DNA of 63,769 nucleotides from Eremomyces bilateralis CBS 781.70 (lineage: Eukaryota): assembly GCA_010015585.1 (NCBI GenBank), contig ML975164.1. One strand, given 5' to 3'. A model generated the notes under the pieces. It was not told the DNA's origin. It was given only the letters and a program-made list of their open reading frames with translations, and made no database searches. Both the position numbers and the translations under genes were made by a program. Shown here one piece after another: positions 1-63,769 of this stretch (positions within the stretch are counted from its first letter, which is position 1; each line of letters opens with the position of its first letter).

Positions 1-388
1 ATTTGCGGTAGTATTTGGACCCCCGGAGCGCGCGTTTGACGGTCGACTTGGACGGGGTGCCTTGGTCGCATGTGAGGGACCGCGCCAGCTCGTTGTGCGT
101 GACCTTCGGGTTTTTTTTAATTTGTTGTTGAAGATATCGGAAGTCAGGTTCCGTGATCATCTTGGTACGGTGTCCTTTTGGGAGAGACTTGAATGTTCGT
201 TGCGTACGGAACTTCTCAATTGTATAGTCGATGGTTGAGGGCGAGCATCCGACCTCGCGCGCAATCGCTCGTTTAGACATTAAGCCCGCGTCGACCATTG
301 CAATGATTGCAGATCGCTGTTCTGGCGTAAGATCTGCATCCTTACGCCGATTCCCGCTAATTTCACCCAAAATTGAGCGTTCCATCAT
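1..388 (-). mobile_element. Tc1/mariner-superfamily DNA transposon, N-terminal part of transposase (runs off window edge)
   Basis: Manual translation from the ATG at 388 is open to base 1: MMERSILGEISGNRRKDADLTPEQRSAIIAMVDAGLMSKRAIAREVGCSPSTIDYTIEKFRTQRTFKSLPKGHRTKMITEPDFRYLQQQIKKNPKVTHNELARSLTCDQGTPSKSTVKRALRGSKYYRK. It shows two HTH modules separated by a GRPR-like linker, as in Tc1/Tc3 DNA-binding domains. The DDE domain lies outside the window. Confidence 0.85.
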
Positions 389-826
389 TAAAATTGATGA
401 AGATATTGATCATCTAAGATCTAGAGTCGTTTTGACGCGTCTCGTGGTTGTTGGGGCCTGTGCACGATTTGACCGGATTACTCTGACCCCTCACAGTATA
501 GTGACGCCACCAAATTCATTGCTGCGCTATCCTTGTACGGAGCAATCAATGTATGAATGTATCCAGAACGGGCGAACGGGCGTTCTCTCACCGCAACGCT
601 TCCAATCGTGCCTGCAGACCAAATAATGTTACCAGGCCTGGAGATTGGTGGTGGTGTCTGCCCTCTCGTAGTGATAAGGAACAGTATAAGTTGAATCTCT
701 TCCATGGGAGCATAGCCTGTGCAGGTAAACACCATTTATACACAATACTTTGTTCCTGCCCCTCGTTGTCCCCCTTCACAGTATTAACTCCTTCCAGATA
801 TAGATGCCATGACTTCATTAAACAGA

Positions 827-2566
827 ATGAGGGGACTGAATGACATCTATCAGCTGGGAGACCCCTCCAGGATCGTACGGATCTTGTCAGCCATAGCATT
901 GCTGGTATGTGCCGCAACCTTATCGAGAACCGTTTCTCGTGGTTTCCAGCTGCTGATAATCGACGGAGTGCATAGGCAATCCTCTATCCCTTTGCTCTTG
1001 CCGTGTATAACTTATATCTTCATCCACTTCGCAAGGTCCCCGGACCCAAACTTGCAGCAGCAACCAAACTACCCAAGATATGGCACCTGGCACGCGGCGG
1101 GACCCTCCACTGGATCACCCAGGTACACCACGAGTACGGTCCCATTGTGCGTGTCGGTCCAAACGAACTTAGCTTCATCGATGCGCAGGGCTGGAAAGAT
1201 ATCTACGGTTTCCAGCCAGCAGGCAAGGCTGGGAACGCCAAAGATCCAAAGTTTTACGACTTCGCTTCCGTGGACGAGACGAACCTCGTCAATGCCAATG
1301 ATCAAGATCACGCGCGGACGCGCCGTATCTTTTCCAACGCCTTCTCTGACAAGGCGCTGAAGGAGCAGGAGCCGCTTTTGATGAAGTATGTTGACCTCAT
1401 GGTGCAAAAGTTACATGAGAAGGTGGAGGCGGAACCAGACGAGAAGGTAAATATGGTGGAGATTCTCAATTTTACCACTTTCGATATAATGGGTATGGTC
1501 CGCTTCTACCTGCTGTCAACACATCGCTCACCAGCCGAACTCAGGGGATCTTACCTTCGGCGAACCCCTCTACATGCTCCAAAACTCCAAGTACACCCCT
1601 TGGGTCACCACCATATTTAACAGCCTGAAGGCAACAACTATGCTCCAGGCGATATCATTTTTACCCGTAGTATCTAGCCTCGTCAACCTTCTCTTAGGCC
1701 GCTTCATCATCCATGCGCGTAACGTCCACTTCAGATACTCTACCGATCGCGTCGACCGCCGTCTTGTCACGCAAACCGACCGCCCCGACATATGGACCCT
1801 GGTGCTACGCCAGGTGGGAGAAAAGGCACTGAGTTTGGGTGAGATGCACGCCAATGCTGACTTGTTCATGATTGCGGGCACGGAGACGACGGCGACGCTG
1901 CTCAGCGGCCTCCTTTACTATCTTCTAATGAATCCAGAGAAGATGAAGAAACTCAAAGACGAGATTCGAAGCGCCTTTCAGTCGCAGCAGGACATTAGAA
2001 TGGGTGGTTTGGTTCGGCTCAAGTACCTTCACGCTTGCATTGAAGAAGGCCTCCGCATGTATCCGCCGGCGCCCACAGGACTTCCAAGATTGACACCACC
2101 TGGAGGAACCGCTATTTGCGGCGAATGGGTTCCAGGGAACGTAAGTGCGGACAGAAAGGCATCTTATCATTTCTGACCTTCTCCTAGACCACTGTCTACG
2201 TGACACCATTCACTGCATTCCGTTCAGCCACCAACTTCCGCAATCCGGGCGATTTTATTCCTGAACGGTGGATTTCATCCGACTACGATTCGGATAACAA
2301 GAGCGTGCTACAGCCGTTCTCTGTTGGCCCGCGCAATTGCATCGGCAAGAAGTATGTTCCATTGGCTGATTCCGTCCAACTGGATGCGGTAGTTCTGACT
2401 GTTTGATAGCCTTGCCTATCACGAGATACGGCTTCTCCTGGCAACGACGTTGTATCATTTTGATATGACTCTCTGCGACGAAAGCATGAACTGGTGTGAC
2501 CAGAAGGTCTTTGCGCTTTGGGAGAAGCCGCCACTTATGGTAAATCTGGCGTTGGCGGGTCGCTAA
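827..2566 (+). CDS. Cytochrome P450 monooxygenase (CYP65/Tri11-like), 5 exons: ~827-904, 976-1492, 1545-2140, 2188-2351, 2410-2566; start could be 809
   Basis: YGPIVRVGPNELSF, I-helix AGTETT, ExxR (EGLR), PERW and heme motif FSVGPRNCIG; GT-AG introns join the ORF pieces in frame. Confidence 0.93.
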
Positions 2567-2981
2567 GGGGTAATCATAGCTAACCTTCAGATGATGAAAT
2601 TTAAATGCATTGAAGCTATTTATGCTACATTGAGTGTGATAATGGGAAAATAGCGGGAATAGCATGCTCTCTAATTCTTCGCTTCCATACTAATTACTCC
2701 GTATACTGTCCATTGTCATACTCGTCAACTCCTTATCTACGATTGCTTCGCTCATAAGACTATCTGGGACTTTGGAAATTAGGTAGTAGCTCTGAGTCTT
2801 GAGACCATACCTCCAGAGTTCCGAAACCTTTGACGCAGGGTCACAGCAAGCTCCCTAAGCTTCACCGCATATGGATTTGCATTGAGTCTACTCATCTCCC
2901 CCAGGAGCATCTGATACCTTCACTAATTTCGAGGGACACTGCACCCAGTAACCCTTAGCGAAATCGGCCATGTAGCGTTCT

Positions 2982-4043
2982 TCACTTCAGGTATTCGCGG
3001 AGCATGTCGATCGCACCAGGAGTCTCCGCCCAGGAATTGTAGCTTTGCTGCACAGTAAGGTTCGCGTGCGCCTTCGATCCAGGCGCGTACATTTCCGGGA
3101 CTGAAGCCAGTGCTTCACGAGGAGAAAGCATAGCGGGCCAGAAGAACTCGTTCATCTTCGCGATATTTTGGATGAGGCCCTGAACCTGCCTCTCGAGCTT
3201 GATTATCTGCACACTGTGATCTCCACTGGCCATCATTTCCGGGTTTCCGGTCACGATTGAGCTGGTGACAAGTTTTCGAACTTCTTCGTTGGCGGTCGGA
3301 GGTGCTTTGCCTCCAGCGGAAGCCGTTGCATGATCCAAGGCGCGGAGACTTTGGAGAAGTCGAATTTTCAGTAGTGTGACCGCCGCAGCGTTTGATATAC
3401 CGACTCCGAAGTGTGTGTCGAAATAGTCAGCCTCCTCGAACGCGTCAGCGCCCTTCACATCAAGGTAGGGATTGTCCATGTTTCCCCAATCGTAGGTGCT
3501 TGACTGGCCAGTGGTCTGCCACCATTTAACAAAATCGTAGCAGTCCTGGTCACGCCCCAGACGCAGATATAGCGACGGCATGTAGTCCCGTACCCCTAAG
3601 TTGTCGCCACGACAGAGTTGGAGCATGCCTTCAAGGTGACCCAAAGCAGCTCCTACAGCTGGATAAGTCTTGACTTGCAAGAACTGCTCTACCAGCGTAA
3701 ACCGTGCGCGCATGTACGGGCGGGTGGACTGGATTTTCCAGAACTTCCCTTTGTACGTATCGAAGATATTGGTGAGCTCTTTGTTATTGCCGTGCCAGTC
3801 GAAGCCGTCCTTTTCGAGAGCATTGGGCAGATCGCTCTTGATACGCTCATATGACGTGCGAAATGCCTTGATAGCTTTGCAACCCGATTTGTGGGCGGGC
3901 CAATGGATGGCCTGGTGCTCAGAGCCGCAATAGTGGAGGATCCTACAACCCGAACATAGGGAAAGGTCGGTCGTGGAACCACACAAGACACATTCTGGCT
4001 CGAGGGGAGCACACTCTGCGCTTTCTCCTGGGAGGGAAGACAT
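2982..4043 (-). CDS. MYND-type zinc finger protein (fungal family), 353 aa, intronless
   Basis: CxxC...CxxC...YCxxxHQxxHWxxHKxxC MYND motif; C-terminal motifs PSLYLRLGRDQDCYDF and WAETPGAID are shared with the paralog at 28345-29481. Confidence 0.85.
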   Translation of the reverse strand: MSSLPGESAECAPLEPECVLCGSTTDLSLCSGCRILHYCGSEHQAIHWPAHKSGCKAIKAFRTSYERIKSDLPNALEKDGFDWHGNNKELTNIFDTYKGKFWKIQSTRPYMRARFTLVEQFLQVKTYPAVGAALGHLEGMLQLCRGDNLGVRDYMPSLYLRLGRDQDCYDFVKWWQTTGQSSTYDWGNMDNPYLDVKGADAFEEADYFDTHFGVGISNAAAVTLLKIRLLQSLRALDHATASAGGKAPPTANEEVRKLVTSSIVTGNPEMMASGDHSVQIIKLERQVQGLIQNIAKMNEFFWPAMLSPREALASVPEMYAPGSKAHANLTVQQSYNSWAETPGAIDMLREYLK

Positions 4044-4823
4044 TGTGGCAATGAGTTGACTTCTAAGGATAAACAGTATGTTAGCAGATTATAATCGACA
4101 TCCATAGCATGGAAGAAATTGGTTAAACGCCATTCCATCTGTGCTATATTAATAGTAGACAATCATTACCTGAGACTTTGCTCCAGGGGAATTCAGTGAA
4201 ATTTTGAAATCTCTCGACCCTGTAGTAAACGGGACTGCAGAATGGATATCCGATTGAATATTGAAGTTCAAGAGCAGTCGGTATATTGGAATTGGCGCCG
4301 AAATATTCAGTATTAGGTGTTGCTTGGAAAACGGAAAAACAGCTAAATCCCAGCATGCGGCTAAAAGACGCGGTGAGCTAGTTGTACTACCAAGAAGCAT
4401 AACTACTGACTAACTTAGCTAAATCTAGATTAGCTTGACACGATCTGGACGCGGTTGCACGTGCAGAGCATATGTCCATCGCCAGTTCGCCACCCACTTT
4501 ATGAAAGCAGTCTGAAACCATTCCAACCTTTAATCACTATTAAGGGTTCAATAAATGGCTGGCAATGACGTGAGACGTCCAAGTGGATTCTAACCGATAT
4601 ATGCACACCCGCTACATAGCCTAGGAGTAATGACCTGGTGTTTATTCGCCCTAAATTTCCCTTCGTTTCCCAACAGGATGTGGCATATTGGCCAGGTTAC
4701 TGCTAGCAAGCATGATTGATCCCTAAACTCGTTAAGGAGCGCTGAAGAAGAGTAGCAGACGATGAGGTATATCCTACAGTACTATCGGAGAGTACGACCA
4801 TGTGAAGTCCAGCGAACGATATT

Positions 4824-5280
4824 TACGTGAAGCACCCCAAACTCGCGAACGATGGTGATACAAAAGGGACTGTCGTGCATGCAGCGCTTTCGTTCCATGA
4901 AGCCGATATCCTGGAGCTTCTAATAAGAACTCCGCAGCCAAATATCGTTCGATATCACGGCTCCGTTGTCAAGAAGAATCGCATTCTCGACCTCGGATTG
5001 GAACGGGATAGCGAAAGGCTAGCCCAACGGCAGAAAGACAGTACATAAGATATCGGCAAAGATCAGTGCTTCAGTTCCATCAGTCAGTTGTTCGACAACT
5101 TTGATGGTCTAGCACAACGACCTCACTACATCGCATATCATGGTCGACAGAAATGATCTACCTATCATGGTTGATTTCGGATCTGGTGAGCCATTTGGAA
5201 GGAATTCGTCTCAGCAGACAATCTGGGATGGATCGAACGGGAGTATCCCACGTCGGAACAGCAGAGCATGACACGTATGC
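4824..5280 (+). pseudogene. Decayed small fungal protein-kinase-like gene
   Basis: Fragments YVKHPKL...EADILELLIRTPQPNIVRYHGSVVKKNRILDLGLER, then after a stop and frameshift (H)NDLTTSHIMVDRNDLPIMVDFGSGEPFG and GWIEREY. Kinase catalytic-loop and DFG remnants are spread over different frames. Confidence 0.7.
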
Positions 5281-5522
5281 CTCGGAGCAAAATTCAGGGC
5301 CGTATAAGTGACAGCTCCGGCGTACCTTCAGATATCGAGAATTAGGGGCTCATATAGAAATATCAAGAAGTGGTCGGCACATATCCTGTTAAGATCCTGA
5401 CGGATTGGCAATAGCCATGCTTTTTATCGAAGAAAATAGGATCCTCAGGACCGACCTAGAATTGTGCTTTTTCATCCAAAAGGAGAGACTCATAAGACGT
5501 GATATATAATTTGTTCAGCGAC

Positions 5523-6635
5523 TCATCCCGGTTGCATAATAGCTCTCACATCCCATATTAACACACGCTCGTCCCATCCACAACTCGCACACCATCCTTC
5601 AGCGCCAAACAGACACCAATCGACTCCCGTCACAAACTCCGTATGCCTCCCCATCCTCCCCATCTCTTTCCCAGGCCCAAGGAACGGCGCGTCAGGTTTT
5701 TGCATTCCTTGATCCACCCCCATCGCGCTCCCATCCGTCCACACCCGACAGGTCATGTCATAGCTCGCACTGAGCAACACGTCCGACAAATGCGGGCTCC
5801 ACGATATCTTCCGGACTGCATATTCGTGACCCGGAAGCACGGCGACAGGACCCTGCCCCGGCATGCGGATATCGAACGTCCGGATCGTCCGGTCCACGCC
5901 GGCCGTCGCGACGACTGTATCTCGGTATTTATTCCAGTCGTGCGTAAGCGCCTCGCTGGGCGGTATCCCCATCGGAGGCGCGCGACCAGGCATTGCTTTC
6001 GGCGGAGCGTGGATCGGGATGGCGGCGGTCAGGTGGTTGGAGGCGGAAGCGGGGGTTCGCAGATCGAAGAGTCGCAGGCATGAGTCGGAGCTGACGGCGC
6101 TGAGGACGGAGGGGTTGTGCGGTGAGAATTGAGCGGAGTAGGTGCAGCTATGGATGGGGAGGGTGAGGAGCGATGATTGGTGATCTGGGCGCCAGATCTT
6201 GACGGTACCGTCCCATGAGGAGGAGAGGAAGGTGTCTTTGTTGATGAGGTTCCAGTCGACGGAGAAGACTTCTCGTGCGTGCTCGCTCCAGCTGGCTATG
6301 GGGAAGGAATCTAGTGATATGTCGAATAGTTTGATCGAGCCGTCGCCGCCGGCTACGACGATTTGGTTTTCATGCGCTTCGGACCATGCCGTATCGAAGA
6401 GGGAATCCTGTGTGTCGAACCTGAACTGCTCAGCACCTGTCTCGCGGTGGTTTTACACAACCAACTCTCACCATTTCTCTGGGGCAGCGCCGTTGGCATT
6501 CAAGCCCAGCACATAAAGTCGGCCATTGCCAACCAGGCCAAAGTTTGCCGATGCCGCGACTGCTATGCGGGAGTCGAAGAATGGCGAATACTTGATGCTG
6601 TAGCCATTGAATCCTTGGGTTCGGAATTCAATCAT
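5523..6635 (-). CDS. PEX7: Peroxisomal PTS2 receptor, WD40 repeat protein; intron 6421-6471
   Basis: N-terminus MIEFRTQGFNGYSIKYSPFFDSRIAVAASANFGLVGNGRLYVL; WD repeats HDWNKY, GHEYAVRKISWSPH and HTEFVTGVDWCLFG. Confidence 0.96.
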
Positions 6636-6855
6636 TGTGGCTCACGGTTCTCCTGTCAACGGAGAGAACTGGTTTATCTACGCTGATCAAGCATACTGTC
6701 AATTGGACGACATGTGTAACTGCGGGGAGCTAAACTGTGACGTGGATAGTGTACATTCCGATTTCCAGACCAGATCAGATGCCTTCCGATAATGAACCGA
6801 GGCATAACATGGACAGAACCAGATCTGATGGATTTTAGACGCCAAGGCTCATTGA

Positions 6856-6894
6856 TACGGCGGACTGTTAATAGATGTGTAATAGTCCGCCGTA
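6856..6894. repeat. 15-bp inverted repeat (14/15 match, 9-nt spacer) in the PEX7/AlkB-like divergent promoter
   Basis: TACGGCGGACTGTTA-atagatgtg-TAATAGTCCGCCGTA read directly from the sequence. Confidence 0.85.
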
Positions 6895-7050
6895 ACAGGT
6901 CGATCGCACGTGTGTTCGTGTTGTGCTCGTGTTGCGCGCGTATTTCGGTCGGCTTGCTTTTAAACTGACCAACAATATCTCATCGAGTCATCTTTTCCGG
7001 ATTTTTGGAACTGGGACTTTAAAGCTTAAGAATGTTGTCGATCTGGGTCG

Positions 7051-8459
7051 ATGAAGAAGTGGTTGCCCTTTATGGAGCACTTCATATTAAGGAAACGCCG
7101 AAGAACAAGTCCGATCCAATATGAAAACAAAACTACGGAAGAAGAAGAGAGTACAGATTTCAAGCTCGCCATCCTCTGCTCTCAATATCCGGAACTTGAT
7201 GAATCTGCGTTATTGGAAACCTTACTGGCTTGTGAAGGGTCTGTGGAAGCGGCATCTGAAGCTCTAGAGCACGGGGATACGTTTCGATCGCCTAAGAAAA
7301 GAGACGGGAGCAGGGCTATACAATCTTCATTGTCGTCTTTTGGAATGCAAACCACCTCTGCTGGCCTATCTGCGACCCATGCTAAGAAGAAGCTAACTAG
7401 AAAGGGTCGTACACTCCATCTGTACGCTCCAGCAGACATTGAAGCTCATACGCCGTGCTCCATCATCCATAACTTTTTGCCAACTGAGGAGGCAGACGCC
7501 CTTCTAAAAGAGTTGCTCCAGGAGGCAGTTTCTTATCAGTCCGAGGTCTTCAAGCTTTTCGACAACGTCGTTCAATCTCCCCATACCAATTGCTTTTACG
7601 TCGACTCGTTGGAAGAAGCTCAACGCCAGAAGACAGAGTACACCTACAACGGCAGTCGAGTCAAAGATGTTCGAGAAATTACACCTGAAATGCGCAAAGT
7701 CAGAGCCAAAGTACAAAAAGCTGTCAATACCGAGATCGAGCGCCGTGTCCGCGACTATTACCCGGAAGGAAAGAAGCTGAAGTACCAGTCTCCTCATCCG
7801 TGGGAACCCAATGCAGCTTTTGTCAACTGCTATGACGGTCCTCATCAGAGCGTGGGGTATCATGCTGATCAGCTTACCTACTTGGGCCCTAGGGCAGTAA
7901 TCGGAAGTTTAAGCCTTGGTGTCGCACGCGAATTCCGAGTCCGGCGTGTGCTTGCAAAGGACGACGAATCTGAGTCGGACAATAAGACCTCCAAACCCAA
8001 CGAAAAACGCGCTGATGCCGAGGGTCAAATTGCCATTCATCTTCCTCACAATTCTCTACTAGTGATGCACGCCGAAATGCAAGAGGAATGGAAACATTCG
8101 ATCGCGCCAGCACAAGCGATTGATCCCCATCCACTGGCACAGAACAAGCGGATCAACGTCACTTACCGACACTACAAGAACTTCCTACATCCTAAATATA
8201 CACCTCTATGCAAATGCGGCGTGTCATGCATTTTGAGGTGTGCGATGAAGAAACCGGAGCATCGCGGTCGATACATGTGGATGTGCCATACCAATTATGC
8301 GCCAGGAAAGGAAGGGTATGTATGATTTGAACCAATATGAGTTGTCTATTGACATTGCATAGCTGCTCTTATTTCAAATGGGCCGAATTCAACGATGATG
8401 GAGAACCGGAGTGGGCCACTTCTGTTAACAGAGAGCAATCTAGCCCTAAAGAACAATGA
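7051..8459 (+). CDS. AlkB-family (ALKBH2/3-like) 2OG-Fe(II) dioxygenase with N-terminal CUE-like domain and C-terminal GRF zinc finger; intron 8316-8362; start may be 7072
   Basis: CUE-like KLAILCSQYPELDESALLETLLACEGSVEAA; HxD (YHADQL), distal His (WKHSI) and RINVTYR; GRF-like CKCG...RGRYMWMC...GCSYFKWA completed by the last exon. Confidence 0.88.
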
Positions 8460-10051
8460 GAAGGGGCACGATCCGTGTGTTGTCCTCGGCTAGCAATCTG
8501 TTCCGCTGATCGAGCAACCTATTGTTACCAATATCGAATGCTATAGCGGCATGTGCAAAAAGGTTTGCTGAAACCGAGAAAGCGTTCCTGATCCAATTGG
8601 GCATTGCGTTATCCTCATCCTTTTTCAATGGGCTCACTGCGCAAATATATCGAAATTGATGAATCCGGTGTTCACACGCCGCCACAGTACCAGCCTCAGT
8701 TCATGATCCGTGGTCCAAATTTGTTCATCGAATCTCTCGGCATCTATAATATATCTAACAATATAGTTGAGTTGCTCGAACGCGTGGACAATAACCAGGT
8801 CATATACCCAAGCCATAGCGTTTTCCCACCTTTTGGCAGTACGATGTACGATGGAATTGTGCGTGCCGGCACCCGAAAAGCTTGACAATAACTTTGTAGG
8901 ACTGGTTTCTGTGTTTATGAAATTCCAAACGCCGCCCCTGTTGGATTTGGTTCTCCATATGCGAAGACAGCCCCTTTGCCGATCTAGTCCTCCTCTGACT
9001 ATTTTTATTGATTTCACTTTCAACTCTTTTTCAAGGTGATATCGCAGTTATTAAACTTGCTCACACGTCAACTATTATCTGTCACTGAGTACTTTACCCC
9101 ACAGTCTTTATCGGGACGATTCTAATCTTGCGCATGAAGATGCTGCTACAGGACATTGCCGTCATTCCCCGGGATGAACTACGTCCTTCAGTGTGATTCT
9201 TTTTTGAGACATCTTCGGACCTTGTTAACTCAGGCTTATGGTGGGGTTGTTACACTCCTGTTACATGCAAAATGGTGTCCTGGGACCCCTGTTGAGGTTT
9301 GTTTTAAGTTTATATGAGCCGCGACCTATCAACTCAATCAACCCGGGAAATGCACAGACCCCATCATATATTGTTTCTTCGTCTAAATGATATCTATATT
9401 GATTTCTTTCTATTGTAATTGCAAAGGCTTAGCAAAACTAACATTGAGCAAATTTTGCCTCATATGGTTCATAGGACCCTCCTTCAAGCTTTGAGCCTAG
9501 TCTTCCGATTGAACGATGGCTTCCTAAGCAAAGCTTCTTTTATACAAGGCTTCCAATCTCGGCACATACTGGCCAATTGCGATTATGCCACGACTTCATG
9601 TACCGACGGATGGGAGGCGTCAGTTCTCTCGTTCCTTGCATTGCACACGATCTTTACCCCAGACGATGGATGATTCCTGGGTCTTAACTGGATCTTGACT
9701 TGGCATCCCGATTGTGCAAGTAATCTCGCACCCTGCTGTCGACTGTCGTACTCGGACAGCCGTACCGTCCACTAACCAAGTGCTACCCCATCTATCGCAG
9801 GGAGTTTGGTATTATAGTGTTAGTACGGGATGTTACATCCATCGTGGCAATGCCTGGCCTGAATGTCGATCATCCGTCACTGATATAATAACCCAATTCC
9901 CAATGGCTCCTTGGATCCCACTGATTCTTCCATTGTCTAGCTCCCTTCCACTCTTTCAAGGGTAATTTAGTTTTGATACGCCCTGGAGCTTTAACCAGTC
10001 ACTCACTACATTCCTTTCTAATTCTCTTGCGTGGCCGTATTCTACTTCATC

Positions 10052-13000
10052 ATGGCAATGAGGACGGCACTGCTGGGCGTGGCCCTCCTCACGGGCCTGT
10101 CGATGCAGCATGCGGCAGTCATGCCTCCTGAGGTTGACAAGGTCCTCACCCCGAACTCTTCTGAGGCACCTCCAGGGTGCAAGCTGCTGGCTTCTGACAA
10201 AGGCTTCCCGAGCAACGAAACTTGGGCATCCAAACTTCCAGGATCGTACCCCAAATCTTGGGGTACGAAAGGCCCCGATTTCAACTTCGTTGCCAAAAAT
10301 GTGGAAGACGTACAGAAAGCTGTCAATTTCGCAAGCGAGCAAAATGTCCGCCTCACGATCATCACCACTGGACATGATTTCCATGGCCGGTAAGTGGATG
10401 CGTACAGATATCTATGATTTTATCTAACTAGTCTAGTGAAAATGCTCGATCAGGTCTCCGGCTGGACGTGTCTCAATTAATGGATCCTATCGTCTTCCAA
10501 AACGGATGGACTTGTGGCCAATCCATCACTCCGCCGCCCACGACTACGTGCCCCGATGATGACGCGATGCCGGGCATGAACATGACCAGAAGGCTCAAAA
10601 CTCGCCGTGGAATGCAGAAGTTCCGCCATTTTCACAAGCGTCACGGCGATGAGCCAGATGAAGAGCCAGCAGCAGGGTCAACGGCAGGGTCAACGGCAGG
10701 GTCAGCGACGGGGTCAACGGCAGGGTCAGCGGCAGGGTCAACGGCAGGGTCAGCGGCAGAGCCAAGCTGCGAGCATCTGACGAAGCGCCATGGTTCGGGA
10801 GAGGAGACCGATAGCTACAACGTCATCGAGCCTCAAGCTGGCGTGCAGGCATATGCCCGTGTCAGTGCTGGAATGTATCACGAGGCGTTCTATAAGGCTG
10901 CTGCTGAAAGCGGTTTGTTTGTTCTGGGAGCCCAGCACGGTGTAAGTCTCCCCATATTTGTTCTGTTTTGCAGCTTCCTGACGATCAAAGGGCGTTGGCA
11001 CCATCGGCGGCTGGGCACAGGCTGGTGGACACAACCCGCTCTCCCGCGAATACGGTATGCAAGCAGATAACATCGTGGAGTTCGAAGTTGTCCTCGCAGA
11101 TGGCACGTTCGTCAAGGCATCTGAGTGCAGCAATCCTGATCTTTTCTGGGCTCTGCGAGGAGGTGGTGGTTCAACTTTCGGTATCGTCACCGCCGCAACT
11201 GTCAAGGTCTACCCAACACCACCGATGGCTGTTGGTCGGTTCTTTGTCAACTCCACCACCGACGGGCTCTACGATGCTCTTGCATACTTCCTCCAGAAGG
11301 CCCCGGCAATCCGTGAGAAGTATGGCGCTCAGGGCTATTTTTACATGTACCGAAACGCCTTCCAGTCAGTCCTGCACTTCCAAGGCGACGAGGGCACGAT
11401 TGAGAACGCCAAAGCCGCATTCGAGCCACTGAAGCTAGAGATGGAGAAGCTTGCCGGCTCTAATTCCAGCCAGCCCGCGAAGTATTATCATTACGACACT
11501 TATGGGCAATGGTACGCCGCCGAAAACGGTGACGAAGCTATGGAAGAAGCTGGCGCAAGGTGGCTCTCCTGGAACGATGCCAGCGACGGAACCGCGCCAA
11601 GTCAGGCAGATGCCATGGCCAACCCCATCGGTCTGATCCCGTGGTCGGTTAAGTACAAGCAAGCCGGCCTGAACAAGCGTGGTGTGAGCAAGCGCGGCTT
11701 GAGCAGACGGCATGGGGGTGATGGGGATGGGGATGGTGCCGCTACGGAGGAGATGGGGGGGATGGGAGGGATGGCAGCTCGCCCGATGAGGAGAACATAT
11801 CTCGACTCCCGCCTCCTGTCCGAAAAGACTGTCAATTCGGTCTCTCAGGCTGAACTGGCCAAGCTCGTCAAGGCCACCTTGAACCCGGTGACGTCTATCC
11901 CTGTCGATGGTATGGTTATTCGCGGCTTCTTGTTGGGAGGAGGTAAGCAGGCAGAGCCGGCAATTGATGCTACTGCGATAAGTCCATCATGGAGAGACAT
12001 GTCGTACCATTTCATTGTTAGTGGTGTGCCTGGTAACAGCCGCCACGACTTCAATATCTCTGCCATTGCCCAAGCCTTCCCAGAATCAGGTGCTTATATC
12101 AACGAGGTGAGTTATATGCTTGTCATATTGTACTGCTCTGAATTACAACTAACCTCTCCTAGGCTTCACCTGGCAATCTTAACTGGAAGAAGGTATTCTG
12201 GGGCTCCAACTACGCCAAGCTCGAGACCCTCAAGAAAGAGTACGATCCCAAGAACGTCTTTTGGTGCTCTCCCTGTGTCGGTGCAGACGCCTTCACCTAC
12301 GACGATGAGCGCATCTGCCCTAACCCGAGCTATCCATCCACCGGCTCCGGACCAGCGCCCCAGACTTATGAGGACGAGAACTCCAAGACGGGTATCGCTT
12401 CATTGCCAGGTAGCCCCGGATACCCCGACCCGCTTTTACCATACATTCAAGAGTACGTCAAGAGCGGCAAAGTCCCAGCTTCCACCCCAGACTTCAGCAG
12501 TTACTGGCCAGAGGCTGCCATGGAGGGTGGTGGTCATGACCACGGCGAGGAAACCGGCGAGGCTGGCGGGCATGCTCACGGTGAGGAGACCACAACTGGC
12601 GGCACTGAGGCCGGCGGCCATGCGCACGGCGAGGAAACCACTGGTACTGGGACCAATGGAACCGAGACCGGCGGCCACGCACACGGCGAGGAGACCACCG
12701 GTACCGAGACTGGCGGCCACGCACACGGTGAGGAGACCANNNNNNNNNNCGGCCACGCACATGGCGAGGAAACCGTTCCCGCCGCGTCATCGCCCGCTGC
12801 CAGCGCTCCAGCCGCCTCCGCAGGTGCCGCCGCCCCAGCCACTGGCGCCACTGGAGGCGGCTCGGGTCTTGGTGGCCTTGGTGGATCGAGCGGCTCGGGT
12901 CTCAGTGGTCTTGGTGGGTCGAGCAGCCCTGAGACTGGCTCCTCCGGCCTCTCCGGGCTTCTAGGTGGCTCTTCCAGCGAGGGCGGCCTCTTTAGCGGCC

Positions 13001-13248
13001 TCTCGTCTCTCTTCGGAGGATCCTCTGGTTCGTCCGGTCTCTCCCGCCTATTCGGTGGGCTCGGCGGCTCCGGTAGCGGGATTGGGGGCGGGTCGGGCCT
13101 GGGCGGCCTCTCGCGGTTTTCTTCTGGTTTGTTTTCCCCCTTTGCGTTGGGACGAGCAGGGTTAACTTCGGGTTTAGGATCGTCCGGTCCAGTTTCTCTT
13201 GCGCCGTTGTCGGGTGCCGCGCCGGCGAAGAAGCGACGCTCCGAGTAG
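10052..13248 (+). CDS. Secreted FAD-linked oxidoreductase (VAO/berberine-bridge-enzyme family) with low-complexity insertions and His-rich C-terminal repeats; exons 10052-10389, 10437-10941, 10991-12106, 12163-13248
   Basis: Hydrophobic signal peptide; TTGHDFHGR flavinylation motif; GGWAQAGGHNPLSREYGMQADN; DLFWALRGGGGSTFGIV; GAYINEA; BBE C-domain FWGSNYAKLETLKKEYDPKNVFWC. A 10-N assembly gap at 12740-12749 makes the true tail length uncertain. Confidence 0.9.
10672..10755 (+). repeat. 12-bp tandem repeat (GCAGGGTCAACG-like, 7 copies) encoding AGST/AGSA
   Basis: Visible tandem array inside exon 2 of the flavoprotein gene. Confidence 0.9.
12527..12775 (+). repeat. Coding tandem repeat GGH(A/D)HGEET, at least 6 copies, interrupted by assembly gap
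   Basis: GGCGGCCACGCACACGGCGAGGAGACC-type units; translation in ORF 12403-13248. Confidence 0.92.
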
Positions 13249-13364
13249 AATTCCAGTTTCCTTACTGTATATAAATGTAGCTTTTGCATATGAAAATCAA
13301 GAATTGCATGCCATTGCTTTACAACAGAACGTATCCACACGATACACGAGGAAAAATCAATGCA

Positions 13365-15410
13365 TTATTGAAGATGTGCCCGACTCCCGCTAAATAGACT
13401 CTTCCAAATAAACGCCTCACTCAAAAGCAACTCGACGTCTTTTTCGGTCCATTCGCGTGTCGGCAACGCTTGTAGGAACATCATGATCTCTTGGAAATCC
13501 ATCTTCAGGAGCTTATCGGACCATTTGACCAGAAATGCCGCACAAACGTAGAGGTGGAAGTCAGAAAACCCGCGTTCCTCGGCCTATGACTTATTAGATC
13601 CGGGGTGCATCCTGCATGTTTGTATACGTACCAGGTAGGTATCCCACATCCGAATCGTGTTCTTGACACTGATCTCCCTCATTAGTAGACAATTCATCCA
13701 CCTAAAACTAAACTGAATGAACTCGACGCCCTCTCTCTCCAGGTGCTTCGCGAGCGCGCCGTCTATTCTTGTGGTCAAATCCTTTAACCCAGACACCTGT
13801 CTCTGAATCCCGGGTTGCGCGAAAATATAGTTATCCTGGATCCCATCCAGCAGTTTGGTAAGGCACCAGAACGAATCCGCCTCTACCGCATCGATCACAG
13901 GCCGGGGCAGCTGTCCAGGATCCATCCCGAATTCAATCTCGTAGTCCGTGATATAACTCCCCAAAAAAGTCTGCCAGAACGGCGTGACGAGGTCGTTGAT
14001 CCCCTGCACATAGCCCGACGCCGGATGTCGAATCGCCCAGACGTATAATATTCGCTCCAAGCTCCGCTGAGTAGCTTCGTAGCCATACAGCTCGAGATGC
14101 GGATTCGTTCGCGGCACATCGATACTGATCTGATGCCAAATAGCCTCGTCCAGACCGCGTCCTCTCCCCGAAGTTGTCACAGGCTGTGGTCCTGCGCCGC
14201 CCACTCTGGCAGCCACGGCGGATTCAGCGCCGAGTGTCCCCTTTTCGAACGCTTGCCGGACGCCTTCGAGGTACTCCTTGCGCTTCCGCTCGAGGACGGC
14301 GACGCGCCTTTCGGCGTTCGAAGGGAGGTAGCCGAGGAGGAGTTGCCATGACATTGCGCGGACCTCGGGAGGGATGCCGGACCAGGATAATGAGCGGAGT
14401 TCGGAGATATTGATGTTGGAGGTTTGGAGGAGGCGTTTGAATTTGTCAATCCGTGATAGACGAGAGTTGTGTGCATCCAGCTCCTTCGGTGTGGCGGACG
14501 CCGGAGGCGCCGTGTGCGAGATGAGATGGAGACTGTTTGCTGGGTCGCGGAGAATCTCTTTGTATTGTGGGCGGAGGATCTTCTGGTCCCTAGTGGATTT
14601 GTTTGCGGTAGGGTAGGTGGGGATGTCGCGTTCCAGCGCTATGTCTCCAGTATCAGACAAAACGCTCGTTCGGGATATGGTCTGACCCAGCGGCACGGAT
14701 TTGATGTTCGGTGATCTAGAAGATAGTCCTCCTTTGGCGGGCGTTGACCGTTTAGTTTTCCTCCGTATGCTGGTAATGCTCGGTAAACCGAACTCGTCTT
14801 CATCATCGTTGAAGTCGAACTCTTCGTCGTCCTCGTCACCTTCGCCATTGCTTTCCGTATTCCAACTTCTGGTCGCGGCAGGGTTGAAACTAGCGTATGT
14901 TCGGCGGATCGGAGGGGAAATAGGTCCGCTACGTGAAGGTCCGGAGCTAGTCTCACGTTGTTGAGAGGCCGTCGGTGGTGTATTAGGTCGTTTGTTTCCT
15001 GATATCGATCTATACGGTCAGGTCTCGTTGTCGGCTCTAAGCAGCCATGCCTACGCTTACAAGGAATCAAACGACAGATTGTCCGCATGTGAATAGGATG
15101 CCCCGACGACCTTTCGCTGCTCCGGGGATTTTGAGGGGCTCGAGGAGTTCATGCGCCAGAATGGTGATGCGGAACTGGAGACTACGTCAGCTCGGTTCTC
15201 TTGATGTCCAAGGAAACACCCTACCTCGAACGATCTGATGCTCTCCATGTTAGCACACTGGTATGACCACTCTAAAGCTTGGATTACAGGGGATAATACG
15301 AACCAACCTGGGCCATCTCCTACAATGGCGTCGTTAGCAACAGTACATATATTGTCAACAGCAGTTCAGAGTGGACTCACCTGCTGAGGCTTTTGCTTCT
15401 TGGAAGCCAT
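13365..15410 (-). CDS. GYP1: TBC-domain Rab GTPase-activating protein; multi-exon, including 5' micro-exons; start codon uncertain
   Basis: WSGIPPEVRAMSWQLLLGYLP, QISIDVPRT (IxxDxxR), SGYVQGINDL, FRWMNCLLMRE; last exon DFQEIMMFLQALPTREWTEKDVELLLSEAFIWKSLF. Confidence 0.92.
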
Positions 15411-16132
15411 TGTGACTCGGGGCAACGTCACTACCGTTGCTCACCTTCAGCATCGGTCGCTACGATGACGCGAGGTATCGGGATCCATTCACGGAAGGGG
15501 AGGAAGAATGGTGTATCTTTGAGCCTTACCTTGCGGGATCCTTTGAGGCTCTCCGCTCTTAGGACGGTGGCGCCGTGGCGGAGATTGTGGGTTGGAGCCG
15601 CTAATGTCGGGGAGTGGGACAGCCGACGAATGGACGATGATTGGCGCTCTGACCCCCTAAGCGGCTAAGCCGCATGAGGTGGTGCCATCCATATCGGAAT
15701 CTCAGGCAGCCATCCAGGTCAGGCATCCATCCAGGTCAGGCATTCACATACTGACTCAACCACGAATCACGAGATACGGAAGATGAGTCAGCCAAAACTG
15801 TCACGGGCTTCGGACCAAGTATTTTCCGCGCCGAAGAACTGCCGTAAGGCTATCAGGCGTCAGATGTCCAAATATCCGATCAGTTTATTCTCCTGTTTCC
15901 TTCATCTGGTCACTGTCACTTGTCTTGTCAAAATATATCCATCGCGTACTGGTCCTTCTCCCTTTTGTTTCAATTCATCAGAGATCCTCCCGCTGATACA
16001 GTCACTGAGTTAATCCAAGCCTACGAACCCCCAACGTAGAGCTGTTGCACGACAGCGACGCCCTGCTTAACGTGCTCAGCACACCGTTTCTCCTTCTCTC
16101 TCCCCTTTTAATTCACCATTTCTCATCGCACC

Positions 16133-19100
16133 ATGGCTGACCATGAGGAAATCGAAGATGATCTCTTCGACGATCTGTAAGTCAACTCAGAGGTGCCATA
16201 TCAGATGAATCTTTGCTTACTTTTGGCGCGTTAGTTATGATGCCGATGATGTCCAACCCAAGGCCGCTGCAACTAGTGTGCCCGCACCGCCCAAGCCTGA
16301 GCCTGAACCTACGATGCCCACACATCCTCAATCCGTCGAAGTCCCATCAGTTGATGACGCGCATATGAATGAAGGTTATGGAGGTCCAGTGGAGTTCCCC
16401 ACGAATGGCCACGCGACGCATGGCGAGGAGATGGATCACTCCACAACTGCGCCGGATCACGATGACAATTATGGGCCAATCGGCATTAAAGAAGATGGGT
16501 GAGTACTTGCGTGCGTTCGTTCCAATGTTTGATGTTCCCTCCACCCTCGATCGATTTCATCACGTGCATACAGCACGTTCTCAAAGGCAAGGCGTTTGCT
16601 CTACGTCGAGGATATGGCCGATGAAAGCCGTGCATTTGGACCGTTGGTATCGGGCTATTACGTTGGCGGTGATGGAAAAGCCTCGAGTTGTTGTGGATAA
16701 TGGCAGCTGTCAAGTCATTGAACACTCGGGAACGTTCAGACAGCACCTGACTCGGAGAGTTTTGATGGCAGCATCGATGTCAAAGTCTGGAACGGAGTGT
16801 GGTCGGTAAAATACATCAGCTGCGTTGCATGTGGGCATGATTTGCTCAACAAGCGCCCGAACTGGCTTGGAATCATGGGCAAGCATCTGCTTCAAGTCGC
16901 CTAACCATCAATACATCATTGGTCATGTCTCAGCAATGCGGATCAATGGGCTGGTTTCACCAGGACTGAATGATACCCTCGAATCATCATCTACGGAGTC
17001 AGCAAAGATATCAGAATCCAGCTAGTACTACTATTCACAATAGGTACATATAGCCACAATGTCGCGGACTTATTCCATGAGCGAAGAACAGAGAGATATC
17101 GATTCATCCACAGAACGTCCTCTACAGGATCCTGTTGGATATGGACGACAGTACCTAGACTCCTACCTAGACTTCGGCTAGCTTCGACCATACCATCAGT
17201 AGCAAAACGCAGATGGTTTCCTTCGGATCAAACTGTGCATTTGCTACCACGAGACAAACTATCATGAACGTTTGGAAGATCCCCGCCTTTCGGGCCAGGG
17301 CATGTGTTCAACTCTGCGGGTGGATGATGATGCATCCTCACTCTGCATACACTGGGTGGGGGCGCATAATTGTTCTATCGACGAGGATGTTCCATGGGGC
17401 TATTCACACAACACCAACCCCAATATCTTGAAGATGGAACTTTCAATGGCTTAGAAGGGACTCGATGTTGGATGACAAACTCCATGCTCTCACCTACAAT
17501 TTATCCAGAGCAAACGCCGCCTTTGAGATGTCACGAGTGTTCCCCCACTGCGAATGCCAGCGGATAGTGGCATATCGGCATTGTTGTCCATTTCAGCACC
17601 ATTATTTGACTTATTCTTGCTTATGATTGCCACCATTCATGTATGTGCTAACATTGTTAACAGTAAAATGTTCATCGGGGGATTGAATTGGGAAACAACA
17701 GAGAGTGAGTAGAGAGATCCTCGATCCCCATATAATCGCAATCAGCAGTCAGTTCTAACAATATCGCTCCAGAATCACTGAAAGACTATTTCTCACAATT
17801 TGGAGAAGTCACTGAATGCACTGTGATGCGTGATGGTGCCACTGGTCGCTCTCGAGGATTTGGCTTCTTGACTTTCCGAGACCCGAAGACCGTCAACATC
17901 GTCATGGTCAAAGAACATTATCTGGACGGGAAGATTGTAAGGCCGTATCCTTCTTTTGCCTAATAATTACTGACAGTTGCATAGATCGACCCCAAGCGGG
18001 CCATCCCACGTGAAGAGCAGGAACGCACCGCCAAAATCTTCGTCGGCGGCGTCTCCACCGAAGCCACCGAAGCCGACTTTAAGAACTACTTCAAGCAGTT
18101 TGGCCGTGTCATCGACGCAACGCTCATGATGGACAAGGACACTGGACGGCCCCGTGGCTTCGGATTCGTGACCTTCGACGGTGACGAGGCAGTCGATGCC
18201 TGCTTAGCTCAACCCCTCGACATTCTCGGAAAGCCCATCGAAGTCAAACGTGCCCAACCGCGCGGCAACATGCGAGATGACGACAACCAGAAATTCGGTC
18301 GACGCGGATTCGGACGCGGCGGCGGCGCGCCCCAGCACCAAGACATGTCCATGGAGGCCGGCAACCAGAACGCGAACATGGGCAGCATGCCGCAGAACAC
18401 CCAAGGCATGTCCCCGGCGATGATGGCACAGTACTGGCAGAAGATGCAGCAGTACTTCGCCATGATGCAGCAGAACCTCCAGATGGCGCAGCAGCAGCAG
18501 ATGGGCGGCGGGATGCCGATGGGTATGAACCCGGCCATGATGCAGCAGATGATGGCGATGCAGCAACAACAGCAGCAGCAGCAGCAGGGCCGCGGTCAGA
18601 ACCCTCAGTCTCCTGGCATGAACCCCGCCGCCATGATGGGCATGAACCCCGCCATGATGCAACAAATGCAAGCCCAGGCCCAAGCCCAACAGCAAGCAGC
18701 CATGCAAGGTCAAGGCCAAGGCCCCGGCTCCGGCTCCACCCCCGGCACCCCTCCCGCCGGCCCCTCCGCCCAACTCCAACAACCCGGCGCCCCCAACCCC
18801 ACCGGAACCAACGGCGCCAACCCAAACCCCTCCCGCGGCTACCCCGCCGAACCCTTCGACCAACAAAAATACGACCGCCAACAACAGCAGCGCATGCAGC
18901 AATACGGCGCCCACGGCGGCTTCGGCAGCCCCACCAGCTGGGATGGCATGTACGACGGCGACCCGCAGCCGGGTATGCCGCCTGCGGGCCCGCGGGGGGT
19001 GGGCGCGCGCGGACGCGGTGGCCGAGGAGGAGCGGGCGGTGGACGTGGCGGAATGAGTCCGGGGGGGGATGCACCGGTGCAGCCGAGTCAGGCGCCGGCG

Positions 19101-19202
19101 AATGCGCCGACGGGGCCGAAGAATGCGGGGAGGCCTGGGGCGAATTATCGGGGGGGTGGGAGGGGAGGGCATCGGGGAGGGTATCATCCGTATGCAAGGT
19201 AA
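16133..19202 (+). CDS. HRP1: hnRNP / cleavage factor IB two-RRM RNA-binding protein; exons 16133-16176, 16235-16498, 17664-17704, 17773-17936, 17985-19202
   Basis: KEDGKMFIGGLNWETT, GRSRGFGFLTF, LDGKIIDPKRAIPR, GRPRGFGFVTF; Q/M-rich and RGG regions; C-terminal PY-NLS RGGYHPYAR. Confidence 0.93.
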
Positions 19203-19837
19203 GTGGATGATGTCCGCTTGCGAGTGATGCGATCAGGGGGTGGGGTGGATGGGGTCGGTAACGTAGGCGGATGGATGGCTGATCCGGGGATTTCGATATA
19301 GGAGGCATTAAGCCTGGTTAATTTACGGATCGGATGCCTGCCATGGCATGTCCTTCGGTTTCGAGATCGACTTTCTTACATCGCTGGCTTCTTTATCGCT
19401 TCTCCTGCAGGCCACAAGGTCCTTATATCATCGACGGGCGAGAACGATTTCACATACCGAGATCATCGTTTCGGGGAGTCGGAGTATGGCGCTGGAAATT
19501 TTGATTCGGGTACATCTAATGGCTAAGTCAACACGGTCAACCGCGGGATAGTTTGTCGGAAGGGCGATAATGACTTTCGTGGTTTGTCTACGGCTACAAA
19601 AAGATTCTGTTATGCGTTTCAAACTGTACATTATATCATATAGCCATCAGAAGCTTCCCTTATGCAATCATTGTTTCCTGTCATCAAATGCAAGATTTGA
19701 ATCGTCAATGCCCGAATGCTTAACCCATATGTGATGCACCGTCAATCAGGTCTATAATCTAGTCAGCGGCCATGAACCCAACGCCCAATTTCCCAATTAA
19801 AATGTTATTCCAGATTCTCCAGTTCATTCCTCTCAAC

Positions 19838-22655
19838 TTACACCACCCCATACGTCTTCCTCGCCAAAAAGAACGCAAAGAGCCCGAACATCAGCAGGAA
19901 CGACGTGATGCTCCAGAACCAGTACAGATTCTCGATCTCTTGCCCCGGTACCATAACGTTCATCCCCCACATGCCTGTCACCACGTTCATCGGCAGCACG
20001 ATGGTGCCGAGGACGGTGAGCTTGTTCAGCACGTTGTTCGTCGATTCGGCGCGGTCGGTCATGCGGATGCTGATCTGCGCGAGATAGTTGGAGTGCGCGC
20101 GGGAAAGCAGGCTGAGGACATGTTAGTCACCGTCTTAACGAAGAACAGACAACTCAACGCAAGAGGAAAGGGTCCGTACTTCTCATAGTGACTCAAATTC
20201 CCCGTCATCGTCACAATGTGATCCTGTATATCCCCCAGGTACATCCCAATCTCGTTCCGCGGCGCCACCGCCCAATGCTCATTACACCGCTTCGCGAACC
20301 CCCTGATCACGTCCGCTTTGTTCCCCAGCAACCGATACAGCGACATCACCTTCTTCCGACACTCGCCAACCCGCCGCAGCATATCCGAGCTGCTCTCCTG
20401 CGGCGCTAACGCCGTGTTCTCCGACTTCTCGTCGGGTTTCCGCGCCTCGTCGACTGGGCCGTAGCCGTCTTTCATGGTGCAGTCATGGCGGAGGAACGGC
20501 GGGACGAGGCGCTGGACGAGCGAGCGGCGGGGGGGGGGCGGCATGCGGGAGTTGAGGCGCTTCTCCTTCGTCATGGTGCTGAGGGCAATTTCGCCGAGGA
20601 TCCTGTCGTCGATCTCATCGACTTCTTCCTCGATGACCTGGACGAGCGGGGCATAGGCGTCGGTGATGTCGTCGATGATGGCGTAGGAGATCCAGTCGGC
20701 GGAGACGACCATGTAATCGGAGAGCTGGCGGATGCGGCGACGCACGTTGGCGGGGTGCGGAGTGGGGGACCAGCGGAAGCTGATGAGGCCGTCGCGAAAG
20801 ACGACCCAGTAGATGTTGACGGGGTCCATGTACTCGTCGCTCGTGGTGTCTTGTTCGAAGGAGCGGTAGTTGCAGAAGTAGTAGTGGCCGAAGAGCTCGA
20901 CTTTCTCGCGCTCTTCTTGCTCGAGGATGTCTTCGACGGTTAGGGGGTGAAGGTCGAATGCGCGTTGGAGGACGCGCATCTCGGTCACGGTGGGGGAGAG
21001 GACATCGAGCCAGAAGGTAGGACGAGGACCGTAGCGTTTCTCGTGAGGTGGCGAGGGCTGGAGCGGATGTGGGACAGGAGTAGTCCGTCCGGTGTTGGTT
21101 TCCGAGGGTTGCTGGCTCTTTTCCTTACCGTTTCCAAATTTTGGAGATAGGAGATGTCCATTTCTAGAGTGCTCGAATGGGGATGGAGAATACTGCCTCC
21201 GTGGGGTGGCATCGCCATGTGCCGAGACGCCTTGCGGGTCGTCATCATCGGAACTGTCGCTTTCGAGCTCGGGTGGATCGGGTAAGAACAACGATTTAAA
21301 CGTGACCGACTCGGCATGTGTCAAACCTGACAGCGTCTGGCTATGAATCGTCTTCGAAAACTCCGGATTGAAGTATGTGAAGCGGAACGGCGCATCCTCC
21401 ATCGGACGATGCCACACCTGCTTTCGAGGCCTGTATCTCCCATCAACCATCGTCGGCTCGACCATCGACCGCGCTCGAAGGTTCCCCAGACTCCATTCCT
21501 CCTTCTCCTGCTCGCTCCACTGATCCAATATATCGAGCTTTGGCCAGACTTTCCGTTTCCTCTTGCGCGCTACGTCGACAGGGGAGACGCTCGTTTCCGA
21601 CATAAGCCGGGAAGGCTCCTCTCCGATATCAGACAGGATGTCATGTGGGAAGCAGACATCTTCTTCAGGGGCCTTGGTCATTCGTCGCTTGATTTGATCC
21701 CATGACGGTGTCGTTCCTATCGACTCTGCGCGACCGAAGGCGGATTCGAGGTCTATAAACGGATCCCTAGAGCGCGACGGGCTATGTACGGGTATATGAG
21801 CGTCCATGTCCACACTTGGAAAGTACTCATCATTCAGTTGCTGTGGCACGATTTCTGGACTCGCCGGAACGGAGGGAGGATTGTTGACGTCGTAGTCGGG
21901 AGCGTCGATAATCGAGTTATACATGGATTGGCGTCTCTCGACCGGGGCGGGAGAATTTCTAGACGATGGTCTTCCTCGACCAGGTAAACGAGTGAGGCTC
22001 GAGGTGCTTCCCGTCCCTCCATATCCAAAACCGGTTGTAGTCCCAAATCCGCTTTGGCGAGTCGGTGACTTCAGCAGCGGTGATGTATCATGAGCTCTGT
22101 CCTCCCTCTCGCTTCCTGACGAAAGCGGATGGACCTTGTCAAGCTTCGATTTCGACCGACCTTTCGACGTACGCGATGCGCTTTCACGGGGTATGATAGG
22201 GGCTGACTGGATAGTAGGTCGGATGGCAAGTGGGCTTTGCTGAACATTCAATCCTCGACTTCGGGACGGTCCTTGTGGTCTATCACACCCGAGTTAGCTG
22301 CTTTCCCTTAGATCTCGCATATGAACAAGCCCAACCTGTGATCCATCATATCCAAACTCGTATTGCTCTGACCTCCATTCTGGCTGAGCCGATAAAAGCT
22401 ATCTCGCGCAGCAGCCGTTCGTGCCTCCATCATCCTCTCATGCTCCGTATCCGTCGCATTGCTCGGCTCTGCCACGGGATTCGCAAAGGATTCCCGTCGA
22501 TTCTTTCGCTTCTTCTTCCGCTTTTTCGATTGCCCTCCCCGCGATTGGGATGATTGTGTGCGAGATGGTTGCGCTGTGGAGCTCGATGGTTCCATTGGAT
22601 TGGATGGTTCCCCGGGAGCAGGTGTCCGAGGGGAAAGTGATGAAGGTGAGTCCAT
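19838..22655 (-). CDS. CorA-family Mg2+ transporter, Mnr2/Alr type; 3 exons
   Basis: FWLDVLSPT, LHPLTVEDI, REKVELFGHYYF, WISYAIIDDITD, YLGDIQDH, TVLGTIVLPMNVVTGMWGMNV (GMN signature) plus two TM helices. Confidence 0.92.
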
Positions 22656-24888
22656 CCCGTATATATTGAGCGGTGGAGCGCTCTCTTTTGCCGTCGGGGG
22701 AGATTTAACTCTACGAAGCTCAGTTGAGTGACAATCTCACGATGGAGATCTAGAATGATAACAGCTTCGATGAGCCAATGGCAGGTCTCAGCTAGACGTG
22801 TCCATCCAAGAATGGAGAACAGAAGAGATTACACCAAGGCCAACATCAGGTTGTTAATGGCATACGCATACGCATACGCATTGGCATGATTTATATATTA
22901 GCAGACGAGGAGAGTACAGTTGATGTAAACCCGATACTCATGTTATGGAAATAGCGCAGCTGGGCGATATTCTAGAAATCTAGACAGAGCTAAAGCCCAA
23001 GCTCCACAGCCAGTCTCGAACGTCATTATTGTTTATCTCATATCCCAGCCGCATGTTTCAATTCTTCAGGTACAATTCTTCAAATTTCATCAAGGTTATT
23101 GATATCTTGAATAGCTCCTCTCTTATCCCGTGGGACCAGTGCGTGTTAGTTACACTTGTCCAAGTAAACTCTCATGCTGCTCGAGTTTTTTATCAGACGA
23201 CGATTCTCCCAAGAGGCAAGAATCGACTTTAGTGTGGTATTAAACATGGGATTCTTCGGTGTTACGGCTTCTCCATATTAACTATGAATTGAAGTGGAAA
23301 TGCCATGCTGTGTAGTACTTCTATGGCCCGACACCCGCCTGATCTAGGCACCACGGACTGTGGAACTACTTTGTTGGAGTCCTTGCCGATCATTCATCGC
23401 CGGATATACTCTTTCAAAGGAGTCAACATATGATGGTGAAGTCTATAATGTATTTTGTAGAGTTGGTTCACAACATCATGGCAGCTTCAGCGACAAACAA
23501 CTGGATTTGTTCGGGTAAGACACTACCATTTCTCTCATGGCTCATAATTCATCAGGAGAAGCATCAAAACGCTGGTTGGATACCGTCTCCCAAGTACTAG
23601 TACTAAAACTTGCTTGCTACCTCAAAATCAACTGCAGATGGCATCTTTCTAGCGACACAATCGCCCTAAATCGCTGAATATCCAAGTCGTTTCACGCCGA
23701 CCCTACTGAATCCCATGTTATCACCTTCGACGGCTCTGCAAACATCCGTCTATCCCCATCAGGTACCCGTGTATAACCTTTCAGGATCGATTCGCCCACT
23801 CATTTTAGGGCTGACCGCACTCTCGCCTCGTCCTCACAGCGTCCATTATTCTTGAATCGGTTGCTTCTCACTCGCCCCATTGCCACTCAGGCCTTCCTTC
23901 AGCAGTCCTCGCGCTCGCAGATCCTCCACTCTCGCGCGCTCGTGCGTATCTTCCCTCTTCAACCTGAAAGTCCACCAGACCCAGAAACCGGTGACTCCTA
24001 TCGAGGAAAACCGTCAGTGAACACCCCTGGTTTCGATGGAGGCTGGAAAGTAGCTCGATTGAACAACCCTCACAGCAAGTTGACGGGTTCGGTTTGAGTC
24101 AATAAGGATGTAGAGAATAGGACTTACCGATTAGCATTAGACCGATGAATCCGAACATGATCCCCATCTCGTGTCCGACAGATGGAATGGGGACAAATTT
24201 GGCCTCCAGCTCTTCGGGGGTCTTGCCTGCCCTCGGGTAGAGTTTTTGAGCCATTTTGGAGGATTATCAAACAGGATGGTTGAGAGGAGAGGCTGGGATC
24301 GGATATTGGAAGGTTGGGGCTTGAAAGGGACTCGGAATAGGTTCAGCGAGATGTAAAAAATAGGAACCAGTGATGATATGTAAGACGACGAGACTTGAGG
24401 ATAGGAGTGAGGATTAGGCTTGGAAGGATGTACGCTGCGGCAAGGCCGACGGATCACTTATGTTTCTCCTCATTGTGATCGTCGCGCATCCCCCATCCTT
24501 CGACATGGTCACACGGAGATAAATTGGAGACCTGGAGAAGGATATACCGACGTCATACCTAGAGCGGCTAAGCATCCCGAGCAAGGAGTAGTGTCAATTA
24601 GGGAGATGATCGACGCCAAAATCAAGATACCGCCAATCCACGACATTTCTTGACCCGCCTTGGCACGCCACCCTGGTTTGGGGTCCAAAGGGGAGACTGG
24701 GGAAATCCTGGCTGATCGTTCCGAATACATAATAAACCGGTCAATGATCAGCGCTCGAAGGACACTCGTCAAGTCGTCATGAACTCATGATATCCGTATT
24801 GCAGACTTGCAGTCAAGTAGTATGGAAAACTCCAAATCGATATCTGTAGTCCGCAAAATGCCATATAACATCTCCAAACCCCATCCCA

Positions 24889-26050
24889 TCACTTCTTCTT
24901 CCCCTTCTCCTCTAGCGCTCGCAACGCCGCCCTTGCGCTCCTCGATCCCCCCAACTTCGGCCCCTTCGGCCTCTCCTCGCCCGGCTTCACCTTCTGACTC
25001 GGCGGCGGCGGCGCCGCTCGGCGCATATTCTTGTTCTGAGCCTCCATGAAATCCCGCCGGAATTGCTCGGCGATGGTGTCGTCCGCCGCTTGGTCGTTGG
25101 CCTCTCGAGGAGACGATGCTGCAGATTCGTCGTAAAGATCCACTGGTGGGAGGTCAGCAATTGCGCTACGAGGATGGATAGACAGAGGAAGGAAAGAAAT
25201 GGATGAATCTAGGCGAAAACTTACATCGACTCTCTCGAAGCACTTGCTCTACCAACTTATCCCTCCGCACATCATCGCTATTCCTCCGCTTCCTTCTCCG
25301 CCACGGCCTCCCATCCCTCCCCTTCCTCACCGGCCCTTCCTCCTCTTCCTCCGAAACCACCCCCTCTAGTCTCCGCGTCGCCGCCTGCGTCCGCCGGATA
25401 TTCTCCTGCGTGGCCGACGGCCCCAAATCCACCTCCTGCAACTTCCCCAACCCCGCCGGCTGTCGTTCGCGATCCGTCGTGACCGCGCGCGACGCGTCGT
25501 CCGCCGATATCGTCGAGAGAGGTCCGTAGTTCGTAGATTCCGTGGTTGATCCACCCCCTTGATGCATCTCAGCGATCCGTGAGTCTACATACGCCATCCT
25601 TAAGTCGTTAGCTAGTGACCTTGCCAACCCCTCCGTCTCCTCTCAAACTCTCTTGCCTCCAAACTGTAGTCTCTGCATGACCCAAATAAATGAAACCTGC
25701 GCCACCTACATATGCCTATCCAACTCCATCACCGGCCCTGCCTGCGGCGCAAACCGCCTTGCCGCAGTCTCTACCGCCGACACCGTCCCTGCATGTCTCC
25801 CTTCGCCCTCTGTCGGCCGCTGCACCGCCGCGTGGCTCTTCGCGGCGCCGAACTCCACGCCGAAGCGTTTTGCCTTGGTTTTGCGCAGTCGGAGGATTTC
25901 CGCGACCGAGGGTCCCTCTTCCGACTGTGGTTCTTGCGCATCATCGCGTTCTTGGGGAGGAGGAGAGGTGGCGGCGACGGAGGAGCGCGGTCGGGTGATT
26001 TTTCGTCGCTTGGCGGAGCGGAAGAGAGGTTCGTGAATGGATTCGTCCAT
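24889..26050 (-). CDS. C9orf78/Tls1-like (HCA59) splicing-associated protein; 3 exons
   Basis: PLFRSAKRRK, RFAPQAG...DRHMMAYVDSR, GKLQEVDLG, RRNSDDVRRDKLVEQVLRES, AEQFRRDFM and GPKLGGSRSARA, recalled as typical of fungal Hep_59 proteins. Confidence 0.7.
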
Positions 26051-26683
26051 GACGGTTTGGACTGTTCTATAGACTGCGTGTGCCTCAAAAGGAAAGTGTA
26101 ATGTGTTGAGAAACGGTAGAAGTGCCGTGTTATGCTTACAGATATGAACTGAGCTGCAAGCCTGCAACGGTGCAACCAGCCAACCCTCAGACCGGTATTA
26201 GTATCCGCTTAGGTAAGCAACTCTCTTCAAAGTTCAACATCATGATGAATTATCAACCTTCATCAGCCAAGCATGCACATTTACAGATCTACTATCTGCC
26301 AAAACTCCCTTCAATAAAGCATTCGTGAACATACGGTTAACGGTAAGCCGTAGGCTTTTAGATCCAGCCATTCAAAGGATATCAGCAATCTTAAAGGTTG
26401 TAGGGTTCAAGGAAAGCCCTAGGTCAGGTTAACGGTAAATCGTGATGCGTAGCGTATGAAGTTTCCGCTTAAGGTTTCATTTTGTCTTCAATGCTATTCT
26501 CGCAAGATTTCGGCCGATGATCTCGATTTCAGCTACTCGAGCTTCGCCAATTCGTCATATCATTCCTCATCTCCGTCAATTCTGGACCTTGCAGACCCCT
26601 CTCTTGCTTCTTAAGTCAAACGGCGACCCCATGAATACCCAAATGCAGATGTTACGCCATGATATGAACGAGAACTAGGTCTC

Positions 26684-27428
26684 CTATTCTTTAGCGCGAC
26701 GAGTAGTGCCTTCGCATCTCTTCAGACAAGATTCCCTCCCAGCAAGGCTCCCAGTCCCCGGCGGAGGGATCTCGCTGTTATTAACAGCCAGCCGTTGGTA
26801 CCCCATCGACGCATCTGTGAGCTCGGAATTGAGGGCGAAGAATGCGTTAGCAAGATTATGTGTCGCCGGATCTTCGCTGTTGAGAGCTGAGACAAGGTAT
26901 GCGGTCTCGCAGCCTGGTATTCTCAGTTCCTATCCTCGTCTGCAACGCCACCTTGAACTTACCGGTGTTCTCCATCGCATGGACGCTTGCATGCGGGAAG
27001 ATCGTCATCTGATATGGCAATATCTTCTCCTCCACCGTACGCGCACCGTTTTCCATCGTCATGTACGTTTTGACCGCCGGGCCCGCAACGTGCATGACGT
27101 AGTTCGAGCCGCGGGGATGGAAGTGCGGAGGGAGCTGAGCGCACGGTCCGAGGGTGAGGAGGGCCATGGTCATTCCGTTTCCGAATGCTGCGGGGAACGT
27201 CACGGCGTTGGCGTTGACGACCGAGCCGGGGTCTTCGGTCCAGGTGGACTGGGCTTTGAAGTCGAAGAGCCAGTCACGGTCGGAGGAGAGGATGTTGAGG
27301 CGCTCGAGGGCCGTCGTGGCGTCGTTGAGTTGGAGCATTCGCTGGGGGTCTTGGACGTGGTCGATTGCGCCGACGCTCGAGACGAGGGAGAGGGCCGAAA
27401 AGGCGAGGAGGGCCGCTTTGGACAACAT
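26684..27428 (-). CDS. Secreted germin-like/spherulin cupin protein; intron 26914-26962
   Basis: Signal peptide MLSKAALLAFSALSLVSS; ANAVTFPA, LGPCAQLPPHFHPRG (germin box), ENGAR, FPHASVH; exon 2 GCETAYLVSALNSEDP. Confidence 0.88.
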
Positions 27429-27670
27429 GATGGCGGTGGTAATTTGAAAGTTGATCGGTCGAGATATGGGGACTTTATGTGGGATCGGAATCCAATGTGA
27501 GATGAAGACCGGCTTTTGATCTCTTTGTTTGAAACTGAAGATTTCACTGCGAGAATGTGAAAGATGTGAAGGCGAAATGAAATATTCCCTCAGTGAATTG
27601 GACGTCCGTTTGCTCTTATCAGTGACCCCTATTTGTTTCTTCGAAATCAAATGATTCAATAGTCCAGCAA

Positions 27671-27720
27671 GCAGATTAGGCGACGCAGATTAGGCAACGC
27701 AGATTAGGCAACGCAAATAG
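27671..27720. repeat. 14-bp tandem repeat GCAGATTAGGC(A/G)AC, about 3.5 copies, upstream of the cupin gene
   Basis: gcagattaggcgac gcagattaggcaac gcagattaggcaac gcaaatag. Confidence 0.85.
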
Positions 27721-28344
27721 ATCGATGCTCTTCTGATTTCGTCCAGGCTCTTATTATACCCACCTCAGCTCTCACTGAGGCGAATTTCGCGTGCTTTGTA
27801 TCTTTTCAATGATACGGAGTACTGCATGGCCTGATGAAGGCATCATATCCACTCCATCATTCCATGCGAACCGGTGGGCAAGGAACCAGAGCTTTCTGTT
27901 TTTTGGATGAAGCCGAGCGGCCCTATCTTTTCATCTTCACCGTCCAACTACGATCAGTGGTTTAGTAGTCTAGCTCCTCCGGAAATATAATTCTCTGGGG
28001 CTGGTCAATTAAAAGCGATTGCTACACGATACACTCCGTCCTAATAGCTTCGGTAAATAATTATTCCAGCGTGGATATATCTAGTTTTTGCTGTTGAACA
28101 CTACCGAATTGGGGATGACCTGACAGACCTACTCCGTCCATATTTAATCAAATCCCCAGCTCTGTAGCCTGTAGTATGCTTCTAGCATACCCCATATAGT
28201 CTTGAAAGTGAGCAGTGTCCCCGAAACTCCCTTTTGGCCCCCATTCATTGGTGTCATGCCTGTCGTCGTTGATAGCGTTATAAAACGGATATCACCCTTA
28301 CCATTGAGTACCACCCCCATTCTAGCCATCCACAGCATGGGTCA

Positions 28345-29481
28345 TCATTTCGCGTTGATGTCCTGCTTTTGGTGGGCACACGTTTTCTTCGAAACATCAG
28401 CTAGCTCCAGCTTGATACCCATTTGCTCGATGAATTCCATCGCATGATCTATCGCACCGGGCGTCTCGGCCCAAGCATCGCAGCTGTTCTGAAGGACGTA
28501 TCGGCCGCCGGTTTCACAGCAAGGACACCTCGTACCGCTACCGAGGCCTTGCTTCGATCTCGGATGGATCAATCCGAGCCATGTAGACTTGAATCTCTTG
28601 CTGACAAGCCTGAAGAGGAACTGAACTTGCATCTTCAACAGCTGGATTTCGTAACTTCGGTCGGTCGACTCCATGATCGTTCGGTTCTTCACTACCACAG
28701 GCCTGACCACATAGAGACAGATGTAGTCGAGGATCTCCGTTGGGACTCGCTTTCCGACAGATTCAGTGGTAGCCTGGAGAGCAAGGAGGTCTTGGAGCAA
28801 GCGAAACTTGACCAACATGACGGCAACCAGGTAAAAGAGTTCGCAAGGAGCGGCACTGTCCGTGAAGTACTCTAGATCTTCGAAAACATTGGAGTTCTTC
28901 ATGCTCACGCACATGTCACCCATTTCCCCCCACGGTATGTCCGGTGCTTTCTTGTCGAAGAAGTCCTGGATCATAATATTCCACTTGCAGAAATCGTAGC
29001 ATTGCTGTTCGAGACCAAGGCGTAGGTAGAGCGAGGGAAGATATAAGACGATTCCCGTGTAGTCCTGAAAATCGAGCTCCACAATGCCTTGGCAATGAAA
29101 GATCGCAGCTTGGATCGAGTCGAACGTATTCATTTTCACCATCGCCGTTACCAAGTCCTTCCTGGCACCAAGATACTGATGGACGCCATCCAATTCCGAA
29201 AACCATCCTCTTGCCTCTTCGAAGAGATTGTCCGACAATCCTAAGTCTCCAGCGTGATCACGGAGCATATGCTCTTCCAACTGGAGGCACGTGGTGTAAT
29301 ATCCCACGTCTTTGCAATCGCGTTTATGCTCCCGCCAGTGCGATGTCTGGTGGTTTTTGCCGCAATATAGCACCAGACAACAACCCGTGCAGCGCCTAAG
29401 GCCATCTTTGGAACCGCACACGGCACATTGGCGTTCAAGCGGTGGCTTTGGCGCTGGCATTGTAGCTGTGATCGCTACCAT
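28345..29481 (-). CDS. MYND-type zinc finger protein, 378 aa, paralog of 2982-4043
   Basis: CAVC...CTGC...YCGKNHQTSHWREHKRDC; PSLYLRLGLEQQCYDF; WAETPGAID. Confidence 0.85.
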   Translation of the reverse strand: MVAITATMPAPKPPLERQCAVCGSKDGLRRCTGCCLVLYCGKNHQTSHWREHKRDCKDVGYYTTCLQLEEHMLRDHAGDLGLSDNLFEEARGWFSELDGVHQYLGARKDLVTAMVKMNTFDSIQAAIFHCQGIVELDFQDYTGIVLYLPSLYLRLGLEQQCYDFCKWNIMIQDFFDKKAPDIPWGEMGDMCVSMKNSNVFEDLEYFTDSAAPCELFYLVAVMLVKFRLLQDLLALQATTESVGKRVPTEILDYICLYVVRPVVVKNRTIMESTDRSYEIQLLKMQVQFLFRLVSKRFKSTWLGLIHPRSKQGLGSGTRCPCCETGGRYVLQNSCDAWAETPGAIDHAMEFIEQMGIKLELADVSKKTCAHQKQDINAK

Positions 29482-30229
29482 TGCGGCTATTGAGCTCGAG
29501 CTGAGTTAAAGATGGTAAGTTCCTTGTATTACGCGTTGAAGTGTTGTCCCTCCTGTCCCTTCTGTTTAGTTGGAAAGGCAGCAAGGCAGCAACACCCACC
29601 AACTAAAAGTGGACCGTGGGGTTGGAGAAAGGGTCAGGATGACCATCATGATCAGAGCAGGCTACATGTATGTCCTCGATTTGTCAGTGGGTGCTATGCG
29701 AAATATAAGAAGAGAGTTTGATGGTTGTTCTTAGAAAGGTACATGGCCAAAGCATGCCTCCGCGCGGTCTTCCTTCTCGCCCTATACATTATAATTTAGA
29801 CCCGTTTCTTCCACTCCTTCTTCTTCTCCCCTTCCGTCATCTCCTTATCCTTATCCTTCCCCTTCTCTTTATCTCATTCCTACTCCATGTCCACGGCACC
29901 AATCGGGCCACATTCATTTTCTTCCGCAAGAGGAGGCGCCTCCCAGGGTCTACCGTGAAAAAATCGACCTTCAGGTGTGGGATGGCAGGAACGGTTAGGA
30001 GGCGACTGCCGTCGTCGACTCCGAAACTTCGAATGAGAGTAGGAATCTTATCTCGTAAGCATGGTCCAACAATACGGTCAAGAACCACGACTACATTCCC
30101 GGATATCGTAGCGGTCATGTCTCCAGGGAGACGGCAGGGATAGCCCGTTGGGGTTTCAGGGTTGGAGGCCATGATGAGCAGATGGTGTGGCAATGGACTA
30201 GGAGCGAGAAGATTGGTTGGAGCGTGACG

Positions 30230-30410
30230 ACTGATCCGACTGAAAACGTGATGGATGACTGGTCAGACTGAAAATTGTGACTGGTCAGACTGAAAACTAT
30301 GACTGTGAAACTGTACCTAGACCTGGACTATAGAGGGTCTTCGTAGTTAAATAGCCTGGGACTACACGGCAAACGCTCTGGTTCCTACGGCAAATGCTCT
30401 GATTCCTACA
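30230..30410. repeat. Two short imperfect tandem repeats (TGACTGGTCAGACTGAAAA units; TACGGCAAA(C/T)GCTCTG(G/A)TTCC x2)
   Basis: Read directly at about 30230-30315 and 30363-30409. Confidence 0.7.
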
Positions 30411-30931
30411 TTAGAACTTGATTCACTGTACCTTAACACGGTTTTAATATGCAAGGTCTGCAGTTACCAGTTCCATTAATCTAAACCGAAGAGGGAGAAG
30501 AAAAGAGGAAATCCTCGCACTTTTATGCGCGAGATATTTAACTCTCCCTTTCACAGCCCTAACACATTGCTTCACACATGACTGCTTTTCTAATAATCGC
30601 CATGTGAACCTACCAGCCACGTCTCTGGTAATCAGCCACACCCAAGGGCTCATGTCATAGGTTTGAGATCATAACATATCTCGTAGAATTCTGAAGGTTA
30701 ATAATATGTTAGATCGAAACGTATCTTTCTGGTGGGGCACAGCAGGGACAGTTCTATGGTTGTTGATTGCGAGATTTCAATTCCTTACCCTGAGGATAAT
30801 CTATCGTACTAGGATCTACCAAACCGCCATCCGAAGTAGAACCTCCTATTATCAACCAGAACCAGTTTACCTCCAAACCGCCAATGCTCAAAAGAACCCG
30901 GATTCTGCCATCAGCTAGCATGCCCTCCGCC

Positions 30932-33900
30932 TCAACTTCCATCCTCTGTCAAGTCAATGATTTGAACAGCTTTCCGCTTTGTGCCAGCGAGTTGTGGAGG
31001 CACCTGAGGAGCATCCGAATTCCCCGACACACGCGTCAGCGCAAAGTCTGCCACAGCCTTTCTAACTCTTTTATTCAATATACCGCCGGGGGTGCGAATG
31101 GTCTCCATCTCCCAGATGGATTCGAATTGGTCTCCAAGCATCTCCTTGAGCCTCGCTTCCCCGAACCTCTTCAAACGATCGAAAGCGGCCTCGTATCGTT
31201 GCAACCATTCCTGTTCCCGCTTTTTGATGCCATCGAACTTTTTCGTAACGACCAATGTCCCACAGATACTATCTGGAAAGTCCTCCGCCTGGCACTCGAG
31301 CTCCCGGTATGCTGCTATCTGATTCTGAAGATGACGTCTGCGCTTTTGACCGATGCTGAACTCCGTGGTGGTTGTTGTACTGCTCTGAAGCCAAGAAGAA
31401 AGCGCAATGCAGTCACGACACTGATGCCTTACGGGTGGACGCGTCAGTGGCCTAAGTCCATCCGGCTCCGTTCCGACGCCAGTTTGAAGATAGGTGGTAA
31501 GCACCACCTGGAACAGTTTCCGGATGGATGGCGTGTCGGACGGAATATGATATTGTTGGAGTGCAAGCTCATTGAGGACCACAAGATAGTTCTCATCGAA
31601 TGCATTCGGTGGAAGGTGCGGTCCGGTAGTCATATGGTTAGTAATACGGTCCACCAGTTTCGATATGTCTTCGTATCTCTTTCGCTTCATGAGATAGTTG
31701 AAAATCCAAACGAGTTTCCCATGTGCGCGACGGTGGATTGCACCGTCATGAATACCGGGGTAGTAGGGAACCGTAGCATCTCTCGACACCGCGGTGAGTG
31801 CGTCGTTCCAGAAGGAGTCGCATACTGTTTTGGACAGCACACGATCCGCGACTAGAGCCTTTAATTGTTGCATTATCCCAATCATGAGTCGCACGTGCTG
31901 CCCACACTTGCTGAACAAGATCTCCAGGCTGTAATATATTAGTGAGGAACGGATAGTTATCACATGCATATCAAACTTACATTTGGTTTACATCCTCGCA
32001 TCCCTTGTACTCCATGGCGAAATCGACGAAAGCAGCCCCATCTTCTTCTCGCGGCTGATCTGATTCGTCCTGGATGTGCTCCATGTCTTTTATCGATTGT
32101 TCAAATACCTCCATTACAAAACCCCTATCCGAATCTTTGAGATTTCGATCTATTGATGCTGGAACAACACCCTGCAACGATTCGTATCGATCTTGGAAAT
32201 GTGGCGATTTCCGAACAAGTAAGGACATACTGGGAAAGTTAGCAGGCAACCTCTGGAGGAAAATGGAAATTACGTACGGATCACGAATGTCCTGGAAGTT
32301 TATGCCCTTACCAGTTGCAGTCTCCTTCAGGTTCTGCAGAAATTGCCTACCAAAAGACATTTTCGTTCGGAAGGTGACCAACTTTTTAAAGGTCTGGATA
32401 TCCCCTTTCCGCAACGCGGCGGCGATTGGGGGCGCCAAATGCCGAGCGAGGATCGTCTGGTTGGCAGCCGCCATTGTTGTGACAATATTCGTGCAAACAT
32501 TGACCGCTCGCTCCTTGACCGAGTCGCTGTCCGACTGGAGACCCGAGAGGTAATATTCTATGAGAGCAGGGTAATCAGGCCTGTTACCTGACCAGCTAGA
32601 TCGTATGTTTTCTGCAAATGAGAGGACCAGCGAACGAGGAACCACGACGAGTGCCTGTTTTTTTTGTCAGAGAAAGATAGCATCCAGCTGTTGCGTTCGA
32701 CGTACCGAGTTCCTATAAAAATGGGTAACTTGCGCGCCCTAGAAAGCAGTATTAGAGGGTCAAATGGTATTCCGACATTAACGCGTTTACTAACCTCATT
32801 TCCTGTGAACCCGGTGTAGTCCTCACTGTCTGGTCTCTCGCCAAAAGCTTCATTCCTGGTAAGGATCTGATCGTCCTGTGGGATCGTCACTTCTTTCATC
32901 AGAAGTTGGCCCGAAAGCAGTGTGACATCCTTGAGGAGTATATAACTAGAAATTAGGTCCACGATGCTATGGTGACTGGCCGTATCTTCATCGTCCTCGT
33001 CCTCGTCGTAGCCATAGCCATATCCAGAGTAACGGCGCCTCTTATACCCCCAACTGTCATTGTCCCCTGTTCCACCCCAGGCATGTTTCTCGATAGACGC
33101 AAGGAAAACCTCAAAGTCAGTCTCGTTTCCGGCGTCCAATAGGCACTGCGCACGAAGACGATCTATTGGCCTGAGTTTCTGGTACTCCAAACCTTGTTGG
33201 GAGTATTTGTGACTCAAGGCAAAAACAGCATGCTTGAATGAATCATCGCCTTTCATCAGATTTTCTTGCCACTTGCTCAGCAAGCCCTTGAAAATCTCCT
33301 TCGGGTGGGCAAGTGACTCCAAGGAAGGAATGTGTAGTCCATTTTTGACAGCAAGGTTGTAGGTTAACACCCATCGGTACCCAGACGTGACCTCACAGAC
33401 TTCGTGTTCAGCATCTGAATACCAACATGCAAAGGATTGTAGATGCTTAGAGGAGGAATATGTCTTCTTCTCGTTCCCATGCTTCAGAATGACGTCTCCG
33501 CCCTTGTGCGGGGAAGGAAGGGAGATCACAAGAGTCCCTAGCATCCCAGGGATCTTTTCCGTGTCGGTGTGAGCCTTGAAGTGGGCTCCCTTCTCATAGA
33601 TCAGCATTTTGTATGGTACTGCCTCTATAGGGACAGAAACTCCAAGCCCTTCGGCTGCGATAGCCACGATCTCTGTGAAGAGGGGGTTCCAATCCGGGTT
33701 CATTATCTCGAACTGGGATGCATCGATTTCCCAGGTATTCCGTACTGACGTATCTACCACGGTTTCCGTGCCTTTGCCAAACGGCGAAAGACGCGATTTG
33801 TCGATCAATTGTCTTGCTTGAGGTTCGCATAGAGGGAGGGTAATTGGGCCAACGCCAGGAACGCTGATGTCGGGGTTCACGAATGTTCTAGGGTCCAGCC

Positions 33901-34045
33901 CCCAAAAGATAGAATATTCCCCATGAGACTCGATATTATCGTAAGCATCGAGCAGAGCGGCCTGAATTTCAGGCACTGGGCCTGATGCCTCGCATTCACG
34001 AATCGGCGACGCGCTCGAACTTTGGTCTGAGGTAGGCTGTTCCAT
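30932..34045 (-). CDS. Large multi-exon protein with N-terminal prolyl-4-hydroxylase-like 2OG-Fe(II) oxygenase domain
   Basis: SPFGKGTETVVDTSVRNTWEID, YKMLIYEKGAHFKAHTDTEK (HxD), HEVCEVTSGYRWVLTYNL; acidic linker; EDYTGFTGNE; joined by GT-AG introns to ORFs 31977-32645 and 30932-31969. Confidence 0.82.
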
Positions 34046-35077
34046 CGTAATGTTGAAATAAATGCTTCTTTGGGAGAAATTCGCCAATTATGTAGAAACA
34101 AGGATTTCCATCGGATGATAGGAATTGCAAAATCGGATATGAACAATTAGAAATTGGAAATTATCTTGAGTTGCATCTCTGTCAAGCTAACTTGAAGACG
34201 CGTTGGAACTTGGACGCGAACTTAGTACCATACCAGGGCCTGTGTGATAGCTCAGGATGATAGTCTATCACTTTGTGTCAGAGATCAAGATGTCTATGTT
34301 TTTCAGGGTCCTCTGGTTTCCTACCCGTGACCTCGTATTCACAACTATGACAGCACATCAAGCATCCCACGATGTTACCAGTCCCTCATTCTTTGCGTTT
34401 TCGCTCGTCTTGAGCAAATCAAGGTCTCTACGGCCATCAAATGTATCCGTATACAGAACTTAAATATGGGCATAATCCCGTAGATTTTACGCTCAAAAAG
34501 GATCAAGGTCAATCTATCTACGCTCTTTTGGAATCTAACGGTATTTTCCCAGTGTCGCTGCATTAATCACCTGATTGAGCGAAACCGCTATTTATCTCAC
34601 ACTTTGTAGCTTACACTTATCATCCCCTGGCTGATACATCTCTATGCATTTATCCGATGTGGTGTCTCCAGAAGGCATCCTTAATATTTAATACGAGTAT
34701 GTAAAAGCAAACAAACCGGCGTTTGGTTATCTATTCGACTTGTGGACCCATACAGACTTCGACACGAAGTAACACTTCTCTGTCATGTCTAATCCGTCTA
34801 CCTAGAGACTAAAATCCCTCCCGAGCTGGTGTATTGGAACGGAGAGGTATCCAACAATAATCCCGAATATTCTCCTATGAAACAGAGCATCACCAGTCAT
34901 AGCAAAGTGACATGAAGTTGGCTGGGAGATGAAGTGATATTCTCTACTCCGTACAATCTGTTACCGAACTTCCCCTTCCACTTTAGCCCCCTCAATCCGG
35001 AATAGCTTCATTCTTCCGGTTTTCAAGCCTTCAACGGTTCAACCCCTCCGGAACATAAACGAACACAACCGCAATAA

Positions 35078-35630
35078 ATGCTGCCTTCTATAGTCCCGTA
35101 TCCTTCGATGCCGTCCTCCCGTGCAGCAAGCAGAGCCGATGGAGAGCTTGTCTTGTAGCTAGGCATTCCATAGTCTTGAAGAAAGACCGCCGATGTACCC
35201 AGTCTGGCAGTGCATCGCTCCCAGCCTTGGTCGGAGACGCTAAACAGGCTCGCTTACCAGGTGGTAGAAGACGCCAGTTTGGCTGGACGACCGCTTCATG
35301 ACAGTACTATTGCTCCGGCCTTTCTGTGAGCCACCTACTGAACTCGTGCTCGGCAAAATCACTGGGCGATCGGGCCGTTAATTGCTCGCCTCCTCCGTGA
35401 TGTGCAACCCACTTCGAACATGACTTCGAATATCGTCGACATCTCGGATACGAACGGTCTCGTGGAGTCGTGATAATAGTACCGGGCCACGTTGGCTAGA
35501 CCTTTGTCAGTCTGCCCCAGCGGCTCGCCTTATTTCTCACGCTCCGTGTTCTGCCACGAGTTCTTCGTGACGAATGACATCCACAGGTCTTCCTCATGAA
35601 GGGCTTTCCAGCATGTCGTTGCCCCGCCGG
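35078..35630 (-). pseudogene. Decayed FunK1 (fungal-type protein kinase) fragment
   Basis: Manual translation across frames gives GGATTCWKALHEED..FVTKNSWQNTEREK*GE..KGLANVARYYYH..DIRSHVRSGL..KRSSSQTG..SPTKAGSDALPDWVHRR..DYGMPSYKTSSPSALLAAREDGIEG. This matches the recalled FunK1 consensus (GRATTCWKA, KDSWQ, NVARYYHH, RVHRR, DYGKPIYKASS), with stops and frameshifts. Confidence 0.8.
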
Positions 35631-36168
35631 GGGGGACCTTTCCATCGATGTAAACGGTCCCAATATTGAAAATCTAGCGATACGCCGCGACAATCTCGAC
35701 CGCTTCGGTGCTTGGTACGAGACTCTTCTTGTAATCGATTCGGTACGAGCCATAATACTCTTTATAAATGTCACAGGTTGGAAGACCGTCCACCATCTGG
35801 GCGATCGTCTCGGAGACCAGGGTGGTAGAGTGGATAATAGTACATATCGCCCGCTTTAACGTCGAGAAATGTTTCGGCGCTAAGTTTACCATGCCTGCCA
35901 TGTTTATAAGAGCTATCTTGGTATTGACCGACATACTATCGGGACTCAAGAGCCTTTAGATGTGCCCACCGATTTGATACTTTACCTGGCGAAGGTAATT
36001 ATTCGCAAAGTCGGGTGAGGTTGAATTCGACGCGCTCTAATTGGCCAGGAGATTCAATCCTTACCTTAGGCAGCCGCAGCCCATTCAAACATCATTCATC
36101 ACTTTAATGAGTCTGATTCAAACGTAGCTTCTTGAAATTCATCCAACTCGCCGGAGTTTGTTGGAACG

Positions 36169-38641
36169 ATGAGGTTCAATATTGAGTACGATCTCCGTGA
36201 ATCACCAGATTCAAGCTAATTGCCGCAGCGAGCTGGAGGTGCTCTTCCCCTACCCAAGGATCTATCCCGAACAATATGCATACATGTGCGATCTCAAACG
36301 AACTCTGGACGCAGGTGGGCACTGCGTCCTGGAGATGCCTTCAGGAACCGGGAAGACCGTATCCCTGCTTTCTCTGATCATAGCCTACCAGCAGAATAGC
36401 CCCGAGAAGAGGAAGCTGATTTACTGCTCACGTACAGTAGCCTCACCATCTGCTATGGAGTTGATCCTTACGTGAACAGGTACCATGTCCGAGATCGAAA
36501 AGGCTCTGGCAGAGCTGAGACAATTAATGGCATTCCGCACCGAGCAGCTAGGGTACGAAGAGGAGTTCCGTGGGCTGGGTCTCACGAGTCGAAAGAACTT
36601 GTGTCTGCATCCCTCTGTAAAACGGGAGAAGAGTGGGTCGGTGGTCGATGCGAGATGTCGAAGCTTAACGGCCGGCTTTGTCAAAGAGCAAAAAGAGAAG
36701 GGAGAAGATGTCGAGCTTTGCATTTATCACGAGAATCTGGATTTGCTTGAACCACACAATTTGATACCCCCCGGAGTTTGGACGCTTGATGGCCTACTCC
36801 AATATGGAGAGCAGCAGAAGCAGTGTCCGTACTTCACCGCAAGACGGATGATGCCGTTCTGTAACGTCATTATCTATTCATACCATTACCTTCTAGACCC
36901 CAAGATTGCCGAGCGCGTCTCACGAGAGCTATCGAAGGATTGCATCGTGGTTTTCGACGAAGCGCATAACATCGACAACGTGTGTATCGAGTCGTTGAGC
37001 ATCGACCTCACAGAAGACTCACTTCGAAAAGCGGCGCGAGGAGCAAACAATCTCGATCGGAGGATCACCGAGATGAAGGCGAGCGATGCACAGAAGCTGC
37101 AAGACGAGTATTCCAAACTCGTTGAAGGACTACGAGGCGCAGATCAAGCAAGAGAAGAGGATCAATTCATGTCAAATCCTGCTCTACCGGACGACCTGCT
37201 CAAAGAAGCCGTTCCCGGAAATATTCGAAGAGCTGAGCATTTCGTATCGTTCCTGAAGCGCTTCATAGAATACCTCAAGACTCGGATGAAAGTGCTCCAT
37301 GTCATCTCCGAGACACCGTTGTCGTTCTTAGCGCATCTAAAGGAACTTACCTTCATCGAGAGGAAGCCGTTACGGTTCTGTGCGGAGCGGCTGACGTCCC
37401 TTGTCCGCACGCTTGAGTTGACGAACATTGAGGACTACCAACCATTACAAGAGGTTGCAACATTTGCGACGCTCGTGGCGACTTATGAGCATGGGTTTAC
37501 TCTTATACTTGAGCCTTTCGAGTCCGATACTGCGACGGTCCCAAACCCCGTTCTCCACTTCACCTGTCTCGATGCAGCCATAGCCATCAAACCGGTCTTC
37601 GACCGTTTCAGTTCAGTCATCATCACCTCAGGAACCATCTCACCTCTGGAAATGTACCCGCGGATGCTCGGTTTCACAACGGTCATCCAAGAGTCCTACA
37701 CCATGACACTCGCCCGCAAAACATTCCTACCCATGATCATCACCCGCGGCAGCGACCAGAACACCATCAGCACCAGCTTCCAAGTCCGCAACGACCCCTC
37801 GGTCGTCCGAAACTATGGCAACATTCTCATCGAATTCTGCAAACTCACTCCGGACGGCGTGGTTGTCTTCTTCCCCAGCTACCTCTACATGGAATCCATC
37901 ATCAGCATGTGGCAAGGCATGGGTATCCTCGACACGGTCTGGAAATACAAGCTCATTCTCGTCGAAACCCCGGACTCCCAAGAAACCTCCCTCGCTCTCG
38001 AAACCTACCGCACCGCCTGCAACAATGGCCGCGGCGCCGTCCTCCTCTGCGTCGCCCGCGGGAAGGTCAGCGAGGGCATCGACTTCGACCACCACTACGG
38101 CCGCGCTGTCATCAACATCGGCGTTCCCTACCAATACACCGAATCCCGCATCCTCAAAGCCCGCCTCGAGTTTCTCCGCGAGAACTACCGCATCCGCGAA
38201 TCCGACTTCCTCTCCTTCGACGCGATGCGTCACGCGGCCCAATGCCTCGGCCGCGTCCTCCGCGGCAAGGACGACTACGGCATCATGGTGCTGGCGGACC
38301 GACGCTTCCTCAAGAAGCGCGGGCAGTTGCCGAAGTGGATCCAGCAGAGCCTCCCGGACAGCGACACGAATCTGAGCGTGGACCAGGCGACGGCGGTAGC
38401 GAAGGCGTTTTTGAAGGGCATGAGTAAGGCGTATCCGGCGCATTTGCAGGAGGGGATCAGCACGTGGGACATGGATGATTTGAGGCGGCATCAGGCGAAG
38501 ATGGCGGAGGAGGAGATTCGGATGTTGAGGAAGGAGGCAGAGATGAGGGAGAGGGAGAGGGTGAGGAGGAGGGTGGTGGAGGATGAGGAGGACGAGTATG
38601 GGGATATGGAGGTTGACTACGATGATTTGGTGCCGGTTTGA
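36169..38641 (+). CDS. RAD3: TFIIH 5'-3' DNA helicase XPD; 3 exons
   Basis: [20 protein letters not shown] (Walker A), Fe-S cysteines (NLCLHP, CRSL, CIYH, CPYF), [24 protein letters not shown]. Confidence 0.97.
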
Positions 38642-41600
38642 GCCTTGAGGAATGTGTGGATGACTTGCATGCGTTTTCTTGGAGCTTTAGATGGGGTGAG
38701 GTCTGGTTACCGTGGTTGGGTCCAAATTGGCGTTCTTACGATTCTCAGAGTGGCTATTGTTAGCAGGATATCGAGCGGGGCACCACAACCGCGCGAATCC
38801 GACCATGGAAACGCACTCTCGTTCGTCTTGTGTGGTTCCCATCACGCGATATGGATGATGACTCGATTGAAGTGCCTCGGATATATTACATCGTGTGGTT
38901 ATCTGCGGGGTTACATCATCACCCATCGCCTTTACCCTTGGAAGTTGGAGGATCTCGATCTCGGTGGCACTACGTATTACGCTTATGCAGAGTCTCTTTT
39001 CCAGTTACACGAGGATGTTTCGCCATTTCGTGTTGAGGTGTTGAACAATGTTGTACGTCTCTTATCCCGTAATCGGATCCAGGATGCATGCAGCCATGCA
39101 TCATGTCTAGCACTGAAGTCTATCGCAAGTGTAAACAAAGGACTTAATCGCATTGCCGATCCTTTTGAACCGATCGAACAGATTCAACGACCCAAAAACA
39201 ATATTGACACTATCTAAGTAAATATTCACTATTGACATCACTCTGCATTAATAGTCACCATGTTAATCTTTCAACGAAACTAAAGCTATTGATTGCAGGG
39301 CGCAGCGTCATCTGATGTAACTTGTAAGGGAGCGTCTTGGCAATGGAAAGTCACAGGAACTCCTATCAAGTGGAGAACGCGTGCCATTGTTGACAAACCT
39401 GCCAAACGCGTCTCCCAAACCCAAGCTCTGGACCTTTTACGAGCCGCTGCGAACAGGACAAGGCTGCGTTTCGACCAGCACTGACTGCTGCACCCCGAAA
39501 ACGCCTCGCATGCATGATGCAAGGACCGGGTTCAATAAAGAGTCATACTACAGTACTAATAACCCCCAGCACAAATAACTATGGGTGGTTCCTTGATTCA
39601 TAATAGGTGGTGCTGTTTACTGAGCTGATGGAGATCGCGCCGGTCACCCGCCCATTGACCGGATTCGAAGGGAGGGGTTGCCGACACGACAGGGACTGGG
39701 GGGAACGGGACCTCGGGGCTGCCGTTCAGTGACAATGATTTGAGAGGAGGCTTGGATGATGGTGGAAGCCAAGCGAGGGTGGTGCTGATCAGCGTTATCG
39801 CCGGAAGATACAGTTGCTGAGAAGCGCTGACTGTCGTTGGATGATGGATCTGACGATAGTCGCCACGAGGGTGCAGGATATTGTCGTCAGCTTCGCCGTC
39901 ATTGTGCTTGCATATGCAGAGCAGGATTTGGGGGTGGTAGAGACGGGAATATTTCGAGGAAATCTGCTTTTCATGATCAATAATAGACTTGGGGTCGGCG
40001 TCTTAGCCTTCAAAGCTCAAGTGCCTAGCAAGACGTCTCCATAACTTCGCGATCCAGATATGCTGATTGCTGGAGCGCTTCGGAACCACGAAGGATTGCC
40101 CTAAATCCCTCGTCCGTCTCGCGGCTACCGCAGGAAGTCAGGAACCAGCACAAGAAGACTCCTGGTACGGTGCCAACAAAATGTCTCCGCATCAGCGTCA
40201 CTGCATCGCTCACTCTCCTCAATCTTCAGCTGAAAGACGAGGGTCACAGACCTCCCTTTGCGCCATGCCTCTGCGAGGTCGCGCTACATTTGAGAATTGG
40301 GCCAATGACCGTGGGAGAGGGATGTAACCTCGATCTGGTTGCTAGGACAGGCGGACAGGGGGGAGGGATGGTGCATTGGTGCGAGGGGCGTGACGACAAG
40401 CGGGGGTTTGGTCTGTGGATTTGGGTCTTGGGAGCGGTTAGCTGCGCGGGCTTGCCGTCTGGGTTCTTACTTCTGACGATTTGACTGTGGAAGATGCGAA
40501 TCAAGGGAAGGGGAATGGGGGAAGCCCCGGCCCCGAGAGGGTGATACGGAGCCGAACTGGGAGAGCGACAGAGGGGAAGTTACACGACGGGAGGAAGAAG
40601 CGAATATGAATGGTTTCTAGAATGTTGCTTAGAAGCAAGGGAGAACAGAACGAGACCAGATGGTAGAGATGGGAGGATATCAAGCTCAACCGCTTCGGTG
40701 CATTTACATCCGCATCGGATATACTACGTCAGATAGCTCAATATCAATTATCCAAGCACGGAGTTACTACCAAAATCAGACGATTGACAGCGGTTCTTTT
40801 TCAAGAAGGGAATCGAATGTCGAATCGAGGAATAAGCAACTGAAAAGCGGCACGCTATCCATCAATCCCGATTCGCGTCAATCGTGAGCGAAGATCATCA
40901 TCTTCTTAAACGGGAAGATTTCCACCTAGCAACCAAGCAAACAAGCGTCGGATATGATTTGTCGGTCAGCAAGTTTGCCAGTTGCAAGTTTGCTCTCTTA
41001 ATCAATTGCAAGCGCCGACGCTTAGAGCCGAAGACCAGTAAGTGAGGGCACCCACCTGTGACGATTTCTTTTGGTTGCTTGGGAGAATGGGAGCGGATTC
41101 GTTGACGAGACAACTGCAACGGCTCTTCCTTGCACCTTCTCAACTGCTCCACGCCTGAACCTCCACTGCTCTGCACAGCTTCTGCTCCTCCGCTGCTCTG
41201 GTGCTCCCTCAAGCCTCAGTCCTTCATCCTTTTACCATCGTTCCCTCCTTCGATATTAATCATATTCGCTCTTTTATTTCCCATTTCCACCTTCCTTCCG
41301 CCACTCTCGCTACGGATTTGTGCTCGACCGGGCGACATCGAGTGGCAGCAGCTCCTGGTTCCCCCCCGCAACGGTTATCGATCGAGCACGCAAATCATCA
41401 GCAATCCTGACATGCCGTCCGGCGTCCCAGCTCTCTAACCATCCACACAGCAGATCTTACCTTGCGAAGGATTTCTCCCAGCAGCCATAGAAGCATTTTA
41501 GATAGGAATTAGATTTCCAATCTTACGTGCATCCTACTCTGCCGGCAGGTTTCTTACCCTCGAGCCTAACCGGACGGCTTGATATCGAGCTCCGCCCAGA

Positions 41601-41716
41601 CATCGAGTTACACGGATCACATCGTACCAGCAACCGTTAGGAGAGCAATTGGAGAAATCAATTGGGGGACATCCATAGCCGATTGGCAACATTTGCAATT
41701 ACAAGAATTATCCACC

Positions 41717-43634
41717 ATGGAGTTGTCATCGCCTCTCGCGGCTATTCAGCCCAATGTGTGGAAGTTGGGAGGGCGATTTGAGAGCTCATCACAACTTGGT
41801 CCAAACAGCTTCAACTTCAGGGACATGAGCATGAAGAGACATACCAGCAATGAGAACAAGGACTACTTCGCCACCTCTAAACCATTGCGAGGATCTTCAC
41901 CCTCCGCGAGTTTGGCCGCTGACCTCTCGTCCAACTTCCATATCGATCAAAGGTACGTACATTCCTTGTCCAAGCGTCCGCATATGGAACTGGCATGAGC
42001 TTACCATGAATTTTGTGCCATTACAGTCCGCAGTTGCCTCCCACTCCTCGCCGTTCCCTGTTCACATCCAATATCTTCAAGGACTTTGCGAGTAGAGGTA
42101 TGTCAAATATCACCTCTCCATATTTTCCTTCCCTCAAGCTAACGTCGGTCTCAGACGGAGCCACAACTCCGCCAATTCGCTTCAAAGGAAGCACCACACC
42201 CCCCATTCCGTCGTCCCCGGGGTTTGGCTATGACATTATGGTCTCTTCCCCTCTTCCGCACAAGCCGGCTGCACGAGTGTCAGAAATCAAGTTTCAGATT
42301 TCGAGCCCTGACTCTCGAGAGGACATGATCTTTCCCACCGACACTCAAGACTGCTTCACCAGTATGCCCAGGAATGAAAGCTTTCGATTCGAGTGAGTTG
42401 GTGTCCTGGCACAGATTCTTCTCAACTGACAGCTTCAAGGAACCGTCGTCCATTCCCACGACCATCCCTCAACCGAACCAAGTGTCTGTCTGCATATAAT
42501 GTTCCCCGTTCTCGACCAGAGAACCAGCTTCCGCCCTTCAAGTTCGGAGGTGGTGTCACCAACATCTCCGTCTCACCCAACACTCTTTCGTTGGATGACG
42601 CCTTTATGGCCTCCCCACCGGCCAAGATGCCCGCCTCCCCTCAACTCATGGGACCCCCTCGTTCACGTCCCTCATTTCTAAACACCAACAACACTCGAGG
42701 GAATGGATCTCCACTCAGCGGACAGGTCAAGCGGAGCCAATGTCCCTTCCCTCGTCCTCGGAAGCAATTCCGTCGCTCCAACAGCATGTTCGAGCATCCT
42801 GGAGATGTGATGAAGCAAGATTCTTCGCCGTTCCAGGGCAATGCTCTTCCTACCGTGATGGATGTGGATGATGCTTATCAGCTTAAGTTACCTCATTCAT
42901 TGCAACCACATGAGCCAGACAGTCTGCCTCGCCTGGATGCCGACACCATGATCCGCGTTCTGGACGGGGAATTCGCACATTTGTTCGACAACACCGTCGT
43001 CGTCGATTGTCGATTCGAGTATGAGTTCGATGGCGGCCACATTGACGGAGCGGACAACTACAACGACAAGGACAAGTTAGCCCGAGAGCTCTTCGACTGC
43101 CCTTCACCATCTCAGAGAACTCTTCTCATCCTCCACTGTGAATATTCCGTGCATCGTGCACCTCTCATGTAAGCCATGACCTCAACCATCTCCCTTCGCC
43201 ATCCCTAACTTGTTTCCAGGGCGAAATATATCCGCGCCCAAGACCGCGCCGTCAACGCAAACCACTACCCCCGCCTCACCTACCCCGAAGTCTACATCCT
43301 CGATGGCGGCTACTCCGCCTTCTTCAACGCCCACCGCACCCGCTGCGTCCCCCAATCCTACGTCGAGATGGGCTCCAAGGAACACGAACGCGCCTGCGAA
43401 CGCGGCATGGACCGCCTCCGCCAGCGCAAGAAGCTCAGCCGTGCGCAGACGTACGCCTTCGGCCAGCGGAACATCACCGGGATGACCCTTGGCGGCATCC
43501 AGGAGAGCCCGACCGCACCGCAGGGGCGGAGTCAGAGCCATCGGATGGTGTTGGGTCGACAAGACGACTGGGCGGAGGCGAATAATGTCTTCGATACGAG
43601 ACGGTCCCTTACCAAGCGGATGGCGTCGTATTGA
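41717..43634 (+). CDS. MIH1: M-phase inducer phosphatase (Cdc25/Mih1/NimT), multi-exon
   Basis: MELSSPLAAIQP, SLAADLSSNFHIDQSPQLPPTPRRSLF, DCRFEYEFDGGHI, active site HCEYSVHRAP (HCX5R), YPEVYILDGGY. Confidence 0.93.
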
Positions 43635-44939
43635 GCGGTTCTGCATCATGCATTGAGCATTTCTATTTCTGATATCGCTTTTCCCGCTTGGGGAAGCGGG
43701 CGTTCCACGATGGTTGCATTTCGGCGGTGTCGAATGCAGTCTATGACTTCTCACGCACGTCTCTTCTTCGTTTCTCGAACATGCTCGCTGAGTATCTTAC
43801 TTTCCGGCCACCGGCCTAACTTTACGGACCTTTTCTTATCTTCGGAGCCTCTCGAGCTGTCCCTTCGTCGAGCTGACAGAAATCCTGGCTCAACTCACCA
43901 CGATCGTCAATCACCGTACCTTTCTATGTCTACCGCCACGGACGGCGTTGTCTACACACTCACGAAAACGTCTCCTATTGCCTTTTCTTCCTATCGACCC
44001 ACCGACCAACTACCCTTTTTTCACGAGTACCATCCTCTGAACTTCAAAACCCGCTCCCCGAGCGTCCCTTTCCTCGCCCTCTATTCCTTCGGCGCCAGGA
44101 AGTCATTCTCCTTCCCACCCCCCGAGTCCATGCTTTCCACCGCGTTCCACTACCCGGGGGTCTTTTGTATGAATCCTTCGCACACAGATACCACCCCCCC
44201 TTTATTGTTTGTTTCTAATTCCCACAGCCCCTCCTGCGATGATCGCGGGAGTATACGCGGCTGTGGACCGATTGTCTCGTGCCGTTTGCGGCAGTTTGAT
44301 TGTTTTCAGATGATGCGAGGAAAAGATGTGATGTGAAGATGGAGAACGCGAAAAGGAGAGAGAGAGGTACACACACGCTACATTGTTCCTGGAACGGAAC
44401 GAACGTTTTAGATGGATGGATGGATGGATGGGGAACGCTGTATTGTATTACTTTTCTGATCGAGGTCGGTAAAATGAAAGAAAATTTTGTATAAATTCTT
44501 GGGTTTAGGTGATCCTGCGTATCGTTATCCATCTTCCCACTGAGGACCCGCTTCATCATTCCATGCACTGCGCGAGCGAGAATGAGGTGGTGTCCGGAGG
44601 GAAGGGAGATATCGATTTGGACGATCCAGTCAGAGTCTGGTTTGTCGTCAGGCATGTATTGATGCCTCAGGCTATAAAGTGATCGTCAGTTCCGCTCTGT
44701 TGGTCAACATCGGCGGATGTTAAAGAAGCGGTATTTCTACATCGTGGAATGTTCGGGAGTTGTTAATAGTATTCTAAGTTGAAACCCCTTCTCTTATGCT
44801 CAAGGAAGTCCGAACCTCATCGTCCGTCTTCCAATGGGTTTCAATCTCCCATAAAGTCCTATTCTCCACACCCTCAACGTCCACCACCTTTCCAACTCCC
44901 CCCTCCAACTCCCCCCTCCAACCACCTCCCACCCACCAA

Positions 44940-45599
44940 ATGGACATCGACATCTCCGACATCCTCGCCTCCGTCTCCCCCCCCTCCGTCTCCCCCTCCC
45001 TCCTCGACCTCCAATCCCTCACCCGCGCCTTCATCGCCGAGCGCGTTGCTCCCTCTCTCCTCCCCTATCCCTCCGCCCTCATGACCCGCGTCCTCGCCCG
45101 CATCGCCGCGCAAATCGAGCTCGTCGAGCACGAAACCGGCAAGGTCGACCCGCGCGCCAACTTCCGCCTCGTGGTGCTGCAGACCGAGGTGGAGCGCTGG
45201 AAGTACCTGGTGCGGGCGCTGCTGCGCGCGCGGATCGCGAAGCTGGCGGACTATCCACTGTTTTACCTCGAGGATGCGGAGGTGAGTGGAAGGTTGTCGG
45301 CGGCGGAGCGGCAGTACTTGGGGGCAAGGCAAGGGTTGTTAGGGGAGCATTATGCGGTGGCGTTTTTGGGGCAGTTTCCGGCGGGGTTGCGGCGGTTGGA
45401 CGATGCGAGTGGGGGGGTGAGGATGGTGGATCGACCGGATGAGGAGGCGGCGGTGTTTGTGCGGTGTTTGCGGGATATAGGGCCGGTGAGGGTGGAGGGG
45501 ACGGATACGGAGGCGGATATGCGGAGGGGGGATGTGTGGGTGATGCGGTGGAGTGTGGTGAGGGAGTGGTGGGAGAATGGAGATGTGGAGCTGATTTGA
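44940..45599 (+). CDS. SLD5: GINS complex subunit 4
   Basis: MDIDISDILAS..DLQSLTRAFIAERVAPSLLPYP, QTEVERWKYLVRALLRARIAK, MVDRPDEEAAVFVR, GDVELI. Confidence 0.92.
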   Translation: MDIDISDILASVSPPSVSPSLLDLQSLTRAFIAERVAPSLLPYPSALMTRVLARIAAQIELVEHETGKVDPRANFRLVVLQTEVERWKYLVRALLRARIAKLADYPLFYLEDAEVSGRLSAAERQYLGARQGLLGEHYAVAFLGQFPAGLRRLDDASGGVRMVDRPDEEAAVFVRCLRDIGPVRVEGTDTEADMRRGDVWVMRWSVVREWWENGDVELI

Positions 45600-45748
45600 A
45601 GATTGGGGATGGAACGGTCGGATAGGATGAGCGAGAGACAGATTTCATGACGGGAGGTTGCTGGAGTGGTCATTGGATATCATGACGGTAAGACAAGGAC
45701 CTCGCCAATTCAGCGCAATCGTGGGCTAACAATAAGGAAACCAGACCG

Positions 45749-46999
45749 TCAGTGGCCTTGCAACCACCCAAGCATCTGCCCGAACGCCACATCCTGCGCT
45801 TGCTTTATCGCCGGATCTTCATAATCGCCATACACGGCGAACCCATGCGGAACTTTGGGGTACACTTTCACCTCATGTTCCACCTCCGCCTTCTCTAGCG
45901 CCTCCACCCCCCGCCGCCGCACCTCATCCGGAAACAGCGAATCGTTCTCCACGCAGATCAAACACATCGGAACCTTCACCCCCGCCACATCCTCCTTTTC
46001 AACTAGCGTCCCATGCGCCACTGCCCCTGCCTTGATCATCGGCCCCGTCGTCGTGATCCCCCGCTCCTCATCCACCTCCGTCTTCCCCCACCCGAGCGTC
46101 TCCTTGTGCTCCCCGGCGAGCAGCAAGATGTACTTGGCCCCGAAGCAGTATCCGACACCGTATACCCCCCCGCCGTTTGCCACGGCGTCGGCGAATTCCT
46201 CGTGGGCGCTTTCGAGGACTTTGTGTAGGACAGGGAGCACGCGCTGCGGGGTGTGGTAGGCGAGCCACATGTCGATGCGGAAAGACTTGACGACATCGGC
46301 GGCGCCGTGTTTGAGTTTTTCGATGATGGGGGAGGCGTCGTCGACGGAGTCGGTGGCGGAGTTGGGGGCGGGGTTGCCTTCGAATCTAGACGAGACATGT
46401 CAGACTGCGCGCTGGAGTGAGTTCGTGAGGTCGGGAGAACTGACTGATCTGGCATGACTACGACAAAGCCTTCCGACGCATATTTGTCCGCCTGCAATTG
46501 GTTGTTCGTCGATTTAATACCGGTGCCACCGGTGAGGAAGAGGAGGAGCTTGGACGGCGAGTGGGGATAGTCGGAGGGTTTAGATATGTAGCACTACAAC
46601 GGTCACTGTCTGATCAGACAATGGATGGGGTATGCTATACATCTATCGAACCCAAGCTGGCCATCTCCTACTCCTATATTAGCTCCTTTCCATCTATGCT
46701 TCGAGACTTCTTACTCCAGTCGGCACCTCTCCAATAGCTGTCTGAATGTCAATAGTGGTGGCTTAATAGAACTGTGGTCCTTACGAGTCGGCCGATCCGT
46801 CACGCAGTGCTCCTACACTTCATTAGAAGACGGCTCTTCAATTCATGCCTTGAACGCCACTCACTCCCATGCCGGCCCCCTCCTGTGCCTGACTATCGCC
46901 AGACGTCATCGGTGCCGTTTCAGTGGCGTCCATTTCCGGAGCTCTCGTCGCAACATCGTCGGTAGTAGGATCGGAGGCCGTGCGCGTAGGTTCAGACAT
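45749..46999 (-). CDS. Dienelactone hydrolase family alpha/beta hydrolase, multi-exon
   Basis: NNQLQADKYASEGFVVVMPD, nucleophile motif GVGYCFGAK, VENDSLF, YPKVPHGFAV. Confidence 0.88.
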
Positions 47000-47444
47000 G
47001 ATTGCAATGGACTTGAACAAATGAGCGGATATCAATTTATAAACTCTTCAACCAAAGATTTCGCTCCGAACACAGTTCAAATAAGCATAAGGTGAGATTC
47101 GTGGAATGCTTTGTTCATGTCTGAGAGGTTGGGGTGCGGAGCGGAGCGGGGTGGGGCGGAGTGCTTGGCTGCGGGGTAGTGATGGTCCCTTTCCCTTTGG
47201 CATCCTCCCCAGTCCCCTTTCTGTGCCATCCCAAGGGTGTTGTACGTGTAGTTTTTTCTCCTCAACAAAACAGAGTGAAATAAAGCTTAAGAGAATAAAT
47301 GTGGGGCGAAAATAATGTAATAATTGACCGTTTTCAACGCCTTAGGAGTGTCCAGTAACCAACCAGTGGTGTATTCCGTACCCTATGCTCTTCAAAGTTC
47401 AAACTTCCCCTCTAGTCACGTGAATCATCTCATTTAGCGCGACG

Positions 47445-47488
47445 ACGCGTCGCAATGCTGAACGCGTCCATCAACTTGCCACCGCGAA
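47445..47488. promoter_or_regulatory. MluI cell-cycle boxes (ACGCGT at 47445 and 47462, CGCGAA at 47483) upstream of RFA1
   Basis: Exact motifs 75-120 bp before the RFA1 ATG; RFA1 is an established MBF target in yeasts. Confidence 0.75.
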
Positions 47489-47561
47489 GCGATTTAATTT
47501 CATGACAACGCTGCCTAACAATTGCTCGTGGAGGAAGTTAAACATCACATTATCCATCAAT

Positions 47562-49717
47562 ATGACGGCAGAATCACCTGCTGCAGCTGCAGCCAAAGAG
47601 ACCATTACCCAGGGCATCATCAAGTTCGTCCACCGTCCGCAAAATCATTGCATGATCGCTAATGACAGTCCAGACGAATCTTTGTCGAAACTGGCAAAGA
47701 TGGCATCAAAGATGAGCAGTTCGTCGTGCAAATCATCAACCTTCGTGAGCAAACGAAACCAGGTGGTGCTAGACGGATCAGGCTCGTCATGAACGATACT
47801 CAGTTCACGGCGTTCGGAATTCTTGATGCGCGTACGTCCTCCGCTTCTACAAATCTCAAATGCATCGGATCGCTTACTTGTCACAGATCTCTGTCCGCTT
47901 GTGGACGAAGGCTCTTTGCGCCAGGGCCAGCTTGTCCGGGTGTTAAAGCATCAGCTCGTTATATCCAACGCCACCGGAGCCAAGTCAGTACATTTCATCT
48001 CCGGTTCGTCCTCGTGCTGACTAGATGTAGATTCGCAATGATCGAAGAGATGGAGGTACTCGCCCAGTACGGAACGCAGGAGAAGATTGGAAATCCTCGA
48101 AACATCTCCGAAATCCTCGACTCGGCAAAAGACGCCGGCGCAAAGCCGCAGCCAGCTGGAATAACGGGTGACAACTTCTACGGTGCGAAGCCCGAATCGA
48201 AAGCGCAAGATATCCCTCAACGTTCCAACAATCCTCGACCTGGCTTTGGAGGTGGCGCTCATCCACACGTTCTTCCGATCGAGGGTCTCAGTCCATACCA
48301 GAACAAATGGACCATTCGAGTCCGTTGCACGCATAAGTCGGATATCAAGACCTGGCACAAGCAGAGTGGAGAAGGCAAGCTCTTCAGCGTCAACCTTCTG
48401 GACGAGGGCGGCGAGATCCGGGCGACTGGCTTCAATGCTGAGTGCGACAATCTATATGACCTTTTCCAGGAAGGCATGGTGTACTACATTTCCAGTCCTG
48501 CCAAGATTAATATTGCGAAGCGGCAATTCACTCAGATCAACAACGAGTATGAGATTGTGTTTGAGAGGGATACACAGGTCGAGAAGGTAAGCAGATTGTC
48601 TGCGCGCCTGAAATGTTACTAATACCATTCAGGCCGAAGATCAATCCAACGCTCCCCAAGTCCGCTACAACTTCACACCCATTGGCAGCCTCCAAGACAT
48701 CGCGAAGGACACGACCATCGATACCATCGGTGTTCTCAAAGATGTTGGCGAGCTATCCCAGATCGTCTCCAAGACCACCAGCAAGCCATACGACAAGCGC
48801 GAACTCACACTCGTGGACGATTCGTTGCATTCGGTACGTCTGACGATCTGGGGAAACCAGGCCACCAACTTCGACACCATGCCGGAAAGTATCATCGCGT
48901 TCAAGGGCTGCAAAGTCTCAGATTTCGGCGGTCGAAGTCTTTCCCTCCTAAGCTCCGGCTCCATGACCGTCAGCCCAGACATCGACGATGCATTCCGTCT
49001 CAAAGGATGGTTTGACGCCCAAGGCAAGACCGATACCTTTACCACGTTCCAGAACATGGCTGGAGCCGGCGACATGGGGGGGACGCGGTCCAACGAGCTG
49101 AAGACAATCGGGCAAGTCAAGGACGAGGAGCTGGGCATGCACAACGAACCGGCGTACTTCACTGTCAAAGCCACCATCTCCTATGTCAAGCGTGAGAACT
49201 ACTGCTACGCGGCTTGCAAAGGGGACAGCTGCAACCGCAAGGTTCAGGAGATCGAGCCGGGGAACTGGCGATGCGAGTGGTGCGAGAAGAGTCATGACGC
49301 GCCGAATTACCGGTATATCATCTCGATCAACGTGGTCGATCACACCGGATCGATGTGGCTGACGTGCTTCGACGAGCCGGGGAACGTCGTCATGGGGATG
49401 AGTGCGAACGAGCTGCATGCGCTGGGTGAGGAGGGGAATAATACGCTTGTGTTCGAGGATGCGAACCTCAAGACGTTGACATTCCGTTGCAGAGCGAAGA
49501 CGGACACCTACCAGGACCAGCAACGGTGAGTTCTGCTACCAACCTACCCGTCGTACCATATGCTTACTGACATTATTCTAGGATTCGATATCAGGTCAAT
49601 TCTGCTGCTCCTCTCAATTTCCCTGCTGAGTCTGCCAGACTCCAAGCGTTGATCAAGCAGTACGAGGGTCTCCCGGATCTTGTTAAGGAGGCAGGTGACC
49701 AGAGTCTCTTTGTTTAG
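47562..49717 (+). CDS. RFA1: Replication protein A large subunit, multi-exon
   Basis: PIEGLSPYQNKWTIRVR, GEGKLFSVNLLDEGGEIRATGF, KVSDFGGRSLS, C4 zinc motif ACKGDSCNRK..WRCEWC, FRCRAKTDTY. Confidence 0.96.
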
Positions 49718-50459
49718 TAGGGTCCTACTCAGATTGGCGTGTTTGGTGGGTGTCTTCATACTGTCATGTCTATCCGAAGGACGTCGAGATGGGAAGTATC
49801 ACTGTGTACGGGTGCATGATCCACCATGAATATGGGTACTGGCATAAGCATATGCGGATTACACATCTGTGTATGCTATGAGACGAAAACATGGAGTTAC
49901 ATGGATAGGGGTTCAACAAGGTGGGATACTTGTATTAGAGAGGACAATGACAGATACCAATGTAGTATCAATTACAACGGGCTTCACATTGCATGGTGCC
50001 TTCGATCTCCTTACCGCGACAAGCCGCACAGCCAAATCCTTTTTCATTTGCTCTCTTCTTATCCGAGCCCATATCTGCCTATCATATCCGATGCCGATGT
50101 TGGATCGTCCAGAATTTCCTAGGGGCTAGCTAACCCCGCCCTTCGCGCCCTTGGGTCCAGATTTCCCATCCCTGACATCACATTCGCCCGCCAGAATCGG
50201 AGCTCTCTGATAGCTTTATCTCCTTGGATAGTACATGTTATCAATCGAAATACTGGCATTGACGAACCCTGACGCGGCAGTTGACAGGACTGTTATGAAA
50301 CAAGTAGAGCTCCCCCGAGTTGGTTATAAGTCTTACATCTCCTTCCTCGTTCTGTTGCTCTTAGAATTCGCTCGAGTCATCTACCTTTGAGGTCCAATTG
50401 AGTGCAATTCTGAGAATCTTCAACATAAACCTAGCTGTCTTTACATTCATTCGTTCACT

Positions 50460-52028
50460 ATGGGTCTAAAGGGAATTAAATATGCCGCGAAGGTGGACCT
50501 GGAGAAGCCCGCCGCTGAGCAGGCATGCTTACATGTATGACCGCTTTTACAAATACCTATCATTCTGTGCAGTGTTGGCTGACTTACCGCAGAATCGCTG
50601 GCACCCCGATAGTGAGTAATTATCCTAATTCAGAAACCGAACGGACGGCCAGATCTAACAATCCCCTTAGTCCCCTCGGTCACCACCATCACCCCCGGCG
50701 AACCTGTCAAAATTGAATGCATCGACTGGACCGGCGGCCAAATCGGCAACAATGACTCTGCCAATGATGTCCGCGACGTCGACCTCACCCGTGTGCACTA
50801 CCTCACCGGCCCCTTCGACATCTCCGGTGCCGAACCCGGCGACGTCCTCCTCGTCGAAATCCAAGACGTGCAGCCCCTAGAAGAGCAACCCTGGGGCTTC
50901 ACAGGCGTGTTCGCGAAAGAGAATGGCGGCGGGTTCCTCGACGAACTGTACCCCGCGCCCGCGAAAGCCATCTGGGACTTCGAGGGGATCCACTGCAGCA
51001 GTCGGCATATCCCCGGGGTGCGGTTCGCGGGGCTGATCCATCCAGGGATCCTGGGGTGCGCGCCCAGTCAGGAGGTATTGGAGACGTGGAATCGGAGAGA
51101 GGGGGAGCTGGTGGCGGCGAATACGGAGGTGGGGAGGGAGGTGGCGAAGTTGCCGGAGCCGGTGAATGTGCATGCGGGGAGTGCGGATAAGGAGATGAAG
51201 GAACGGGTGGGGAGGGAGGGGGCGAGGACGATTCCTGGAAGGCCGGAACATGGTGGGAATTGCGATATTAAGAACTTGTCGCGAGGGAGTAAGGTGTATC
51301 TGCCGGTGCATGTTAAAGGGGCGAAGTTTAGTGTGGGAGATCTGCATTTCTCGCGTAAGTAAATCCGGTGTACAGATGTGAAGTGCTATGCTGATGGTTA
51401 CTCCTCCAGAGGGCGATGGAGAGATTTCTTGTAAGTCATGACCCCTCAAGACACGCGTGAAGGCCTCGAAATAACCTTGTCAAGTCTGCGGCGCCATCGA
51501 AATGGCAGGTGTTATCACCCTCAAGTTCTCGGTCATAAAGAACGGCCTGGCCGAACTCGCCATGAAGTCTCCGATTTACATTCCAGGCCCCGTCGAGCCG
51601 CAATTCGGACCGGGACGATACATCTACTTCGAAGGATTCAGTGTCGACGAGAACGGCAAACAGCACTACATGGATACGACGGTCGCGTATCGGCAGACGA
51701 CGCTCCGGTGTTTCGAGTACTTGAAGCGATTCGGTAGGTTCTATCCGGGAAATTACGACGCTATAGCTGCTGACCGTGAAAGGCTATAATGACTACCAGA
51801 TTTATCTGCTGCTTTCATGTGCTCCTGTACAAGGCCACATTGCCGGTGTTGTGGATGTGAGTTAAACCGCGGATGCTACTGATGACGACTGAGAATGGCT
51901 GACTGTCCCAGATTCCAAACGCCTGCACCACCATGGGGCTTCCGATCGATATCTTCGACTTTGATATTTTACCATCGGCGCCGGTCCAGAAGAGGGACAT
52001 GGGATCGTGTGCATTTGCAAGCAACTAA
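50460..52028 (+). CDS. fmdS: Formamidase (FmdA/AmdA family), many short exons
   Basis: HNRWHPD, ECIDWTGGQI, HYLTGP, GRPEHGGNCDIKNLSRGS, GDLHFSQGDGEISFCGAIEM, VVDIPNACTTMGLP. Confidence 0.93.
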
Positions 52029-52040
52029 TCATCTTTTTGG

Positions 52041-53995
52041 TTATATTGGTATGGGCCGACTCTGCGTTGACGCTCCGTCGTCTATATATAGCCAACCGAG
52101 CTTTGAAGAAATGAAATCTCTCACAACCGGGCCCTTTTCAAGCACCAAGACCGTCGCAAGTACAATGAACAAACAAGGAAACGCCACCGCGCAATACACG
52201 TAAAATTCCTTGCTCCCCGGCTTATACGGGTCTCCGATACTAAAAATGCTCGCGATCGACGCCAACGGCACGAACACTGTCGCGACATACGTCAACAGCT
52301 TCAGCGTCCCCTGCTCTTCCCTCGCCAGCTTCGCCTCTTCGATCGCCTGCCGGTTCCCCTGCATCCCCGCCCGCCCGATGATGTGGTTCGTCGACCGGTC
52401 ATAGTAGTCCTTGAGCGCGTTCAGCCGCTGCGCCGCGAACTGGAAATCTTTCCGACAGTCCCGCCAGTCTTGCGTGCGGGTGCAGCTGGGGTCATTCCAG
52501 CGGATCCCAAGGCTGAGGATTGTAGTCTCGATATCTCCGAGGTATTCTTGGACTCGGAAACGGTACCAGGCGTTCTCTAGGGAGCGGGTATTGATCGCGA
52601 TGGTGGGTTTCGCGGGCTTGAGGTCGAACCATGACTTGGTCTTGGGGGATGAGGTAGCATCTTTCCAGTCGGCGGTTCGGATGGCGTCGAATTGGTTGCT
52701 GATGAGGGAGATGAGTTGAATGTATTTCGAGGCGCAGATCTTCTTGACGAAGAGGAATGGATCGTCGTCGGAGAGGTGGTGCCCATGCTTCGTGTAGTAG
52801 TACACCAGGTCATCAAAAAGGCATTCTCGTGCTGGTTCTGTAGTGGTCGAAATGCCCTGGCTCGGCTGATGCTGAGAGTCATTGTCAGACGGCGATATGG
52901 AGCGTGCGTCTCCAGTCTGTGAAGCTTCATGTTGCAAAAACTTGTTGTATCCATCCGGCCTCGGTACGAAATCCGCATATCCCCCAAGAAAATTGCTCAT
53001 GTTATTGAGGTCAATGGGCGAACCTCTCGCTATCCGCTTGAGGGCCGGATCGCAGAGTATGAGCGCTGGAACACATTAGCTAGAGGATCCTAATTGTTGA
53101 GAACTAACTCACCATCATATCCCCCGTCCTTGTATCTATGTATCCAAAAAGAACATTTCCTTGGCGTGATCAACACAGTCTCATCCTCACGCTCTTGCCA
53201 ACGGTGGTAGATCACTGGCCGAGCTGTATCCGCACAGTTCGCCGTGAGCAACTTCTTATGTTCTGTCGACTTGTGTCGACCATCTTCAACCTCACCAAAC
53301 TGTACCTCCTTTCCGCTGTATTTGTACAAGTCATAGTATCGGATACAGGCATAGTCGCACAGGTCATGGGCAGACGGCAGGGTGGGAACCTCGATGTGTT
53401 CGTCGAAAACAATCTTCGTCCCCCGCTCGACATGCTGCGCGAAGAACATGGGATCCAGTCCCAGTTCGCAGAAGAATTCTCCGAATAGCTTGACCAGGGC
53501 AGGCGTGACGCCTTCAGCTAGGTATATCCTCTTTCTCTTCCTACTTCTAATTGGGGTTCCTTGCTCATCCGGCGAGTCATCTCCATTCGTAACCCTTTCT
53601 ATTTTGATTTCTTGCCTCCGCTGCTGAAAGTGTTCACTCCACAGAGTGCTGTCCACATCTCCAAGTCCCACCGTTTCTTGGAACCCATCTCCATACGACT
53701 CGATGAGGCAAGTCTTCGTCTTTCGCGCATGTAACGGGGCGATAGCAGCCGACGACGAGTCTTGCCTCCGCAGGCTCGGTTCAGCCTGGCATAGCCGCTG
53801 AATGTACCTCTGAAGGACGCCTGTATCACAAAGCCAGCTCCCGTCATTGCGAGCTATTGCCTCCGCTCGTTCAGTGGATATGCTGCTTACGTGACCGGCC
53901 GATATACCTCTTCCATTGGTACCTGTTCGAGAAATCCCGGATCTTTGTGTCTGGCGATGACTTGGAAGTAACGGGAGGCCGGTAGAAGTGGACAT
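52041..53995 (-). CDS. Fungal CorA-like membrane protein lacking the GMN motif; intron 53066-53112
   Basis: GLDPMFFAQH, GYDALILCDP, FLGGYADF, and a C-terminal two-TM block LKLLTYVATVFVPLASIASIFSI..FYVYCAVAFP. Confidence 0.72.
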
Positions 53996-54749
53996 TGTTG
54001 GACTGAATGACGAAATGGCTTGATTGTCGAAGAACGCTGACTCAGGAAGGGCAAGAACAAGGTACAGAGATGTTTATTGATCATGATTGAAAACTAGAGT
54101 TTGATCTACACTTAAAACCCACGGGTAGGCATCTCCAGCCTTGCAGTACCAGGCTGAGGCCTAGGAGGTCTCGAATCTCTCGATCCCATACGGCTAGATG
54201 ATTGTCCGATAAGGCCCATGGCACGTCACATTGGCCCACGTTCGCGAAACGAGGTGTGCATATCGATGTTTTACCCTCCGCATTTTGAAAGCGATCAGTT
54301 CCATGAGGTTCGAGCCTTTCGTACGCCCTGGAGGAGGCAGGACAAGGCAGCATTGTCATCAGCCACCAGCGCTTCACGAGGCGCTGCATCCACCCGTTTC
54401 AAATGGCGGGGAAGGGCTGGCAGTCAGGGCTGTTTGGTATCGCGGTATCTACCATTAGAATGACAATGAGTACTAAGTTTGGGGCAGGCAAATATTGTTG
54501 TAGAAGTAATACAGAAGATGGGAGAAGTTAGCAACATATGATGCACTGCTGGGTCGGACTGGAGTTTGCCTTGGGGCCTCAATCGCGTCGCGTCGTAACG
54601 TCAACCACGTCTACTAGTCAAGTCCAACCATTATACCTATCCTAAATACCCCCAACAGCGATTTACCTCTACCCATTCTTCGATCACGCTCAAAACTTCC
54701 AATTCTCCTTGGTCCTATCTCAAGCACTCCTAACCATAGTCCACGCATC

Positions 54750-55387
54750 ATGCCCCCCAAGCGAACCAAAGCCGACTACGAAGCCGATGACTTCGTCGTC
54801 TCCGACGAACATGACGATTCCGCTCCCAGCAAGAGATCCAAAACCTCAAAGGTCGCCTCAAAGGGCGCGAGTAAAGTTAATAATAAACCGCAAACCGACG
54901 ACGAAGGCGGATTGTTCTGGGAGGTATGTCTGGACCATCGGCGCCTGCGCAAGCCCGCAATCCACGCCCGCTAATCGAGGACCGGGCGCAGATCTCTAAC
55001 ACTCGACGGGTCACGATCAGCGAGTACAGAGGGAAGACGATGGTGAGCTTGCGGGAATATTACGAGAAAGACGGGAAGGTGTTGCCCGGGAGGAAGGTAG
55101 GCTCTATTCAGCCCTCTACTGAACCCCATGCTGGACATCTAGAATCTGACCACAGGGATACCTAGGGAATTACCCTTACGCTGGAACAGTACTCAAATCT
55201 TGTCACTCTGCTACCGCACATCGAGAAGGTGCTGGACGATCGAGAGGAGCAGGTGGCGAGACCGGAATATGATGAGTTGAAAGCGGAATCGGCAGAGGAG
55301 GATAAGATCGAGGTGAGGGGTATTGGGGGGTCGAAACCCGAGCCGTCGAGGCCAAATTTCGTAGCGACAGATGATGAGGATGAGTGA
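54750..55387 (+). CDS. SUB1: PC4/Sub1 ssDNA-binding transcription coactivator; exons 54750-54923, 54991-55096, 55166-55387
   Basis: [47 protein letters not shown] after splicing. Confidence 0.93.
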
Positions 55388-57958
55388 GTGATAGTTGTGG
55401 TTGGGAAGAGCTGCTTGGATGAGGTGATTTTGGCACACATACCTTGCCTATTTGCGGTAAGGAGATGCGCCGCTAAGTGTATTATAGTATGAGAACAACC
55501 GTCGGTTCAGACGGCGTTAACGACAGGATGAATCATCTTCCCAAGCGTGTAGGATAAGTACGCTTGCAAAGGGGGTTGACAGCGCTCACTGTGGAGCGCC
55601 GATGACACGGCGAGAGAATCTTATAACGGGCCGAGTCCTTGAGAATCCAATGCGTACAACGTGCTGAGCGTGTGTTCGGAAGACATGGGGCTCCTCCATT
55701 CGATGAACTGCTTCCGTGTCCGTCTGATCATCCGTCTTCGGTTCAGTATAACCATTCAAACGCGAAAGGAAGCGTTCGAGTTCACCATTCTCCACAGCAT
55801 CTCCCCTTCCTTCGTCGCTTGGTCCCCGAGCTTCCTCATTGAAGACGCTAACGGTGAAGTGATGGAGGAAATGTCACCGGGCTTCGGCTGCTTCTGCGGA
55901 TATCGCTTCATCGACTGAGGCGACGCGACGTAGCATGTTAGACAAGTGTATGAATGCTCGAATAAATAGCACATGATAACAAGAGTCAGACTTGACGGGA
56001 ATTGAGAGTTAGACCGTGCTTAAATACGACTCATGACAAGAGGGCGCTCCAGCGCCGGTTCTCTCCTCCGTAATGGTGGATATATCTTAAGAAATGCCCA
56101 AGCCAACACCGACGGGCATAGATTCGACACAAATTAGCAACGCTGAATACAGAAAACATGAGGTCTAGGCGATTAAGCCTGATCTGCAGTTCAAACGTAT
56201 CGAATATCGATGCATTCAACGCGATCGACACGATCCGGATCGTAGATCCTCAGCCATATCTTGATTATCTTCCTTTTGATGTCGATCATCATGAAACTGT
56301 CCGTACAGCTGACGGAATTTTCGCCATCAACCGAGTGTTTGATATGAAGGCAAACAACGATAGTGTATAGGATGGACTTGAATCTTGATACTGACGGTTC
56401 CATTTCGACCGCCCCTGCAGTCTGGGCCTGATAGCGGGAAGCGTTGCCTGTTGCTCCTTGCTGCATAGGTACTTTCGCTTACGTACAGATACTGCGTCCC
56501 CTCAGGGTGTGCGTATGTGTAAACGAGAATACGTACGTACTACATAATTACTATGTATGTACAGGTAAGCAGCCACCCCACGCCATACAAGCAGTTGCAA
56601 GGCCAATCCACCTTCGAGTCAGGATACGTTGACTTGAAGTTGGCGAGCTTTGTGGTCTCCTAAACTGCTCACTGCTGGCCCGGTAGCTTTCATGAGCAGT
56701 GATACGGATACTGCATAATTACAGAATTGCCATGATAGATGTTCTCAGGTTATCCTGAATCCCACGACGGATCTCAGAACTGCCGAGCATCAGACTCGTT
56801 CTAGAAGGTGGTTAAGTGGAGGAACATTCATTGACATTTGACGCCAATGATGCGAAGATCAAATGCTGGCCGATGGTCCTGGTGCCAAGCCGCTTAGGAC
56901 GCCACACTCCCCGCAGGCTGCAAGGCAGTCAGATACCAGGCAAGCCAGCGCAGCTTAACCATTCCAATGATGATTCCAATTTCCATGTATTTATGCGTAC
57001 AGATACTGAGTGGAACTTGGATTATGTGGCATAAAGACAGTGAAATGAGCTTCGAATCAATATCATTATATGTATGAATGTCATCCTGGTATCTGACAAA
57101 GTTAGCCGCGAAAAAGCAAATGAATACGGCAGCCCCTGTCGCGACTCGAACTCAGGTACGAATGATTGGGTGGTCCCCCTTTTCCCACCGCGAATGCTTA
57201 GCCTCCTCCACTGTGTTGAAGCTCCATCGTCAATTTGGCATTCCCATTAATCCGTTAGGTATTATCCACTATCCCAATCCGATCATCCCGTAACCCGTTA
57301 GGCCTTGTCCCGTAGTCCAATTCGCTCGCGTGTCTATCCCTTTTACTGGTCCACAGAAGCGCTGGTCTTCTTGTTCACGAGGCTTGTCTTCGTCCATATT
57401 TCCACCTTCTCGTCGTTCTCTCCACTCCTGTCAACTGTCAAGTGTCAACAGTCTCCCTCCGTCGATCTCTTCAAACCACTCCTCGTGGCATCATCTGGCA
57501 TGCAGCGAAGGAAGCCGATCCTTAACAATATAATTCGGTACTAATTCTCTTCTTTACCGCTTCGAGCGGGTACCCGACGACTGTGCTTTTTTTTTAATCT
57601 ACCCATATTTTGCAGGCCTAGAGTTGGTGTGGCTTGCCTCGGAACACCCATTCTCCAACCACCACCAGGCAAGAAGCACGACCGCTCCATTCCTCTACGC
57701 TGTCTGTCGCAAGTTTTTGCTTCGTGCCTTCACCACCGATGCCAGGAATTCCACGTTAGAGATAGATTCTGGATTGTGCAACGTCGGTTACCTGCGATTC
57801 ATCATCGCGTCAAATCTTCCAGTCACTATCGAGACAGCGGCTCCTGTGACACTTGAGTACATCAAAAGCCGCCGCAGTGCCGCACCCATTGGCACCACGC
57901 CTCTTACCGCCTTGACATCGACTCTTCTTCCTTCCCTTCTTTGCTTCCTCCTCTCGAC

Positions 57959-60900
57959 ATGACTTCTCATATGCCAAATGGCGCCTTTCCACCCGGCTCG
58001 GTAGGCACCGCTGACGACTGGTCCATGCCTCGTTACGACAGCGGTCCCTACGCGGCCGCCGGTCCACCTGGAGGACCTGGAGGACCTGGACCTGGGGGAC
58101 CTGGAGGATATGGTGGACCTGGACCTGGAGGGCATGGAGGACCTGGAGGGCATGGAGGACCTCGAGGACCTCCACCGAACTCTCACAAGCCCTATCCGCC
58201 CCCCGGAGGTCCTCCGTTTCCTCAGAACGGACAAATGCACATGCCCCCCGGGCGAGGAAATCTCTACACCCCTCCCGCCTCCGCCGCTGGCTCCGGACGT
58301 ACCTCCGCATCCACCACCGTTACCGACTCACGCGGCCCTCCTCCCGGCCACCCCTCCCCTCCCGCATCCATTGCCCGCTCCAGCATGGGTACCGGGCCCC
58401 GCGCCCCCTCCGTCGCCGGCAGCATCGATTCGCGACGCGCCTTCGTCATGGAAGAATCCCTCAACGAGCACTATCACGTCCTCCAGAACTTTCTCTCCGC
58501 CTCCCTCGCCCAAGCCACCGCCGCCCGCCAAAACGACCGCGCACAAGCCAAGCTCCTCCGGCTGACCCTCGTGCAATTCCAAGAGCTCAGCACCGACGTC
58601 TACGACGAGCTCCTCCGACGCGAAGCCGTTCGAGCCAAGGGCGGCCCCAATGCGCCGAACAACGATATCCCGAGATATCTCCTCGCCAAACAAACCTTCC
58701 ACTTCAAGCGCAACCAGGCCCGCCAGAAGCTGAGCACCCTGCCGACCGATCGCTTCCGCCTGCTGGCCACCGACGTGTACTTCGAGCTGGAGCGCCGATA
58801 TCCTCGGTTTACCGGCGCAGAGATGTCTCGCGCGGCGAGCCCCGCCCCGAGCACCGCGAGCAGTCGCCGCGCGCCGTCGAGCGTAGGGGGTGGGTCGATG
58901 ATGGGGCCGGGCGGGTATCGGGGGCCGCCGAGGGGGCCGCCGGGATCGATGAGGCCGGGGATGCCGCCACCGGGAGCGAATGGATATTCACAACGGGAGA
59001 GCTCGGCGAGTCAGCGGTCGATGGGGGGAGGGATGGGGAATGATTTGGGGAGGCCGTTGCCGAAGACGTTTCAGAGTAATACGATCGTGCCGAATAAGAG
59101 TACGATGGTGGAGGACGATGATGAGCCGAGTGGGGTGGAGGATGAGGATGATCAGATGGATGCGTTTGGGTTGGAGGGGGCGGCGAGGAGGGGAACGGAG
59201 GCGAGCATTGGAGGCGTTCAGGTGGGTTTTTAGGGTTGACTGAGTTGAGAGGTTACTGACAAGAGGATAGAGTAAGATGATCGACGAGTATCGGTCGCAG
59301 ATCACGCAATTGGAAGAGAAAGTCGACGGTCTCGAAGCGAATCTTCGCGAGAAGGTCTCGGAAATCGACGAGCTTCGAGCATTCAACAAGGATCGAGAAG
59401 ACGTATGTTCCACCCCTTTTCTATCCAACATCATCTAACTCCTTCAGGCTCGCGATAAAGAACGCGCCGAATGGTCCAACACCCGTTTTGGACTCGAACG
59501 CCAGATCACCGATGCTCAATCACTCCACGACTCCCTGAAATCCGAAATCGACAAACTCCGTCTTGAAAACGTCGATCTCTCCTCCCGTCCACCCCCGTCT
59601 CCTTCCAGCGACCCGCAAGCTATGGATGCCCTTCGTACCGAAGCATCCCACTTCCTTGCCGAAATGCGTGCCCTCACGGACTCCCACTCCGCAGCCGTCG
59701 ACCGCGAAGAGGAGCTGTTGAAACGCGTGGCCGACCTTGAAATCGACCTGAAGGACTGGAAGACGCGGTATGCACGCGCGAGGACGCAGCTACGGAGCGT
59801 CAGGACCAGCTCCTTGGGACTGAGTGGATCTGGCGGTGCAATCCCCGACGCCATGGCGGCTGCCCGCGAGGAGCAATTCATGCGGCAGGCCGGTGCAGTC
59901 CGCGACGTTGCGGTATCCCGCTGGCAGCTCGCGATCGACGATCTCCTGCGTGACGGACGTGGCGGAGATGCCCGCGTGATCATGGAAGCCGTGAAGAACG
60001 TGGTCATCTCGGTGCGCCGCGTCACGAACGATCTTGAGGCGTCGGACGCGAACAACATGGGACTGATGAATGGGGACTCGGAAAAGCACATAAAGCAGGT
60101 CAACCGATTGAAGATGCGCGTGTCCGCCGCCACGAACAACCTCATCACCGCATCGAAGAACCACGCCAGCGCCGCCGGCATCGCCCCCGTCTCGCTCCTC
60201 GATGCCGCCGCATCCCATCTCTGCACCGCGCTCGTCGAGCTCCTCCGCCTCGTTGGCGTCCGCAAAGCCGACCCCTCCGAATTCGACGCCCTCGACGACG
60301 ACGCCCCCACCTCCCGCGAAGTCCGCGGCTACTCCTCCACCAGCGTCGGCAGCGGCGCCGATAGTCGCGGCTACTACTCCTCCAGTTACGGGAGCACCGC
60401 CGCGCCGACCCTGAACGGCGGGCCTGTCAACAGTGTCAAGCCGCTCGTCAACGGTCACATCCGCAACCTCTCCCGCGTCTCCGCCAACAGCAGCTACAGC
60501 ACCACCAGCGCCGGCTCCCGCGCCTACCCCAATGCCCTCCGCCTCTCCCGCGGCGTCCGCAGCACCCCGTCCTGGGACGCCAACACCCCGCCGACCTCGT
60601 ACCCCGCCGCCACCTACGCCAACGCCTACACCAACGCCTACGGCAACCTCAACGACATCACCGAGGACGGCACCGCGAACCCCGGCACGGAATTCACCGA
60701 CGACCACGAACGCCGCGCCGTCCTCGATCTCAAAGACTATCTCGAAGACCGCACCGCGCAGCTCGTCAACTCCATCCAACCCCTCGTCGCGAGCATCCGC
60801 GCGCGGCCCGTCGGCGCGGAGCTAACCGCGCAGGACGCGGAGACGGTGGCGCGCTACGTGGAGGACATTATCGGGAGCACAGGGGAGATCAGCTCCCGGG

Positions 60901-61257
60901 CGAGGGGATTAGCAGAGCAGGGGGGCAAGGGGGTGTTGGGGGCGGTGGGGAAACATGTGCCGCCGGTAGTGGGTGTGTTGGAGGAATGTAAGGAGAGGTT
61001 GGGGGAGGAGTTGATGGAGATGAGGAGGAGAGGGGATGGGGTGGGGAGGGAGAGGGTACCGCCGGTAGCGTTTCGGGTGGCGAGGGGGACGAAGGTATGT
61101 TTTGATTCCTCTCTTCACTTCGTTTTTACTCCCGAGGAACTTATCTGTGTATCTGGGTGATCGGTGCTAATTTTGCTTGCAGGAGTTATTGCTTCGCGTC
61201 GAGCGTATTGAGAGCGGTGAACTCACGGCCGAGATGGATCTACCGATGGAGATTTAA
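57959..61257 (+). CDS. SPA2: Polarisome scaffold with Spa2 homology domain; exons 57959-59221, 59271-59403, 59448-61094, 61183-61257
   Basis: AQAKLLRLTLVQFQELSTDVYDELLRR, FHFKRNQARQKLSTL..RFRLLATDVYFELERRYP, coiled coil, GIT1-C-like SATNNLITASKNHA..PVSLLDAAASHL. Confidence 0.92.
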
Positions 61258-63240
61258 CTGAGCGGATCACCGACACGATGATTTGCTTTGCTGTCCAGGC
61301 ATTCGAACGGACGGATGGAGATCGGTGTACTAATCTTAATGCGATATTCCAAGCGAGTGCAGCGTTCCGCCCACTTGCGGCCTTCATTAGCGCTGTATTT
61401 AATTGACGTACTGTCGGTCATGGATGAGCGACGGTGATTGGTTGTTTGACTACCGTCTACGGTTTATTACGAGCGAGCGAAGAGTGCATTTGCATTGCGT
61501 GGAGCGCGGGTGTGTGTCGTCTTCTGTCTGCTTCTTGAGGGCCCTTTTCGAGCGAGAGCGAGCGGTTATGTATGTATGGGTGAATAGATTCGGAGGTTAT
61601 GAGATGGGATGATACCTTGCATTTGGGTGATTTGGGATGTCGATTCGTGGTTTCGTGAGATGGACGATGTGTTGATATGTACGTGTTTATTGCCATACAG
61701 GTCTGGATGGACACGGGTTGGGGATTCACTTCATGCAACCCCAATCGTATTCAAGACTTCAATTCATTACATTGTTTATCTACCACTCTATCTCACTATC
61801 TTACGCTATTATCCCACGCCCACCACTGGTGGGGTGCTTTGTGTGTGTTGATCGATCTGCGAGGGTGCTTGGGCCGTCCCTGAACTTGCTGCAAGGAGTG
61901 AACTTGTGGCTTTGCTATCACCTGCATCTCCCAAACCGCAGAGAATAGGTTCGGTTCTTATGGGTGGTTGGAATCCATTGGCAGTCCAATGCGATGGTTA
62001 GTGGCCAGATCGACCTAGTATGTAATACTCATTCGTGAGCAACCCCCATCAAATGACACTCAATCGAGCGACTCACCATCTCATATAGTATCCATCCCGA
62101 CAAAGATCGTGTTCAAACTGAGTTTTCGGTCCCTGGAGTTGGGTTTTCATCTCCTAACAACCGACAATAATTGGGAACTCGACGCACTTTCTGGTCAATG
62201 TTTCTGGTACTGGCTTCAGCGAATTCGCAGCGGGAGGGATTGCTTCGGGCCGGGATCTCCGGGATCTTCAAGCATGTCATCTCCGCAGCTTCGAGAATAT
62301 AAACCATTTCGTATCGTAGGACTCATATATTTCTGGGGGCGCTGGTGCAGTCAGCGCATTTGAGTCTTCCGAGACAATCGACTGCTTCATGCAGCCCGCT
62401 CTGAGGGCATGACCCCGTTCGTATTTGCTCACCCAGCAGTGAATTTGACGGTTATCACGCATTCTCTGACGGGGCAGCCAGTCATTGTCGTCCGCTATAT
62501 CAAGCAGACCAACTACGATACCGCAACAGACATCCTTGCGTGTATGCTAGCTCTTTCTGCGCCGGGTGGAACATGAGCGCAAGATGTTGGTAGGGGCCTT
62601 TAGACGTAGATGTCACTCACCAGCACAGCGCAAAGATAAAATCCTTCACTCCACCATGGAGAGAGAGAAATTAGAGGGATAGCTTGGACCTGGGTGGGCC
62701 CATTGGCATTGAAGATACATGGTTAAAGAAGACGCTTGTGAAGCTTGAAGAGGATAAACAGAGACAAAACGCGCTTCGAGAGTACTTGGTCAAGCTATTA
62801 CCATAAAGAAGGGATTAACTCATAGGACGTGCGCCAAAACGAAGATCTCGTGATGGCCGCACTGATTCCACTGATCCATCACAGATTTTTAAACCTTGGA
62901 GTGCTACGACGTGCTATTCAAAGCTTGAGCGAGCATTCTCTTGGAACACACCTGTGTAGAACTAATGTTAAGGCCTAGCTCGTCTTCATTTGAGGCTTGA
63001 GTGAGGTCCACACCACTACGTAGTAGTGTCGGTCCGCGAGAGCCATAATAGTGGAGCCACTTCATGACTGATTTAGGTACGCTGTGATTTGAGAAAACAA
63101 ACGAGACCGCGGTGTATAAATCTGGCTTCTGGAACCTTACTTCTATCATTCTCAAAAACCAACTATGTTGACCTGTACCGGCTTAGCGATAGAAGCAATG
63201 AAATCTCGTTTTTTGACTCGATATATACATGAAATGTCCG

Positions 63241-63769
63241 TTATAGCTTTTTAGGTGCTTCAGACTTGACTTTGCCAAGACCAGTGATAACAGCAGGGCG
63301 GGATTTCAAAGTGTTCAGCCATGCATGGACATTGGGAAAGTCCTTCTTTAAATCAATCGCATCTCCTGCCAACCACGGAATGATATCAAACCAGGGGATA
63401 AATGCAGTATCCGCATAACTGTACGTGTCATTCACCAGGTACTGATGCCCTTCAAGAACTCCATTCAACACACCCGACACGCGGCGAATTTCGTTGATAT
63501 ACCGATCAAAGGCACTCTGAATATGCTCCTTATGGTGGATCTTGAACCACACAGCCTGACCAAAGTACGGCCCTTGGCCAGATGCTTGGAAATGGAGCCA
63601 CTGTTTGGCATAGTAGTACTCTGGGGTACCAGGAGGGAAGCTGATTGTTCTGTTTTCGTCGTATTTCTCCACCAGGTATTCGATGATTGCCGCCGACTCC
63701 CATAGAGTTATCCCAGTGTTAGGGTCTTCAATCGCGGGAACTCGCCCATTGGGATTGATCTTTTCATAA
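63241..63769 (-). CDS. Glutathione S-transferase (Ure2p-like/GST II type), 5' end outside window
   Basis: INPNGRVPAIEDPNTGITLWESAAIIEYL, QWLHFQASGQGPYFGQ, YLVNDTYSYAD. Confidence 0.93.
   Translation of the reverse strand, partial: YEKINPNGRVPAIEDPNTGITLWESAAIIEYLVEKYDENRTISFPPGTPEYYYAKQWLHFQASGQGPYFGQAVWFKIHHKEHIQSAFDRYINEIRRVSGVLNGVLEGHQYLVNDTYSYADTAFIPWFDIIPWLAGDAIDLKKDFPNVHAWLNTLKSRPAVITGLGKVKSEAPKKL

Follow-up and report, generated by a model that had tools for sequence, protein, structure and literature searches.

The closest solved relatives, by both sequence and fold, of the flavo-oxidase considered here are MtVAO713 and MtVAO615 of Myceliophthora thermophila (PDB 6F74 and 6F72). Both are secreted with removal of 26 N-terminal residues, and the crystal model of MtVAO713 spans residues 27-598 (PMC6017366). 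In MtVAO713, His159 is the 8-alpha-N1-histidyl-FAD residue and Glu543 takes the place that a catalytic Tyr has in other BBE-like oxidases; where MtVAO615 has Cys222, MtVAO713 has Ser and other homologs have Val or His (PMC6017366). AA7 oligosaccharide oxidases and dehydrogenases, which fuel LPMOs, are secreted BBE-like flavoenzymes with a functional coupling to mononuclear copper enzymes (PMC8035211). AA7 enzymes have a catalytic Tyr, mostly bicovalent FAD, and no metal-binding arms. In the red alga Chondrus crispus, hexose oxidase, a BBE-like flavo-oxidase, undergoes nicking in vivo, and its two fragments remain associated. Early work reportedly called this enzyme a copper glycoprotein. It is given only as an FAD enzyme, and copper was added to the expression medium (PMC4513209, PMC4761204). 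It belongs to another lineage and has no known dibasic-His-Gly module.

Histidine-brace proteins use the N-terminal His as a defined copper ligand (PMC10952591, PMC7529816). In LPMOs, CopC, and X325/Bim1-Cbi1, proteolysis behind the signal peptide exposes this His, which binds through its amino group and imidazole; the fold is rigid and immunoglobulin-like, and a second fixed His completes the brace in T-shaped coordination. Many LPMOs begin with His-Gly. Bim1/Cbi1 is an extracellular protein that binds and releases copper (PMC9258870), and the Met-rich domain of CueO recruits Cu(I) (PMC12041951). CueO/PcoA-type multicopper oxidases and Ctr1 ectodomains contain MxM/MxxM motifs and His/Gly in flexible segments of a redox enzyme or transporter. 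The extended Kex2 motif has Leu or an aliphatic residue at P4, and peptides released by Kex2 form a recognised class in fungi (PMC8528282). K2PP effectors and KEP repeat proteins combine a dibasic or LxxR motif, Leu/aliphatic P4, and disordered sequence, and the cuts drop an N-terminal pro-domain or free the repeats (PMC8528282).

The window, that is, the whole stretch of 63,769 nt that was analysed, comes from contig ML975164.1 of Eremomyces bilateralis CBS 781.70 (GCA_010015585.1). It encodes a secreted VAO/BBE-type oxidase of the MtVAO615/713 subgroup, with the following gene and core features (an arrow marks a predicted cleavage here and below).

10052..13248, + strand: entire coding sequence of the flavo-oxidase, four exons, TAG stop at 13246-13248
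10052-10389, 10437-10941, 10991-12106, 12163-13248, + strand: exons
10390..10436, + strand: intron 1, 47 nt, GTAAGT...CTAAC...TAG
10942..10990, + strand: intron 2, 49 nt, removal of which regains the conserved GAQHGGVGTIGGW
12107..12162, + strand: intron 3, 56 nt, GTGAGT...CTAAC...TAG
10052..10117, + strand: putative signal peptide, aa 1-22, assigned by reading (n-region Arg, hydrophobic core, ...QHAA↓V)
10364..10381, + strand: TTGHDF flavinylation motif (His108), placed by alignment via the ortholog P0007
12095..12168, + strand: YINE-AS (Glu653), interrupted after YINE by intron 3
12196..12282, + strand: BBE domain core up to the CSPCVG Cys pair

The gene is real, and its inserts are coding sequence rather than introns. 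It reads as 1014 codons, four of them X owing to an N run in the His-rich array; the run masks 16 nt, not 10, and the frame of the array is thus kept. The introns are GT..AG in all three cases, the exon blocks are recovered by tblastn with P0007, and exactly the 47 nt of intron 1 are skipped in one contig of run X3. Codon-position GC is 0.59-0.70 at all positions in the inserts, as against 0.34-0.43 in the introns. The coding frame is free of stops in both inserts, where the other frames have 4 and 4 (insert 1) or 4 and 2 (insert 2), and a search for a frame-keeping canonical intron inside either insert found none. The tandem-repeat periods of the gene (12, 15, 6, 9, and 33 nt) are all multiples of 3. 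There is no sign that the inserts are spliced out, a possibility raised by the initial annotation, in contigs that are not clean mature mRNA.

The assignment to an insert-interrupted VAO/BBE oxidase, made earlier from the letters, is borne out by domain, sequence, and structure matches. Pfam FAD_binding_4 (PF01565) is split by insert 1 and matches in exon 1 (profile 4-37, 20.1 bits, under the 26.4 cut-off when alone) and in exon 3 (profile 98-138, 34.0 bits against the cut-off of 26.4), and Pfam BBE (PF08031) matches in exon 4 with 37.1 bits against a cut-off of 20.6. With P0007 as the phmmer query, the values are 6.6e-45 for MtVAO713 and 7.8e-41 for MtVAO615. The AF2 model of P0007, a stand-in for the Eremomyces protein in the fold comparison, has 438 core residues with pLDDT of at least 90, and its top Foldseek match is 6f74 (E 4.7e-32), with 6f72 at E 6.5e-30. 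The signal-peptide-like N-terminal layout is common to the orthologs in the alignment. Aligned through P0007, His108 is the counterpart of MtVAO713 His159 ('ittghdfhgr' vs 'sstGHDllGR') and Glu653 that of Glu543 ('yvneaap' vs 'yMNEgdg'), and the enzyme is probably mono-covalent via His108-FAD. The C-terminal Cys extension CSPCVGAD...C is conserved in the ortholog alignment. Secretion, Glu for the catalytic Tyr, a Cys-bearing C-terminal extension, big FAD-domain loops, and, probably, His-flavinylation are common to this protein and MtVAO615/713 (PMC6017366), whereas the latter have no dibasic-His-Gly module, Met/His clusters, or long tail. Two other classes were considered and rejected. The bicovalent (6-S-cysteinyl) class does not fit the segment GAQHGGVGTIGGW, which has no Cys at the MtVAO615 Cys222 position, and for a CAZy AA7 gluco-/chito-oligosaccharide oxidase, Glu replaces Tyr and AA7 structures ranked under MtVAO615/713.

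The two inserts and the tail comprise the following.

10519..10833, + strand: insert 1, aa 141-245, about 90 aa inserted into the FAD-binding domain as compared with MtVAO713
10567..10608, + strand: MPGMNM (10567-10584), then TRR-LK-TRR; a Met cluster and two RR pairs
10630..10668, + strand: module A, FHKR↓HGDEPDEEP, K180 at nt 10636; predicted cleavage behind Arg181, which would expose His182 as N-terminus
10669..10764, + strand: (A/S)GST linker, 12-nt tandem repeat x7.3
10777..10806, + strand: module B, LTKR↓HGSGEE, K229 at 10783; predicted cleavage behind Arg230, which would expose His231 as N-terminus
11648..11791, + strand: insert 2, aa 501-548, loop ahead of the TYLDSRLL strand
11669..11737, + strand: module C, LNKR GVSKR GLSRR↓HGGDGDGDG, R520 at 11705; predicted new N-terminus His522
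11753..11773, + strand: MGGMGGM Met cluster, 9-nt repeat
12526..12774, + strand: His-rich array of GGHxHGEET units with six HxH, containing the N run 12741-12750
12775..13245, + strand: Ala/Pro-rich, then Ser/Gly/Leu-rich region, 157 aa, with GLSGLGG and LFGG motifs, ending KKRR-SE

The initial annotation had placed HKR↓HG, TKR↓HG, and RR↓HG as well as MPGMNM and MGGMGGM correctly. The protein does not end in a His-rich tail as it had stated, the Ser/Gly/Leu-rich region coming after the array. Insert 1, where MtVAO713 chain 188-213 aligns with query 137-249, is bracketed by Cys151 and Cys224, with matching Cys positions in the ortholog alignment. The NMT of MPGMNMTRR is an N-glycosylation sequon. 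The position of module A matches FFRR↓HGPGDEEE of P0007, and module B, with homologous sites in P0002, P0007, P0008, P0009, P0224, and P0082, lies 9 residues ahead of YNVIEP, where the conserved core alignment resumes. Module C has three dibasic pairs and is built of 15-nt and 6-nt repeats; insert 2, which contains it, corresponds by position to the loop shaping the active-site entrance in MtVAO615/713. The initial annotation asked whether the inserts are surface loops, and the P0007 model supports this in having predicted disordered surface segments (pLDDT < 50) at 150-224, 459-511, and 732-803. The model of the paralog P0012 has a low-confidence segment at 414-433, with KR↓H at 429-431. Within these two models the module lies in low-confidence segments without exception.

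Overlapping MxM/MxxM matches number two in insert 1 and two in insert 2 of the Eremomyces protein, and up to 8 in the ortholog tails, which contain GGHxHG-type or MEGMGHGG-type clusters, the latter repeated. Met and His amount to 4.4% and 4.1% in insert 1, 8.7% and 1.5% in insert 2, 4.7% and 3.3% in tails, and 3.1% and 2.7% in the core, and the region-wide enrichment over the core is modest.

Orthologs have dibasic-His-Gly and Met motifs in these same two loops, and the motifs extend, beyond what the initial annotation expected, to a wider paralog subfamily. In 28 sequences of the ortholog clade, the two loops together hold 2885 residues, of which 2.7% are His. His comes next at 11 of their 75 dibasic sites and is followed by Gly in 11/11; GRR↓HGP of P0009 is one extra clade site, missed by the regular expression and outside the 11/75. 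The 16 clade sequences covering the insert 1 region divide into seven with [KR]R↓HG, five with [KR]R↓Q ahead of MEGMEGM-type clusters, single cases of KR↓DEPDMPGMKGM and of KR-STGHGP, and two (P0001 and P0078) without the insert. The majority of insert-2 sites in the clade read KR↓S or KR↓D instead of KR↓H. The sequence and length of the inserts vary strongly between orthologs.

The wider survey comprises 238 homologs, including the Eremomyces protein. It contains 39 [KR]R↓HG[PGDSE] sites, a count that, like the other site counts, overstates the number of independent events because the homologs are related. P2 is Lys in 30 and Arg in 9 of them. P4 is Leu in 22, Met in 6, and Phe in 5, and this bias (33/39) fits the extended Kex2 motif (PMC8528282). 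Dibasic pairs have His next in 64 of 643 cases (10.0%), against an overall His content of 2.4%, and H-G occupies P1'-P2' in 43 of these 64. In a set of 51 sites that takes in 3-4 false N-terminal 'sites' of truncated fragments, Pro is found at P3' in 44, at least two D/E at P3'-P9' in 37 (22% of 612 control dibasic sites), and Met at P4'-P14' in 25 (19% of controls). The Eremomyces sites read HGD, HGS, and HGG, as opposed to the family-typical HGP. These regularities bear on low-complexity drift, by which the loops would tolerate repeats, surface Met would be a sacrificial antioxidant against the enzyme's own H2O2, and KR↓HG would have no specific role. The construction of the inserts from short tandem repeats, their high variability up to loss of insert 1 in two orthologs, and the modest Met/His enrichment all agree with it. 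Drift is nevertheless a highly doubtful account, as the H-G frequency, Pro at P3', the P4 bias, and the fixed spacing to the DSRLL strand described below are not expected from it.

HG(P/G) also stands straight after the signal peptide in seven further proteins, as ..AFVAA↓HGPGG in P0017, ..AHA↓HGP in P0236, and G/A↓X-Pro↓HG in P0015, P0016, P0018, P0089, and P0012. What stays the same from one context to the next is therefore not the basic residues but a processing site that would make His N-terminal. In the subfamily the module is located at the N-terminus, in the N-terminal extension, in insert 1, or in insert 2. Were Lys/Arg-Arg-His left uncleaved, it could be a loop binding patch for an anionic substrate, a cell-wall polysaccharide, or the FAD-domain surface; basic residues with His do in general often bind anions, and the module is in the active-site entrance loop of most paralogs. 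Such a patch is improbable. A hydrophobic P4 belongs to a protease subsite rather than to ligand binding, the seven proteins with a signal-peptide cut before His do without the basic pair, an acidic run comes after the motif, and the motif shifts among its four positions.

In paralogs the site is 13-23 residues ahead of the DSRLL strand, at exactly 17 in 7 of 15 scored, and is probably located in the active-site entrance loop, to judge by the correspondence of LGPAPYGNAAYFPFT-NSRII in MtVAO615 to KR↓HGPGE.M...P-LDSRLL. By position, the site residues replace MtVAO615 residues ~399-413, described as a loop that crosses the active site and lines its pocket (PMC6017366). This placement, the fixed spacing, and the Kex2-like flanks would suit a zymogen or lid, in which the insert-2 dibasic cut before DSRLL opens or remodels the active-site entrance, HGP serves the protease or the chain end, and Met/His are incidental. 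An activation device of this kind is unlikely. It leaves unexplained why HG(P) also occurs in insert 1, in N-terminal extensions, and straight after signal peptides, as well as the acidic/Met bias after the site and the Met/His tails, and in the Eremomyces protein 30 residues, instead of ~17, separate His from the strand.

Insert 1 has four dibasic sites in the Eremomyces protein and typically three in Venturia-type orthologs, and the tail of P0233 is a classic KR-delimited repeat array of five units, with MKR as one delimiter and VEKR as the other four. Such arrangements, and the established class of Kex2-freed fungal peptides (PMC8528282), would be in keeping with a KEP-like carrier from which inter-dibasic stretches, such as aa 182-230, are freed as small peptides, acidic or His/Met-containing, that act as extracellular metal carriers or signals. 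This peptide release has little probability, given that conserved Cys151 and Cys224 would tether the 182-230 piece and that the fragments are poorly conserved in both length and sequence.

The presence of KR↓HG beside Met/His clusters suggests that cleavage makes copper-binding arms. The checks on conservation in homologs, on the surface position of the inserts, and on splicing, all proposed in the initial annotation, gave nothing that refutes its idea, which is partly supported. The preferred reading, held tentatively and at somewhat below even likelihood, is a disordered loop module that is cut by kexin and gives His-led copper-binding arms on the oxidase. The gene, its fold family, the motifs with their conservation and mobility, the Kex2-like flanks, and the predicted disorder are what the analysis shows; in the picture that follows, the cuts, the disulfide, which metal is bound, and redox coupling of any sort are inferred. 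In this lineage, disordered segments have been grafted onto the fold; they carry a short linear module composed of [L/M/F]-x-[K/R]-R, H-G-(P/G/D/S), an acidic run, and often Met 4-14 residues on. Golgi kexin (Kex2) would cut behind the dibasic pair; FHKR, LTKR, and LSRR of the Eremomyces sites agree with the kexin motif (Lys/Arg-Arg at P2-P1 and an aliphatic P4, in accessible sequence of a secretory protein). KR also serves as a separator elsewhere in the family, as in the P0233 tail. The mature enzyme would have up to four chains (23-181, 182-230, 231-521, and 522-end), held together by the fold and, for the short 182-230 piece, by a Cys151-Cys224 disulfide. The word 'polyprotein' used earlier is thus overstated, the pieces belonging to one fold. 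Every new chain would begin with a free His, whose amino group and imidazole, together with nearby carboxylates/Met, HxH, and MxxM, would form flexible arms, with a preference for Cu(II) at the His sites and for Cu(I) at the Met sites. These arms may capture, hold, or hand over copper beside a flavin which produces H2O2 or is able to pass on electrons.

Like the histidine-brace proteins, the proposed enzyme would use a proteolytically exposed His as ligand, but here from predicted internal kexin cuts in disordered flavoenzyme loops. Unlike the cuts in K2PP/KEP proteins, the predicted cuts would nick an enzyme fold and set first residues. In contrast to CueO/PcoA/Ctr1, the host is a flavoprotein without its own copper site, and in the Eremomyces protein HxH units predominate over just two short Met clusters. 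Some observations run counter to copper arms. Among them are the HGD, HGS, and HGG of the Eremomyces sites, the modest Met/His enrichment, the lack of insert 1 in two orthologs, the KR↓S or KR↓D at most insert-2 sites of the clade, and the absence of the module from MtVAO615/713. A histidine brace requires a second fixed His, yet the post-His segments are predicted to be disordered in P0007 and P0012, and no candidate for a structurally fixed one is visible there. No copper transporter or Nod19-like gene occurs in the window, where the neighbours are housekeeping genes, and Mac1-type CuRE motifs occur about as often as chance predicts (11 against 8.5 expected). The copper link via Nod19/PHM comes from a paralog fusion, and the Nod19-like/PHM-fold domain is absent from the Eremomyces protein. 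As for precedent, a literature search for the dibasic-His-Gly flavo-oxidase layout found no printed description, in line with the initial annotation; the layout is a subfamily module, however, and not peculiar to this gene.

The fusion is found in paralogs P0012-14, where the oxidase is joined to a Nod19-like domain. By structure prediction this domain has the PHM/DBH copper-monooxygenase fold: the model of P0012 residues 642-962 matches PHM 1sdw_A with Z 13.7 (rmsd 5.4, 233 aligned) and DBH 4zel_B with Z 11.1. WLHH, GHxHxGG, and a C-terminal MG are conserved at 85% or more in 19 sequences and presumably match the PHM ligand pattern of HH, HxH, and Met; a third CuH-type His was not identified in these 19. 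The string MPGMNMTRR..TRR is also found in a loop of the standalone Nod19-like P0239, and GLS..LFGG with MAGMDMG in standalone P0243 is common to the Eremomyces protein and orthologs. A region resembling the Ser/Gly/Leu-rich tail sits at the N-terminus of P0243. By analogy, the fusion suggests a flavin-to-copper partnership comparable to AA7-LPMO, with PHM/Nod19-like as partner fold in place of LPMO. A more specific version, in which the cut entrance-loop arm binds copper near the flavin and makes a flavo-cuproenzyme, either an extracellular cupric reductase/copper loader or the built-in reductant of a PHM-fold (Nod19-like) copper oxygenase, is rather unlikely. A His-Gly-(Pro)-acidic-Met arm would then be tethered a few residues from the flavin, reduced FAD would give electrons (or nascent H2O2) to loosely held mononuclear copper, and P0012-14 would be the covalent form of a two-enzyme system of oxidase and Nod19-like protein.

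The motif is short and sharply defined, and can therefore be used for mining secretomes and proteomics for semi-specific HGP-start peptides. If the copper-arm proposal is true, internal kexin cuts in disordered loops are a new route to an N-terminal-His metal site, the usual origin being a signal-peptide cut on a rigid fold, and the protein is the first BBE-like flavoenzyme to carry its own copper-handling arms. The proposal offers a possible role for the orphan fungal VAO-type oxidases of the MtVAO615/713 subclass, and one for the Nod19 family of plants and fungi, an orphan in both. The Nod19-oxidase fusion may point to an extracellular flavin-plus-copper redox pair, much as LPMOs pair with AA7 or CDH, and this pair would span Dothideomycetes and Onygenales, including plant pathogens such as Venturia.

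The flavo-oxidase of E. bilateralis belongs to a known family and is encoded by one gene at 10052-13248 on the plus strand with four exons.

10052-10389, plus strand, exon 1
10437-10941, plus strand, exon 2
10991-12106, plus strand, exon 3
12163-13248, plus strand, exon 4

The three introns measure 47, 49, and 56 nt, are bounded by GT..AG, and contain CTAAC/CTGAC branch sites, and the tblastn blocks of P0007, an Aulographum-type ortholog, match the exon blocks. FAD_binding_4 (Pfam) is split across exons 1 and 3, the BBE domain is in exon 4, and residues 1-22 read as a putative signal peptide. The conceptual product has 1014 residues, including four X from an N run of 10 (12741-12750) within the GGHAHGEET repeat. 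Between 12734 and 12775, contigs of the sequencing runs X1-X3 have 46 nt against 40 in the window, so that the N run conceals about 16 nt rather than 10 and leaves the reading frame intact. A minus-strand ORF at 12576-13364 (262 aa stop-free, Pro/Glu/Arg-rich, low complexity) mirrors the GC-rich repeats of the plus-strand coding sequence and is most likely not a gene.

The nearest solved structures by sequence and fold are MtVAO713 and MtVAO615 from Myceliophthora thermophila. Passages of PMC6017366 describe these as a distinct, secreted, His-flavinylated subclass with Glu in place of the usual catalytic Tyr, an FAD domain with large additional loops, and a true substrate that is unknown. Both residues recur in the window protein, as His108 of GHD and as Glu653. 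The window protein lacks Cys at the second flavin-linking position, and mono-covalent FAD would thus be expected. The orthologous clade is small, with 33 of 1.84 billion representatives at E 1e-30 and about 22 proteins at least 46% identical to the homolog P0002; those with a name belong to Eremomyces, Venturia, Aulographum, and Microthyrium. In the protein collection, where the window protein itself is absent, the closest relative is 58% identical over exon 3.

The elements listed in the initial annotation were all found at the coordinates given there; only the protein end differs. Predicted cuts, by Kex2 at the dibasic sites, are marked by an arrow.

K180 at nt 10636, plus strand, dibasic site FHKR↓HGDEP
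K229 at nt 10783, plus strand, dibasic site LTKR↓HGSGEE
R520 at nt 11705, plus strand, dibasic sites LNKR-GVSKR-GLSRR↓HGGDGDGDG
10567-10584, plus strand, Met motif MPGMNM
11753-11773, plus strand, Met motif MGGMGGM
12526-12774, plus strand, array of GGHxHGEET units

The His-rich tail had been taken as the end of the protein, but 157 more residues (12775-13245) follow the His array, as far as KKRR-SE. They are rich in Ala/Pro, then in Ser/Gly/Leu, with a 33-nt tandem repeat at 12857-12924. Their GLSGLGG and LFGG/GLFSG motifs are reminiscent of FG-type cohesive repeats. KKRR-SE itself contributes one more dibasic site, six residues short of the protein end. A GPI anchor was rejected, the end being charged KKRRSE without a hydrophobic tail.

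The window protein has two inserts. Compared with MtVAO713, insert 1 (aa 141-245) contributes about 90 additional residues, which fall between chain positions 188 and 213. Insert 2 (aa 501-548) lies before the TYLDSRLL strand. Splicing out of the inserts, named earlier as a possibility that would undo the proposal, is opposed by sequence features that read as coding. GC at all three codon positions is 0.59-0.70 in the inserts compared with 0.34-0.43 in the introns, and only the coding frame is stop-free. Insert 1 holds no canonical intron candidate; the single candidate in insert 2 would not preserve the frame and has no branch site. The five tandem-repeat periods (12, 15, 6, 9, and 33 nt) are all multiples of three. 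On these grounds the inserts were rejected as unannotated introns. In run X3, guessed to be RNA, one contig skips intron 1 precisely (47 nt) and others retain introns 1, 2, and 3, which indicates a mixture rather than clean mature mRNA. No X3 contig has a joint across either insert, and the run is uninformative on whether they are kept or removed. Another X3 contig, of 3517 nt, begins at 11736, still contains intron 3, and extends beyond the gene end towards the minus-strand RabGAP gene (ORF 13584-15017). Its word depth is 346 compared with 3-12 over the 5' half of the flavo-oxidase gene. The neighbour may be its source, through antisense or read-through transcription; strand is not visible from contigs.

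The structure models used are those of the ortholog P0007 and the paralog P0012, standing in for the window protein. The AlphaFold model of P0007 has the same layout, with 438 core residues at pLDDT of at least 90 and values below 50 at 150-224, 459-511, and 732-803, corresponding to both inserts and the tail. Taken as a proxy, this predicts that the inserts are disordered surface loops, a point that the initial annotation had set for structure prediction. Cys151 and Cys224 bracket insert 1 and have matching Cys in orthologs; a disulfide between them would keep residues 182-230 attached if both flanking sites were cut.

The main new result is that the module, a dibasic [KR]R↓HG site followed by acidic residues and often Met, belongs to a wider BBE-like subfamily, beyond the window gene. 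The window protein and the BBE-like homologs fetched (238 proteins) contain 39 sites of the form [KR]R-HG[PGDSE]. P2 is Lys in 30 and Arg in nine, and P4 is Leu in 22, Met in six, Phe in five, Lys in four, and Gly and Arg in one each. This P4 profile agrees with the extended Kex2 motif, for which part of PMC8528282 gives a preference for aliphatic P4. Among 643 dibasic pairs in the 238 proteins, His comes next in 64 (10.0%, with overall His at 2.4%) and His-Gly in 43, and 33 of 97 HGP tripeptides stand immediately after a dibasic pair. The consensus after His is G, P (44/51), G/D/E, E/G, D/E, and often M and P, with 3-4 of the 51 module sites being false (N-terminal matches, truncated fragments starting in the core GGHGP motif). 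At least two acidic residues occur at P3'-P9' in 37 of the 51 module sites compared with 22% of control dibasic sites (n=612), and Met occurs at P4'-P14' in 25 of the 51 compared with 19% of the same controls.

Seven proteins start with HG(P/G) immediately after the signal peptide, without a basic pair. The homologs P0017 (..AFVAA↓HGPGG) and P0236 (..AHA↓HGP) are of this kind, and P0015, P0016, P0018, P0089, and P0012 have a small residue, X-Pro, then HG. Ste13-type dipeptidyl aminopeptidase takes off X-Pro dipeptides. The modules vary in position between the N-terminus, an N-terminal extension, insert 1, and insert 2. Common to all 46 contexts is a secretory processing site directly ahead of His, as expected if the function requires a free N-terminal His. 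An uncut Lys/Arg-Arg-His binding patch is hard to square with this and is considered very unlikely.

P0233, an Aulographum paralog, has in its C-terminal ~250 aa a tandem array of five units, each about 45 aa long and delimited by one MKR and four VEKR in all. Repeat proteins processed by Kex2 classically have this layout, which is here attached to a BBE-like oxidase. A reading in which KR-delimited peptides are released as the product is given little probability. Elsewhere, P0233 carries FAR↓HGPGGDEEE close to its N-terminus, with VKR↓HGGEPM 16 residues ahead of DSRLL.

The commonest module place in paralogs is insert 2, at a constant distance from the DSRLL strand: 13-23 residues in 13 of 15 scorable sites and exactly 17 in seven. 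The distance is 30 in the window protein and its homolog P0231. By alignment the equivalent in MtVAO615 is the NSRII strand, and a passage of PMC6017366 has a loop, Leu399-Thr413, crossing the active site just ahead of it. From its alignment position, a new His-started arm would sit at the active-site mouth. In the P0012 model, this loop (414-433, KR↓H at 429-431) has pLDDT below 50. A zymogen or lid model, with a cut in this loop opening or remodelling the entrance to the active site, is regarded as unlikely.

Conservation in the ortholog clade was compared in 16 sequences spanning insert 1. Seven have [KR]R↓HG, five have [KR]R↓Q followed by MEGMEGM-type clusters, one has KR↓DEPDMPGMKGM, one has KR-STGHGP, and two lack the insert. 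In both loops together, over 28 ortholog-clade sequences, His follows 11 of 75 dibasic pairs, with Gly next in 11/11 and a loop His content of 2.7%. KR↓HG and the Met motifs are found again in the same loops of orthologs; in insert 2, most ortholog sites are KR↓S or KR↓D. Tails across the clade are unlike in sequence and alike in kind. Those of Venturia, Microthyrium, and many environmental sequences have MEGMGHGG-type repeats; the window protein, Eremomyces, and the homolog P0078 have GGHxHG units instead. Drift plus an antioxidant side effect would be another explanation and is judged improbable.

The genes around the flavo-oxidase (window 1-30000) are unrelated and of housekeeping type.

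1490-2176, P450 fragment
2982-4088, minus strand, zf-MYND protein
5523-6452, minus strand, WD40 protein
7030-8325, AlkB-like 2OG oxygenase
13584-15017, minus strand, RabGAP-TBC protein
17985-19202, RRM protein
20059-22293, minus strand, CorA-like Mg transporter
28345-29505, minus strand, zf-MYND protein

No biosynthetic cluster was found among these neighbours and no copper-related gene in the window. The copper-responsive motif TTTGCKCR occurs 11 times in the window compared with 8.5 expected, and 25 of 100 shuffles reach 11, which is chance level; two matches (8638, 9445) lie upstream of the flavo-oxidase gene.

A copper arm made of cleavage-exposed His and Met is the preferred but hypothetical reading, held with somewhat less than even confidence. 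N-terminal His is given as a defined copper ligand of histidine-brace proteins in parts of PMC10952591 and PMC7529816, and Met-rich segments recruit Cu(I) in CueO according to a section of PMC12041951. Against the copper arm, HGD, HGS, and HGG replace HGP at the window protein's own sites, a second fixed ligand is not evident, and Met/His enrichment in bulk is modest. The orthologs without insert 1, the KR↓S or KR↓D sites of insert 2, the lack of a copper-related neighbour, and the chance-level promoter motifs also count against it. Hexose oxidase of the red alga Chondrus crispus is reported to be a nicked 'copper' BBE-like enzyme; passages of PMC4513209 and PMC4761204, which give it as an FAD enzyme and have copper added to the expression medium, speak neither for nor against this.

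An indirect link to copper comes from P0012-14, paralogs that are natural fusions of a BBE-like flavo-oxidase and a C-terminal Nod19-like domain of about 330 aa. This domain resembles the Nod19 family (ESM Atlas score 0.93), with Pfam SURNod19 matches below cut-off (E 0.0017-0.047); for the P0012 domain, phmmer against PDB sequences gave 0 matches at E up to 10. The domain model aligns with PHM (1sdw_A) at Z 13.7 and rmsd 5.4 over 233 aligned residues, and with dopamine beta-hydroxylase (4zel_B) at Z 11.1; the next rows for that range, PNGase F-type, are well below at Z 7-8. The probable relation to PHM is visible at fold level only. WLHH, GHxHxGG, and a C-terminal MG are conserved in 19 aligned domains, fused and standalone, and correspond to the ligand pattern of PHM's two copper sites, except that no third CuH-type His was seen.

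The standalone Nod19-like homologs P0238, P0239, and P0243 come from the same fungal groups. A loop of P0239 reads ..MPGMNMTRRNTRRQM.., including MPGMNMTRR..TRR, and is nearly identical to window insert 1 at nt 10567-10614, which reads MPGMNMTRRLKTRRGM. At the start of P0243 lie a Ser/Gly region of the form GLS..LFGG and clusters of MAGMDMG, similar to the window protein's tail and the ortholog tails. Two secreted enzyme families, the BBE-like oxidases and the Nod19-like proteins, appear to share disordered modules.

In agreement with the initial annotation, the open-access literature searched yielded no description of a BBE-like or VAO enzyme of this layout. The module and the route to N-terminal-His sites that it implies appear to be undescribed. 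Bean Nod19 is reported in part of PMC3882225 as a target of the copper-responsive miR398b, alongside Cu/Zn superoxide dismutase, and its function is otherwise given as unknown in a passage of PMC9632046. The PHM/DBH-fold model and the conserved motifs in P0012-14 suggest what this function-unknown Nod19 family may be.
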